In this document: positions 1-64,000 of the stretch, one piece after another | How the letters are laid out: each line of letters opens with the position of its first letter | Numbering within the stretch: the first letter of the stretch is position 1 | Assembly (NCBI GenBank): GCA_002189035.1 | Contig: NEEC01000020.1 | Coordinates: 868,001 to 932,000 of the forward strand | Direction of reading: 5' to 3' | Origin: Utricularia gibba | Lineage: Eukaryota; Plantae; Magnoliophyta | Length of the DNA stretch: 64,000 nucleotides | Made by a program: the position numbers and the translations under genes | The notes under the pieces: model-generated | What the model was told of the DNA's origin: nothing | The model's input: the letters and a program-made list of their open reading frames with translations, nothing else | Database searches by the model: none

Positions 1-499
1 TGGCATGAGAAGAAATCACATGTTGTGATTGATTATGAGCCATGTTCCTGACCAGCAAATGCTCCAATAAACTCTCCAAAGGTGCTAATCTGGTGCAAAT
101 ACTTGTGCAGCAAGAGTGGATGTGGGAAATAGATCAAATAATAAATTAAAAAATTGGTTTGGAAAATATTTTAGGAAGCTTCAACTCTTTATCATGCCAA
201 AGTTGCACTCGATGTTAATGAAAGAGCAAATGTGACAAGTTCAAAGTAATTTGGTAGCTTGGAATAAATTGATTAAGCAAACTAGAGTAGCAGATTAAAC
301 ATCCATAATGGAATAAATTGGTTAACTTTATTTTTTGATTAAACATCAATAATCTTTTTAAATTTTAATTCTAGTTATATGTTATGTGTCAATTTTGTTT
401 GAGTTTTAAGATTTTATATTGATTTTTACGTTTTGTTAATGTTTAGGTTGGAAAAAAAAGAAAACTCTTCACTTTTTTTTTTAAACAAAAAAGAAGTGA

Positions 500-1800
500 A
501 GATGAGATTGAAGAAGTTTTTATTATAAAATTATTTCTAATCATACTTCAATTGCAATAGAAAATCAAGGTAGGATAATAAAGTCGTTTTCAACAATGTT
601 GATTTAATGGTTTTCTTTGACTAGAGTATTTAAAAAATAAATAATAGGCATGTTTATTGGTTTCCTTGCTTCTTATTCAACAAGAGTGCACAAAAAGAGG
701 ACGAACTCATGTTTTCACTATATGTATTTTCTTCAATTGGAAAAACATGAGTAATAATAGGAATTATTCTTTTTTGACTCATATAGATTCTGATTCATCA
801 TCTTAGTACAATAAGATTGTAGATGATTGCCATGTTTTATTGAAACAATCTAGACACGGATTATATTATCAAAGTGCGCAATAAACAAGAAACTAAAGAC
901 AATCGTTTATGTTTACAAGTTTCAGTGTCAGCAATTAGCTAGCTTGCATTTTAAGGATGTGACTTTCGTGATCATAATATTGAAAATGGAGATAATTTTA
1001 TTGATTTGATTGAACTTCTAGTAAGCTTCAATCCTGATATTGAAAATGTTGTGTTAGAGAAAACTTTACATAATATTAAATCCATATCACCTAACACTCA
1101 AAATCAAATTTTGGGTCTTTATGCAAGTACTATTTGAAAGAACATTTTTGAGAAGATTGAAGATTGAAAGTTTTCTATTAAAGCATCTTTAGTGATTTTC
1201 GAAAATGATGACATGGTTTCCTTTATTAAGTTTTCATGAGGAAATGGAATTTACTAAAAGTGATTTCCAAAATATAGAATTTACTCAAATTAATCATTTC
1301 CGTAAAAATAAAAGTGATTTCCGGAAAGCCATGTCAGCATTTCTGGAAATCACTAAAGATGCTTTTATTGTGTATGAAATTTGTAATATTTCTAAACAAG
1401 AACAAATAACATTGATAAACAAATTTTTTGATCACCCTCAACATTTAAAAAAACTGGCATGTTATTCTTATAGAACTCTTGTTGGAAATGAAATATTGAT
1501 ATGTACATCGTATTGGCGCAGCATGATTTCAAACACCATGATGTTATCGTATGCTACATATTTATCCACAAAACCCAAATTCCATCAGTAACCTTATACG
1601 AAAAAATAAATGTAGCATATTTATCATTTTTAGGAAGGTTTAGGAAATTTTGTAGCGACTCTCCACACATGATCAGGATAACAAAAGCAGTTGTATTTGG
1701 GGAGAGTTTGCGGCATTCTGGTTCTGAAATTCAAGTTCTAATGTTAGTGAAAACTAGACGCAGAATGTTCTGTTAAAACATGTACAAAACATTGTTTTCG
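500..1800 (+). pseudogene. Degenerate hAT-superfamily transposase (ZMYM1/TTF-zinc-finger, DUF4371 type), interrupted by a MITE
   Basis: Manual translation gives RFQQC*FNGFL*LEYLKNK (~590-640), NRLCLQVSVSAIS*LAF*GCDFRDHNIENGDNFIDLIELLVSFNPDIENVVLEK...SPNTQNQIL (901-1115) and, after removing the 1181-1364 insert, KFSIIVYEICNISKQEQITL. These track the remembered plant hAT consensus (WLEYS..KDAA; RWLAFQGCAFRGHDE..NRGNFLEL; KFCIIVDE.RD.SK.EQM). Many stops; ends approximate. Confidence 0.8.
1181..1364. mobile_element. Tourist-like MITE (184 bp) with ~41-bp TIRs and TTA TSD
   Basis: AAGCATCTTTAGTGATTTTCGAAAATGATGACATGG (from 1181) is nearly the reverse complement of CCATGTCAGCATTTCTGGAAATCACTAAAGATGCTT (to 1364). 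TTA flanks both sides (1178-1180, 1365-1367). Removing it restores the hAT reading frame. Confidence 0.85.
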
Positions 1801-2779
1801 TGTCTTGTTAGAGATTGGATGAATAGGAAGTGGGTAAAAATTATTTGTATCATTTATCTATGACTTTAAAAACTGTTCTTTTATAGATGAAATTACAACA
1901 GCCAGATTCACATTTCTCACGCTTCTAACACTTGTCGAACTTTAGTATCATAAAATAACAAAGACTATGTCTTGTCTTACGCCAATGCTACGCATGATTA
2001 TGCTGCTTGTGTTGTCTGCATGCAGACACTTCCTCCCTCTCTTCATTTTGAGCTAAACCCTAAATGTTGTATGCCGCCACATATGTAATGTGTTAGCCAT
2101 TTTGGACCAAATTCATATTTGAAGTGTCGGGAGTTCGTTCTGTTCATCAGTTCTCATCGTTGAAGTTCTATCACTTCCATCATCATTTCATCTTTTTCTT
2201 TGGAAAGTAATGAATGGTGAGCCTGAGTCTGTTTAAGAGAAACACACAGTAATAACAATTTGACATTTCTCACAATACAGTAGTGAGAAGTTAACCAGAT
2301 TTCTAATACACTCCGGCTGGGAGTTTTTACCAAATCCACCAACTGTAAAAAAACCTACTTCCAAAATCACCTACTATGTGCATCTCAACTTTAATGTGTG
2401 TCAAAGCCACCCATACTACAGATTTTCTTTTTCATTTTTGAATTTCTTTTTGACAACATATTTTAATACTATTATATTTTTTACAAAAAAATAAAAATAT
2501 ATTATATTCGTTTTGCAAATATTGTAACAAATATTATTAAAATATCTTTTTTAGAATTCAAAAATTATATTAAATAAAAAAATCAAATTAAATTTTTGAA
2601 AATGTATATTTTATTTAATTATTATATATTCAAAAATATATACAATTAAACAATGGAAAAATAAATAATTTAAACAAAATGAAAAATCAAATTATATTAT
2701 ATATTCTTTTATAAATAATAAATCAAATTAAAAATCATAAATATCGTTTCATTTAACTTTTTCATGTTAATATTTTTTA

Positions 2780-3490
2780 TTTAGGTTGATCACTATAATT
2801 CATTAATTATAGTTATCAGAAATAAAAAAATATAAAGAAAACAACAATTACATATTTATGTCGATCACTACAATTTATTAATTACAGTTATTAGAAATGA
2901 AACTAATATAAAGAAAATAATAATTACATATTTCTTCCAATCACCACAATTCATCAATTACAGTTATCAGAAATAAAATTAATATAAACAAAATAATAAT
3001 TGTCTATTTCTAACGATCATTGTAATCATCAATTATAGTTACCACAAATAAAAGTAATATAAGAAAAACCATAATCGTTTATTTATGTCAATCACTATAA
3101 TTCATCAATTACAGTGATTAGAAAACATGGTGATAATAGTCTATTAAGCAAAAGTGTTCCGAACAAGCATAAAAGAGAAAATAAGAATTACTCGAGCAAT
3201 AGTTTGTATCTTTAAATTTTACGATCACCGTAATTAGCGATTACAGTTACCAGAATTGAAAGTAATATAAGGAAATGATAACCTGTTTCTACGGATCAAC
3301 GTAATCATCAGTTACTAGAGAAAATAATTATAATACTTTATTAAGCAAAACGATGATTACCTATTTCTGCGGATCATCGTAATCATCAATTACAATTCTC
3401 AGAGAATATGCTTATAGTATTCTACCAAGCAAAATGATGATTATCTATTTCTGCCGATCACCGTAATCATCAGTTACAGTTACTAGATAA
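2780..3490 (+). repeat. Left subterminal tandem array of the MULE (~55-65 bp unit, roughly 9-10 degenerate copies)
   Basis: Recurrent unit of the form GATCACTACAATTCATCAATTACAGTTATCAGAAATAAAAGTAATATAAAGAAAA. It is the reverse complement of the array at 9895-10460. Confidence 0.85.
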
Positions 3491-3540
3491 CAATAAAGCA
3501 AAAGTGCTCCTAATATGCATAATGAAATAGAAAATGAGAA

Positions 3541-5321
3541 TTACTCTACTAATGCTTTGTAATACTCCCAATCTAGATGGTCTTCATTCATTGGGGCTTG
3601 ACCAATACGAAAATCACGCACAAAGGATGACACATCAAATGCATCTATAAGTACTTCAAGAAAAGTCTTCATCTCAGCCCCTTTCATAAAAGATGAATCT
3701 TTTTTATCATCCGTGTGCTTGTAAGAGTATGGAAATGTGGCATTGTCAATCTATTTGAGAATCAGTAGACTATAATTTAAACTAAAAAAATAAAATTTAA
3801 CTTATGAAATTTTTAACTAAAATTATTACCGGATTTGTTATAGACTTGTATGATGAATCATCTACCAACAAGGTGTTATCATGTGTATACCGGCCATGAA
3901 AAGCATCATACTCCTATATTTTTCGCAACTCTTTCAGCAAAACCATACTTGCTGGCTTCTTGAGGACTCGAAGGTTTGTGGTGGCGCATTTCGTTCCATC
4001 TCATATGAATGCCAAATTTGACATCTTCTCGCCAAACATCCAATTAATGACTTGGTTTAGTTGTGCACTGTTACAAAAAGAATAACATGTAAAACATATA
4101 TATAAAAAAGATAATATAATATTTTGTATGTTACCCTCCACGTGACGACCATAGTGCAACATCAAAATGTTGCATACACCATTCCATAAACTCCCTAGCA
4201 TTTGGTCTTAGAAACACTTAAAATATAACATATGCAATAAAGTCAAGTTAATAAATTAGCAACTAACTATATGTTGCAAATGTGTGAAATACTAAATAAA
4301 TACTATACCTGCTCGCCCATAAATCCACTTATGTGGACGCCCTTTGATGGTTGATGATGAATGAAAAATAATATCATCAAAAATGCCATTGACGTCAAAT
4401 ACTACTAATTTCTGAACCGTTGGAATATGACAACTTGATTCACAGAAAGAAGGCCATTTGGATTGATATCACTTTAGTTGTTGCTTCAATGCCTCATTTT
4501 CAGATGCCAAATCATTTGTTTCATTGTCAACCGCCACATCTTCGTGTAAATTATCAACATCATTTCCACTTTGATCATCCACATTATCATCCTTCTTTGT
4601 AATCCTTTTTTTCCCACACCAAAACTTGGCTGTGCCTCAGATTCTAAAGATGGGAAGTACGATTGTAGTCAATGATCTAGTTTGTCCTTTAAAAAAAGCA
4701 ATGAATTCATCAACGACATCCCTTAGTAACATTTCAACACCTAAAAGTAAGCATAAGTAAATTAGACCAATAAAATCAAAACAATTCTTAAAAAAGAACA
4801 TAGTATAAAAAATTATTTAACGCATAAAATACATTGTGGTTTTCTAATAAGATGAGAATTTGGAAGTGTGCGTTGGAAATCATTTGGTAAATTTATACAA
4901 AACTTGTCCACCAACTATCATAGCCACTTCGTAGACCTTTCACTAATTTAATTGTAGACATACCCTTTATCACATAATTTGATGAATCCTTTATTTTACT
5001 ACACATGATCACAACAAAGAAAATAGGAAATTTTAGAGGAATGCTTTCCTCACAAGCAATGTAAACCCATGCCAATATATATGCCACTCACTTAGGAGTC
5101 AAATGTGAAAATGGAATTTGAAGGCATGTCAAAACTTGCAACATAAATAGTACCATTGGCACACGCAAGCCACATCTAAGGTGCTCAGTGGTGATAGCAA
5201 AACTCCTAGGACTAACACGTTTTGGATTATCACCAACGATCTCTTCATCCTCTTCCTTATCCCACAATTGATATTCAGCAGGAATATTGAATCGAAGCCT
5301 CAACTTTTCTGATGTGTTCAT
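3541..5321 (-). pseudogene. MULE cargo gene: Transposase_28-like N-terminal domain + acidic linker + FCP1/NIF-like (HAD) phosphatase domain; five exons, disabled by stops and one frameshift
   Basis: Exons 5321-4833, 4740-4309, 4216-4135, 4067-3830 and 3750-3541 have GT-AG boundaries and consistent phase in the phosphatase part. N-terminus: KLRLRFNIP..LRCGLRVPM..LQVLTCLQIPFSHLTPK*VAYILAWVYIA..LVKGLRSGYDSWWTSFV. Phosphatase: KLVVFDVNGIFDDII / VFLRPNAREFMEWCMQHFDVALWSSR / LLKELRKI*E..RYTHDNTLLVDDSSYKSITNP / NATFPYSY..IGQAPMNEDHLDWEYY. Stops at 5088-90, 4893-95 (with frameshift), 4637-39, 4469-71, 4001-03 and 3914-16. Confidence 0.85.
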
Positions 5322-5359
5322 CTCTGCATAAAGAACAATGAAAATGGATACTTTCAAAT

Positions 5360-5910
5360 CCATAAACTGTGATGAAAGCATTTCAGTGACTAAAATTTCA
5401 TAATAAAATAAATTTCGTATAATTTCATAGCCACACACCGTAATGAAAGCATTACAGTGACTAAAATTTCATAGCCACACACCGCAATGAAGGCATTACA
5501 ACGACTAAAATTTTACAATAAAATAAACTTCACATAGTTTTATAGTCACACATCACAATGAAAGAGATACAGTGACTAAAATGTCATAATAAAATCAACT
5601 ACACATAATTTCATGACAACACACCACAATAAAAGAGATATAGTGAATAAAATATCACAATAAAATAAATTTCTCATAATTTCATAGCCACACACCGCAA
5701 TGATTGCATTACAGTGACTAAAATTTCACAATAAAATAAATTTCGCATACTTTCAAAGCCACACACCACAATGAACATATTATAGTGATGAAAAATACAA
5801 AACAAAAAAACATCTGCATAAAGCCACGCACTGCAGTGAACGAATTACGATGACTATAAATCCAAAATATAATAAACATATGCATACTTTCAGAGCCACG
5901 CACCGCAATT
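5360..5910 (+). repeat. Internal tandem array (~70-73 bp unit, ~7-8 copies, decaying to ~6180) in the probable first intron of the cargo gene
   Basis: Unit AAAGCATTACAGTGACTAAAATTTCATAATAAAATAAATTTCGTATAATTTCATAGCCACACACCGCAATG repeats from ~5377. A minus-strand donor at 6235 (AACAG|GTATG) and an acceptor at 5324 (TATGCAG|) bracket it. Confidence 0.8.
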
Positions 5911-6494
5911 ATCGCACAATATGGTGACGATAGTAAAATAACGTTTCATATACTTAGAGATCTTTGCACATTACAGTGACCGTAATTTCAAAATGAAAAA
6001 GAGTGGGGATACTTTCAGAGCAATGCATTGTAACAAACGCATTATGGTGACTATAATTTCAAAAAAAAAGCCATCCATCCTTTTTAAAATCACTCACAAC
6101 ATTGATCAATATAATGACGAAAATTTTCAGATAAAACAAATCTTGTATGCTTTCAGATCCTTGTGAAATAGAGAACACAATACTATGACCATTAAGATAT
6201 AAAAAACATAAACAAAAATTACACATAAACCATACCTGTTCTGTGTGAAAAAACCTTTGAAATGTGAAGATTGATACGGTGGTTGAAGAAGGAAGAGAAG
6301 AATGGTGTAAATAAATTTTTGAAGTAATTAATTTGTTTTTTAAAACCCAATTTAATAAATTCAGGAAAATTGTCAGTCTATTTTATCGGGAACCGAATGA
6401 TACTTTTTCAGTCAAAGATACTATAGCACGTGATAAGTGAAAGGTGTGCGAAGTAAAATTTGACGCGATTCTTCTAAAAATAGCAGATTTACGG

Positions 6495-6554
6495 ATGGTC
6501 ACCGTATTACGGTGACCATACTTGAGGTTTAGGGTAAACCTCGTTTACCCTAAA
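6495..6554. promoter_or_regulatory. Two adjacent palindromes in the divergent promoter region of the MULE; the second is built from telo-box-like half sites
   Basis: ATGGTCACCGTA-T-TACGGTGACCAT (6495-6519) has 12-bp perfect arms. TTTAGGGTAAAC-CTC-GTTTACCCTAAA (6528-6554) has 12-bp perfect arms and runs into AAACCCTAAA. Regulatory function is inferred from position only. Confidence 0.55.
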
Positions 6555-7129
6555 CCCTAAATCCTACAAATCCATATGATTAATGTTTTGAAGATGGGAT
6601 TAAAAAATATGATCATATATTGAACATAGTTATGAATTACATATGATTTGCAACTTATTACAATTTTTTTTACATACATGAATAAGATTCAAAAAAATGT
6701 GAAATAAATGTGTATGTAGTGTTTTAGATGTAATAATGAGAATGTATTTCATTGTGAAAAATTCTTTGATTTCGATTTTTTTTACTCGAAAAATAGGAAA
6801 AATATACATATATACTTAATCACACGTTTTCAGGTTGTTAAACATAGTAAATCTTAATTAATTTGAGTAATTTTGATTATATTTTTGGATGCTCATTGGT
6901 TTCTCCATTGCGGTGTGCCGCCTATATTCCATTATTAGCAGACAACACAGACAGCTACATGTTCCAAGATCAATAAAGTCTACTGATTTGTGTTTCAATG
7001 TTTTGGACTCACATGCCTCAATCACATGACCGAATTGTTCAAATTTAAAGGCTTTTGAAAACCATTCTTTCATCCTTCTCCAAAACCTCATCTTCTTGCA
7101 ACCTCATTCTTACATATCTCTCTATTTGG

Positions 7130-9864
7130 ATGGCTTTCAGATCTTTCTCATGCAAGGTCTTCTTTGGAGATCAAATCTATAATTACGGGAATTACGTAAG
7201 TTATAGTGTGGCACCAATCCAATTTTTTCAGTCAGATGCCGATATTTCATTAGAAGAATTAAAAGCAAGGTTATATGAGATTGTTCAATTGTCTTCTTCA
7301 AGGTTCAATCTTAGATTATCAGCCCAATTTTTTGATGTTGTGACTAGAGAAACGATGTATTTGAATTTAGAGATACAGAATAACCTGGATTATCTTCATG
7401 TACCTAACCATGTTATTGCTCCGGTGGATTTATTTGTGGAATACGACCCATTTTTTTCAAAAGAACCTCACTCACAAATTAGAGACAACGGTAATGACTA
7501 TTTCTTTCTTGTAAATTTCGAAATTATATATGTTTTTTTTAATTTTATGTTATTCTATTTTCCTATAGATGAATATATGGATTATGATTTCGGTCCAGTC
7601 CAAAATATTGATGGCGATTCATTTATGTAATTCACTAATGAAAATGAGGTTCCCGATATTGATCATACTCCTCAAAACTCAAAAGGCGAAGAGAATGTGC
7701 TTGAAGGAAACGCAAGTTGTGATTCGGAATGGTTTCCTAACTTAGGTTTACATGATATAGAGGAAGAATCGAGTAATCATGGAGTATACACACATCAATA
7801 TGAATCGAGATTCAAGGAAGGTGATCTATTTGAAGATAAAGAAGATTTTCGAAGACAAGTTAGAGAATTTTCCATTGAAATTGGAAAGGAGTTCACTGTT
7901 GGTGACACTGAGCTTAGAGTCTTGGAGATGTATTGCAAATAACGTGACATTCAAAATTGTCACTGAAGGATTCGCGCAGTTCATTATAAACAATTGGGAA
8001 AATGGAAGATCTCAAAGCTTATTGAGCCTCACACATGCAAGCGGCAGGGGGCGGGATTCTTTTATCACAGAAACATCAATCATGATTATATCTCTGAGAT
8101 TGCCAAGCCATATATTGAAGTAGACATTGGGACCAAAGTGTCAACTATTATTGCAGCTGTGTTGGATAGAACTAGTTATGAAGTACCGTACAAACGTGCA
8201 TGGTATGGAATGCGAAAGGCATTTGAGAAGGTGTATGACACATGGGAGGAATCAATAAAGAAACTTCCAGCTTTCTTAAATGAAGTTGCCTTACAAAATC
8301 TAGGCACCGTAATCCAATGGAGGAATAAGGAAGATGGAGTCACATTGCACTATTACTTCTGGGCGTTTGGACCATGTATACATGCCTACCAGCACACCCG
8401 TCCGGTTATTTCAGTCGATGCAATGCACTTGTATATGACATATAGGCACAAAATGCTCATTGCGATGACCGCTCTCAATGTGGAAAGATTTTGCCGCTTG
8501 CCTTTGCCATAGTAGATGAAGAAACTAATGCTTCTTGGCTATGGTTTCTAGAGCTAGTGGGAACTTACATTGCTTTGGGAAAACCCACGTGCTTGATTTC
8601 TGATAGATGTGACTCTATTCGAAAGGCAGCAATCAGAGTTACAGCATTCAGTGAAGAATTTGGAGGATGTCATCGCTATTGCTTTCGAATTTTCGAACAA
8701 ATTTCTTTGACAGATTTAAATGTGAGCCGGTTCGAACGTTATTCCTTAAAGCATCATTCACCGGGTACGTGGAGAAATTCTATGATTATGTGGAAGAGCT
8801 TAGAATGATAAATATCGTGGCTTGGAACTACTTAATAAATGTTCCTCCCGAGGCTTGGACAATATCTCAAGATGGTGGTCGAAGATATGGAACAATGACT
8901 ACCAATCAAATTGAAGAAATGAACGGTGTTTTGAAAGGAGCACGACATCTCCCACTTATGGCATTGGCTCAGGTATGATTAATTTGTGTTGTGTTTTAAA
9001 TTTAACGAAAATTTTGTAATAACATGTAGGTTATATTTGCTCGATGCAAAAAGTATATTTCAGAAGGTTTGGAGTTGGGACTAGAGGCACAAAGGAAGAA
9101 TCAAGTCCTTTCAATACAAGCGCAACGATTGTTTGATCATTGGGACAAGTTTCATCCTTATTCAAGAGTGGAGATTTATGATCGCTACGAAATGATAGTT
9201 CATGTAATCACCCGAAGGAAAGCAAATGGGAAAGATAACGTTTGTGTGGTGTGCATCAAGGAGAGCAAATGCACGTGCTGGTAAAATTATGGAATACCAT
9301 GCTCACATGCACAACAAGTTAGACTATAATTTAATAATGTTCATTTATTCAATATGAAAGACATGTTTATTTCAGGCATGCAAGAGACTTGAAGTTGATT
9401 CAAGACAATATGTGGATCCCATACACTTACAACAACATTCGTTGAAAGCATACTAGGTCCAATTCCATCCACTTCGAACAGAGAGACATTGGCAAGCAAC
9501 AATGTCTCTCATTCATGATCCTACACGTAAAAAGGTGATTAGACATGGTCGTACACGTAGTTCACGATATAGGATGAATATGGATAGGGGAAGGAGCACA
9601 GGAAGGAGAAGTGGACATAGTGGAAGACCAAGAGTTTCACAAGATACAGCTTCACCTGCACATAGTCCACCTCAGAGCCATCGAGTATCTATTGATGTAC
9701 CATATCACCGTGATTTCGAAGGTGTTTCTCAACAACCACGATCATCTCTTCAAGAACGACCTCAGGGTATGAACACTAGTATTGATCTTCCTTGCTCGTC
9801 TACTCAACAGCCTAGGAAGCAGAAGTCACTTATGCGTAAATTTTTTGAGTCGTTTATGAAATAA
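7130..9864 (+). pseudogene. MuDR/MULE transposase (PB1-like N-terminus, MuDR DNA-binding domain, MULE catalytic domain, SWIM finger), disabled
   Basis: Motifs FKEGDLFEDKEDFRRQVREFSI..KLIEPHTC; YYFWAFGPCIHAY..RPVISVDAMHL; LPLAFAIVDEETNASWLWFL..LISDR; HRYC; SWIM-like KCTCW*NYGIPCSHA. Introns at ~7491-7568, ~8973-9029 and ~9320-9375. In-frame stops (e.g. 7628, 7940, 9282) and frameshifts near 8490 and 8680. Confidence 0.93.
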
Positions 9865-9894
9865 GGATAAATATTATCAATATGTAAAATATTA

Positions 9895-10460
9895 TTTGTC
9901 TGGTAACTGTAATTGATGAATTACAGTGATCGGCATAATTATGCAATTATCGTTTTCTTTATATTACTTTTGTTCTTGGTAACTATAATTGATGATTATA
10001 AGGATTGGAAAAAATAAACAATTTTCGTTTTGGTTACATTCATTTCTGGTAACTGTAATTGATGATTATAGGGATTGAAAAAATAAACAATTTTCGTTTT
10101 GCTTATATTACTTTCATTTCTGATAACTGTAATTGATGATTACAGGGATTGAAAAAAATAAACAATTTTCGTTTTGTTTATATTACTTTTATTTCTAGTA
10201 ACTGTAATTGATGAATTACAGTGATTGCCAGAAATAAGTAATTGTCATTTTCTTTATATTACTTTCATTTTGGGTAACTGTAATTAATGATTATAGAGAT
10301 TGAAAAAAATAAACAATTTTCGTTTTGCTTTTATTACTTTTATTTATGGTAACTGTAATTCATGATTACAGTGATTGTAAAAAATAGAGAATTATCGTAT
10401 TACTTATATTACTTTCATTTCTGGTAATTGTAATTGATGAATTGTAGTGATTGGTCAACA
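9895..10460 (-). repeat. Right subterminal tandem array of the MULE (~60-65 bp unit, ~9 copies), inverted relative to the left array
   Basis: Recurrent TTTTCGTTTTGCTTATATTACTTTCATTTCTGGTAACTGTAATTGATGA(A)TTACAG(T/G)GATTG, the reverse complement of the 2780-3490 unit. Confidence 0.85.
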
Positions 10461-11437
10461 TAAATTAACATATGTAAAATTGAAATACAATTAGCATATA
10501 GTAAAACATGAATTCTATTATTGTATTATAAAAAAAATCGACACATTATAAATATATATGTATTATAATGATTCATATAAAATATATCTTTGTATTTGTT
10601 CAAAAAAATCGAATATCTTATGGAATATTATAAATATAAATATTATATTTTGTTATTATTTTAAAATTATTGTACATTTTTAGTAACTTTAATAAATTAT
10701 TACGATGCTTGAAAATCTTGAACACTGTAATTTATATTGTAGTCATCAATTTCAATATAAATTATTATATATAAAATTTGTTTTCATTAATCGAAATATA
10801 ATTATAATATATAGGAAAACATGATTTATATTATTATATGTTCAAAAATAATGATACATATAATATATATGTATTATATTTATAATTTAAAAAAAACGTA
10901 AATATCTTGATGAATATTAGAAATATAAATATGTGTATTTTTTATTTTAAAATTATACAATTATAATTATGAGTAATTTTTTAAAAATATTTTATTAATT
11001 AATTAGTTTGAATGACATAAACAGTGTTTTAAAAAAAATTTGACATATTTATAACAGAAATTATATTATTTAAATGTATATATTTATTATATTTAAATGT
11101 ATACAATATCTAAAAATAAAAATAATTCAAAAAAGAAAAGAAAAAATTAGGATGAATGGTTTTATACAAATAATACACACAATGGATGATTTTGGAATTC
11201 ATTTTTTTGCAGTGGTTGGTTTTGAAAATCACCCCTCCGACTGGCCGGTTGGCCGGTTTACAGAAACTGGCAGTTCAGCAACAGCACTTTAACACATATG
11301 TTCACATTTCACAGCAACCAACATACAGGTACGTCGCTTGATTTGGAGCAGCTGCAAATTAAGATCTCACCAGGCAACAAGGGTGATGCTTGCTGCTTTG
11401 CTCCTCCTTTTGCCCCATCTGATTCCCCGCCTCATCA

Positions 11438-13603
11438 TCACCGATGGTGGCGAGAGTTCTTCCTCACAGGTTTTGTGGCTTCTGTTTTCAAGCCTGGCTG
11501 CCGGACTTTCACCCCTCGTATCATCTGCACAAAGATTACAATGATCCAATATCCCTCTTGATGCAACACAGGAAAAAGAACTAACATATTTGCCACATTT
11601 AGTGTCTGAGTAGATCACTATGAAATCCCCTTCCTGCAGTCCATTCATCCTCACAAAATCTCCTGTATATGTATGATAAACATGGAGTTCATCCAACCAA
11701 GATATGTAACAAGAAACACGATGAATTTGTGTGCATACCCGTGTTCTCTAGTAGGTACATTCTACTCTTGTTGTTCGGCCAAAACCTGGAATCCAACAAT
11801 CGATATTCAGCTTCAAATGTACTTGTTTGATTCAATTTTTCCGACTCTACCTTTTTATTCCATGTAAAACTCAAGCCAGAACTAAAAAGTGTACTTGGGT
11901 ATCAAAACAAGTACCGGTAACGCATTTTCCATACACGAGAGGTTCCAATATCTTCCATTGCAATGGAGATTCCGTCTCTGGATTCCAGCTCGGGAAGATG
12001 GCTTTCAGCTTCCCTCTAGCACCACATTTTCAATTTGATCAACCCAGATCGTCTGTGTAATTGCAGCACAACAACATAGAAGAAAGTCAAGCAAGTAAGT
12101 ACCTTCGGCAGCACAATCCTCCCCAGATTACCCACATCACTTTGCTTCAACACCTTCTGCAGCAAAAACTTCAAATTCTTCTCCGTTTTCCATCCCTAAA
12201 ACCAAGCCCAGCGACATGCTTAGCCAATGCGCTAACTTCTCAAACGAAAAACGCAAATTCATGTAAGCATTAGAGTAACAAAGCACCAAACCTGCGGGAA
12301 TGGGCGCTCGCCGTAGGGCTGATCACCGCCGTGATCACCTGCGAACATCGGATCCAACGAAGGGCAGCCTATCGCAGCCCCCGGATCAGAACAGTTTCCA
12401 GTAGACCAGTGAGCCCAGTTGACCGACTGATCACCAAGTTCATCATCACCGTGCAATAGAGATGGATCATTCAATTGGATAGGGTTGTGGCTGGAGCCTT
12501 CGGTGCAACGGTGATTATGCGAATGCACCTTCCTTTGTCTTGCCATTCTTTTCTTCCGAGCCTCCTTCGTTGCCGAGGACCCTAATCTCGCCAATCCCTC
12601 AGCATTTGCACCATGGATCACTTGATGAAAAGGATGATTACCGTACAACAAACCTTGTTGATTGCTGATGAAGCTGGAATTCTCCTGGAAAATGCCAAAT
12701 TGAGGCGGCATCTGCCACACTGATGGGGAATAATCAGTCACTTGTTGATAATTCTCATACGGGTCGCCGTTAAATCCGGGTGTGATCAACGGCAGCGGTG
12801 GCGGCGCCGGGTGTATCGGCGTGATGTAGGGATTAGGATTGGGATCGGGATAAGGAGAATCTGGGTTTTGAAAAAAGTTGAGATCTTGGGACGCTTCGCC
12901 CCGTTTCTTGTGAAGCTGGTGCTGCTCAACCCAATCGAGGATGAGTTTAAGAAGCTGTTTTTTACCTTCTTTGTCGCTTCCCAGACGCCTGGAAGCGGAC
13001 TCGATAGTGGATCTTTTGAGTTTGATGCTTCTCATGTCCTCCGCCGAAATGCAATCCTTGTTCTGTTTCAGCCAGTTCAAGAAAATCGCCGCGAGCTCGG
13101 AGTTGCCGTCAAGGAAACTCAGACCCTCGTTCCCTTCATCGTATGGTGCGACCCTGGTTTCAGGTTGGTGTTCCCCAATCAACTCCTGAATGCTCTCATT
13201 CTGGAAAACAGAAGAGGGATCCCACATTTCATCGCAATCCATATACCCGAGATTCTGCGGCGGCGGCGGCGCGCTGTGTATAGCTGTGGTCTGCCCCGAA
13301 ATCTCTTCCGGGTCGGACTTCAACAAAACCCACGAGGCGGCAGAGGAGGAGGAAGAAGAAGAAGTGGTAACCGCCGCTTTGCCCGGCCCCGGCGCCGGCG
13401 AGGAGGATGAGGATGAGGATGAGGAAGACACATAGGGAAACTCCGGTAGAGGTGGGAACCCGGCGTCGTAGAAAAAGGAAGCGTCATCCACCCCAAGCAG
13501 ACCGTCATCTCCCCCGCCCCACAAACCGTCCACGTGATCCCCGACCAACGCGCCACCATCCCCCGCCCCCCGGACACGCACCGATTCCCCCAGTGTCACT
13601 CAT
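11438..13603 (-). CDS. ABI3: ABI3/VP1 B3 transcription factor, six exons; apparent +1 frameshift in a G-run near the start
   Basis: Exons 13603-12292, 12195-12103 (93 nt), 12015-11915 (101), 11785-11739 (47), 11662-11586 (77) and 11524-11438, all GT-AG and matching the ABI3 exon-size pattern. Domains: A1 [15 protein letters not shown]1 [30 protein letters not shown]2 [17 protein letters not shown]3 [45 protein letters not shown]. Confidence 0.93.
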
Positions 13604-16600
13604 AATGATACCCGAAATGGGCCTCTTCCAGGCACACACACACACACAACAAGGAACAGAAAGCGACGGAGACACGATATCCAATTCAGCGAAGGTACGG
13701 AGAATTCTAGAAGCAACGGGCCCGCCCCGACGTCGGGAGACCGGAGGTTCTAGTTTTTCCACAGATAAGATGAAGCGGTTTTTTTTTTTTTTTTCTTTTC
13801 TTTTTTTGGTTATTTTAAAAAATAATAATAATTAAAGAAGGCATTCATCCGCGTCGTCAACCACCGCACAAGCGTTGCGACGGGAGTGGCGCGTCGCAGC
13901 GGTGCGTCAGCCCCTTCCTTCTTTTTATTTTGCTTCGAGAAATGTGTACCTTGTGGGAGGTACCACTTCAATGCCAACGGTACGCTACTCCCCCCTTGTC
14001 CTTATCTTATCTCCCTTTTTTTTATAAATATTTTTATTATTTGGATTTTAATATAAAATCAATACTAAATATTAATAATTATCATATATATGTATATGAT
14101 TGATATGTAGTATGTAATATTACTTTTTCATATCCTATAAAATGAGATCACGTTATTTTCTTGGGTTTGGATTCAATCACTGAAAACCATGTATAGGATA
14201 AAATTTTTGGTAATTTCGAAAATGTAAAAAAATAAAGTAATATGTTTAAATATCAAATCTCATAACATTAGTAGATTTAAAAATTCAAAACAATCTCAAA
14301 TTTGGATCGAAATGTTTGGGCCGTGATTTTGAAACATGATGTTACCTTCCAAATAAAAAAATGTTTGATAAGTTGATCCTCAATAAATGAATATTCTTAT
14401 AACTCAATATATAAAAATGATGGTACACATAAGAAAAAAGGTAAAAGAACCACATAATATACCATAAGCAAAGATTGAGAAATATAAAATTTTACAATAA
14501 TTAAAAACATGAGCATTAATCTCAGAATATATTACAATTAAATTTATTCATAAATAATGATGAGATTCTTCTTATATAAATAAAGAAATGAATCTATTCA
14601 AAGAAAATTACTATTAGTAAATTAAGAAGTCATGATCCAAATTTATTTTTTAATAGGTTGAATTCAATATCATATGTTTTTATTTATTAAGTTGATTCAT
14701 CCATAATCTCTTCAAAAGATTTTGATTCTTTCGTATTTTTAATCTACTAATTAACCCAATTGAAATTATACAATGATTAGTGACATTCTTTTCTTTATAT
14801 TAATTATCTTTATCTTTGTCATCCATCATCTTATCAAAACACGTGTTAAATAATGATAAATCTTCTGAATTTTTTTATATTGATTTAATCCTTTGGACAT
14901 TTTCAAGATCATGCATATCTCGCATCCGAGGGTTTAGAATAAGAACACAGTTTTAATGCACAACGCATGAAATATTCCCATTAAAATTTTTGAAAAAATA
15001 TTTTTTGTAACTTTGTTTGTGCCTCCAAATATATATGTATTAATCAAGTGAATTTTTTTTGTTTTTCATAATATTTTAAATACATTTAATAAATACAATA
15101 TTATTCTAAACATCTGTTTTTAAAATTTATGTCCTAAAAGTATTAACAATTTAGGGTTTAAAATTGGACTAAAATACAGTGGGTAGAAAAGTAAAACATC
15201 CGCCGGTGCAGTCACAATCATATCGGAATCCATGGTTCGAATCCGTGGCCGTGTCCGACTCCAGAAAAAGCGGACGGACACGCCACGCGGCAGAGTACAG
15301 GAAGGTCAGAAAATGGAAAAATTATTTGCCAGATCTGAGAAAGGGATAATTGAAACGTGGGAACTGGGAACAGCAAGCAGAAATAAAGTAGTTCTTTATC
15401 TTTATTTATTTATTTCTTTACGTGACGTCACCTTGTCTTCTTCCTTCCCGCATACTCTGACTCGGTAGGTACCTCTTGAGGAGCCTGAAACGACGCCGTG
15501 GCAGTGGTAGGGTTACACCAGGAAATTTGGCGTCAGCTACTGTGTTTTTTGTATCGTTTTTTTTAAAAATACCCACTTTCAAAACACTGCGTGAAAAAAA
15601 TACTCATCGGATGTGAAAAAAAAAAGACTTGATGTGTGAGAGATAAATGGACAGTGATTATTTTTTTAAAACACCCGTTTTTTGTACCCTAAAAAAGCGG
15701 AGCCCGTGATAAATCATGGGGCTGACATTAATTGGTAAATATGTAACATCAACATGGATGAATTACGAAATTAAACATACTATTTTTGATGTATGAGAAA
15801 AATAATCATCATATATGTAAAAAAAATAGTTTTAATACGTGAAAGAGAAAGTTAGAATAGTTACTTTTAAAAAATTATCACATCAACATGGCACATTCAT
15901 AGATTTATTTATGACTTTAAAGTTTAAAATTACGTCTCTCTGATATTATATGATTTATAAAACCCTAAATTACACCATGGTTTTGAGAACTCCTTTTTCA
16001 TATTAGTGTCTACGTTAAACATATATTTATAAACCTCATTACCAAATCATATAAGGTATGTTTAACTAAATACAATGATGCAAATATATAACTATTTAAA
16101 CTATCATATGAAATGCCTTTTATTTTATTTTTAATTAGTATTAAATATATATTTTATGATTTCGAAAAGCAATTTCTAGGGCCCATTAGGGTTGAAGGAA
16201 GAAAAAACGGGTATTATGGGCTATATTCATGAAACATGGACCTGGGGCCCAATAATGTAGCTCATTGGGCCTATAGGAATTAACGTGTTGTGATCTGTCC
16301 AGGTCAATCTTAATTGGCTGCGTTCATTGGATGTTCCCATAATGCATATGATTAAAAGAATATTACAACTAACAAACTGAATCACCAAATAAGAAGATTC
16401 CAAAATTGAAGAGTGATATTGAGGAGGAATTGAATGTAAGGATCTCAACATATAAAGTGCCATATGCATGAGAGCAAGCATATCAATGTCGTTTTCGATT
16501 TTTCGGATATTAGATGGTTTGTATATGAATATACATGCTTAAATCCGAGGAACATTCTGGATATTGCATTGGATGCTGAAAAACAATTGTTTTGGATGTG

Positions 16601-16659
16601 TATACATATATCTAATGGTATGAAACCAAAAGTTATACTGTACTTGATTAATTCATGTA

Positions 16660-16859
16660 GCCCGTGTTTGATAGCTATACCGGTATAGATTATTCCAATA
16701 TAAATTTATTCTGATTGAAGTTATAAAAATAAGAAAAGGTGTTGATGGGGACAATTTTATACTTTATAGAAAGTAAAAAAGTATTTCAGGAAAATTTACT
16801 CTTTATTATTATCCCGTATATTGGGATATACCATGTTATTCTTATTACCAAACACGTCC
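16660..16859. mobile_element. Probable Tourist-like MITE (~200 bp)
   Basis: GCCCGTGTTTGATA matches the reverse complement of the right end, GGACGTGTTTGGTA, at 11/14. GTA flanks both sides (16657-59, 16860-62). Confidence 0.5.
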
Positions 16860-17475
16860 GTAGTGTAAATATTAGGTGCACATGATCAAATAAAGTTTCT
16901 AACAAGCATGTCACTGTTTCATTTGTATCCGTGGCACCTTGATATTAGGTGTACATCAACATGTTGTGGCAAGGAGATGCCATTCGTCTATGTTGCCTTA
17001 GTATGAATGGGTGTTACAAAGTCTTCATATATGTCAATGATTGAGAATTATTGGCTGTGTTAGGTATTTTGAGTGTCACCACACAACCAAATGAGGAAAA
17101 ATCTAAAATGTTAAATAAATAATATCTTTTAATGACAAAACAATTTTTATTTTATTATAAATTAATTTGAGAAAAAATATAACATGTATATGTGTAGAAT
17201 TTAATCATATGTGGAATTTAAGGATTGCTATAGTATTATTTATATTACGTATATTTGAAGTAAATTTCAAATGTTTAAATACATTTGATTTAACGTTAAA
17301 TTTATAACTAACATTTTGTTAAAATCTAAATTTTTCCATCAAACAAAAATAAATTATCATTATTATAATTAATTTAATAATATTAAAAATAAAAATTTTA
17401 ATACAAGAATGTCAAGTAATTTTTTCAAAGGCTGAAAAAGCTGATTAAAGCAATCTTTCAGATGTACAATTTTAA

Positions 17476-17705
17476 GGCCATGTTTGATTGATCAGTTTGG
17501 ATAAATTTAAATAAGTATAAAGTATATTTTATGTGTTTTGGTACAAAGGTTTATTAAATCCATGAAAAAAAATAAAAGCATGAGATTTTTTTTTTACGTA
17601 ATGTAAAAAATAAATCATAAGGGGAATATGGATAAAAGCATTTTATTTCAACTAAACTCATACATAATCCTTAATAAACTAAGCCTCTTCAATCCAAACA
17701 TACCC
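17476..17705. mobile_element. Probable Tourist-like MITE (~230 bp)
   Basis: Ends GGCCATGTTTGATTG ... CAATCCAAACATACCC. Flanks TAA / TCA give an imperfect 3-bp TSD. Confidence 0.55.
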
Positions 17706-17880
17706 TCAAAGAAATAATAATAAAAATCATCTCATGTAATATACAAAAGAAATATTCAAATACCTAACCAGAGCATGGTGCATTGCACTGCTGAAGAGCA
17801 TATTACACACTTCCTGTTGCATCTCAGCAGCACTTTCCACTTGAATAGTTACAGCAGCTAAATCCATCAAGTTTTGAATG

Positions 17881-20800
17881 CTAACAAGCAAAAGCATACC
17901 TGTTGCTAATCCCACCAGCCAATTCAACAGCGATCTCCTGCATGAGAGCCTCTACCAGACTCCCTGCAATCTCCTTCTTCACATCGTTGATCTCCATTTT
18001 CAACTGATCCATCCACCAGGATCCCACAACTTCATCCTTCACCGCCATCTCCATCCCTGCACCACCATCGTCGTCGTCATCATTTTCACCATCACCTGAA
18101 ACCCATCGAGCTTCACTGGAGAACCATGAGCTGATAAGGGCAAGAACGTTGTCCCCTAGGGGAGATTTTGCACTTGCAACTTTGTCTCCGATGTAGCTGA
18201 ACTGGGTTCTGGTTATTTGCATCAATGCTGCATTTACGGAATCATACACGAGCTTCCGAGTTGATCGGTTTTGCCTTCTGTTGGCCTCATATGGCATCTC
18301 CTTGTCATTTAGATGGACATATTTTTCCCCAAGTGATGGATCCAAAGGACTCTCCGATGAATGCCAACTTTCAATGCCGTAGGTAGGGAGTGCTACATCC
18401 TGCAGACCAGAAACGGATAACAATGTTTTGGCTAACATCATCCAGTCCGGTCCGATGTTGCTGTCTTGAGTTGAGATGTGGTGCGTTGCGGGGTGAGATG
18501 TTGCAGTGTCTGCATACATATCATCTGACGATATGGTGCGAGGAACGGTTCCGATTGCCGGTGATTTTCCAATTAAGTTAGGTTCACATGAACTTGGAAA
18601 CAGCCTAGCACCTGAATACAAAATAGCTGGAATGTCATGGCAAGATTGAAGATGTCAAGCAAATGCCAACAGAGAGCTGTATACAAAGTGACAGAACTTG
18701 TACCCCGTTGATTTGGCTTTAAATACTGTGGACGAGCTCTAGCCATACATTCATCTACAAACTGTGGATCCCATACTGGACCTGGCTGTTTCTGGTTGTC
18801 AGCACGGCCTCCATACTGCAGAAGTTGATGAAAACGTTAACTAAAGGTGATGGATTCTCAGTATGAGCAAAATATCCCATGCATGCCTATCAATCCTAAC
18901 TTTCACAAATACTGCATTGTTAATTTGAAGCAATGGGATTAGATATCCGCATCATAACAGCAACCAAGTTGTATGAAAGAATATTGTGATTTTACCATGG
19001 GAGGTAGCATAGCCAAGTTGCCAATTCGGGCAGGGAATAGTTGGTTTGATGACCTCTGCACAGCTTTGTTGAGTGGCTTGGAAGAGGGTGCTAAGGTTTT
19101 GTTGCCAAGGTCATTGGAAAAAGAGAGATTATCATATTTGATGAAGGCTTTCTCCAAACCAGATGCTCTGCTTCCGGAAGAAAATAAACGAGACAGCATC
19201 CCCTTGAATGACACTTTTCCAGTTCTTGTTTTACCTTCTTCCATGCCTAAATCCACTCTGGTATGGAACTCAGCGGAAGAGACAGGAAGGGGTTTTGACC
19301 TGATGAGGTTTCTGGAAGATGGATCTGAATGCCCCTCCATTTTTATTTGATGAAATAAACGAGGCTTTGAATGCTTCACTTCTGGACAAGTACCTTTTTC
19401 ATCATCCAGATTAGGAGCAGGTGACCTTCTTGCTTCAGAAACAGCAAGCATTTCACCTAATGACTTGGAACTTCTCCGGCTAAGCATCCGTTCATTGTGT
19501 GTTCCATCATATGTCAAAGTAGCCCATCTTTCAGAGAGGCGTTTTTTGGCTTCTTGGCAAACTGAATAATCTGGAGAATAAGATATCTGACTATACGAGG
19601 GAGAAGAGAAAGGACTACCAATTCTATTAGCATAATCCCAAGAGTGCCTAGGCAATGGAGACATATTGTCTGAATATCTGGTATGAACATCAGGAAAGAA
19701 TGAAGTATCATCACCCCTGTATTCACCGCAAGGGCCAGATGGAGTCAGTTTTTCCTCTCTGCACAGATGGCCAAGGTGAGGAACCATATTCTCCCTGGCT
19801 GCTTTTGCATCTTCCCTTGGTTCATGATTTTGTGCACTCTCCATGTTCTCAAAGAACATTTTCTCAAACAACTGCCTAGTTTGCTGCAATTGTGGAGAAC
19901 TGTGGAGCTTATCACCACTGGGTTTCACAGGCCCTGGTTTCAGAACCACTATTCGGGTTGGCGGGGCTGCATTTGCACAATGCTCCAAGCATGTAGAACA
20001 CGAACTTGGTTCTGGATGGATTATCTCTGAACATTTTTGACCAAAAACGGCACCCTTTTTCATATGAGCTCCATCCTTACCTATAGCGACAGGATGATTA
20101 TGGTTAGACAGAGCTGTTGCGGGTAAGAGGACTGTGATTCTCCTGTTATCAGGAGGAGGAACAGAATGCAGGCCATCAAGGTTCTCTGAGGCCAATGAAG
20201 TCCGTTCCTGGAGACACTTGAGAAACAAATCTTTGTTGGAAGTCAAGACTTCCAGTGCATCTTGAAACTGCCTAGAATGTCTGTTTCCATCTGTACACAA
20301 ATGCTTTGCTTCAGAGAATTTCTGCCGAACAAGAGCCATCCTTGGATCCTCTTCACGACCCCTCCTACATGGTGAGCTCCAGGACTGTCTCCCTGTTTCA
20401 TAAACATCCTTCAATACCTGCTGATCAGCTCGATTCACAAGTCCGTTCTGGGAACAACTTTGATGAGTTCTAGAACTGATTCCTTGCCCAGATGAATCTG
20501 GCTCCACTCTAGGAATGGCATCAAGTCCCATCAACTTGGCCACCAAGTTCGGTTGGCCGCTTCCAGTGTTAATTTCCTTTGACATCTCTTCTGCAATGAG
20601 TAACTTTATGGGCAGTTCACTTGATCTAGGTGCATGTGCACAAATGCTATTCAACTCAGACGCAACCTGAAAGCATCCCAGAAGCAAGAAAAATGATCAA
20701 AATCAAGTCAGCACACAACGAATGCTTAATAACGTGTTTTGGGGGCATGTTGAATACCTTTTTCTGTTCCAATGAACACATTCTTGAAGCATCTGAAACA

Positions 20801-20973
20801 TTTCCTGAAAATCAAAGTTCTGCTGCCCATAAGCAGCTAAGTTTAAGGTCTCAATTTCGATGACATGGAGCACGTATAAGCCCATAACTTCAACATAAAG
20901 TGAAAAGGGAGGAGAAGGAACCGTTTGTTAGGTTTCTCAGAGAACAGCCAGTATGCATATCCAAGAGGTCCAT
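17881..20973 (-). CDS. TON1-recruiting motif (TRM)/LONGIFOLIA-family protein with DUF3741 and DUF4378
   Basis: Phase-consistent exons 20973-20922, 20804-20758, 20666-18996, 18815-18704 and 18611-17881; an extra tiny 3' exon is possible. Motifs PIKLLIAEEMSKE, NLVAKLMGLDAIP, FQDALEVLTSNKDLFLKCLQE, PTRIVVLKPGP, EAKKRLSERW, QPGPVWDPQF, RKLVYDSVNAAL. Confidence 0.88.
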
Positions 20974-23371
20974 GAATTTCTCTCCGTTGCTTTCTCCGCC
21001 TGTTACATAATCCCTCGGCTTTGATAATCGGCAAACCCACTACAGAACAAAAAGCAGATAAAAAACCCAGCTTTACGCTAGCAGAAAGATAGATAGATAC
21101 CCAGAACAAAGGGGAAAAAGAGAAAAGCACTTGCAATCGTGAAAAAGAAAACTGCAACAACAATATGGAAGCATAATACAAAAAAGAAAAGTTGTTTGAA
21201 GGAATCACACCGGAACAAACCTTCTGAATCCTTGGCCCTCTTCAAGCAACAAAAAACACAGGAGCAAGTGAAGAATCAATCCCAGAGCTCGAAAAGAGTG
21301 AATGCAGCAACATTCCCGTCACCAACGCAGCAGGAAAAACTAAATAGACGACTTATTGCCCAGGAAGCAGAAAGCTGTGTGCTTTCTTTCTTTCGCCTTT
21401 TCTCTTCCACCCATGAACTAACTCCCAGATATCTTCTTTTTTACCGGTATGTTACATGATAATCAATTCATACCGTTAACAAACCACCAAAGAAACCAGC
21501 TTCACGAAAAACGAATCATACCCAAATTGTTGCAATAAATGGTGATCCCATTTCCCATCTCATCCCAGTACATGTGAATTGTGAAGGAAGCCTCTGTAGC
21601 TTCTATCATCAATCAATCACGTGATGTGCGAAATCTAGGGTCCACAATGGGACCCTGACTCGAGACGCCCCCATCTCCAGTCCCCACGAAACCCACAAAA
21701 AAAAAGATGCCTTTAGGGCGACAGGAGTGAGGGGTCAGAGAGTCTACCCGCAATGAAGAGTGAAGGGAGACATCTGAACATCACTAGTTAATGCATTCCA
21801 GCCACAGTAATTGTGATCCAATTGCACTTCAATTTCAAGTATGCGACTGCAGCTGCAAGATATCCAACAGGGTGCAAGTCAAACAGAAAAATTCTTACAT
21901 ATGTTTTGATTTCCGAGGAGGAGGAGAAAAGATGACATTTTTACTAGATAAGGATGTCCACATGTCTGCAACCCAGTGGGCTAAACTTTTCTCCAAGAGA
22001 TAGCTCTGATCTAGCGTGCGTCCGAGTGTCCGTGAGCACTGCTCCACATGCATACGGCACCCAATATCTGAACTCCTGACCCCGTGGGACACTACATGTA
22101 CGAAACAGATACAGATACACAGTATATGGTGCGAGGATGGGCTTTAACGTCGAGGTGGGTTCACTGGTCGGTCATGTGTTGGTAACACAGAAGCCGAATG
22201 CTAACATCCAATGTAGCACTGGAGTGTTACCTTGGGAAGAGAGAAAAGAAAAGGGCAAGAATAATGCTACCTTCATGAAGTTAAAAGTCGGGAGCTTTGG
22301 AGGTAAAGAATTAGAACAAACTTCTACTCTGATCGCAAGTTCACGCAGTCAGGTGTAGCAATGGCCAGCGTAGTTCTAGTTCAGCAACCAGGTTGTAACT
22401 GGTTTTTTGTGTTGTTGACTCGTGAAAGGAATGTAAGTAACCAAATCACCCACACATGAAAGGATTCTCCTCATAGGTAACACATTGCTGCATTGGCATA
22501 AAAACTCCCTATTGCTCTCTTATCTCGTCCTGAACATCCGGCCGGTGATAGCTACAATTCCCCTGAATGGCATGGCATCCCTTGGTGCCGCTCTGTTATT
22601 ATCTGAGGTACGTATTGTTGCTGAGGATTGAAAGGTTCTGATCGCAAGCACTTATAACAATGTCGGCTGAACTTGAAAGAGTCAACAGCGTTGCCCCAGT
22701 GCCAAAGTTAACAGCCTTTCTCATTAGGTTGAGTGACAGGGGAAAATTCATTAGGTACACCAACTTCTCAAGCATTATCATTAATTGCTCCTCTAAGAAA
22801 CAGGTATCAAATCATCTTGATTGGCTCGAAAATGATTGGCTCATAGTACATATAAGATGCAACCAGATAAACGTAATCTTCAATATAAGAGATTATTGGA
22901 TTATTTTAATAATTAATTATTGATAGAATAAATATAATTTAATAATTATTTGCTTTTGGATGATCAAAACCAACTTCCTAATCTTACATAAGACTGGGGA
23001 TATGGTTAAATCTCATCATTTCCTACTTTTGAGAATTCAATTGCATTCTATATGATTGTTCCTATTTTATAAAAAGGTGTTTCTTCTTTTATAATAAATC
23101 ATTTGAACCTTGGGAATTGCTAATTAACCAAATGATCAAAAGTATATCAGATTATCAAACTTGTGATTTCTCGATTATGTGTGTTCTTGTTCTTTTTCAA
23201 CCAACATGGGGATGAATCATGGATTTCCTCCTTAGAGAGTAAAATGAAACATGCATGAAGTTGATAGAAGTAGTTTCACCCAACTGCTTACAAAACCAGG
23301 TGCAAATGGTAGGCAATTAGAACTTTGAAGAAAAAAAATCATGTGAACATGAAAACAAGTGTGTACCTTTA

Positions 23372-23622
23372 GGCTTTGTTTGGTTGATGTGTTTTAGGTA
23401 TTAGTGGGTTTAAATTATTTGGGTTTAGCTAAACCCAAATATGTGGGTATAAAAATACCCATACCCTTCTTTGGGTATACATATACCCATATTTGAAGGT
23501 ATTACATGGATATAATGATTATTATACTCATATATAAGGTATAATTATACCTACATACCGAACAACACAATTTTATTAAACCTACCATAAACCAACCTTA
23601 TACCATCATATCAAACAAGGCC
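23372..23622. mobile_element. Tourist/PIF-Harbinger MITE (251 bp) with perfect TTA TSD
   Basis: TTA|GGCTTTGTTTGG ... CAAACAAGGCC|TTA, with TSDs at 23369-71 and 23623-25. Confidence 0.85.
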
Positions 23623-24342
23623 TTAGTTGCTTTCTCGATACTGACTACCAGAAGCTGCTTCCTTTAATAAGAAGAAACTCTCAAACACATGTAATTGTTA
23701 TATGAGTGATAGTAGTATAACTGTTGTATTTGGTCTTTATAAATAGACCTCAAAACGTTATATGTACATAAGAATTTTTCTCTATTTTTTCTGTTATGAT
23801 ATCAGAGTAGAGCGAAGGTGAGCTTAACGATGCTTGTGGTATTATTATCGAATGAAAGGCTCATGAATGGAAGATGTGTATATAAGCCGACCTGCTCTCC
23901 CTCGATCTATGTAAATCGGTCCCTATGAATTCCCGTCAAATGTATACGTAGCAAGCATGTTTATTTTTACCCATCTATAGTTCATGTACTAAACATGAGT
24001 TGAGAGTTAAACCCACCTTAAATCCCATGAAAACCCCCCAAGCAAACATGTCCCCTTATTTTTGCTTAAGTGTACTGTTTTCGCAGATTCCGGATATTAC
24101 AGCCTTTTCAACAATTTTGATTCCAGGCCCAAATGGCTCCGCCCATACATCTGGCCCCATTAAGCTTATAAAACACTTATTTAATGCTTTTACATAATAC
24201 TATTTCTAAAAAAAAATAACAAACAACCTCTGCGGAGTAGCCATCAAGATTCCTACACTTGCTCTCTGCAACTGCATTTGCAGAGTGAACCAATTCAAAA
24301 CCATGCAGCCAAATGGGGAGGAGCTTCCGGGCTCCCACAGGT

Positions 24343-25652
24343 TCAGGTCGACTGGTCGACGGACATCGGAGCTGAGAAGAACAAGTAGGTGCGTGAGCGA
24401 TCAAGGACATGATAAACTACTACTCTGTTGCGCTGCTAAGGATGCTTTTGGAGGAATTGCTTACCTACTCCATTGGCATCTGCTCTTTTCATGATACGGA
24501 GTCGCCGAACGGCGTTGAGAAACATGCTGCACATTTGCAGAGCATATGACATCAGTTGCTACTAAGGGAAGCCGCAGAATCAGTAATGAGATGAAAGACT
24601 TACTCCCATGGAACATCTCCAACTAGCATCCAGTCTCCATCTTTGTCTTTGTAGGTTAGAACGTGCTCAGATGTGCCATCGGAAAATCGCGGAGGCCGTC
24701 TTGTAAGAACAGCTTGCACTTCATTTGGTGCTAAGGATTGAAATCACATAATAATGAGCACTTGTCTCAACTCCTCTAGGAAAGAAAACAAAGGAAATGT
24801 TGTCGAACCTGGTGAGTGATGGAGGGGGAACATTTCATCGAGTGACTGAGCTAAAGTATCATAGGAGGTGTGAGCGTTTAAATCCACTTTTCTTCCGATG
24901 GGGATTCCATCCATGGTCACCTTCACGAAAGAAGATGTTTTGAGATGCCCATTTTCATTGGAATCCGCATTAGCTTCAGGACAGCGATTGATCTTAGCCC
25001 CAGCTTCAGGGTTGCTTAGGAAGTCTCTAGTAGAAGATGGCTTAAAATGGTTAGCCGAGCTGTTCAGTCTGCAGGTTCTGATCGGAGGCCATCCAACCAC
25101 CTGCCTGCTTCCAAGAGTAAAATAACACAGAGCTCAATCTCAAAATCATCTCCTCTCATTGCTAACACTAGGGAGATTCAAGCAACAGCCATGGAAGAAG
25201 GGCACTAGAATCCGAGGATCACTATCCCAAATAAGCAACAGAAGAGGACTTCGTACAGGGAACAGTCCGAACATGTAAACAAGGGATAAAAGATTTAAAA
25301 CACACAAAAAACGCATAAGCGCGATTGATTACCGGCCGGGAGGCGAAGAGGGGGGCTCAGCACTCCTTTTCGTGCCGGTTTTCGTGACAGAAGAAGACGA
25401 GGATGAAGAAGAAACTTCAGAATCAAAATCCTTGGTCCTCAGTTTCGCCACATACTGTTCCCAAGAAACAATCCGTTCAGGGGCGGCGACCTTCGCCTCC
25501 ACGCAAGAACCGAGGCTAAGCCCAAGCTCCAACTCCAACCCAGGGTCATCAGCATAAACACAAGACTCCTGAGACCGAATCAACATTTCACAACCTCGCT
25601 TAATCACCGACGACCCAGATGAAATCATCCGGCCAGCCGCGTTATTCCGCAT
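24343..25652 (-). CDS. Aux/IAA auxin-response repressor (IAA10-13-like), five exons
   Basis: Phase-consistent exons 25652-25333, 25104-24809, 24730-24604, 24526-24465 and 24371-24343. Domain [10 protein letters not shown], domain [11 protein letters not shown], domain [20 protein letters not shown], domain [31 protein letters not shown]. The start could instead be the ATG at 25628. Confidence 0.93.
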
Positions 25653-25803
25653 CAAGACTGGAATATGAGGGTGGCGGAAGCGAAACCCAGAAGCAGCAAT
25701 GAAAAGGGAAGGGCAGGAATCCTGAACCCGTATTTCTCCTTCTTTTCTAGTGGAGCGGGAAGAAAAGTAGCAAGGAGACTGCAGTGGGGTTGGGGGGCAT
25801 CCT

Positions 25804-26620
25804 TGTCGGGTTTGTGCCCGTAGACAGATCCATCTAAACTGGGTCCCACATGCCCCTCATCTCATCTCTTTCACTTGCATTTGGTTGCTTCTGCCCCCTC
25901 AATTAATAATTCAACCTAATTTATAAATCTCTACCATTTTCATTAAACTTAATTTATTTTATTATAAATTAAATTAATGAATGATATATGTATCATTACA
26001 TAATGATAAACATTACCGTCGATGTAAATAGTTTAATCTCTTAATTTTTAAAATTATTTTATAGATCCATCTAACTTATTTTTTTGTAAATATTTTGTTC
26101 TTATATCTATGAAATTATATATTTAATTTCTCATATTATCAAAATTAACCGATTTTAATTCTAACATTGTTATAATAGTCATCGTTGTAAATAATATTCA
26201 TAATTTCCATTTCCTAGCTGCTAATAATATTATCCTCGTCAAAATCAAAAAATCACGAGACATGAAGCAATATAATCCTAAAAAGACATTTCGATTCATA
26301 GAATTTCATATGCAAATACGAAAAATTTTAACATAAAATTTTGTTAGGTATAAAACCAGAGTTGATTCACGATATTCTAAACCAATTTATTTTTTAAAAA
26401 AATTGAAAATTATTTGTATCTTTATTACATGGTTTTGATAACTTAATGCATTTTTTTTACAATTTTGAAAATTGAAAATTAAAATTTTTGTACTAATCAA
26501 AACTTGAGATACATTTTTTGTAATTTTCTCAATAATAATAATAATAATAGAAAAGAGTTGAAAAAAGTGTGATTGTATGCGGACTTTGGTGTGAATGACA
26601 AGCCGACAGCGCGTGGGTCC
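25804..26620. promoter_or_regulatory. Aux/IAA upstream region with two TGTCGG-type AuxRE + TCP class I site pairs
   Basis: TGTCGG 25804-09 with GGTCCCAC 25842-49; CCGACA 26603-08 with GTGGGTCC 26613-20. Short motif matches only. Confidence 0.4.
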
Positions 26621-29600
26621 CCCTGCTCCAAGGAAGATTCCTAGATGTGCATCACGTTCCCACCGATTTTGAAAATATTACTCATAATAAAATAATAATG
26701 ATGATGATGAGGATGTAATAACGAGGGGGGCGGGTGTCGTTACAAAAGCAAACAGACGCCATCTGGCGCCGTGGAGAAATGGTCGTACCCGTACCAAAGC
26801 TGTCACACGCTCCACTAATATATCTTTATTAATAATATTAAAATAGGATTTTCGGGTAATAAATAGGGAAAGAAGGACCACGGACAATGTGAGGTAATAA
26901 AATATCGCTGCAATGGTCTCTTCCTGGACCACCCACGTTAAACCCCAACGGAAAAATATTGGCCACTTTTTTTTTTTTTTCTAGGGAAGTTTTGACAGAT
27001 TATATATTTAAATTATTAGAGAAATACAATTGTGTGATTAAAGTTGAAATTGTGTTTGGTATGTATGTTTTGAAATTATTTATTGAAAATGATATATTTT
27101 TATTATATATGTATTTGCAATAGATTGATTGTAATTTGTAAATGTACAAAATTATCAAAAAATAAATAAATAAATGTCTTCATAGAAAATTAATTATTTG
27201 AATTTTCTTAAAAAATGATTCGAAGAAAACCAATAATCATAAGAAAAAATGGGTTTTAAAATAATATAAAAATAACTTTAAATCAAAATTCCATCTTACT
27301 AAAACTTACCCTTATCTGTACATATTAAAGATTGACTCGCTTGCTCAAGTGCAAGAGGTTTTATTATAAAGTAATATTATTTGTAATCATTAGAGTATAG
27401 TTTCTTATTTTGTGAAATTATATAATTAACTTCATCATCAAAATCATTTTAACTCCTATAATGACTCATGTTTTTACTATATTCGATCCTAATCTTTTAG
27501 AACTCACACTATTGTAGACAAATTAGTCCAAATATATCTTGACAATAATGTTCGATTGAATCCTTCTACTTATTAATTTTAGGTCAATCTTGAATTTTTT
27601 TATATTACCTTAGAGTTTTTGGTACTCAAAAGTATGATGAATAAGAAAATATTGTAAAAAACAAAATTAAACTTCAAATTAAATATTGGAAACATAGTAT
27701 AATAGTCATATGCATAAGGATTTATGTGAACTATAGTGCTCATGCTCACATGCTCAATTTTAATATAGAAAATTAATGAAAAATGAAAAGAAATAAAACC
27801 AAAAGATGTTGCTAGACGGACCCAAAGATTTTAGAACTGAACAACTTGATGCTTAGGTACTTTGGGGAGATCTAATTAGTTTTTTAATAGATTTATATTA
27901 TGTATTTTATCTAAATCTTTTAAAATAAAATTCAAATCATTTATTTTATCCAAAATTCTCTTAATTGAGTCTTTATCTGCATAACTCTTTTATCTCCACC
28001 AAGATCATCTCTATTTTTATTTAATTTAGATCGAAATATTTATCATGGAAAAATAATTTACTTCAAAAATATCAACTTAATACAAATAATATAAAATATT
28101 TTAAAACATAGGAAAAAAATTAAACAAAAATAGATCAAAAAATGATGTAAAAAATTATTACAAACCACAAATATAATTGACATAAAATCAATTATCATAG
28201 ATAAAAAAGATAAATGAAAACATTGTTTAATTAAAACAATTCGCATGAGAGAAATTTTACAAACATAATTGGAAGAGTTAAGCAAATATTTTACAAATTA
28301 CATACTTATTGAAATAACATGTTTATTAAATATACATCATTTTTAACACATGTATGTTTCAAACAAAATTACCAAATATGACTTAATACCAATCATGATT
28401 CTGCTTGCTATATTAGAAAATCAGTGGCTTATATGAAGTGTCTGAAATAAGCAAGTGTTTATTTAATTTCAAGAATTTTATATATTCGAAAATAAATACC
28501 CTTTAAAGGGGTTTAATTTTTTGTAGACATACCTTTTTTCATACCAAAATTCACATTTTCTGAAAGTTGGGCAAAAAGTGGATAAAAGGAAAAGAAGAGT
28601 AATAAATGAATTGAGTGGAAGTCTAGTCATGTATTTAAGATGCATAGGTTGTCCAAAAAAGTTTGGTATTATTTTTAAATTATTAGAGTATAAAATATTT
28701 GCCTTTTGATTATTTTGTATTGATTGACAATTGGAATCATTGACTCGTGACATCAAATTCATTATTGATGTGGTCGAGAACGGGAGTTAATTCAATTATT
28801 GATTCTCTATAATATATACAATAATTTTCTTTCAAAAATTATTTGTAAAATACTTGTACTTTAAGTTTAGTATTATTTTATTGATTACAGTAATAATAAA
28901 CATATTAATATTTTTTATTAATTAAAATTAATAATTTAAAATATTGGTAACAAATGAATTGACGTTTTAAACAAATAAAAAAATGAAGATTTTTTTAAAG
29001 GGCATAAATCGAAATTCACATTTCACTTTTTAAATTTTGAAAACCTATAATGCGTTAGATAAAAATTTGTAGTAGTACTCTTGTTTAAAAATTTAATACA
29101 ATTGAATATATTTAAATTTAAATAAATTTATAATTTTTTGATGGAAAAATTTATTTCTACAAATAATCAAATTTATAGTGATTTTTTGTTTCTAGTATTT
29201 GGGTTCTTGCAGAAAGGAAAGAACATAATGTTATAGATCAAAAAATTGGAAAATAAAAAATACTGTTTAAATGAGAAATAATTTCCACCATGAATTTGCT
29301 AAATTATAAAATGACGTTTGAATGGAATTTTCTAGACCCTAGGGGTTTGATAGAGAAGAATGTATTGATTTTATTTGGATATAAAATATATCATATTTAT
29401 TTTATAGCCATTATTTATTTAAATCCTACTTTGGTACAAATCTATGATTTCTCAGGCTGACGGGTTTTACTCAAACCCATTATATTGATAGATTTTTTAG
29501 TATCTAAGCTTTAAATAATTGATTTGGATCTTATAAACCTTTTTTATTTATAATATTATTTAATATTATTCTTCTCTTAATAAAATCTCAAACCATTATC

Positions 29601-29630
29601 TCAATAGCCTATTTTGTACTGACATCTCGG

Positions 29631-31020
29631 TGATAATACACATTTTTCCTGAAATTCATAATGCAAAATAGTTATATTTTATTATGGTTTAGGTTAGATA
29701 AATGCGGTTTTTCATACTTTAGTGTTGTTTATGTTAATCCTATGTGATTATGTTGAAAAGTGAACTAAATCTTTGATTTAGTCCACAACTCTTATTACTA
29801 ATGTTTCAGTAAGTTCAACAGGGAGATGAGCCGAAAATCAGACTTGCAAACATGTAAAACAAGCAAAAAAGGGGCGCAAAATCCGGAGAAGGACAAAGAG
29901 CACTGTTCTGCTGCCACCGCAGTCTGCAAGTTTAGGCCGGGAACAGTACTGGCGGACAGCAACAGTGCAATGGAGTGAAGGAAAGGGGAAATTTATTTTC
30001 GAAAAAAGGAAAGAGCACGAAGTGAAGCGACCGGGGGGGACGCAAGGGGTCTTCTTCCCCAACGCGAAAAACCAACCAGAAGGGGGAAGAAACGCCTTCA
30101 TCACCTAGAAAAGCACCGGAGCCCAGTTCAGCGCTACTGTTCCGGGCTGTGAACAGTAGCTAACGGGCGGAAGAACAATCTTTATTTACTTTCTAGTTTT
30201 CTGAACATTTCGACTTTATGCATTTTACTTGTTTACAATGTTTCTACCATTTTGGCCAACTTATATGAATGAAATCGTGTTTTATTTCCAAAGCATGAGT
30301 GGCTAGAGTCTTAGGAATGCCTTAAGGAGAAGTGGGTGGTATGTGCTTAGGTTGATGATGAAATTTAGTTGTCTTCCTTAACTTTTGTTTTTAACAAACC
30401 ATGGGTAGACCTAAGGAGGGGAGTAAGTAGTTTCACAACTTAGATGGTTGATTTAGAGGTAGACCAACAAATCAAGATAGGATCAGTCGGTGTTAGTCCA
30501 AGGTAGAACCAATAGAACCGGGTAGACCTAGTTCTATATGCCTTGCATGCGGGTAGATCTAATTGCAATGTTGGTTATGATATTGGGGACTAGCCTAAGC
30601 CAAAAATATGATGAATGACCTGGGTAGACTTAGGTTATTTGAAGTTGTGAGTGTAGTAAGATAATAAATTAAGTTAGGAAGCTTAACATAACACCACCCG
30701 CAGATCCTTAAGACGTCATCGTGTTAGTCTGAGTCAAACCAGTACTTGTTACCTTAGCGTAGAAACCTCATACTGCTTACCCACCTTATTTACTGAGCTT
30801 GTTTACCACTATTAGTTCGAGCTTAGACTAAGACCTACTGTTATCCGAAATCTTGCACCTACTAAAATACTTAGCAAGCACAAGCTCTTCGTGATTGACC
30901 CCTGACATCCACTATACAAGTTTTCAAATTTGTATTTTGTGTAGATTAGGGATTATAAATTTATTTGATACGGATTTTCTATTTTTATTGCAACGATATT
31001 AGGAAAATTTCCGTTTATCA
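29631..31020. mobile_element. Solo LTR (1390 bp), probably Ty3/gypsy (Athila/Tat-like)
   Basis: TGATAA...TTATCA termini with perfect 5-bp TSD CTCGG (29626-30, 31021-25) and no internal coding region. The superfamily call rests only on size and TGAT/ATCA ends. Confidence 0.85.
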
Positions 31021-33576
31021 CTCGGGTTCGTGTATGTGAAGTTTTTGAATTTTTTAATGCATTCAATAAAAGGAAACCTTGAATTCATCTTTTTATGTTG
31101 TTTTGATTAGTTTTTTTGAATTATGTGAATTATATTCTGAAAAAATATTAAATTTCTTACCTATATCTTTTGCGGATAACATTATGGATGATAATATTAA
31201 AAAAGAAGCTATGGTTTTTATTGTTGTTAGAATCGTTGCATTGAATTTGCTATTTATGAAGTATGTTGTTGAATAATATTAAAAAAAATAGATAGAGATA
31301 ATTTATATAGAAGACTTAGGAATGGAAAAGTATTTTAGTATTTATTAAAGATACTAAAATAGAATATATTCCAGTATTTGAGTATTTGAGTATTTTGGTA
31401 CATTGAAATAGAATTTAAGATATTAAATTTATTTGAGTTTAAACAAAAAAATCTAGAATAATCATTTTTTTACATAAAATTGACATTAGGTAAAGTAATG
31501 AGAGGTTATGATTTTAAATCTATGTGCGATTAAAAAAACTTTCGTAATCTCGAATTCATTTAAACATATGAATTAAGTAAACATCTGAGTTAATTGTTTG
31601 CAGTGTCTATAGTGGCAATCGTGTGTGTTCCCACGTCAATCATCAACAGGGGCACTACGTGACATCTCTAAAACTTATGGGTTTGCCATATTTTCATTAA
31701 CCGTTGGTGGCATATCCAGACCACATTCTTCTTTTTCCTCGCGTTTAAAGGACGAAGGATCTTAATCAGATGAAAAAATGGAAAATTCCAAGGAAAAATT
31801 CATCAGATGTCTGGTTGTAAAATCAGAGATCTTGTGATAATATCTCATATTGATTATCGATATGAGAATAAATATACTTACATTGAGAGATAATTCTGTT
31901 TTCTATGAGACATCTTTCTTAAAAAAATTGTAAAATCGTGAGAATTAGATACTCAAAATCGATCATATTATACAAAAAGAAGGTGGATCATGACATGGGT
32001 CATTGCTGCATCTGACAGATCTCTTTCATTGGGCATCTTTCTTTCATCTTTGGTTTAATGAATACCGTGTTTGGGATTTACTAGGCATTCATTTCTATGG
32101 ATCTATTCTAATGATCGATTACAAGCTGTGTCGTTGTGCTTCTAGCAAGCACTAGTGCTCTGTTCACAATTCGAGCACTCATAATGCATCGTCTGGGTAC
32201 TCATCTCTTGGTCACCATTTGAGTATTTGCCCTAAGTCATACACCTATAGGCATTCGAGTCTTTAGTGGTTAATAAATGAAAATTTTGTATCATTACAAA
32301 ATCATGAAATTTTTTTAAGTTATATTCTATTCTAAATATAAATCAAAACAAGATGCATAGTAATTTTTCAGTTGAACTCAAAGAATTAGTGTTTGTGATG
32401 TGATAATTTGATGTATTTCTGAATGTCAAAATTGATAATAATTCTTAATTAAAATCAATAGCAAAAACACAAAATTAAAAGTAAAATGAAGCAATTCTGA
32501 ATTTTAAATTCATCAAATGTAAACTATGGATATCTAAGGTAATCTAAACCTATCAAATCAATTTTTATAATATTTTTAAAGTTTTCTATACCTCATTGTA
32601 CTTAAGTTAATTGTTTTGTAAGATAAAAAAGATTTGCTCTACTTGATCCTATTAGTTTCTATTCAATAAAATCTATCAATGTATTCACATTTTAATGTTT
32701 TGATCAATCTATAAGTTGAGTTTTTTAAATTGTGTATTTTTTTCCCTATTAAATCTATAATAGAATATTGAGAAAAATTCAAATAACACTTTCAAATTTT
32801 GAACCTATACTAAACTAACCCACAACCCCTCTTATCTTTAAGATATCATATTAAAATCTAGTCATTTATATAAAAATAAGATAAGATAATTTCATAGAAA
32901 ACAGAAATAAGTTCCTAGTAATAGTTAAGAAAGCAAAACGCATAAAAAATAATAAAATACTAAAACCCTTCAAATGAAAATAAGTTAAATTCAACCTTCT
33001 CAATAATATTTACATATTGAATTTACCAGGCAATAGTTATCTGGATCTTTGCCTTGTTGAAGTTTCTTGTTGTTCTTTCATCTTTTTATTCATCTCTTCT
33101 TATTTTCTAATATTTGGTATATGTTATGTATATCCCTCTTTCTTGTAAATCATTTTTTTTTGCTTATAAAATATTCTTGATGGGTATGTAAAAATATCTC
33201 CTCACTTTTCTTCTTTTTCTTTTCCCATTACCATGGCATACCTTATCCCTCCTCCCTCTTTTCATCTTTTTATGGTATTGTGAATTTAAGATCTTCTTTT
33301 CATTTATTTTGGTTGTTACCGTTTCATACTGAGATTACTTTGCTTGGACTTGTCCACTCATTTTACCCATTGTACCCTTGCATTGTGTTGTAGGCAATCA
33401 ATTTTAAATGTAGAAATTGATTTGATAAGTTAAAAATACTAAGAAAATATATCTTATCAAATTATACTACAAAAGAATTCACAAAGAATTATATAAAATT
33501 TTATTATCACTCATACATGCTTTTTTTTTTCAAATTCATAAAGAAATATAAAATTCATAGAGATAAAAAACAAATA

Positions 33577-33935
33577 CTAATCTGCATAAGATGATGATGA
33601 ATAACTTATTGAGTTATGCTGCAAGATTAATATTTCAATACCAAAATCAGATATGTTGGGGTTCATAATAAACGAGATATTTATTGAATCACTAACATTA
33701 ATATAATTTATAGTGGAGGAATTGGTGTTATAGAACTTGACATATAATTGAACATTATCGTAATCCACTTTGATTCTTATCTCACTTTAAATAGTCTCCA
33801 ATAACATATTCCAGAAAATATTTCGTTTCACTGTCAAAATTTTCATCGGTTTCGAAGCATACACATGGTGAACTGATGAATCATCCAATATTGGCCCTAT
33901 AACATAGAATTTCATTGTAGTTTTGGCCATTGGTT
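33577..33935 (-). pseudogene. Possible relic of a MULE transposase N-terminal (PB1-like) region
   Basis: ORFs 33787-34215 and 33577-33768 are one frame broken by a single TAA: KFYVIGPILDDSSVHHVYASKPMKILTVKRNIFWNMLLETI*SEIRIKVDYDNVQLYVKFY. The pattern resembles the N-terminus of the transposase at 7130. No catalytic motifs seen. Confidence 0.4.
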
Positions 33936-35638
33936 CGAGCATCCGATAACTGAATGAGAAGTTTGAATTGGAGATGGAGAAAACAAGAAAAATGAAAGAA
34001 GAGGAATCACAATAGCATTGATAGGAATATCGGAGGAGGTGGGGAGGGGGGAGATAAGATAGTAAGAAATAAATTTGAAATCTTAAAACCACTAAAGAGA
34101 AAGACAAAAAGAAGGAATTGATATATGAGAAGGGATATACAGCTATATTCAATTTTAATAAAGGTTTCGTTGATAAAATAATTTTATAATTCAATTCATT
34201 ACTATTCATCTTCACTACATTGAAAAGATTCTATTGCAACACTAGTACACCTACGGAACACATGTATTTTATTAACATTTATATTAACTTAGACATTTTA
34301 TTAATACATATTTTTTAAAAATGTATTTTGGTAACCAAGCTCAAATTGTAAAACATCTTCCTATGCAAAATCATGTGGAATTCATCTATTATGCATATTT
34401 AACATAAATTTAGGATGATTAGTTAAAGCATATGTGCCAAATTTGTTTACAAAATATTCAAAGTGTCATAGTTTTTATTGCGATTGCAAAGTGTTACAAA
34501 CAATATGATTAGAAACATGGAATTTACAAGATGTTCTGAACATAGTGTGATTGTAGGGTATTTGATTTCTTAATCAAATGTGATTTGAGGTGTTACATTT
34601 CTTCATTGAGAATGATACTTTGTTTTTTATTTTATTGCTTTTGGATTGCATGATATGATACTATAAGGTACAGTCCAAAGTATGCTTTTGTTAGACATAG
34701 ATAATTGTGATCTTAGTATTGGTGGAAAAGATCTTGGTGAAAAAATTGTGGTAGTGAAATGAATAAAATAAATTAGATACATAGATTTTTTAAGAATTAA
34801 TTTTGTCAAATGTAAAAATAATTTGAAATGATTATATCAATTGTTTTAAACAATAAAATTATGTAAATAATAGATTATAGATACCAAATTATCAGGAATC
34901 AATTCTGACAATTTGTTGAACAGTGGAAATGAATTTGACCACTTTTTTTCAAATAGTAAAAATTAATTATGTGAAAAGTTTAAAATATTGGAGATAAAAA
35001 TAATTTTTGAGGAGTATTTTTGGGATCTCAAACTATCTAAACTTTGGATACAAATGAAAATTGTCCAATATAAAACTTTTGTGCATTGAAAAAAAAAAAA
35101 AAAAACTTTAAACTGCAAGAGGCGCTGGTACCGAAGCGTCAGTCACAGCCCTGGTTCAGGGATTCCGATTCGGGTTGCTGGATGAAATCATAGTTGCGGA
35201 ACCCGACCACAAGATTGTGGAAGAGTAACCCTGATGTCTTCCTCATCGATTCGGTTGTTTACCGGCGTTCCAAGGGAACTCATTCCCAACCATGGCTGCT
35301 GAAACGTGCTAAATCATTTCGTTCAAGGTATTCTTTTGCCGGACAGCCCCTTTCGTTACACCTCTCGATAGTGCTGGTGGGAGTGTCTTCAGATTTTTTT
35401 CTCGGATTTTCTCAAGGTGCGGTGTTCTTCTGAGGCATGAGTTTTTTGTTATTATGTATCACTGCTATTGCTTCTCGGTTTCGCACCTTTCTACTGTGCA
35501 TGCCTATTTCAGTGATTTTCACCTATTTTGTTGTCCATTCTGGAAGTGTTTAATAACGGTACTCTATCTGTGTTTCTTTCTGCTTGATGAAACAATGTAA
35601 ATTTCAGGAAGACAGAATCTATAACGAAGTTCGCTCAA

Positions 35639-38600
35639 ATGGCGAGCAAGGAATCAAAAGCGAGGGTTGCGAAAGCCTTCCGTGCGATGAAGGAACTTGG
35701 AATATCACAAGATAAGGTGAAGCCTGTACTGAAGAGTTTGCTCAAGGTGTTTGAGAAAAACTGGGAGCTCATTGAAGAAGAAAATTATAGAGCTCTTGCT
35801 GACGCTATATTTGAGAGAGAAGAGTCAGAAGTAAGTCTTTCAGGCTGGCAAGTTATCTGCTAGATTTCTACTCTTCTATTTCTGGTTGCTTATTTTCTTT
35901 ACTGAACGCTTTTATTCTTTTATGTAATATTAAGTTCTGTTAAAGAATGTGAAGCTTTGTTAAATCAACAGAGATGTGGAGTCACATAGTGAACGTTGAT
36001 GGACGTGATCTTCTCCGAAACTCTATTTGGAAATCATCATGCTACTTATGCCTATAGTTTTACATATTGGGTTCCTCTCTTATAATGTAGTATGCTTTTA
36101 TTAAAAATTTGTAATTTTGACAGGCAGTCAAGCAGTCAAAGAAGTTCATGAATACACAAGTGGGTGATGATAAATTTCAAATGTACTGTTTGTATGTAGC
36201 TCAACAATTCGAGTGCAGGCTTTCACTAACAATGCTTTCTTGTTTTTTTCAAAATCCTGGGTTATTGCTTGTTCATGATAGGCAGAAGATCATTTGGTCT
36301 CAGAGAGTTTCTTGGATCAAGAGCTTGAACGACCATTAAAAAGGTTGCGTCGTATGAGTCAGGATGGTCCAGCTTCATCTTCTAGAATATCTAGTGTGCC
36401 ACAAACTTCGCTTCTCACGCCCAAAGAAGAGAAAGATGAGCTGCCTGAACCGGCATTGCTGTCACCATCTCAGAATGTTATGCCATCACAGATAAATGGG
36501 GTAAACTGCAAAACGAAGTTGGCTGATACTATACAGCAATATAGAGGGAAGGGGAAGCAAGCCGGTTCAACCAAAGCCTTGGCTCTGTTGGAGAATCGTG
36601 ATGCTGGCCAACCTAATGGAATAATTAGAGGTCAACAAGATTCTCCATCTAGGATAGAATCTGGGTCATCCTCTCATTCACTGGGGAAAGGCCAAAGAGG
36701 GAATGAATATGGCCCACGTCCAGTAGAATCAATGGAGACGAGGTCAGGCCATGAAAATTCATCTCTCGCTTTAAAATTTAAAGAACCCAAGATTGAACCC
36801 ATCACCAGTGTGCCAGCTAACAAAAAGAGCACCCAGGTGGTTTTGATGAAGCCAAAAGAGGAGCCAGTATTTGATGACTTGGTTGGCGTTTCCACCACCC
36901 ATCCAAGTAAGATTTCTCATCTCTCTCTTCATTGAAATTGGTTTTTTTTTTTTTTCCATGTATGTCATCTTATATCCATAACATTGAACTATATGCCTCT
37001 GTGCTCATCATTTCATTGTTTCTTCGACATGCAATCACATATTTCACTGGATATATTTTCTGGCATTTTTTTTCTTGCTGTGTAGGCTTTTGTTGATGGA
37101 AAGAACCATAGTTTCACTTAGCACTTTTACCGAATCATTTTGTTTAATGATATACTTTATGCTACAGCTTTTGTCTTAACTGTAGTTAATATCTTCAGAC
37201 ATATCAAATGAAGGGGATTCTTCACGGGTAAACAAAAGTTGTATGGAAAGTTATATCCAGGAACCCCTGGAATCATTGCCTGCAAATCGAAAAGAAGTGC
37301 ATACATGCACTGCATCGCAATATGAACCAAAAGATGGCAGCGAGATGTTTTTGAGCTCTTCTGGGTATTCTACTAGCCTAGAAGTTGCTTCCTCACCCTC
37401 GGGAGAGGTCAAGATGCTTATAAGTTTGAACCTGGATTCTGAAAGAAACACTTTCCGCATGCCTAAACTAGAAGCTGTTTTAAATGCGGTTCAGGATATG
37501 TATCTCCAGTCAAACATAACCGGCATTTCAGTCAGCAAAATTTTGAGTAAAATATGCGAAAACTTCCTAGAGTTAGGAACTCATTTTGCTAGTGGTTCAA
37601 CAGAGCCTTCGGATTTGGTGCTCACCAATGAGATGCTGAATACAACTTCTGAAAAAGGTGTTCAAGTGTCTACAGGTTTAAATTTTAGTGATATGAATAG
37701 GTCGGTAGTTTCCTTGTGTAAACCTGATGATAAGGCACCACAGCAGGCATGTGAAAGCTTGACTAATGTATCGGAACCCATTATAACTTCTGAGATGGTG
37801 ACTCCAGCGTCTACTGGTTTAAGCTGTAATGATTTGAATAGGTCATCAGGCTCTCGATGTGTAGCTGAAGCTGGGTACCATATCAGCCATGTGAATGTTT
37901 GACTGATGTATCAAAGTTTAATTCAACTTCTGAAGCAGATGTGCAAGTGCCTACTTGTTTAGGTTTGAATCCGGTAAATGGATCAGTAGATCCTCTACGT
38001 GAAGCTGAGGTACCACAACAGTCATGCAATGACCTAGCTGCTCTAACAGAGCCCACAAAAACATCTGAAGCAGATGCACAAGTGTCTACTGATTTAGATT
38101 TAAATCCCTTGAAAGGTTCAGTAGTTTCTCCAGGTGAAGCTGAAGTTGAGATATCATATAAGCCTAGTGAATGTCTGACTGATGTAACAGAACCCAGCAA
38201 CATGGACATTGATGATGCGCTGTCTAAAGATAGAAAATGCCAAAAGTGGAATGCTGAAGTGTTTAATGGTGAGACCTTTGAAGCTGTTAATAGGACTCAA
38301 GTGACTTCTGAACGGATTCTAGCATGGAATGGTGCCATTGATAATGCTTGTGACACGCACACTGATGATGTGTCTGTAGAAGATGGAAAAGATCATAGGA
38401 GTGGTGCTGAAGTGATGAGCGTTCTGACAGTGGAAGTTGTTCAGAAGCCCCAAATGACTTCTGAAATTATTCTTGCATTGGATGGCGCCCTTGATATCGC
38501 CAAGGGAAAGGAAAAAAGTGTGATCACCGTGGTGAATGACGTAAATGATGAATTGCCACCAGCCTTCTGTTACATAACACAAAATGCTGCATTCCAAAAC

Positions 38601-39903
38601 GCGCATGTTGATTTCTCGCTCTCTCATATCAGGGAGAACAGTTGTTGTGCCTCTTGTTCAGGAGACTGTCTGTCATTACCCTCTCCTTGTGCATGTGCTC
38701 GTAGAAGTGGAGGTAAGTATCCTTACACAAATGATGGCCTTCTTAAGGATGAACTTCTAAGGGAGTCAGTCTCCATGGATTGGGATCCGAAAAAGCATTG
38801 CAAGTTTTTCTGCAAGAAATGCCCAGTTGAAAGATCAAAATATGACGATAACATCGACCCTTGCAAGGGCCATTTATTGAGGAAGATCATAAAAGAATGT
38901 TCGCTGAGATGCGGTTGTGGTAATCATTGTGGCAACCGAATAGTTCAGAGAGGAGTTACTCGTAATTTACAGGTACTTTTTTGTGGCTTCAAGATTTCAG
39001 TATTGGGCTAACGCAGCACTTAAATTTTGTGATTGTACTCATTGTAGTTAAAAAAAAATATCCTTCACAACTTTTTGTTAGGTATTCATGACTTCGGAGG
39101 GCAAGGGTTGGGGTCTTCGTGCTTTGGAAGACCTTCCAAAAGGTGCATTTGTGTGTGAATACGTTGGAGAAATCCTGACAATCACAGAGCTTCTTCAGCG
39201 TGCCCTATGTCATCAGAATGGAAAGAAACTTTGGTACCCCATGTTTCTTGATGCTGCTTGGGGTCCTGATAGAGTTCTCAAGGATAGGGAAACTCTTTCC
39301 CTTGATGCTACATATTATGGAAATATTTCCAGGTTTATAAATCACAGGTAGATGTTACTTAGAATATTATTTTTGCTTCTGTGTTACTGTTGATTTATGA
39401 AGTTACAACCTTTCGATGTTCTGCATCAACTCCTAGATGTTATGACGCGAACTTGGTTGCGATACCAGTTGAAGTGGAGTCTCCTGATCACCACTACTAT
39501 CATGTATGTAATCTACTCATTGCTTGAATTTCTGGAACTCAAATTCATCCAAAGAGTTGAAACTGAACCTTCTGGAACCAGCTCGCGTTCTTCACTACAA
39601 GAAAAGTGAATGCCATGGAAGAACTCACTCGGGTAACACCCATTTCTCTCATATCATTCAATCTACTTCGTTCGTGTAAGATTCCATTACTTGCAGGACT
39701 ATGGCATTGATTTTGATGACTACGATCACACTTTTAAGACATTTGAGTGCCGATGTGGGAGCAAGTTCTGCCGAAACATAAAACGCGCCAGTAAGTGAAA
39801 TCACAGCAAGTCCCATATCTGCAGCGCCTATCACGTTTACATCCCACCTAGTGATTCTGAGCTGCAAGTTTTTGTTTCAGGATCAAGATGTGCCAGGAGA
39901 TGA
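35639..39903 (+). CDS. SUVR1/2/4-type WIYLD + pre-SET/SET/post-SET protein, nine coding exons; apparent 1-bp deletion at ~37873
   Basis: Exons 35639-35830, 36124-36159, 36282-36906, 37199-38972, 39082-39347, 39437-39503, 39582-39632, 39697-39790 and 39881-39903. WIYLD KAFRAMKELGISQDKVKPVLKSLLKVFEKNWELIEEENYRALADAIF; pre-SET Cys clusters; SET KGWGLRALEDLPKGAFVCEYVGEIL..RFINHRCYDANL; post-SET CRCGSKFCR. Confidence 0.9.
37645..38510 (+). repeat. Coding tandem repeats in the SUVR linker: 4 x ~45-47 aa, then 2 x ~51 aa
   Basis: TSE-initial units start at 37645, 37786, 37926 and 38061 (spacings 141, 140, 135). A second pair starts at 38202 and 38355 (DD..AEV..E.V...Q.TSE.ILA..GA.D.A). Confidence 0.8.
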
Positions 39904-40673
39904 CTATTTGAAAACCTCAGGGCCACTTACCCTCCACCCCTTATGTGCATTTTGCAAGTAAATGAATGTCTCCCTACTAGTATTTCTCAAGGAATCATCT
40001 TTTGTAACCGATTTTGCAGACAGTGGAGACATTGGAAACAGTAAATTTGGCCGGTTTTGCAACAAAAACCGTAACGTGTAATTATCTCCTTAAGCATTTG
40101 GTTTTGATCATGAGCTTCTAACTCGATAGTTGCCGCGGTTAGTTTTTTTTTAGTATGTACAAGAGTTGCCCAAGTAAAATCTCAGGTGGGTTAGGTATGG
40201 GGGCTTTGAGAGTGCCATAGCAGAGAAATGAGTTTTTTTTTTTTTTTTCATACAGATGGATTCAATTTCACTAAAAACTTCTTAGTAAGTGGTTTGCAAC
40301 GCAACCATGAAATGAGGCAATTACCATGATCTGGTAGATACAAGAAACCTTTAGGATTGAAATTTAGTTCGTTTGCATTGTGAAGTTTCCATAGCAGACC
40401 AGAAATAAGAATGTCAAGTAGAGAAGAGCAACCCCTCGAAACACATTTTCCTCCAAGTTGGATGAGCATCTTAGAGATGAAGCAAGAGGCTGTGGGACTG
40501 AGCTGTCACATGTTTTCCTTTGAAACCACTGTTGCAACAAGAACAAGCAAACTGTCACCCTTCTCACCAAATCTATCTTCTTTTGCAATCAAACTCTCCA
40601 CACCATAAAACTGACCCCTCAGCTATTGACATCTTGAAACTCTCATCACCTCCAACTGGTTCTCTTTTCAACT

Positions 40674-43600
40674 ATGGCAGGGCCCTTCACTGGCGCTAAC
40701 CATGCTCAAGGTTCCCATGGTGATCAAGAGGTACGTTTCCCATTGTTCTTTCTGGTTTCCCGTGCCTTCTGTGTGGTTTCTAGTATAAAACATGTCAAAG
40801 TTAATTAGAGATAATGCTTTTGAATCCATCATTCTGTGGTTAGCAACCTCGGCCACCTTCTCCGGTGAAGATATGCCGGATTTGTGGAGATCAAATTGGG
40901 GTGACTGAGAATGGGGAGGTGTTCATAGCTTGCCATGTTTGCGGCTTCCCAGTTTGCAGGCCCTGCTATGACTATGAGAAGAGTGACGGCGACCACCGAT
41001 GTCCTCAGTGCAAAACTCACTATAAACCAAACCAAGGTAACAAACTTGCTCTTTGTGTTTTTAGTTCTGCAGCTTATTGATCTCGACTCACCGCTTTGTA
41101 TGAGATGCTCTAAAGGTTCAAATGAGTATAAAGATAACAGCGAAGATGATATTGATAATAAGAATCATCATCAGCAGCAGGAGCATACGGTAAAAAATTT
41201 TATGCTTTACTTAACAGATTGCTTAAAGGGAGGGTTGAACATGTCTGAAAGTTTCATGCTTACAGGAAAATGGGAAGCTCAATGGATTCCCTCTCCCTTC
41301 TGCTGCCGGAATTCGTAATTAGTCTCTTGTTAAATGCGTTCTCGAAACTTTTACCTTGCATTGAAAATGCTTGATTCATTTTTCATGTTGACAGATACCG
41401 GTAAGCAGTTTGACAGTAAAAAAGAAAATTACAGCAATGAGGGATGGAAGGAAAGGATGGATAAGTGGAAGAATAGGCAAGAAAAGAGAGGACTTGATGT
41501 TAAAGCTGGTGAAAATGGTCATGATAAAGAAGAGGAAGATGACTATCTGTATGATTTCCTTCCCACTTTCAAATAACCGGGGATCAAAAGCAGATTGGCT
41601 GAATGTATGAAAATGTTGATGTTTATGCAGCATAGCTGAGGGACGCCAGCCGCTTTGGCGAAAAGTTCCCATCCCTTCTCGACTGATCAATCCATACAGG
41701 ATAGTGATCGTCATTCGTTTGATCATTCTATGCTTCTTCTTCCATTTCAGAATAGTGACCCCCGCACATGATGCTTTTGCCCTGTGGCTTACATCTGTGA
41801 TTTGTGAGATATGGTTTGGTTTATCATGGATACTTGATCAGTTTCCCAAGTGGTTCCCCATTAATCGAGAAACTTATCTCGATCGTCTCTCATTGAGGTT
41901 TGAACGTGAGGGTGAACCTAACCATCTGGCTCCATGTGATGTCTTCGTGAGTACAGTAGACCCTCTTAAGGAACCTCCCATTATAACAGCAAACACAGTG
42001 CTTTCGATCCTTTCAGTCGACTATCCGGTGGAGAAAGTATCCTGCTATGTCTCAGATGATGGTGCTTCCATGCTTCTCTTTGAAGCATTGTCTGAAACAG
42101 CTGAGTTTGCAAGGAGGTGGGTGCCTTTCTGCAAGAAACACAATGTCGAGCCTAGAGCTCCTGAGTTCTACTTCTCTGAGAAAATTGATTACTTGAAAGA
42201 CAAAGTTCAGCCAACTTTTGTAAAGGATCGCAGAGCCATGAAGGTAGAATGATATTCATCGTAATCTTAGCACATTTTGACATTTGATGGAGCATGAACT
42301 ATCTTATTTCAGAGGGAATACGAAGAATTCAAAGTGAGAATCAATGCTTTGGTCGCAAAAGCTCAGAAAAAACCTGAAGAAGGATGGATGATGCAAGATG
42401 GAACTCCCTGGCCGGGAAACATCACTCGTGATCACCCCGGCATGATTCAGGTGAACTGATCAACCACTTACATGTTTCAAACGCTAGGCTCATGTACTCT
42501 ATTGCAGGTGTATCTGGGAAGCGAAGGTGCGCTGGATATTGAAGGGAACGAGCTACCAAAGCTCGTATACGTTTCGCGCGAGAAACGTCCCGGCTACGAT
42601 CACCATAAGAAAGCCGGTGCCATGAATGCATTGGTAGGAAGTTCAAGGGATTTGATGTTGCTTGCTTTTTGCATGGAGCTCCAAATATGCTGACCAAATA
42701 CCTGATAAACAGGTCCGGGTTTCTGGTGTCCTTACGAATTCTCCCTTCTTGTTGAATCTGGATTGCGATCATTATCTCAATAACAGTAAGGCTGTGAGGG
42801 AAGCAATGTGCTTTTTAATGGATCCTCAGTTTGGGAAGAAGCTCTGCTATGTGCAGTTTCCACAGAGATTCGATGGTATAGATCGACATGACCGCTATGC
42901 AAATCGAAACATCGTCTTCTTTGATGTAAGTGTGCTGAATACCATTCACATGATCCTTTCTTCAAGCTCCTGGAATGAATCTGTACATCTACTTAACAGA
43001 TAAACATGAAAGGCTTAGATGGGATTCAAGGGCCGGTGTATGTTGGCACTGGATGTGTTTTCAATAGGCAGGCGTTGTATGGGTACGATCCACCGGATTC
43101 CAAGAAGCGACCGAAAATGACTTGCGACTGCTGGCCAAGCTGGTGCTGCTGCTGCTGCTTCGGTGGATCCAGGAAATCAAAGGGCAAGAAGAAGGGAGTC
43201 AAGTCTCTGATCAACCTTTCAGGAGCCTTTACCAAGAGGAAGAAGATGATGGGCAAGCAGTATGGTCGGAAAACATCCAGTACAGCGTTCGATCTGGAGG
43301 AGATCGAAGAAGGGTTGGAAGGATACGGTGACCTTGAAAAATCATCACTCATGCCACAGAAAGATTTCGAAAAACGGTTTGGAATGTCACCGGTTTTCAT
43401 TGCTTCAACCCTCATGGAAGATGGCGGCCTTGCAGAGGCATCCAACACAACTTCTCTGATCAAGGAAGCCATCCATGTAATAAGCTGTGGGTACGAGGAA
43501 AAAACAGAATGGGGCAAGGAGGTTAGTATCTCTTCTCTGGTGTTCATCTCCTACGATGAATCCCAAAAACCCTTTCTGTTTTCCACAGATTGGTTGGATT

Positions 43601-44588
43601 TACGGATCTGTTACAGAAGACATATTGACGGGGTTCAAGATGCATTGTCGAGGTTGGAAATCAGTGTACTGTTCACCAAAGCGACCGGCTTTCAAAGGTT
43701 CAGCTCCGATCAATCTGTCTGACAGGCTGCACCAAGTCCTCAGATGGGCTCTCGGCTCAGTTGAGATCTTCCTCAGCCACCATTGTCCTCTCTGGTACGC
43801 TTATGGAGGAAAGCTGAAATGGCTTGAAAGATTAGCTTATGTCAACACCATCGTCTACCCCTTCACTTCCATAGCACTTTTAGCCTACTGCACACTCCCA
43901 GCCATCTGCCTCCTCACCGGAAAATTCATCGTCCCGACGGTAAGTCCAACCCCCACTCATCTCCTTATCAGAAATGCCTCTGATACCAATCTATGTTCCC
44001 ATGCAGCTAAACAACCTCGCAAGCGTATGGTTCATCGCCCTTTTCCTCTCCATCATAGCAACCGGCATCCTTGAGCTAAGATGGAGCGGCGTAAGCATGG
44101 AGGACTGGTGGAGAAACGAGCAGTTTTGGGTGATCGGCGGCGTCTCAGCACATCTCTTCGCCGTCTTCCAAGGACTCCTCAAGGTTCTCGGCGGCGTGGA
44201 CACAAATTTCACAGTGACAGCAAAAGCAGCTGAGGACACAGAGTTCGGGGAGCTCTACATGTTCAAATGGACGACACTCCTCATCCCTCCAACAACTCTC
44301 ATCATCTTCAACATGGTGGGTGTGGTTGCAGGCGTGTCGGACGCGATCAACAACGGGTACGGGTCATGGGGGCCGCTCTTCGGGAAGCTCTTCTTTGCTT
44401 TCTGGGTGATCGTCCATCTCTACCCCTTTCTCAAGGGGCTGATGGGAAGGCAGAACAGGACGCCCACCATTGTTGTGCTCTGGTCTGTGCTGCTGGCTTC
44501 CATATTTTCCCTTCTTTGGGTCAGAATCGACCCGTTTCTCCCAAAACAAACCGGCCCGATTCTTAAGCAATGTGGGGTAGAGTGTTGA
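40674..44588 (+). CDS. CESA4: Cellulose synthase A, secondary-wall CesA4/IRX5 clade, 12 exons
   Basis: Exons 40674-40730, 40844-41036, 41116-41189, 41266-41314, 41395-41548, 41631-42243, 42313-42450, 42508-42633, 42713-42925, 43000-43521, 43589-43939 and 44007-44588. RING-type zinc finger [23 protein letters not shown]; QPLWRKVPI (CesA4-type); DDG, DCD, TED and QVLRW catalytic motifs. Confidence 0.93.
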
Positions 44589-47171
44589 GGGCACATATGG
44601 AATTATGTTCATATATCAATCATGATTTTTTTTTTTTTTTTTGCTTTTATCTATGGTATGGTGTGCCTGAGGATATTTAGATTCTAGATACAGATGGTTA
44701 AATCTTAAATGTGTTCATGTAAGAATAATGCATAACATAGCTACATATCTTAAATTCAAAACAAATTCATAACATAACATAGCTAAGTTAAAACCTAGAG
44801 CTTGATCTGTAATTTGAAAATGTGTTTTAGATTATATAGAATAAAATCAGTTTTGAGATTAATAAAATCAATTTGGAAATTATAAAACTATTTTGTAAAA
44901 TAATTTAAAATTATATTATAAAATTTAATAAAATAATATATATTGTAATTTTTAATATATTCAATTATTATATAATTTAATATTATGATATAAATATACT
45001 TTTAAATTAAGTAAAAAGTTAATATTATAAATTTTCTAATTAATTTCTTATTTAATTACAAATTTTTGAAATTAATCACAAAATTTGAATTTCTGATTTA
45101 AATATAAAATAGTTAAAAATTAAAATTTTCAAAAATTAAGTAGAATCATTTCAGAAAATTATATATACTAAAGTCCCTAATCTTATTGGAGATGGTGGGT
45201 AAATTGAGATTTAATATTAAAGTCAAAGAACGATCAACACTGGCTCAATAAATACAAAATGTAAAAATACCAAATTAAAAATAATTTTTTAAAATAAAAA
45301 TAGGCATACATTCATGCAAGGGATTTGGAAATAAGTGTATGCAAGGTGTAGAATTCTGGCAAAATGTTGAATCCCCATATCACATCCTGTTATTTAAAGC
45401 ATTTTTTTTATCTTTTATATATGAAAAAGAAGCGGAGAAATTCTTGACAAGAAGGATTACACAAAGATCTTGAACGCAACTCTCCATTCCTTCGTGGTTC
45501 ATCCACAAGGTGATTCAGAAAATGTATCAGATGTTTGTTGACTAAAAAATGAATAAGAACACACAAAATCATGAAACTACGATTTCGGTAATTCGATGTC
45601 CTAAAATTATTTAGAACCATTTAATTGATTAGTTACCTTCAAAATTCAAGTGATTTATTATGAAAGTAGAGATCATTTTTTATAGAATAGGAACAATCGG
45701 TTAAGACGCAATCAATTTCACAAAATTAGGAGATCTAGTCAATTCCATCATTTCCTAAACGTACATAAGACTAAGAGCTAGTTGCAACAATCCAAGACTA
45801 AGCCAAGTCTTGGATTGATTTCCTCTTCCAATAATTCTAATATTATAATTAAATTATTACAACAATGTTAACGTATCAGCATTGAGTAAGAGTGGGCAGT
45901 TGGATGAGCCGCCACATTTAGTCCAACCAACATGGTTGTTGAATGTTGAATCTGAGGGCCATGCTGGTCACTGAGACCAGGCTGGCTGGCTGGCATCAGG
46001 GTACGTCAGCATTTAAGATTGAGGGTAATAATTTGTGTCGTCTGCTTTGAAACTGTTACATTGGGTCCAAAAGTGGAACAAGGCTGCTAATCAAGGACTG
46101 ATGGGAGTTGCATATTCTGTTTAATTTTGATTCATGGAATGGAGCTTATTAGAGTATCTCCAACTGTTTCCACGGAATTCTACATGGTACTTCCATTTTG
46201 TTTATTAGATTTTTGGAAATCATTGTATGTGTATAGTTTTATTTCCGAATTTCCATTGAATGGAATTTTCATTTTCATTATGGAAATCCATTAAAATGGA
46301 CACAAAAAAGATAACATCTTGGATTTCTGAAAATGATTTGTGTTACGGAAATGGTTATAGCTAAAATGAAAATTTAGTAACTAAATTTCTGGAAATATAA
46401 TAAAAGTGACATGGCACTCCAGATTTTCGGAAACTATTGGAATTGCTCTTATTGAGGTTATGAAATTTGCATTTGGGGTACCATTGGTTGTTTTGCTCCT
46501 ATTGTCTGTAGCGCCTGCACTGCGAGGGTTGGGTGTTTTTCGGGGGTCCCCGAAGGCAACAAGTGCTTCTCCTTTCGTATTGACTTGCATTTATATTGAC
46601 TAACATGTGGATATGGATGATTTTGAAAAGTATCCATGGTTAAAAAATTGTGCAAGAAAATTATTTATAATATATGCAATTTTTTATTTTAGTGTGTGAC
46701 AGAGAAATTAAAAATAAATATTTTAATAAACTAGTATATCAAAGGATTCTGTTATGAGATTATTGAATCTAATTTTTAATATTATAAAAGATTACATTAA
46801 ATTAATTATTTATGATATATAATTTATTTTATATTTAATTATTTTATTTTTACATTTCAATATAGAATTATTTGTTTTAATATCATATTTGATCCAATTA
46901 AAACTTGTGTTTTTTTGTGATTATAGTTAATATTTGAATCATAAATTGATTTAATTTTTTATTAATTAAGTTCATGTTAAAATTAAAGATTCGATGTATT
47001 AGATAATCACATATTAAATCTAAGTATCAGCTGTGCCACAGATTTGACGAAAATGATGAGCTGAGGTGATGTTTGGCTGCATTGCTTCTGAACCGTCTGA
47101 AACTAAGGGTCTGTAATGGTGATGATGTTCAGAACACAACCTTGGAGAAGTAATAACCATACTTCTCTTTA

Positions 47172-49545
47172 TTACATTTGGGAGCTGTTTTCCTTGAGGC
47201 TTTCAGCAATTCTTCCCGATACACAGAGAGCAGTTGCTAGGATAGTGACCATGGGATTAACACCCACAGCACTAGGGAGAAGGCTTCCATCGCAAACGAA
47301 CAAATTCTCAGCTTCCCAGCTCTCCCCACGTTCATCTACTGCCCCTTCTTCTTCATTCTGCCCCATTCTGCAGCTTCCCATCTGATGAGCTGAGCCGAAA
47401 ATGTTCCAATACTTTGATTTTGCCTTCGGTCCTCCTGCAGGCGCTACACTGTCCAAAAACTCTTCCAGCTCTTCCTGTTCAGTTCCTTCGCACTTGATGC
47501 TTTGTCCATCGCTTCTGAATGTACCAACTTCGGTGGCTCCTGCAGCAATAAGCATCCGCAATGCTTGTCTGATCCCAGCCTTGAGCTTCTCTCTGTCGAC
47601 TTCGCTCACCCCATATTTTATTTGCTTCTCCTTCAGCACCTCCCCTGATCCTTCATCTCTGGCTAGCGCAAACAACACAGCTGTTCTTGAGTACTTTCTG
47701 ATGTGATCATCAAACTTGCTTCTTGATTCCCAGGGGAACATCGCAGCGAATGAAGCTGGCCCAAAGGATGGAGCCTCGATTATCGCTATGGTTTTCTTTG
47801 CTTCTGCAGACTTTACCTTGTGCACGGAGGTTATGATTCCTCCCTGGAAACTTTTCCCTTCGAGCCCTGATATTGATTCCGGGAAGTATCCCCACACAAA
47901 CAAAACTGGATGGAGATGAAGGTTCCTTCCTATGTTCTTGTTCTTCAGACCACTGGATATCATCAATGGTGGAGTGGAAAGAGATCCACTGGCAGATATC
48001 GCAACTCTGGATTCGATCACCAGTTTCTTCCCAATGTTGATGTTTTCAGCACTTGCCACAACTCCTGTGCATTTTCTTCTCCTACTCCGGCCATCACTCT
48101 CCAGAATGAACCTTTCTGCCCTGCAGCCTGTGATAATCACTGCTCCGTGGTTCACAGCATCGACTAGAAAAGTGGAATCTGTTCCCTTCTTGTCACCCCA
48201 CCTGCAACCGTAACCACAAGAACCACAGAAATGATCTGATGAAGAGTTCCTGGGCACGGTCTCCACTTCTAAGCCGAGTTTCTCACACCCCTTCCTGAGT
48301 ACTCGGTTCTGAAATCCTTCTTCATCACATTTGTCTGTAACACCTATTCGCTCGCAAACAGCATCCATCGCAGATTGGTATTCTTGGGAGTTGTATAGAG
48401 AAATCCTTTGTTCTCTGGACCATTCATGGAGGACATGATCAGGAGTTCTTATGCAAGCAGACCAGTTCACAGCGGAACCTCCACCAAGTGTTGATCCTGC
48501 AAAGATCATCATCTCACCATCTACAGTGGATAAAAGTCCCCCAGATTCGTATAGTTCGCGCAATGAAGGTCCTTCCAGCCCCGAATAATCCTCTGCAACG
48601 AAGTAGTTGCCTTTCTCAAGAACAACAACTTTGTAGCCTGCTTTTGCGAGCACTGCTGCAGCAACACCACCCCCACAACCAGATCCCACTATTACTACAT
48701 CGCATTTGACCTTGTAGGAATTTTCATATGAATCTTCTGTCACAGGTAAGCCTTTCTGAATCAAAGATTGTTTCAAAGATGACTCGTTACTATAGATGAG
48801 CTCTATTATTCCCTTCTCAAGTGGTCTTTCTTTCCCATTACTGTGCAGCCTTTTGACCTCTTCTACGTGGTAACCAACAGCTTCCCAAGATGGGTTCCTC
48901 GAATTCTCATCAATCTGGGTAACAAAACAAGTGTTATTGAGCGCAAGTGGGGTGTGGTTTTAGTTTCATAGATGAGTAAGAAAGAAACTGAGCGGCTACC
49001 CACCCTGGAAAAGAAGGAGTAAATGACCATGATCTTCAGAGCCAAAAAAGTAACTCTTAAAGGCAGAAAAGTTGCTTCCTTGCTCCATTTCTGAAGAATG
49101 GATTCCCTCTTTGTCAATGACAGATCTGAGAATTTATGCACAAACGGCCATTCCCCATCTAAACAGTCAAACCCACAGAGCAAAAGTGTTCCAAAAGTGC
49201 CTGAGAGGAGCCACAAAACTAACTTCACAACAAGAACGACTTCCGGTTTCCCCCTCTCAGCCAGCATCTCCGCCACCTGCAACACAAACTTCCCACTCCA
49301 GAAAGAAGAAATGGGAAGAAAAAAAAAATCGAGAACAAACAAACCTCTTGAGGGAAGACGGAAGCATTAGAAAGATTTGGATTGTGTTCATCATCAGAAA
49401 GAGGAGGAATTAGAGTTTCACAAATAGCAGCCAGGGCCTGGATCTGATTTGAAGAGAAGCCATGGTTGATAATGCTGCTGCCACGACTCTGCAACAAAGA
49501 ATGAGGCTGTGGTCGCCCTTCTTCTTTTTCCACACCCATACTCAT
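47172..49545 (-). CDS. Long-chain fatty alcohol oxidase (GMC oxidoreductase, FAO family), three exons
   Basis: Exons 49545(or 49539)-49345, 49276-49004 and 48914-47172 form one open frame. FAD motif [24 protein letters not shown], heme-type [36 protein letters not shown]. Confidence 0.93.
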
Positions 49546-51056
49546 ATCTCTCCCTTGTTCAACTGCAGGCAAAACCAGAGCAGGAGACTCTCACCCTTCC
49601 TTGACTTTCCTCCCTTTTCCGTGAAGAAAATTGCATCCCAAGTCCAACTGATTCCTCTGAAGTAACTCCATTGGAAAACGGGAAGTGATGCCATCTTTTC
49701 TCTCACCCCTACGCCTATGAAAACGAAAAGACATATTTTATTATTTCTTAGGTTTATAGTAATAATATGAAATAATTCAATTAATTGATTTCAATAAAAC
49801 CATATTTCTAATCATTTTCTTAAAATGAATGCCCGAATTTTGGAATTCACATAAAACAAATTTAAAATACGAAATTTTATAAAATTTTGATGAAATTTAA
49901 AATATCCGCCAAAATCTCACATACAATGTGTGAATCAAGTTTATATCAGTATGTAAGCTTACTCTTATGTATGTATAAATCCCAAGTATTTAATTTTTTA
50001 CACAAATTTTGAATATGTTACTTTAAAGTAATGCTACTCAATAATCATTATACATTATAAATTATGAATTAATATTATAGAATCAAATGCATTATTAAAA
50101 TTATTTTATTTCTCATGATAATTAATATTTTTCTTGTATACAATCTTATCTTCTACAATTCACACTCTTATAAAAAAAATAGGTTAAATATGTCTTGATA
50201 ACATTATTTGATTGAGTTTTTCTCCTTAGCTAATTGAAAAGATTCTTGGATTTTCTCACATACTTTTAGAATTTAATGATACTAAAAAATATGTTGACAA
50301 AAAAAATATGTAAAAATGAAAGCAAACAAAATCTTCATATCGTAAGGTTCTTTCAAGGTTTGGTATTCATATCATTTTATAGAGAAAATATTTTTGTGAT
50401 TTTTTTTATGTATCGATCTTCTATTTAAATATTTTAACATTTATTTAAACCTCTAATCTAGAATCAAATCTTCATCTTTGGACTTCTCTTAAATTCAAAT
50501 TTGATCTCCAACAAATCTGCCTACTTAAACCATGATTTCACTTCAATTTGGATTAAAATAATCATTACAAGTTACAAAACATATTTTTTCAAAAAGATAA
50601 AATGATTATAAAATATGTAAAAATCATTTAAAAATGTAATAAAAACTAAATATACGGAAACAAAACTCCGAACCAACCACTCTTCTTTAAGTCACTCCCC
50701 CTTGAGATCGACCCACCAAAATCCAAATTCGTCTTTGAGATCCACAAAAAAGAAAGTGTTTTTTTTTTTCTCTTTTGCATTTTGCGAAACGGACGGGGCA
50801 ACACATTGACCACAATTTGACTTGGAGAATAAAATTTTGGTTTCAAATGGACGTTTTTAAAGGATAAGTGTGGATTTTCTTATTTTACAATAAAGTTAAT
50901 ATTTATTTCTGATTAATTTTGGATGTCATCCATCCTTTTTTTTGGTAAGAAAATTACAAACTACTCTCTAATTATTTATGTCCATTTGTTCACAGTCTCT
51001 ACTCCTACACCCGGTGGGTTTGTATATTTTATTATATTTATTTTAGAACATGTAAG

Positions 51057-51060
<4 letters not shown>

Positions 51061-51090
<30 letters not shown>
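51061..51090. repeat. (TA)15 microsatellite
   Basis: Perfect TA run visible at 51061-51090. Confidence 0.95.
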
Positions 51091-51095
<5 letters not shown>

Positions 51096-54021
51096 AATAG
51101 TAGAATTTGTGTCGCATATTTGGGTTTGTAGTTATAATGCAATGATTCTCCTATTTTACATAAATTTACGTATTCAATGCATGAATTCACTGATACACAT
51201 AATGATTCATGTATAAGTATCCAATAAATTTTTATTAAAAAGATTTTTTTAAAAAAATATAAATATTATTATTCAATAAACTCATTCAATTCTATAATTA
51301 TAATTTTATTTCATTTCACTAGTGATTGTATGAATTACCTTTTTTAATTAAGATTAAAATTATGTTATTCGCTAATTTAATTTTGATATTTCCTATATTA
51401 GATTTCTTTTTTAAACACTGATTAATATATTAATTTAATATTTTTTTATTAATAATGATATTTAAAAGTTCATATATCAAGTTAATTTATTTGTTATTAT
51501 ATAATTTTATTTTAAACTTTACGTATTTTTAATAAATAATTTATATTTTAAATGTAGATTCATCTGAGTTTCATGAATCTCCATATTACTATCCGTGTTC
51601 CTCCAAATCCGTGAATCATAGGCTTGTAGCTATGAATCATAAAAAGTTTTTAATAAAATAATTTTAAAAAAATTCAATATTTAATATAAAAATAAAAAAG
51701 TCAAAATCCATACATAACCCAATGTACGTGCAGGCATTCGGAGATATTTATGCAAATGGCTATGAATGAGTTGTCATTTATATTTTTTATTCTTGAAATA
51801 GTAAGCTAGTGGTTCTATAGAATAGAACTATTTTTAATTTTCCAAAACAAAAAAAAATCATTCATATACCATTTACTAATTTTTATTTTTAATTCTCAGT
51901 TAACAAAATTCCTGTCAATAATGCTTTTCCTTTTCTTTTCTATTTTAATTTATTTCTCCAAATTATTTTTCTATTTTTTTGCTTCTATCAGGTAGTTAAA
52001 ATATAATTACATTTATAGGAAGATATTCTAAAACAAGCTTTGTAGAGACATATGGCAAGCTTAGAAGATATTGAAAGTTTAAATAATAAATTTATGTTAT
52101 TAAATGATGTATTTTTTTTGTTAGATATACATTTTTTTATTTGATTAAAACTATTTTGATCATTTACATTTAAGTTTCTAATTGACTGAATTCTATTTTT
52201 TTTCCAGGATAAAAATCAAAATAGATAATCTTTGGACACATGCATGCCTGATAAGGCCCCCCTATAGTAAATGTGACTCATGAGATCTAATAGGCCCTAC
52301 ATGATAAGATCTCATTGATGGTATATGGTAAGACTTAATGAGTGGATAATTTAGAAATCTATCTATTTCAACTCATGCCATATACAAATCTACCCATCAT
52401 TTTTCTATCATATTTATAATATATATTTTAGTGTTGTTGATAAAATGCCATTTTTAGAACTTTTGGTTGATAAATACCACATTTCACTTTTTAGATTTTT
52501 ACTAATTCCAATGCATCAAAATTGGAAAAGAAAAAGTTTTATGAATAAAAAATGGTTTTTGTTAAAAATACCAAAAAATTGATATCATGAATAAAGATTT
52601 GTATATTAAACTTCTACCTTCTTCAATATGACAAATCTTCATATAAAATTTGTATTTTATCATAGTAAAAATTTAATAAAAATTTTCACAACTTCCATGC
52701 ACCTTTTATCATTTTATTGTAAATATTATAATTTATTTGTAATTGTAAAGTATTTTTACATCAGAATAAACTATTCTAATCAAAATTTAAGTAAAAAATA
52801 CTTATATTTAAAAAATGGTTTTAAAATAATTAATTCATTAAATTATTCTCCAATTATGTGAATGACATTTCCAATTATATTTAAATTATTATTTTTAATT
52901 GTATAATGATAAAAATAAATGAACAATCAAATAAAAATTAAAATATAGCAATTTTACATCTCCTGAAACAAAATTTAAAATAAAAATACTTTTCACATCA
53001 TTTTTACAATTATATATACATATTTTAATAAAATCTTGTTAAATTAAAAATATTATTTTATAAATAAAAGTGAAATATATAAACCAAAATTTTTAAAATG
53101 CTCTTTTATAAACTGAATTAAAATATACGTTATGAATATGATTTAGGGTTTAGGGTTGAAAATACGAGTGTTAATTAAAAATTAAAAATTAGATTAAATA
53201 TTGAAAATAAAATAGTGAGATAGAAATATAATGAAGAATAAATAAATATGATAAATGTGAGATGAAAGAGGAGAGAGGGTAGGTAGGTTTATAGGTAAAA
53301 TGGAGAACTTGGTAGATGTGTAAATAACCCTAATTACCCTTGCCACATGACTCTCAAAGCTGACAGATGCCCGTGAATCGCAAAGCAGCGGCCTTCCAAC
53401 ATAACGAGAAGGCCTTTAGGGGCAGCACAACGTGCAGGTGGGCAGTTGAGCGATCCAATCATCATGAAATAAAGATTTTACTTAGTGTGTTCTTCTAGTA
53501 ATGATTACATACTAAGATTGTAGAAAAACGGACACTTTTGAAAAGTAATCATCTTGACATTCTCTATCACATACTAAGATCAAAATTTTATATATAGAGT
53601 GGTTGTTTTTCACACACATTAATAATAGGATGATTACTTTTCAAATTTAGCCATAGAAAAATTGTAGTAGCAAAATAAGAGAAAAACTAACAACAAAGTA
53701 GAGCACATCGACCCCAAATTGATGTCCTTGAGAAAAATATAGCTGCTAGCATTCTTGTAATCTAAATCACTACAAAACAAGCATCTACAAGAAAGGATTT
53801 GCAGAAAACTGGATGTGTAAACTTGAAGGCTTATTGTTTTTGAACTAATTACATTCATATTTATATAGGAAAATTGTAACCGTTAACTTTATAGAAGAAG
53901 CCGTTGTCTTGTCTCCATATCCTTAACTTCAGTGGATATGGGCTTCTCTCAATGGGCCGAGATTGTCTATCCATCATCTTGATACTCTGCACTTGACTGG
54001 AGCCCAAACAATCAAGCTCAG

Positions 54022-54629
54022 TGTTATGGTCAGAAATCAATAATGTTAAGGAAAGCTGATTTCCGAGTTATAGGGCCGAATCGATGGGGTCCAAGTTATT
54101 ATGCTTGGGTATTATGGGTTGTAATATTGATGGAAAAGATTAATGAGACACAGAGTTTTACATGGAAACCATCGAGTGACAGAAAAACCATGGAACTGAT
54201 GGAGCTCGCCGGAAAATGAAATCCACTAACGAAAGATAAGGGAAGAACACAAGTAGAATATTGAGAGATCAACCCCCTCTTTTTCTAACTTCATGATATT
54301 TATAGGGAGAGCTGATCTGACTGAATTCTACGTGGGTTGGCTACTTTCTGCACCAGGTGATTGTACCTATGATTCTAGTGACAGATAACCACCGAATGCT
54401 CTTTCATTCCTGCGGTTCGACTGCTTTCAGACTATCAATACAGCCGCCGCTGGCCGACTCTGATAGTTATCAGTCTGTCGGCTTGCAGCAGACTGTCAGG
54501 ATAGATCAAAGATCTTTTTCAACTGATTTTGTCCAAGAGAGAAGCCGATTTTTAACCCCTGATTTATCGATTCATAGTGACGTCTTCCTTTTGCTTCCAC
54601 GTGGCCTATGCTGATTTAGAGTCCTATCA
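54022..54629 (-). mobile_element. Solo LTR (608 bp) inserted in the presumed 3' LTR of the old Copia
   Basis: TGTTA...TATCA ends with flanks CTCAG (54017-21) and CTCGG (54630-34), a 5-bp TSD with 1 mismatch. A TATA-like CCTATAAATA on the minus strand at ~54298-54307 suggests the orientation. Confidence 0.7.
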
Positions 54630-57600
54630 CTCGGGTTCTTGAACGAGAGCGTCGTCTTCCCCTCTTTGTTCACATTCTTACTATGAATCTCTCCGGTTTC
54701 TAGATCTTGAGTCAATTAGTGTTTCATGGAAACCTTAATTGGATCATAATCTTCTAAAATTCCTCCTTGATGATCCAATTGAGTGTTTTCTTCGATTTCC
54801 AAAGAATTCCTCCTCAACCCTAACATCTCTCGTACCTTGCAGAAATTGACTAAGAAGAGACATTTTGTTAAAATATCCATTGCTTGCTTCTATGCTAGTA
54901 TGCACTCTAACTAAATTGATGACTCTTTCACGTACTCTCGAAGGACATGATATTTTACCTTTATATGGTTAGTGTACCCCAATGATCTTGAGGATTATTA
55001 GCTTGTCGATATTGATGCATAGATCTTCAAAAATTTTGATTAACCATTGTGCGTAATTTGCAATAGCAGCACCAACCATGTACTCAACTTCAGTCAAAGA
55101 CTAGGCGATGGAGTTTTGCTTTTTGTTGTTCCAGGTGAAGGTTGCTGATCCTAAATGAAATAGGTACCTAGTAGTCGAACTACAAAGTTGGAATCCATGA
55201 AGCCTTGTAGAGAAGGGTTAGTTCATGTTTTAAAGTATAATCTGAGTGTAGAGGTTAAGGTACTTGATAATTTTTTTTTGCAACCTCCATGTGTATATGA
55301 TATGGTTTATGCATGAATCCAAAGAAATAAGATACTGCAAATGTGATGTCAGGTCGAGTGGCAGTTAGATATAGCAGTGCACCAATGAGTCGTTGATACT
55401 CCTATGGGTTAGGATATTCATTCTCTGCAATTTTATGTTTCTATTTGATCTTTGAAGGGAATTGAACCGAGCCTTCTTTTGCTCCTTGAAGACCATATTT
55501 AATAAGTAGGTCTTTGATATATATTTTTTGATTTACAATGATGTAATCATTGCCTTGCAGGATCTCCATACTGAGAAAATATCTAGTTAGACCAAGATCC
55601 ACAAGTTCGAAGCAGGATTTCAGTAAGGTCTTTTGTGCTTCAATGACGTTAGGATTATTGTCTGTTATCATAATGTTATCAATGTGTAGAGAGATAATAA
55701 CCTTGCCTACTGTTGAGTCGAGTACATACAATGTAGTGTCGTTTTTGCTCCTGGTATAGTTGAGTTGGATAAAATAGAAATCAATAGTCGAATACCATTC
55801 ATTGGGCACTTGTTTCAATCCATAAAGTGCCTTTTTTTAATTTAAGAAATTTTTTATTCCCATCTTTGATTTCATAACCGAGAGGAGGATGGATATATAT
55901 CTCCTCGGATAATTCACCATTGAGAAACACATATTTGATATCCAAGTGATGAAGTTTCCAATTATAGCAAGTGAACAAGGCTATGATCAATTTGATGGTG
56001 TCAAACCGAGCCACAGGGGAAAAAGTCTCACAATAATCTATCCCTGCCTGTTGAAGATATCATTTGGCTACAATGTGGTACTTGAATCTATTGTGAATAC
56101 CATTTGCATTTAACTTTTCCTTGTATATCCATTTCAGATTTAGAACTTTGGCTACTTCAGGTTTGTCTACCACCTCCATACATTATGAGCATGAATAGAG
56201 TTGAGTTACTCTTCCATCGATTTCTTCCATTTAGGTAATTTCATGATATCAATAGCACGTTGTCCTTCAAGCATTAGATGAGTACAACTAATGATATCAT
56301 TGATAGATCGATATTTCTAGATTAGGGGTATATTAGAGTCACTGAGGTAATCCTAATTATCACTTAGACCGTTGCTTTGAAAGTGATGGATATGACTATC
56401 ATCAGATTCATAGTCATGAGGAGTAGCTTGCATATATTCTTTTGTCACTACTGAGAGTAGTCTAGGCACAAACCCAATGAGAGGTATGCCTCTTGTATTT
56501 ACAATAGTATTAGAACTGGATTTGGCTTCTGAGTTTGAGATATCTATAGGTTCTCAGCTACTTCTTGGTTCATACACTGAAGTTGATGTGTGGTCGTTTG
56601 CTAAGTCCTCATGAGCTTCATGCATGCGGAGAGGAGATCCTAGTATGTCTAGGGTTCTTAAGGTGCTTACTAGTAGGAAGTTATGAGGAGTCTTTTCTGA
56701 TACAACTGTGTTTTCTATAGGATTTGTGCTAAGAAGCGGCGGAGCATCCAAATGTTCAGATGTATCCCATTCTGCACAAAGTCTTCTTGATTTATCAGTG
56801 GTATTTGCTGGCTCCACCATTCTAGATTGGTTTTGTATAGTGTATAGTTACGGGTATACCCAACATGAGTAGCTGTGACATTATCATTAGTACATATAGC
56901 TGTGGAATGTGAAGATGAGTTTGACGAGCTCACAATATTCTGAGAAATCTTACTATAGGTTTCTTGCTTGGAGAACATATTGAAGACGTTTATGATTGGA
57001 GCGATTGACTGAGACTAAGAGGTCAGATCTTTCCAATCAAAACTTTTACCTTCATCTACGACAATGTCTCTACTGATTTCCATCTTGTTTGGGGTAAAAT
57101 TTAAGACTCGATATGCTTTTCTTGTGTCAGAGTAGCCCAAAAATATTCCTACATCTGATTTTTTGTCTAGCTTGATATGAAGTTCTTTAGGCTTGAGTAT
57201 ATGATAGATAGATACGAAAATTCTGAAGTGCTCCAAATCAGGTTTTTTGTTGAGCTTGAGTTCACAAGGTGATTTCCCTACTGTTGTGCCTTTAGATGGT
57301 AAACAATTGAGAATATATACTTCAGTGTTGACTGCTTCACCCTAAAACATAAGAAGCAGATTCTTCTCATATAAGAGACATTGTGTCATATTCATGATAC
57401 TACGGTTTTTCCTCTCAAAGGTACCATTCTATTGCAGGGTATACGGAGCAGTGAGTTGGTGAATGATTCCATGGGTTTCACAAAGATTTTTTAGAACTAT
57501 AGATGAGTATTCACCTCCATTGTCAGATCTCGAGGTGAGTATTTTCCTACTACTCATGAGCTTCTGCCATAACCTTAAATATTGCAAAGTAGTGTAGAAC

Positions 57601-57948
57601 CTCTTATTTTCATTTGAGTAGATATATCCATGTATATTTGGAAAACTCATCAATGAATAAGACATAGTATCTATTTCCCCCGTTTGATGCTACATTCATT
57701 GGTCCATATACATCTGTGACTACTAGATTTATTTTGTGAGTATTAGATGAGCCATTTCGCGGGAAAGGTTTTCTAACCTGCTTGCATTGAAGGCATATAT
57801 TACATAACTTATCATGATAGGTAAGGTGAGATATATCTTCGGCTAGGTCTCAGTCCTTTAAGGTGTTTATAGAGCCATAGTGGTGATGTCTGAGTCTTCT
57901 GTGCCACAGGTCAGATTTTAGGGTAGCCATCATACAAATAGAGGATTG

Positions 57949-58134
57949 TAAACAAAATAGAGAATGTACGAAACAAAACAGCGTTCTTCTGTAACAAACT
58001 CAAACAAAATAGAAAATCACAACCAGTATTTAAAGCAACAAATTAAAGCAATCGGGTCTCATAGTCGGGTCATTTTGAAACGGGTCCTTCTTCTCCATCC
58101 AGTCCACGTAACCCAATAGCAGCTGTTCTCTTCA
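57949..58134 (-). repeat. 3' LTR of the inner Copia (186 bp)
   Basis: Direct repeat of 62678-62863; 14 mismatches counted by eye, no indels (~92.5% identity). Confidence 0.93.
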
Positions 58135-61100
58135 CCCCCTCCTCAAGCGAGTGTGAGAGAGACCGCAGCCCGAGCTTGCCAACTATGGTGATGAAGGGTA
58201 AGGAGTCTAACGCTTTGGTGAAAATATCAGCCAGTTGCTGTTTAGTGGGAGTATAGATCGGAAGGAGAAAACCGAGCTTGTACTGATCCCGAACAACATG
58301 GCAGTCTATTTCGATGTGTTTGGTCCTCTCGTGGAAAACCGGATTGGCCGTGATATGTATCGCAGACTGGTTGTCGCACTGCAGGGGAATAGGAGTAGAA
58401 AATGATTCACGTAAGTCCCGTAAGAGATATGAGACCCAGAGAAGCTCCATAGTAGTCACGACCATACTTCTATACTCAAGTTCGGCGGACGAGCGAGAAG
58501 CCAGGCTCTGCTTCTTAGTTTTCCAGGAAATCAAGCAATTACCATAGAAGATGCAAAAACCAGTTACTGACCTTCGAGTGGTAGTGCAAGCCCCTCAATC
58601 AGCATCACAGTACGCCTCAAGAGAAGGCTTGGCTACATAGGGATAAAACAGCCCGAGTGACCTAGTATGGGAAAGATAGCTCAAGAGATGTTTCACTGCA
58701 ATCCAATGCTCCAAACCTAGGCAGTGCACAAATTAGGACAGCTGCTAGACGACAAAGGTGATATCAGGGCGAGCAAAATTCAGATAGAGCAATCTGCCCA
58801 CAATAGCACGATACTCATCAATATTGATGGCATCACCGAGTCCCTGATCAGAAAACTTGAAACTACGCGGCATAGGAGTGACCATAGAGGAGGATAGCAT
58901 GGAGGCCAGAGGCTGCAAGAAAATCAGAGATGTAGCGTCACTGAGACAAGAACATACCATCAGAAGCCCTTGTCAATTCAATCCCTAAAAAGAATTGGGC
59001 AACACCAAGATCTTTAATAGTGAATCTGTGATGCAAAGCTGCCTTTAATTGCGTAATATCATCCAACGAAGACCCAGCGAGCAGAATATCGTCCACATAA
59101 ACAAGGATCACCATAATAGAAGTCAAGTGACGGCGCACAAAGAAGCACGCATCAGAAGGACACTGAACGAAGTTTAAACCCAACAGAAATTTACTGATCT
59201 CAAGATTCCACTGGCGTGATGCCTGTTTGAAACCGTATAAAGATTTTTGAAGGAGGCAAACTTCTCCTTGCTTACAGGCATAGTCGTTCGGGGGATCCAT
59301 GTAAATTTCTTCATCAAGAAAACCATGAAGAAAGACGTTTTTAATGTCCACCTGATGAAGGCACCAAGAGTGCTTGATAGACAATGCGAATAGTAAGCGA
59401 ATGGAAGTGGCCTTCGTGACAAGAGTGAAACCCTTTGGCTACCATACGTGCCTTAAATTGTTCTAGCCGTCCATCAGGAAGTCACTTGATTTTATATACC
59501 CATTTGCAACCGATGGCACGTTTCCCAGTAGGTAAGGGGACAATCTTCCAGGTCCCATTACGCTCAAGAGCCTAGACTTGTTGAGACATTGCAGTGCACC
59601 AATGCAGATGTTGGGATGCCTCTCGGCAAGTTTGAGGTTCTGCTAGCAAGGATGGATCACCCAGATCGAGAATGTCCACGTGGTAGGCATGAAAGTCATG
59701 CAGCCACGTAGGTGGGAGCCGGGCCCGCTGACTCCAACGGAGAACAGGGGAATCCGAATCTGGCAACTCAGCAGTTGCATCAATGATGGCTGCCGGAAGT
59801 TCGGCTATGATAGGACGCTCTAGAGAACCAGACCTTGTATGCATAGGAATTGAGGACAACTCGGTTTAAGACATATCACCATCGGAAAGGATGGGCACAG
59901 GGGGCTCATAAGGGAAGGAAGAGTCCCCTGTTGGTGCCTCATCGTCAGCAGGAAAAACTAACGGCAGGAGAACATCCAAAGAGTCCGCTGTAGATGTGTT
60001 CCCCTTAAAAGGAAAAAACACCCTCATAAAACTTCACGTCTCTAGAGACAAAGGCCTCACCAACCTCCAAATCATAGAGTTTAAATCCCTTGTGGTCCAT
60101 GGGATACCCAAGAAAAACACATTTGCGGGCATGGCGTGCAAGTTTATCTTCTTGAGCGCCCAAATTTGCTGCAAAGGCTAAACACTTGAATATTCGCATA
60201 TGATCCAGCTCGGGTGCTTTCATCATTAATGTCTCGAATGGGCTCTTCCAGTCTAGGACAGAGGAGGGTAGGCAGTTGATGATGTAAGTGGCCATAAGAA
60301 GGCTTCACCCCAAAAGGTTCTCGGCATATTGGAATGGGCTTCCAATAAGTGTCAATGCTTTCTTTCAACCCTAGCATTTTGTTGTGGCCGCTGGGTGCAA
60401 GAGTATTGGTGCTGAATACCCCTGCCATGACACAGTTTTTGTAAGGCTATGCTCATAAATTCCCCCCTTTATTAGTGCGGATGTATTTAGTAGTAAAACC
60501 GAAGTGGTTCTCGATGTAGACAAGGAAGGCCATTAAATGGTTATCCACACCAAGTTTATCGTTGAGTAAGAAAGTCTAGGTTGCCCTAGTATGGTCATCA
60601 ACGATAGTCAGAAAATATTTCATCCCATTATAAGTTTCTTGTCGATAAGGTCCCCATAAATCACAATGGAGGAGATAGAAGGCATGTGGTGCTCTAGTGC
60701 GGCTTAACGGAAAAGGGAGCGGCTGAAATCTGGAAAATTCGCATATATCACAAGGAATTCCAGACAAACCACACTTGATAGGCATGTACTTAGACTTAGA
60801 ATCAGAGATGTGTCCTAGGTGACAATGCCAAAGTAACGCCGGATCGTCCTTATGCAAGAAATCAGCAAAAAAACATAATGATGGCAGCAACACATTCACC
60901 AAGTTCCGACGCACCGTTTCTGACTTCTGATCCACTCCAGTGAAGGCTGTGAGCACACTTGGTTGGAAGGATCTCTTATCAACCACATATAAGCCATCAC
61001 GTACCCTTCCAACACCAAGAAGTCTACTTGTAACTTGGTCCTGCAGTAAGCGACAATGGCTGGAGAAAATAATTTTGATCCCTATGTCATCAGCAAGCTT

Positions 61101-62677
61101 CTTGACTGACAAGAGGTTGCATTTAAAACCAGGAACGCATAATGTATTCAAGAGTCGGATATGGCCTGAAAGCAAGATTGTTCCCACGTGATTAACAGGA
61201 ATAGACTGGCCATTAGGAAGAATAACACGCAAGCTGGCCACCTATTGAAGATTATCAAACAAGTTTTTCGAACAACAAATATGTGTGATTGCACCTGAAT
61301 CAATTATCCATTCCCAAGTGTTGCAAATAAAATGCTCATTAGTATTATTAGTCATCTCTGATGCCATCTCTAACATACCTGAGAACTCCATCTGAGAGAA
61401 ATTGGCTGATTGTGAGGGAGCAGATGTCGGCGATGGGTTAGCAGTCATCAGCTTAGTTAATTCTCGATGAATAACCTGTAGAGGATCAACACAGGTAGAG
61501 ACATAGTGAGAGTGGGGAAGTTGTTCGTCCATGAGAGTCTCAACGCAATGGACAACAGGCTTATAAACAGAGTAGGGGATCAGTGGTCTAGGCTGCACTT
61601 GCATTTGTGGATACTGAGTCCAAGACGACTGCTATTGCCCAAAAACGGATTGCTGAGATTTTCCATCCTGTTTAGTGTTCCTACCATGCTTCTTCCTCCA
61701 CCAGGGAGGAGGCTCTGTAATAGTGAAGCAGTTCTCAAGCACATGACCTTGCTTATTGCAGATATGGCAAAACCTATTGTCTCTACGCTGTCCTCGTCCA
61801 GGATGTGTTCCAAGGGCATGATCACATGCAGACTTGACCATCATCGCCGAATCTGTGTGTATGTTTATCACATCAGGTGTTGTTCTACCCATATGTTGCT
61901 CAACATTCAAAAGGACAGCATAGGCTCTAGACACAGTCATGGATTCATCCAGTGCAAGAATCTGAGTACGAACCGCATCAAATTTCGGATGCAGCCCAAG
62001 AAGAAATTGCATCAGTTTAGTTGAGCCAAAAAATTTCTCTGCATGTACTAGTGTGCAGCATATATCGCACTTCACTTTTGGAAATAGAGCATCCAATTCT
62101 TTCCAGAGAGTATTCAACTTTGTGTAGTAGTGCGCTATGCTCATATCACCCTGCTTCAGATTCTACAGATTGGACTGAACCTGATACAGTATGTTGCTGT
62201 TAATCTGTCCATAATGCAACTCAAGAGTTTTCCACAGATCATGTGAACTGGTGCATCCGGTAAAACTACTAATGAGATCCTTCGAAATGGAATTCAATAG
62301 CCAGGACGTCAACATGTAGTCATTCCGAAGCCACAGACTGTAAGACGGATCCGTCACCGGTGGCTTCGGTATCTCACCGAAGATGATACCGAGCTTATTT
62401 TTCGCACCCAAAGCCAATCGCTCTCCGCGGTGCCAATCGAAATAGTTCTTCGTATTAAGGAGTTCACTAACCAGAGAAACATTCGGGTGATCAGATCCGT
62501 TGAGATGCAAAGGATCTGCGCGATTAACATCTCCGTCAGGAAAGGCACTTAACGTCGGTAAGAGACCTATGTGCATTTGCTCCTCGGTCATGCGAGCGGG
62601 TACTCCGCCAGAAATGGACATCGCGAGATCAAGAACTCCGTTAATCGGAACGTGATTCCTCCACGCTCAACGCACCA

Positions 62678-62863
62678 TAAACAAAATAGAGAATGTACGA
62701 AACAAAATAGCGTTCGTCTGTAAAAAACTCAAACAAAAAAGAAAATCACAACCAGTATTTAAAACAACAAATTAAAGCGATCGGGTCTCATAGTCGGGTC
62801 ATTTTAAGGCATGTCCTTCTTCTCCATCCAGTTCACGTAACCCAGTAGTAGCTGTTCTCTTCA
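62678..62863 (-). repeat. 5' LTR of the inner Copia (186 bp), followed directly by the PBS (62660-62677)
   Basis: Direct repeat of 57949-58134. On the minus strand it reads TGAAGAG...TGTTTA, then TGGTGCGTTGAGCGTGGA. Confidence 0.93.
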
Positions 62864-64000
62864 GATTGTTCGGTTTGTGGTGACATGAAGAGGGGAAATA
62901 CTCGATCCACCATGGGAGATATCAATATGATGTTACCATATTCATCTTGAATTGTACATTAATAGTTTGCTAGATGTATGTTGAAATGTTTCTCAACGAG
63001 TTGTCCTGAATGTGAGGCATTAGGAACATAGTATACTTCAGTGAGTTTCAGAAGCTTATGTGTCGTCTCTATGCAGGCATACCCTTGACCTTTGACATGT
63101 ATGTTTTTATCGTCTGCTACTTGAATGTATTTATTCTGCAGGGGTGAGAAGCTAGAAAAGAGAGCATGGTGATGACTACACCGATTGTCTACCAACTAGA
63201 CGCTCTGTTTTCGTAGATCGGTGAATGAGTTGAGCAAGGTACTTTTGCACACAAAGTAGAGTTCAATAACATTTTTATTAAAAGCATCAGACAGAGTTAC
63301 ATCTTTCACTTTTCCAGTGAGCTTTTTGACATTTTTTGCAGATTTTCCTCCTAGAAGATGATACTTCTTCAATGGGCAGACTTTCTCCAAGTGTCTAGAC
63401 AATTTGTAGTAGGCACAGATAGATTCCAGGTGCCGTCAACAAGTAGAATGTAACTTGTTCTTTTGCTTGCAGAAAGGACACTGGGAGTTAGTCCTGTCTG
63501 AGTTGATTGGGATGAGCATAGCTTGTGCCAGATCTATTGATTGGCTCTTGAGCTTTGAATGCAAACTCAAAAGTATTTTGTTGCTCATAATTATGCTATC
63601 TCATTTCAATGCCTTTGAGACCCTCTATGACTTGCTTAGGTGTCATGATGTGGATGCTTCTATCGAAGATAGAGGCATTGATAGTCGACGCATATTAAGC
63701 CGAGACAGTGATGATGATCTTCATTTGGATTTGGTTGTCATCAACCACTTCACCAAGTTGTTTGAGACTGTTGACCACTTTGGTGATCGGCAAAGCTGAG
63801 ATGCTTTGCTGAGGTAACATCTTAATGTTTTCAAACACTTGCCATTTCAACGTCGTTTCCAAAACCATGGTTTGTTGATTTTTTCCATAGACTTCTGCTA
63901 ACACGTTCCATCCTAAGGTGACGAGCAATTGTTGATTAAGTCGTAGGCATCGTCCACGGTAGCTTGGTTTAGCAGAGATTGTGCTTTGTTGACTTTGTTT

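Follow-up and report, generated by a model that had tools for sequence, protein, structure and literature searches.

A pseudogene for a Transposase_28 and NIF-like fusion protein in a Mutator-like element of Utricularia gibba, probably a dead transposon accessory gene

A Mutator-like element (MULE) of Utricularia gibba contains, beside the remnants of its transposase gene, a spliced pseudogene whose product would have joined a Transposase_28 (TRP28)-like domain, through an acidic linker, to a NIF/FCP1-type HAD core. The pseudogene lies on the minus strand at positions 3541-5321 of the window, by which we mean the whole stretch of 64,000 nucleotides that was analyzed (contig NEEC01000020.1, 868,001 to 932,000 of the forward strand). 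On balance, the explanation that accounts best for the observations is that a high-copy MULE family has a second gene, of which this is a dead copy, and that in the progenitor of the family the intact product acted in trans for the transposon. Most accessory genes of transposons are poorly understood, and it is to this gap that a TRP28-NIF protein is relevant; the exceptions VANC and MURB revealed how elements escape, or negotiate with, silencing by their host. The fusion is probably an undescribed kind of transposon accessory gene, present here as a pseudogene. Its novelty, which a preliminary description made from the DNA alone had suspected, was borne out to the extent that the literature on Transposase_28/TRP28 or on NIF/FCP1 with MULEs or other TIR transposons yielded no description of the architecture. 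The accessory domains named in the main text of a 2025 survey of active plant TIR transposons include Zf-GRF, Peptidase_C48, NAM-associated, and PMD, and NIF is absent from that main text's accessory domains.

Structure of the gene

The minus strand between 3541 and 5321 contains only short stop-free pieces; spliced together, they form five exons separated by four GT-AG introns, as follows.

3541-5321, minus strand: accessory gene (pseudogene) of five exons, about 488 codons in its undeleted form, with a TRP28-like domain, an acidic linker, and a NIF-like HAD core
4833-5321, minus strand: exon 1, with the ATG at 5321-5319; TRP28-like domain and a downstream W..F.V segment; donor CAAT/GTATTT, phase 1
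4741-4832, minus strand: intron 1, 92 nt, GT..AG, phase 1
4309-4740, minus strand: exon 2; linker with an acidic, Asn/Asp-rich core (13 D/E in 45 amino acids) and the putative HAD motif I segment
4217-4308, minus strand: intron 2, 92 nt, GT..AG, phase 1
4135-4216, minus strand: exon 3, 28 amino acids; FLRP...ALWSS, the HAD motif II region, matched by Pfam NIF (positions 38-61) and by our own profile
4068-4134, minus strand: intron 3, 67 nt, GT..AG, phase 2
3830-4067, minus strand: exon 4; HAD motif III Lys (LLKELRK) and motif IV (LLVDDS)
3751-3829, minus strand: intron 4, 79 nt, GT..AG, phase 0
3541-3750, minus strand: exon 5, the C-terminal part, with the stop codon at 3541-3543

All four GT..AG junctions fall at changes of reading frame, their phases are compatible, and the intron sizes are plant-like; the introns are 78-85% AT, compared with 63% for the exons. 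The spliced five-exon gene that had been proposed for this interval is therefore real. Its model is also supported by the NIF profile alignment described below, which remains in register over the junction of exons 3 and 4. Given 16 nt that are present in other copies, exon 1 most likely ends at the 4833 donor; a weak donor at 4904 (CAA/GTTTTG) was dropped in favor of it once the 16-nt gap was recognized. The coding length as found is 1448 nt, and adding the 16 nt seen in other copies brings it to 1464 nt, which is 488 codons. The lesions in the reading frame are these:

5088-5090, minus strand: in-frame TGA; TCA (Ser) in most other copies
4637-4639, minus strand: in-frame TGA; the state of other copies is absent from the listed differences
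4469-4471, minus strand: in-frame TGA; TGG (Trp) in most other copies
4001-4003, minus strand: in-frame TGA; the state of other copies is absent from the listed differences
3914-3916, minus strand: in-frame TAG; TGG (Trp) in most other copies
4892-4894, minus strand: 16-nt gap relative to other family members, from contigs of DNA run X7; it shifts the frame inside exon 1 and creates a TAA at 4893-4895

Because 16 nt are missing at 4892-4894, this copy has a frameshift besides its five in-frame stops, and these stops and the single gap are the only disruptions of frame in the gene. Among the coding-sequence changes private to this copy, 26 are non-synonymous or nonsense and three are synonymous, counting only the listed majority differences, a ratio that fits free decay after insertion. 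With the transposase gene of the element also frameshifted, the earlier judgment that this copy is a pseudogene was correct.

The TRP28-like domain

Pfam was run on separate pieces of the gene. The half-domain upstream of the stop at 5088-5090 matched Transposase_28 (PF04195) with 20.6 bits (E = 5.4e-4), which is below the gathering score of 26.2; the match corresponds to 5094-5192 of the window and to positions 3-35 of the 69 in the profile, and it is cut off by that stop. The ESM Atlas cluster nearest to the TRP28 piece carries PF04195, with a score of 0.95 and 184 of 256 features shared. The conserved positions published for TRP28 are G21, P25, L34, P46, N47, and F55 (PMC11963269). The segment in this copy reads G-x3-P-x8-L-x11-P, exactly the spacing of the first four, and it has Lys and Trp, respectively, at the positions of N47 and F55. 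What had been described as an N-terminal domain of gypsy-associated type is thus Transposase_28-like by a sub-gathering Pfam match to a piece, by its Atlas cluster, and by residue spacing. The same piece found no match as a protein-homologue query, for which a length filter applied and the collections apparently lack the TE proteins of this plant. Around the gene, there are no LTR-retrotransposon genes, and its setting consists of MULE terminal arrays and a MULE transposase.

The NIF-like domain

The 28 amino acids of exon 3 matched Pfam NIF over profile positions 38-61 with 16.9 bits (E = 5.3e-3; gathering score, 21.8, so the match is below it). We also made a NIF profile from 13 giant-virus genes that had been fetched with the degenerate pattern LDLDETLVH, ten of which were verified as Pfam NIF at 62-174 bits. 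Against this profile, the spliced translation, with an X set at each break, scored 31 bits (E = 1.5e-8 among 2001 sequences), and the best of 2000 shuffles reached 6.2 bits; an HMM check of the spliced product with this profile thus does find NIF. The alignment covers FLRP..ALWSS (motif II), LLKELRK (motif III), and LLVDDS (motif IV), and the residues that characterize these motifs (Ser, Lys, and Asp-Asp, respectively) fall on the corresponding profile columns. Exon 5, at the C-terminus, matches no profile by itself; single pieces of the gene found no NIF protein in the PDB, and the Atlas gave nothing usable for either the motif I piece or the C-terminal piece. A NIF alignment seeded with pieces of the window drew in giant-virus NIF proteins only, among the 120 matches listed. 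Giant-virus NIF proteins of the L001/L002 type (contigs L001-L013) have a motif II of the form RP..FL..cf..F.V.vWSAG rather than the canonical FTA, and this form is common to them and the transposon gene.

Motif I is a different matter, and the candidate for it is the following.

4385-4399, minus strand: putative HAD motif I, F-D-V-N-G, that is, D-x-N-x-G instead of D-x-D-x-T/V; assigned by position only

The first Asp, the putative nucleophile, is kept in this candidate, and the second, general-acid Asp is replaced by Asn. The candidate was chosen for a hydrophobic strand and Asp pattern 31 amino acids from FLRP, and MAFFT puts the segment under LDLDETL; our own NIF profile gave it no support (-2.2 bits, rank 1121 of 3001, with shuffles scoring as well). 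A 58-amino-acid piece that includes it had an LRR-repeat protein as its sole match among protein representatives, which was discarded as spurious. The preliminary description had spoken of a complete FCP1-homology HAD domain and of a phosphatase of the CTD type. Because only motifs II to IV are supported and exon 5 is unmatched, both "complete HAD domain" and "phosphatase" are too strong: the domain assignment stands for motifs II to IV but not for motif I, which has neither profile support nor its second Asp, and for the same two reasons a CTD-type phosphatase is doubtful. From the Asn at the general-acid position and the failure of motif I in the profile search, the NIF part is more likely to have been a phospho-binding or attenuated module than a catalytically active enzyme.

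The host element and its surroundings

The element that contains the gene is recognized from these features.

2778-3478, no strand: left terminal/subterminal tandem arrays, with 76-bp units at 2778-3124 and 84-bp units at 3275-3478; inverted relative to the right-end arrays; found with TRF
5350-5821, no strand: central tandem array of about five 71-bp units; intergenic, between the two divergent genes, its unit unlike those of the terminal arrays
7055-9864, plus strand: remnants of a MULE transposase, spread over several frames and interrupted by in-frame stops and, near 8470-8490 in the MULE domain, by a frameshift
9899-10453, no strand: right terminal/subterminal tandem array with a 75-bp unit, inverted relative to the left arrays; found with TRF

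The longest of the inverted pairs between the terminal arrays is 208 nt at 84% complementarity. The transposase piece, cut as it is by the frameshift, matched Pfam PF10551 with 26.6 bits (E = 8.2e-6; gathering score, 27.6). The accessory gene is on the minus strand and the transposase remnants are on the plus strand, and the divergent arrangement reported earlier was confirmed. It had also been said that the gene sits within TIRs and a target site duplication (TSD). It does lie inside the inverted terminal arrays, but no TSD could be confirmed: a search for duplications of 8-11 bp gave as its only exact match the 9-mer TTATAAATA, which is 60-90 bp beyond the arrays; the flanks are very AT-rich, and the match looks like chance.

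Two observations concern the neighborhood rather than the gene. In the central 71-bp array, contig depth is several-fold above that of the gene, and the number of units varies among contigs, with joints going back 69 or 99. About 1 kb to the right of the element is an ABI3/VP1-like gene (11367-13599, minus strand) with a B3-domain exon and a long N-terminal exon; the call was made by eye, the large exon being without a Pfam match. Because of the proximity of this gene, the MULE is considered to sit in gene-rich DNA. Other host genes nearby encode a DUF3741/DUF4378 protein with a VARLMGL motif (17884-20696, minus strand) and a GMC oxidoreductase (47175-48959, minus strand).

Other copies in the same organism

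Two DNA runs of the same organism from different studies, X1 and X7, were searched for relatives at a likeness threshold of 80%, and they contained 1836 and 439 contig pieces, respectively, at 80-99% identity to the gene, with all 30 bins covered. The search for further members therefore revealed a many-copy family in both studies. Contig identities to this copy extend from less than 90% to more than 99%, making the family old or diverse. At three of the five stops, most other copies read an amino acid instead (Ser at 5088-90, Trp at 4469-71, and Trp at 3914-16), and the accessory gene was thus probably intact in the progenitor of the family. For 4637-4639 and 4001-4003, no majority sense codon is listed, and other copies may have these two stops as well. 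C>T/G>A changes are in strong excess among the differences between copies, at 146 of 231 variable places in run X1 (window 3450-5450), which is typical of what is expected for methylated, silenced repeats.

In some contigs, 3564 is joined to 4834, 3799 to 5392, or 3906 to 5361, so that most of the accessory gene is missing; they represent deletion derivatives of the family. Metagenome and protein collections gave no relatives, and a piece of the transposase had no match as a protein-homologue query either. These collections apparently lack the TE proteins of this plant, and these negative results are uninformative.

Alternative explanations

The main rival supposes that a TRP28 piece from a retrotransposon and a host NIF gene with its introns were captured once in a master MULE and then amplified without ever serving the element. 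We think this unlikely, but it has more in its favor than the other alternatives. The evidence for an intact progenitor would be equally expected if one master had recently given rise to the copies in a burst; motif I, a catalytic motif, is degenerate; the private changes of this copy are almost all non-synonymous or nonsense; and two RNA-labelled runs (X11 and X12) gave no match to the gene, which is weak negative evidence. Set against these points is the nature of the cargo itself: a complete ORF of several exons, fused to a TE-specific domain in the same frame, within an element whose transposase marks it as autonomous in type. Furthermore, the reading frame and the four pairs of splice sites have persisted in a copy that is dead, even though its family is old or diverse.

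It is decidedly improbable that the MULE was invaded by another mobile unit to which the TRP28-NIF gene belongs, making the association of gene and MULE incidental. A separate tandem array does adjoin the 5' end of the gene; however, no inverted repeats or duplications bracket the gene within the element, the central array differs in its unit from the terminal arrays and shows no pairing with either of them, and the gene directly abuts the left subterminal array.

Least credible of all, and very improbable, is that the 3' half of exon 2 is a captured fragment of ribosomal protein eL21, leaving an N-terminally truncated NIF core in place of the "phosphatase": phmmer with the 58-amino-acid piece (window 4295-4468, minus strand) did find 23 eL21 sequences in the PDB (best E = 0.0047, 17 identities in 43 amino acids), and the motif I region of our NIF profile bears no resemblance to the piece, but the matches are to one family and count as one observation of borderline E among six PDB searches, the hydrophobic strand and Asp are at the right distance (31 amino acids from FLRP) for HAD motif I, and the match is probably due to chance because the family majority departs from this copy at matched positions 4333 and 4304 and is less like eL21 there, whereas descent from eL21 would predict the reverse.

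A possible accessory role

The second gene of a MULE family, dead in this copy, thus remains the preferred reading, and an accessory role for its product is plausible. The progenitor of the family would have carried the intact five-exon gene divergent from the transposase gene and transcribed out of the central intergenic region, and its product may have been an accessory protein comparable to VANC, MURB, or those of KAONASHI, acting in trans for the transposon. Recruitment to DNA or chromatin could have been the task of the TRP28 part, since DNA binding is predicted for TRP28 (PMC11963269). The NIF part, in turn, may have recognized phospho-Ser/Thr proteins; it retains the Asp of the putative nucleophile together with Ser in motif II, Lys in motif III, and Asp-Asp in motif IV. 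Because the general-acid position is occupied by Asn, it is more likely to have bound such proteins, or turned them over slowly, than to have dephosphorylated them efficiently. That the targets include Pol II or silencing proteins is pure inference.

A wider proposal is that TRP28-NIF proteins are a class of transposon accessory protein common to unrelated superfamilies, linked through TRP28 to Retand and acting on the host, not on a particular transposase; they might blunt silencing through binding or dephosphorylation of, for instance, silencing factors or the CTD-like repeats of Pol II/IV/V; this is speculative and we are inclined to doubt it. If the fusion was indeed a selected one, it would supply the first functional context for the TE-only TRP28 domain outside the Retand retrotransposons. 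In that case, one would also suspect plant DNA transposons of interfering with phospho-signalling on the machinery for transcription or silencing.

Comparison with known systems

The nearest relatives of the N-terminal domain are the TRP28 proteins of Retand, which are similarly borne by a TE and are alike by a sub-gathering Pfam match, by Atlas cluster, and in the spacing of conserved residues. The Retand TRP28 sequences are antisense ORFs of Ty3/gypsy LTR retrotransposons, confined to flowering plants, and the study that described them did not find TRP28 similarity in other known TEs (PMC11963269). In contrast, the domain reported here is in a DNA transposon, a MULE, and it belongs to a spliced gene in which it is fused to a NIF-like domain. 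With the NIF/FCP1 phosphatases (PF03031: SCP1/CTDSP, FCP1, plant CPL/SSP, and the giant-virus NIF proteins), the C-terminal part has in common the RP..F..ψWS(S/A) strand, the motif III Lys, and the ψψψDD of motif IV; it differs in its D-x-N-x-G motif I, in its fusion to a TE domain, and in being transposon-borne.

Pack-MULEs also have host-like coding sequence with introns between MULE termini, but they are non-autonomous and carry gene fragments, whereas this element has both a transposase, albeit broken, and a once full-length, multi-exon chimeric ORF. The view that the gene is no Pack-MULE scrap is upheld by this difference. A closer parallel is with mudrB of maize MuDR, VANB and VANC of the Arabidopsis VANDAL elements, and the ULP1-like proteases of KAONASHI: in each case, a second, non-transposase gene is present in a MULE of autonomous type, is amplified along with it, and may act in trans. 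The domains are nevertheless unrelated, and no Pfam match to Peptidase_C48, the KAONASHI type of cargo, was found in the gene pieces at E values up to 10. The two genes of MuDR are convergent from promoters in the TIRs, whereas the two described here diverge from an internal region.

Finally, MAIN and MAIL1, which act with PP7L, and the PMD-PP7 fusion MAIL3 (PMC7156037) resemble the TRP28-NIF gene in bringing together a TE-derived domain and a phosphatase-type domain that is perhaps catalytically atypical. They are domesticated, single-copy host genes that pair PMD with a PPP-type phosphatase, whereas here TRP28 is paired with a HAD-type domain in a multi-copy transposon; they provide a conceptual parallel for a role in chromatin or silencing.
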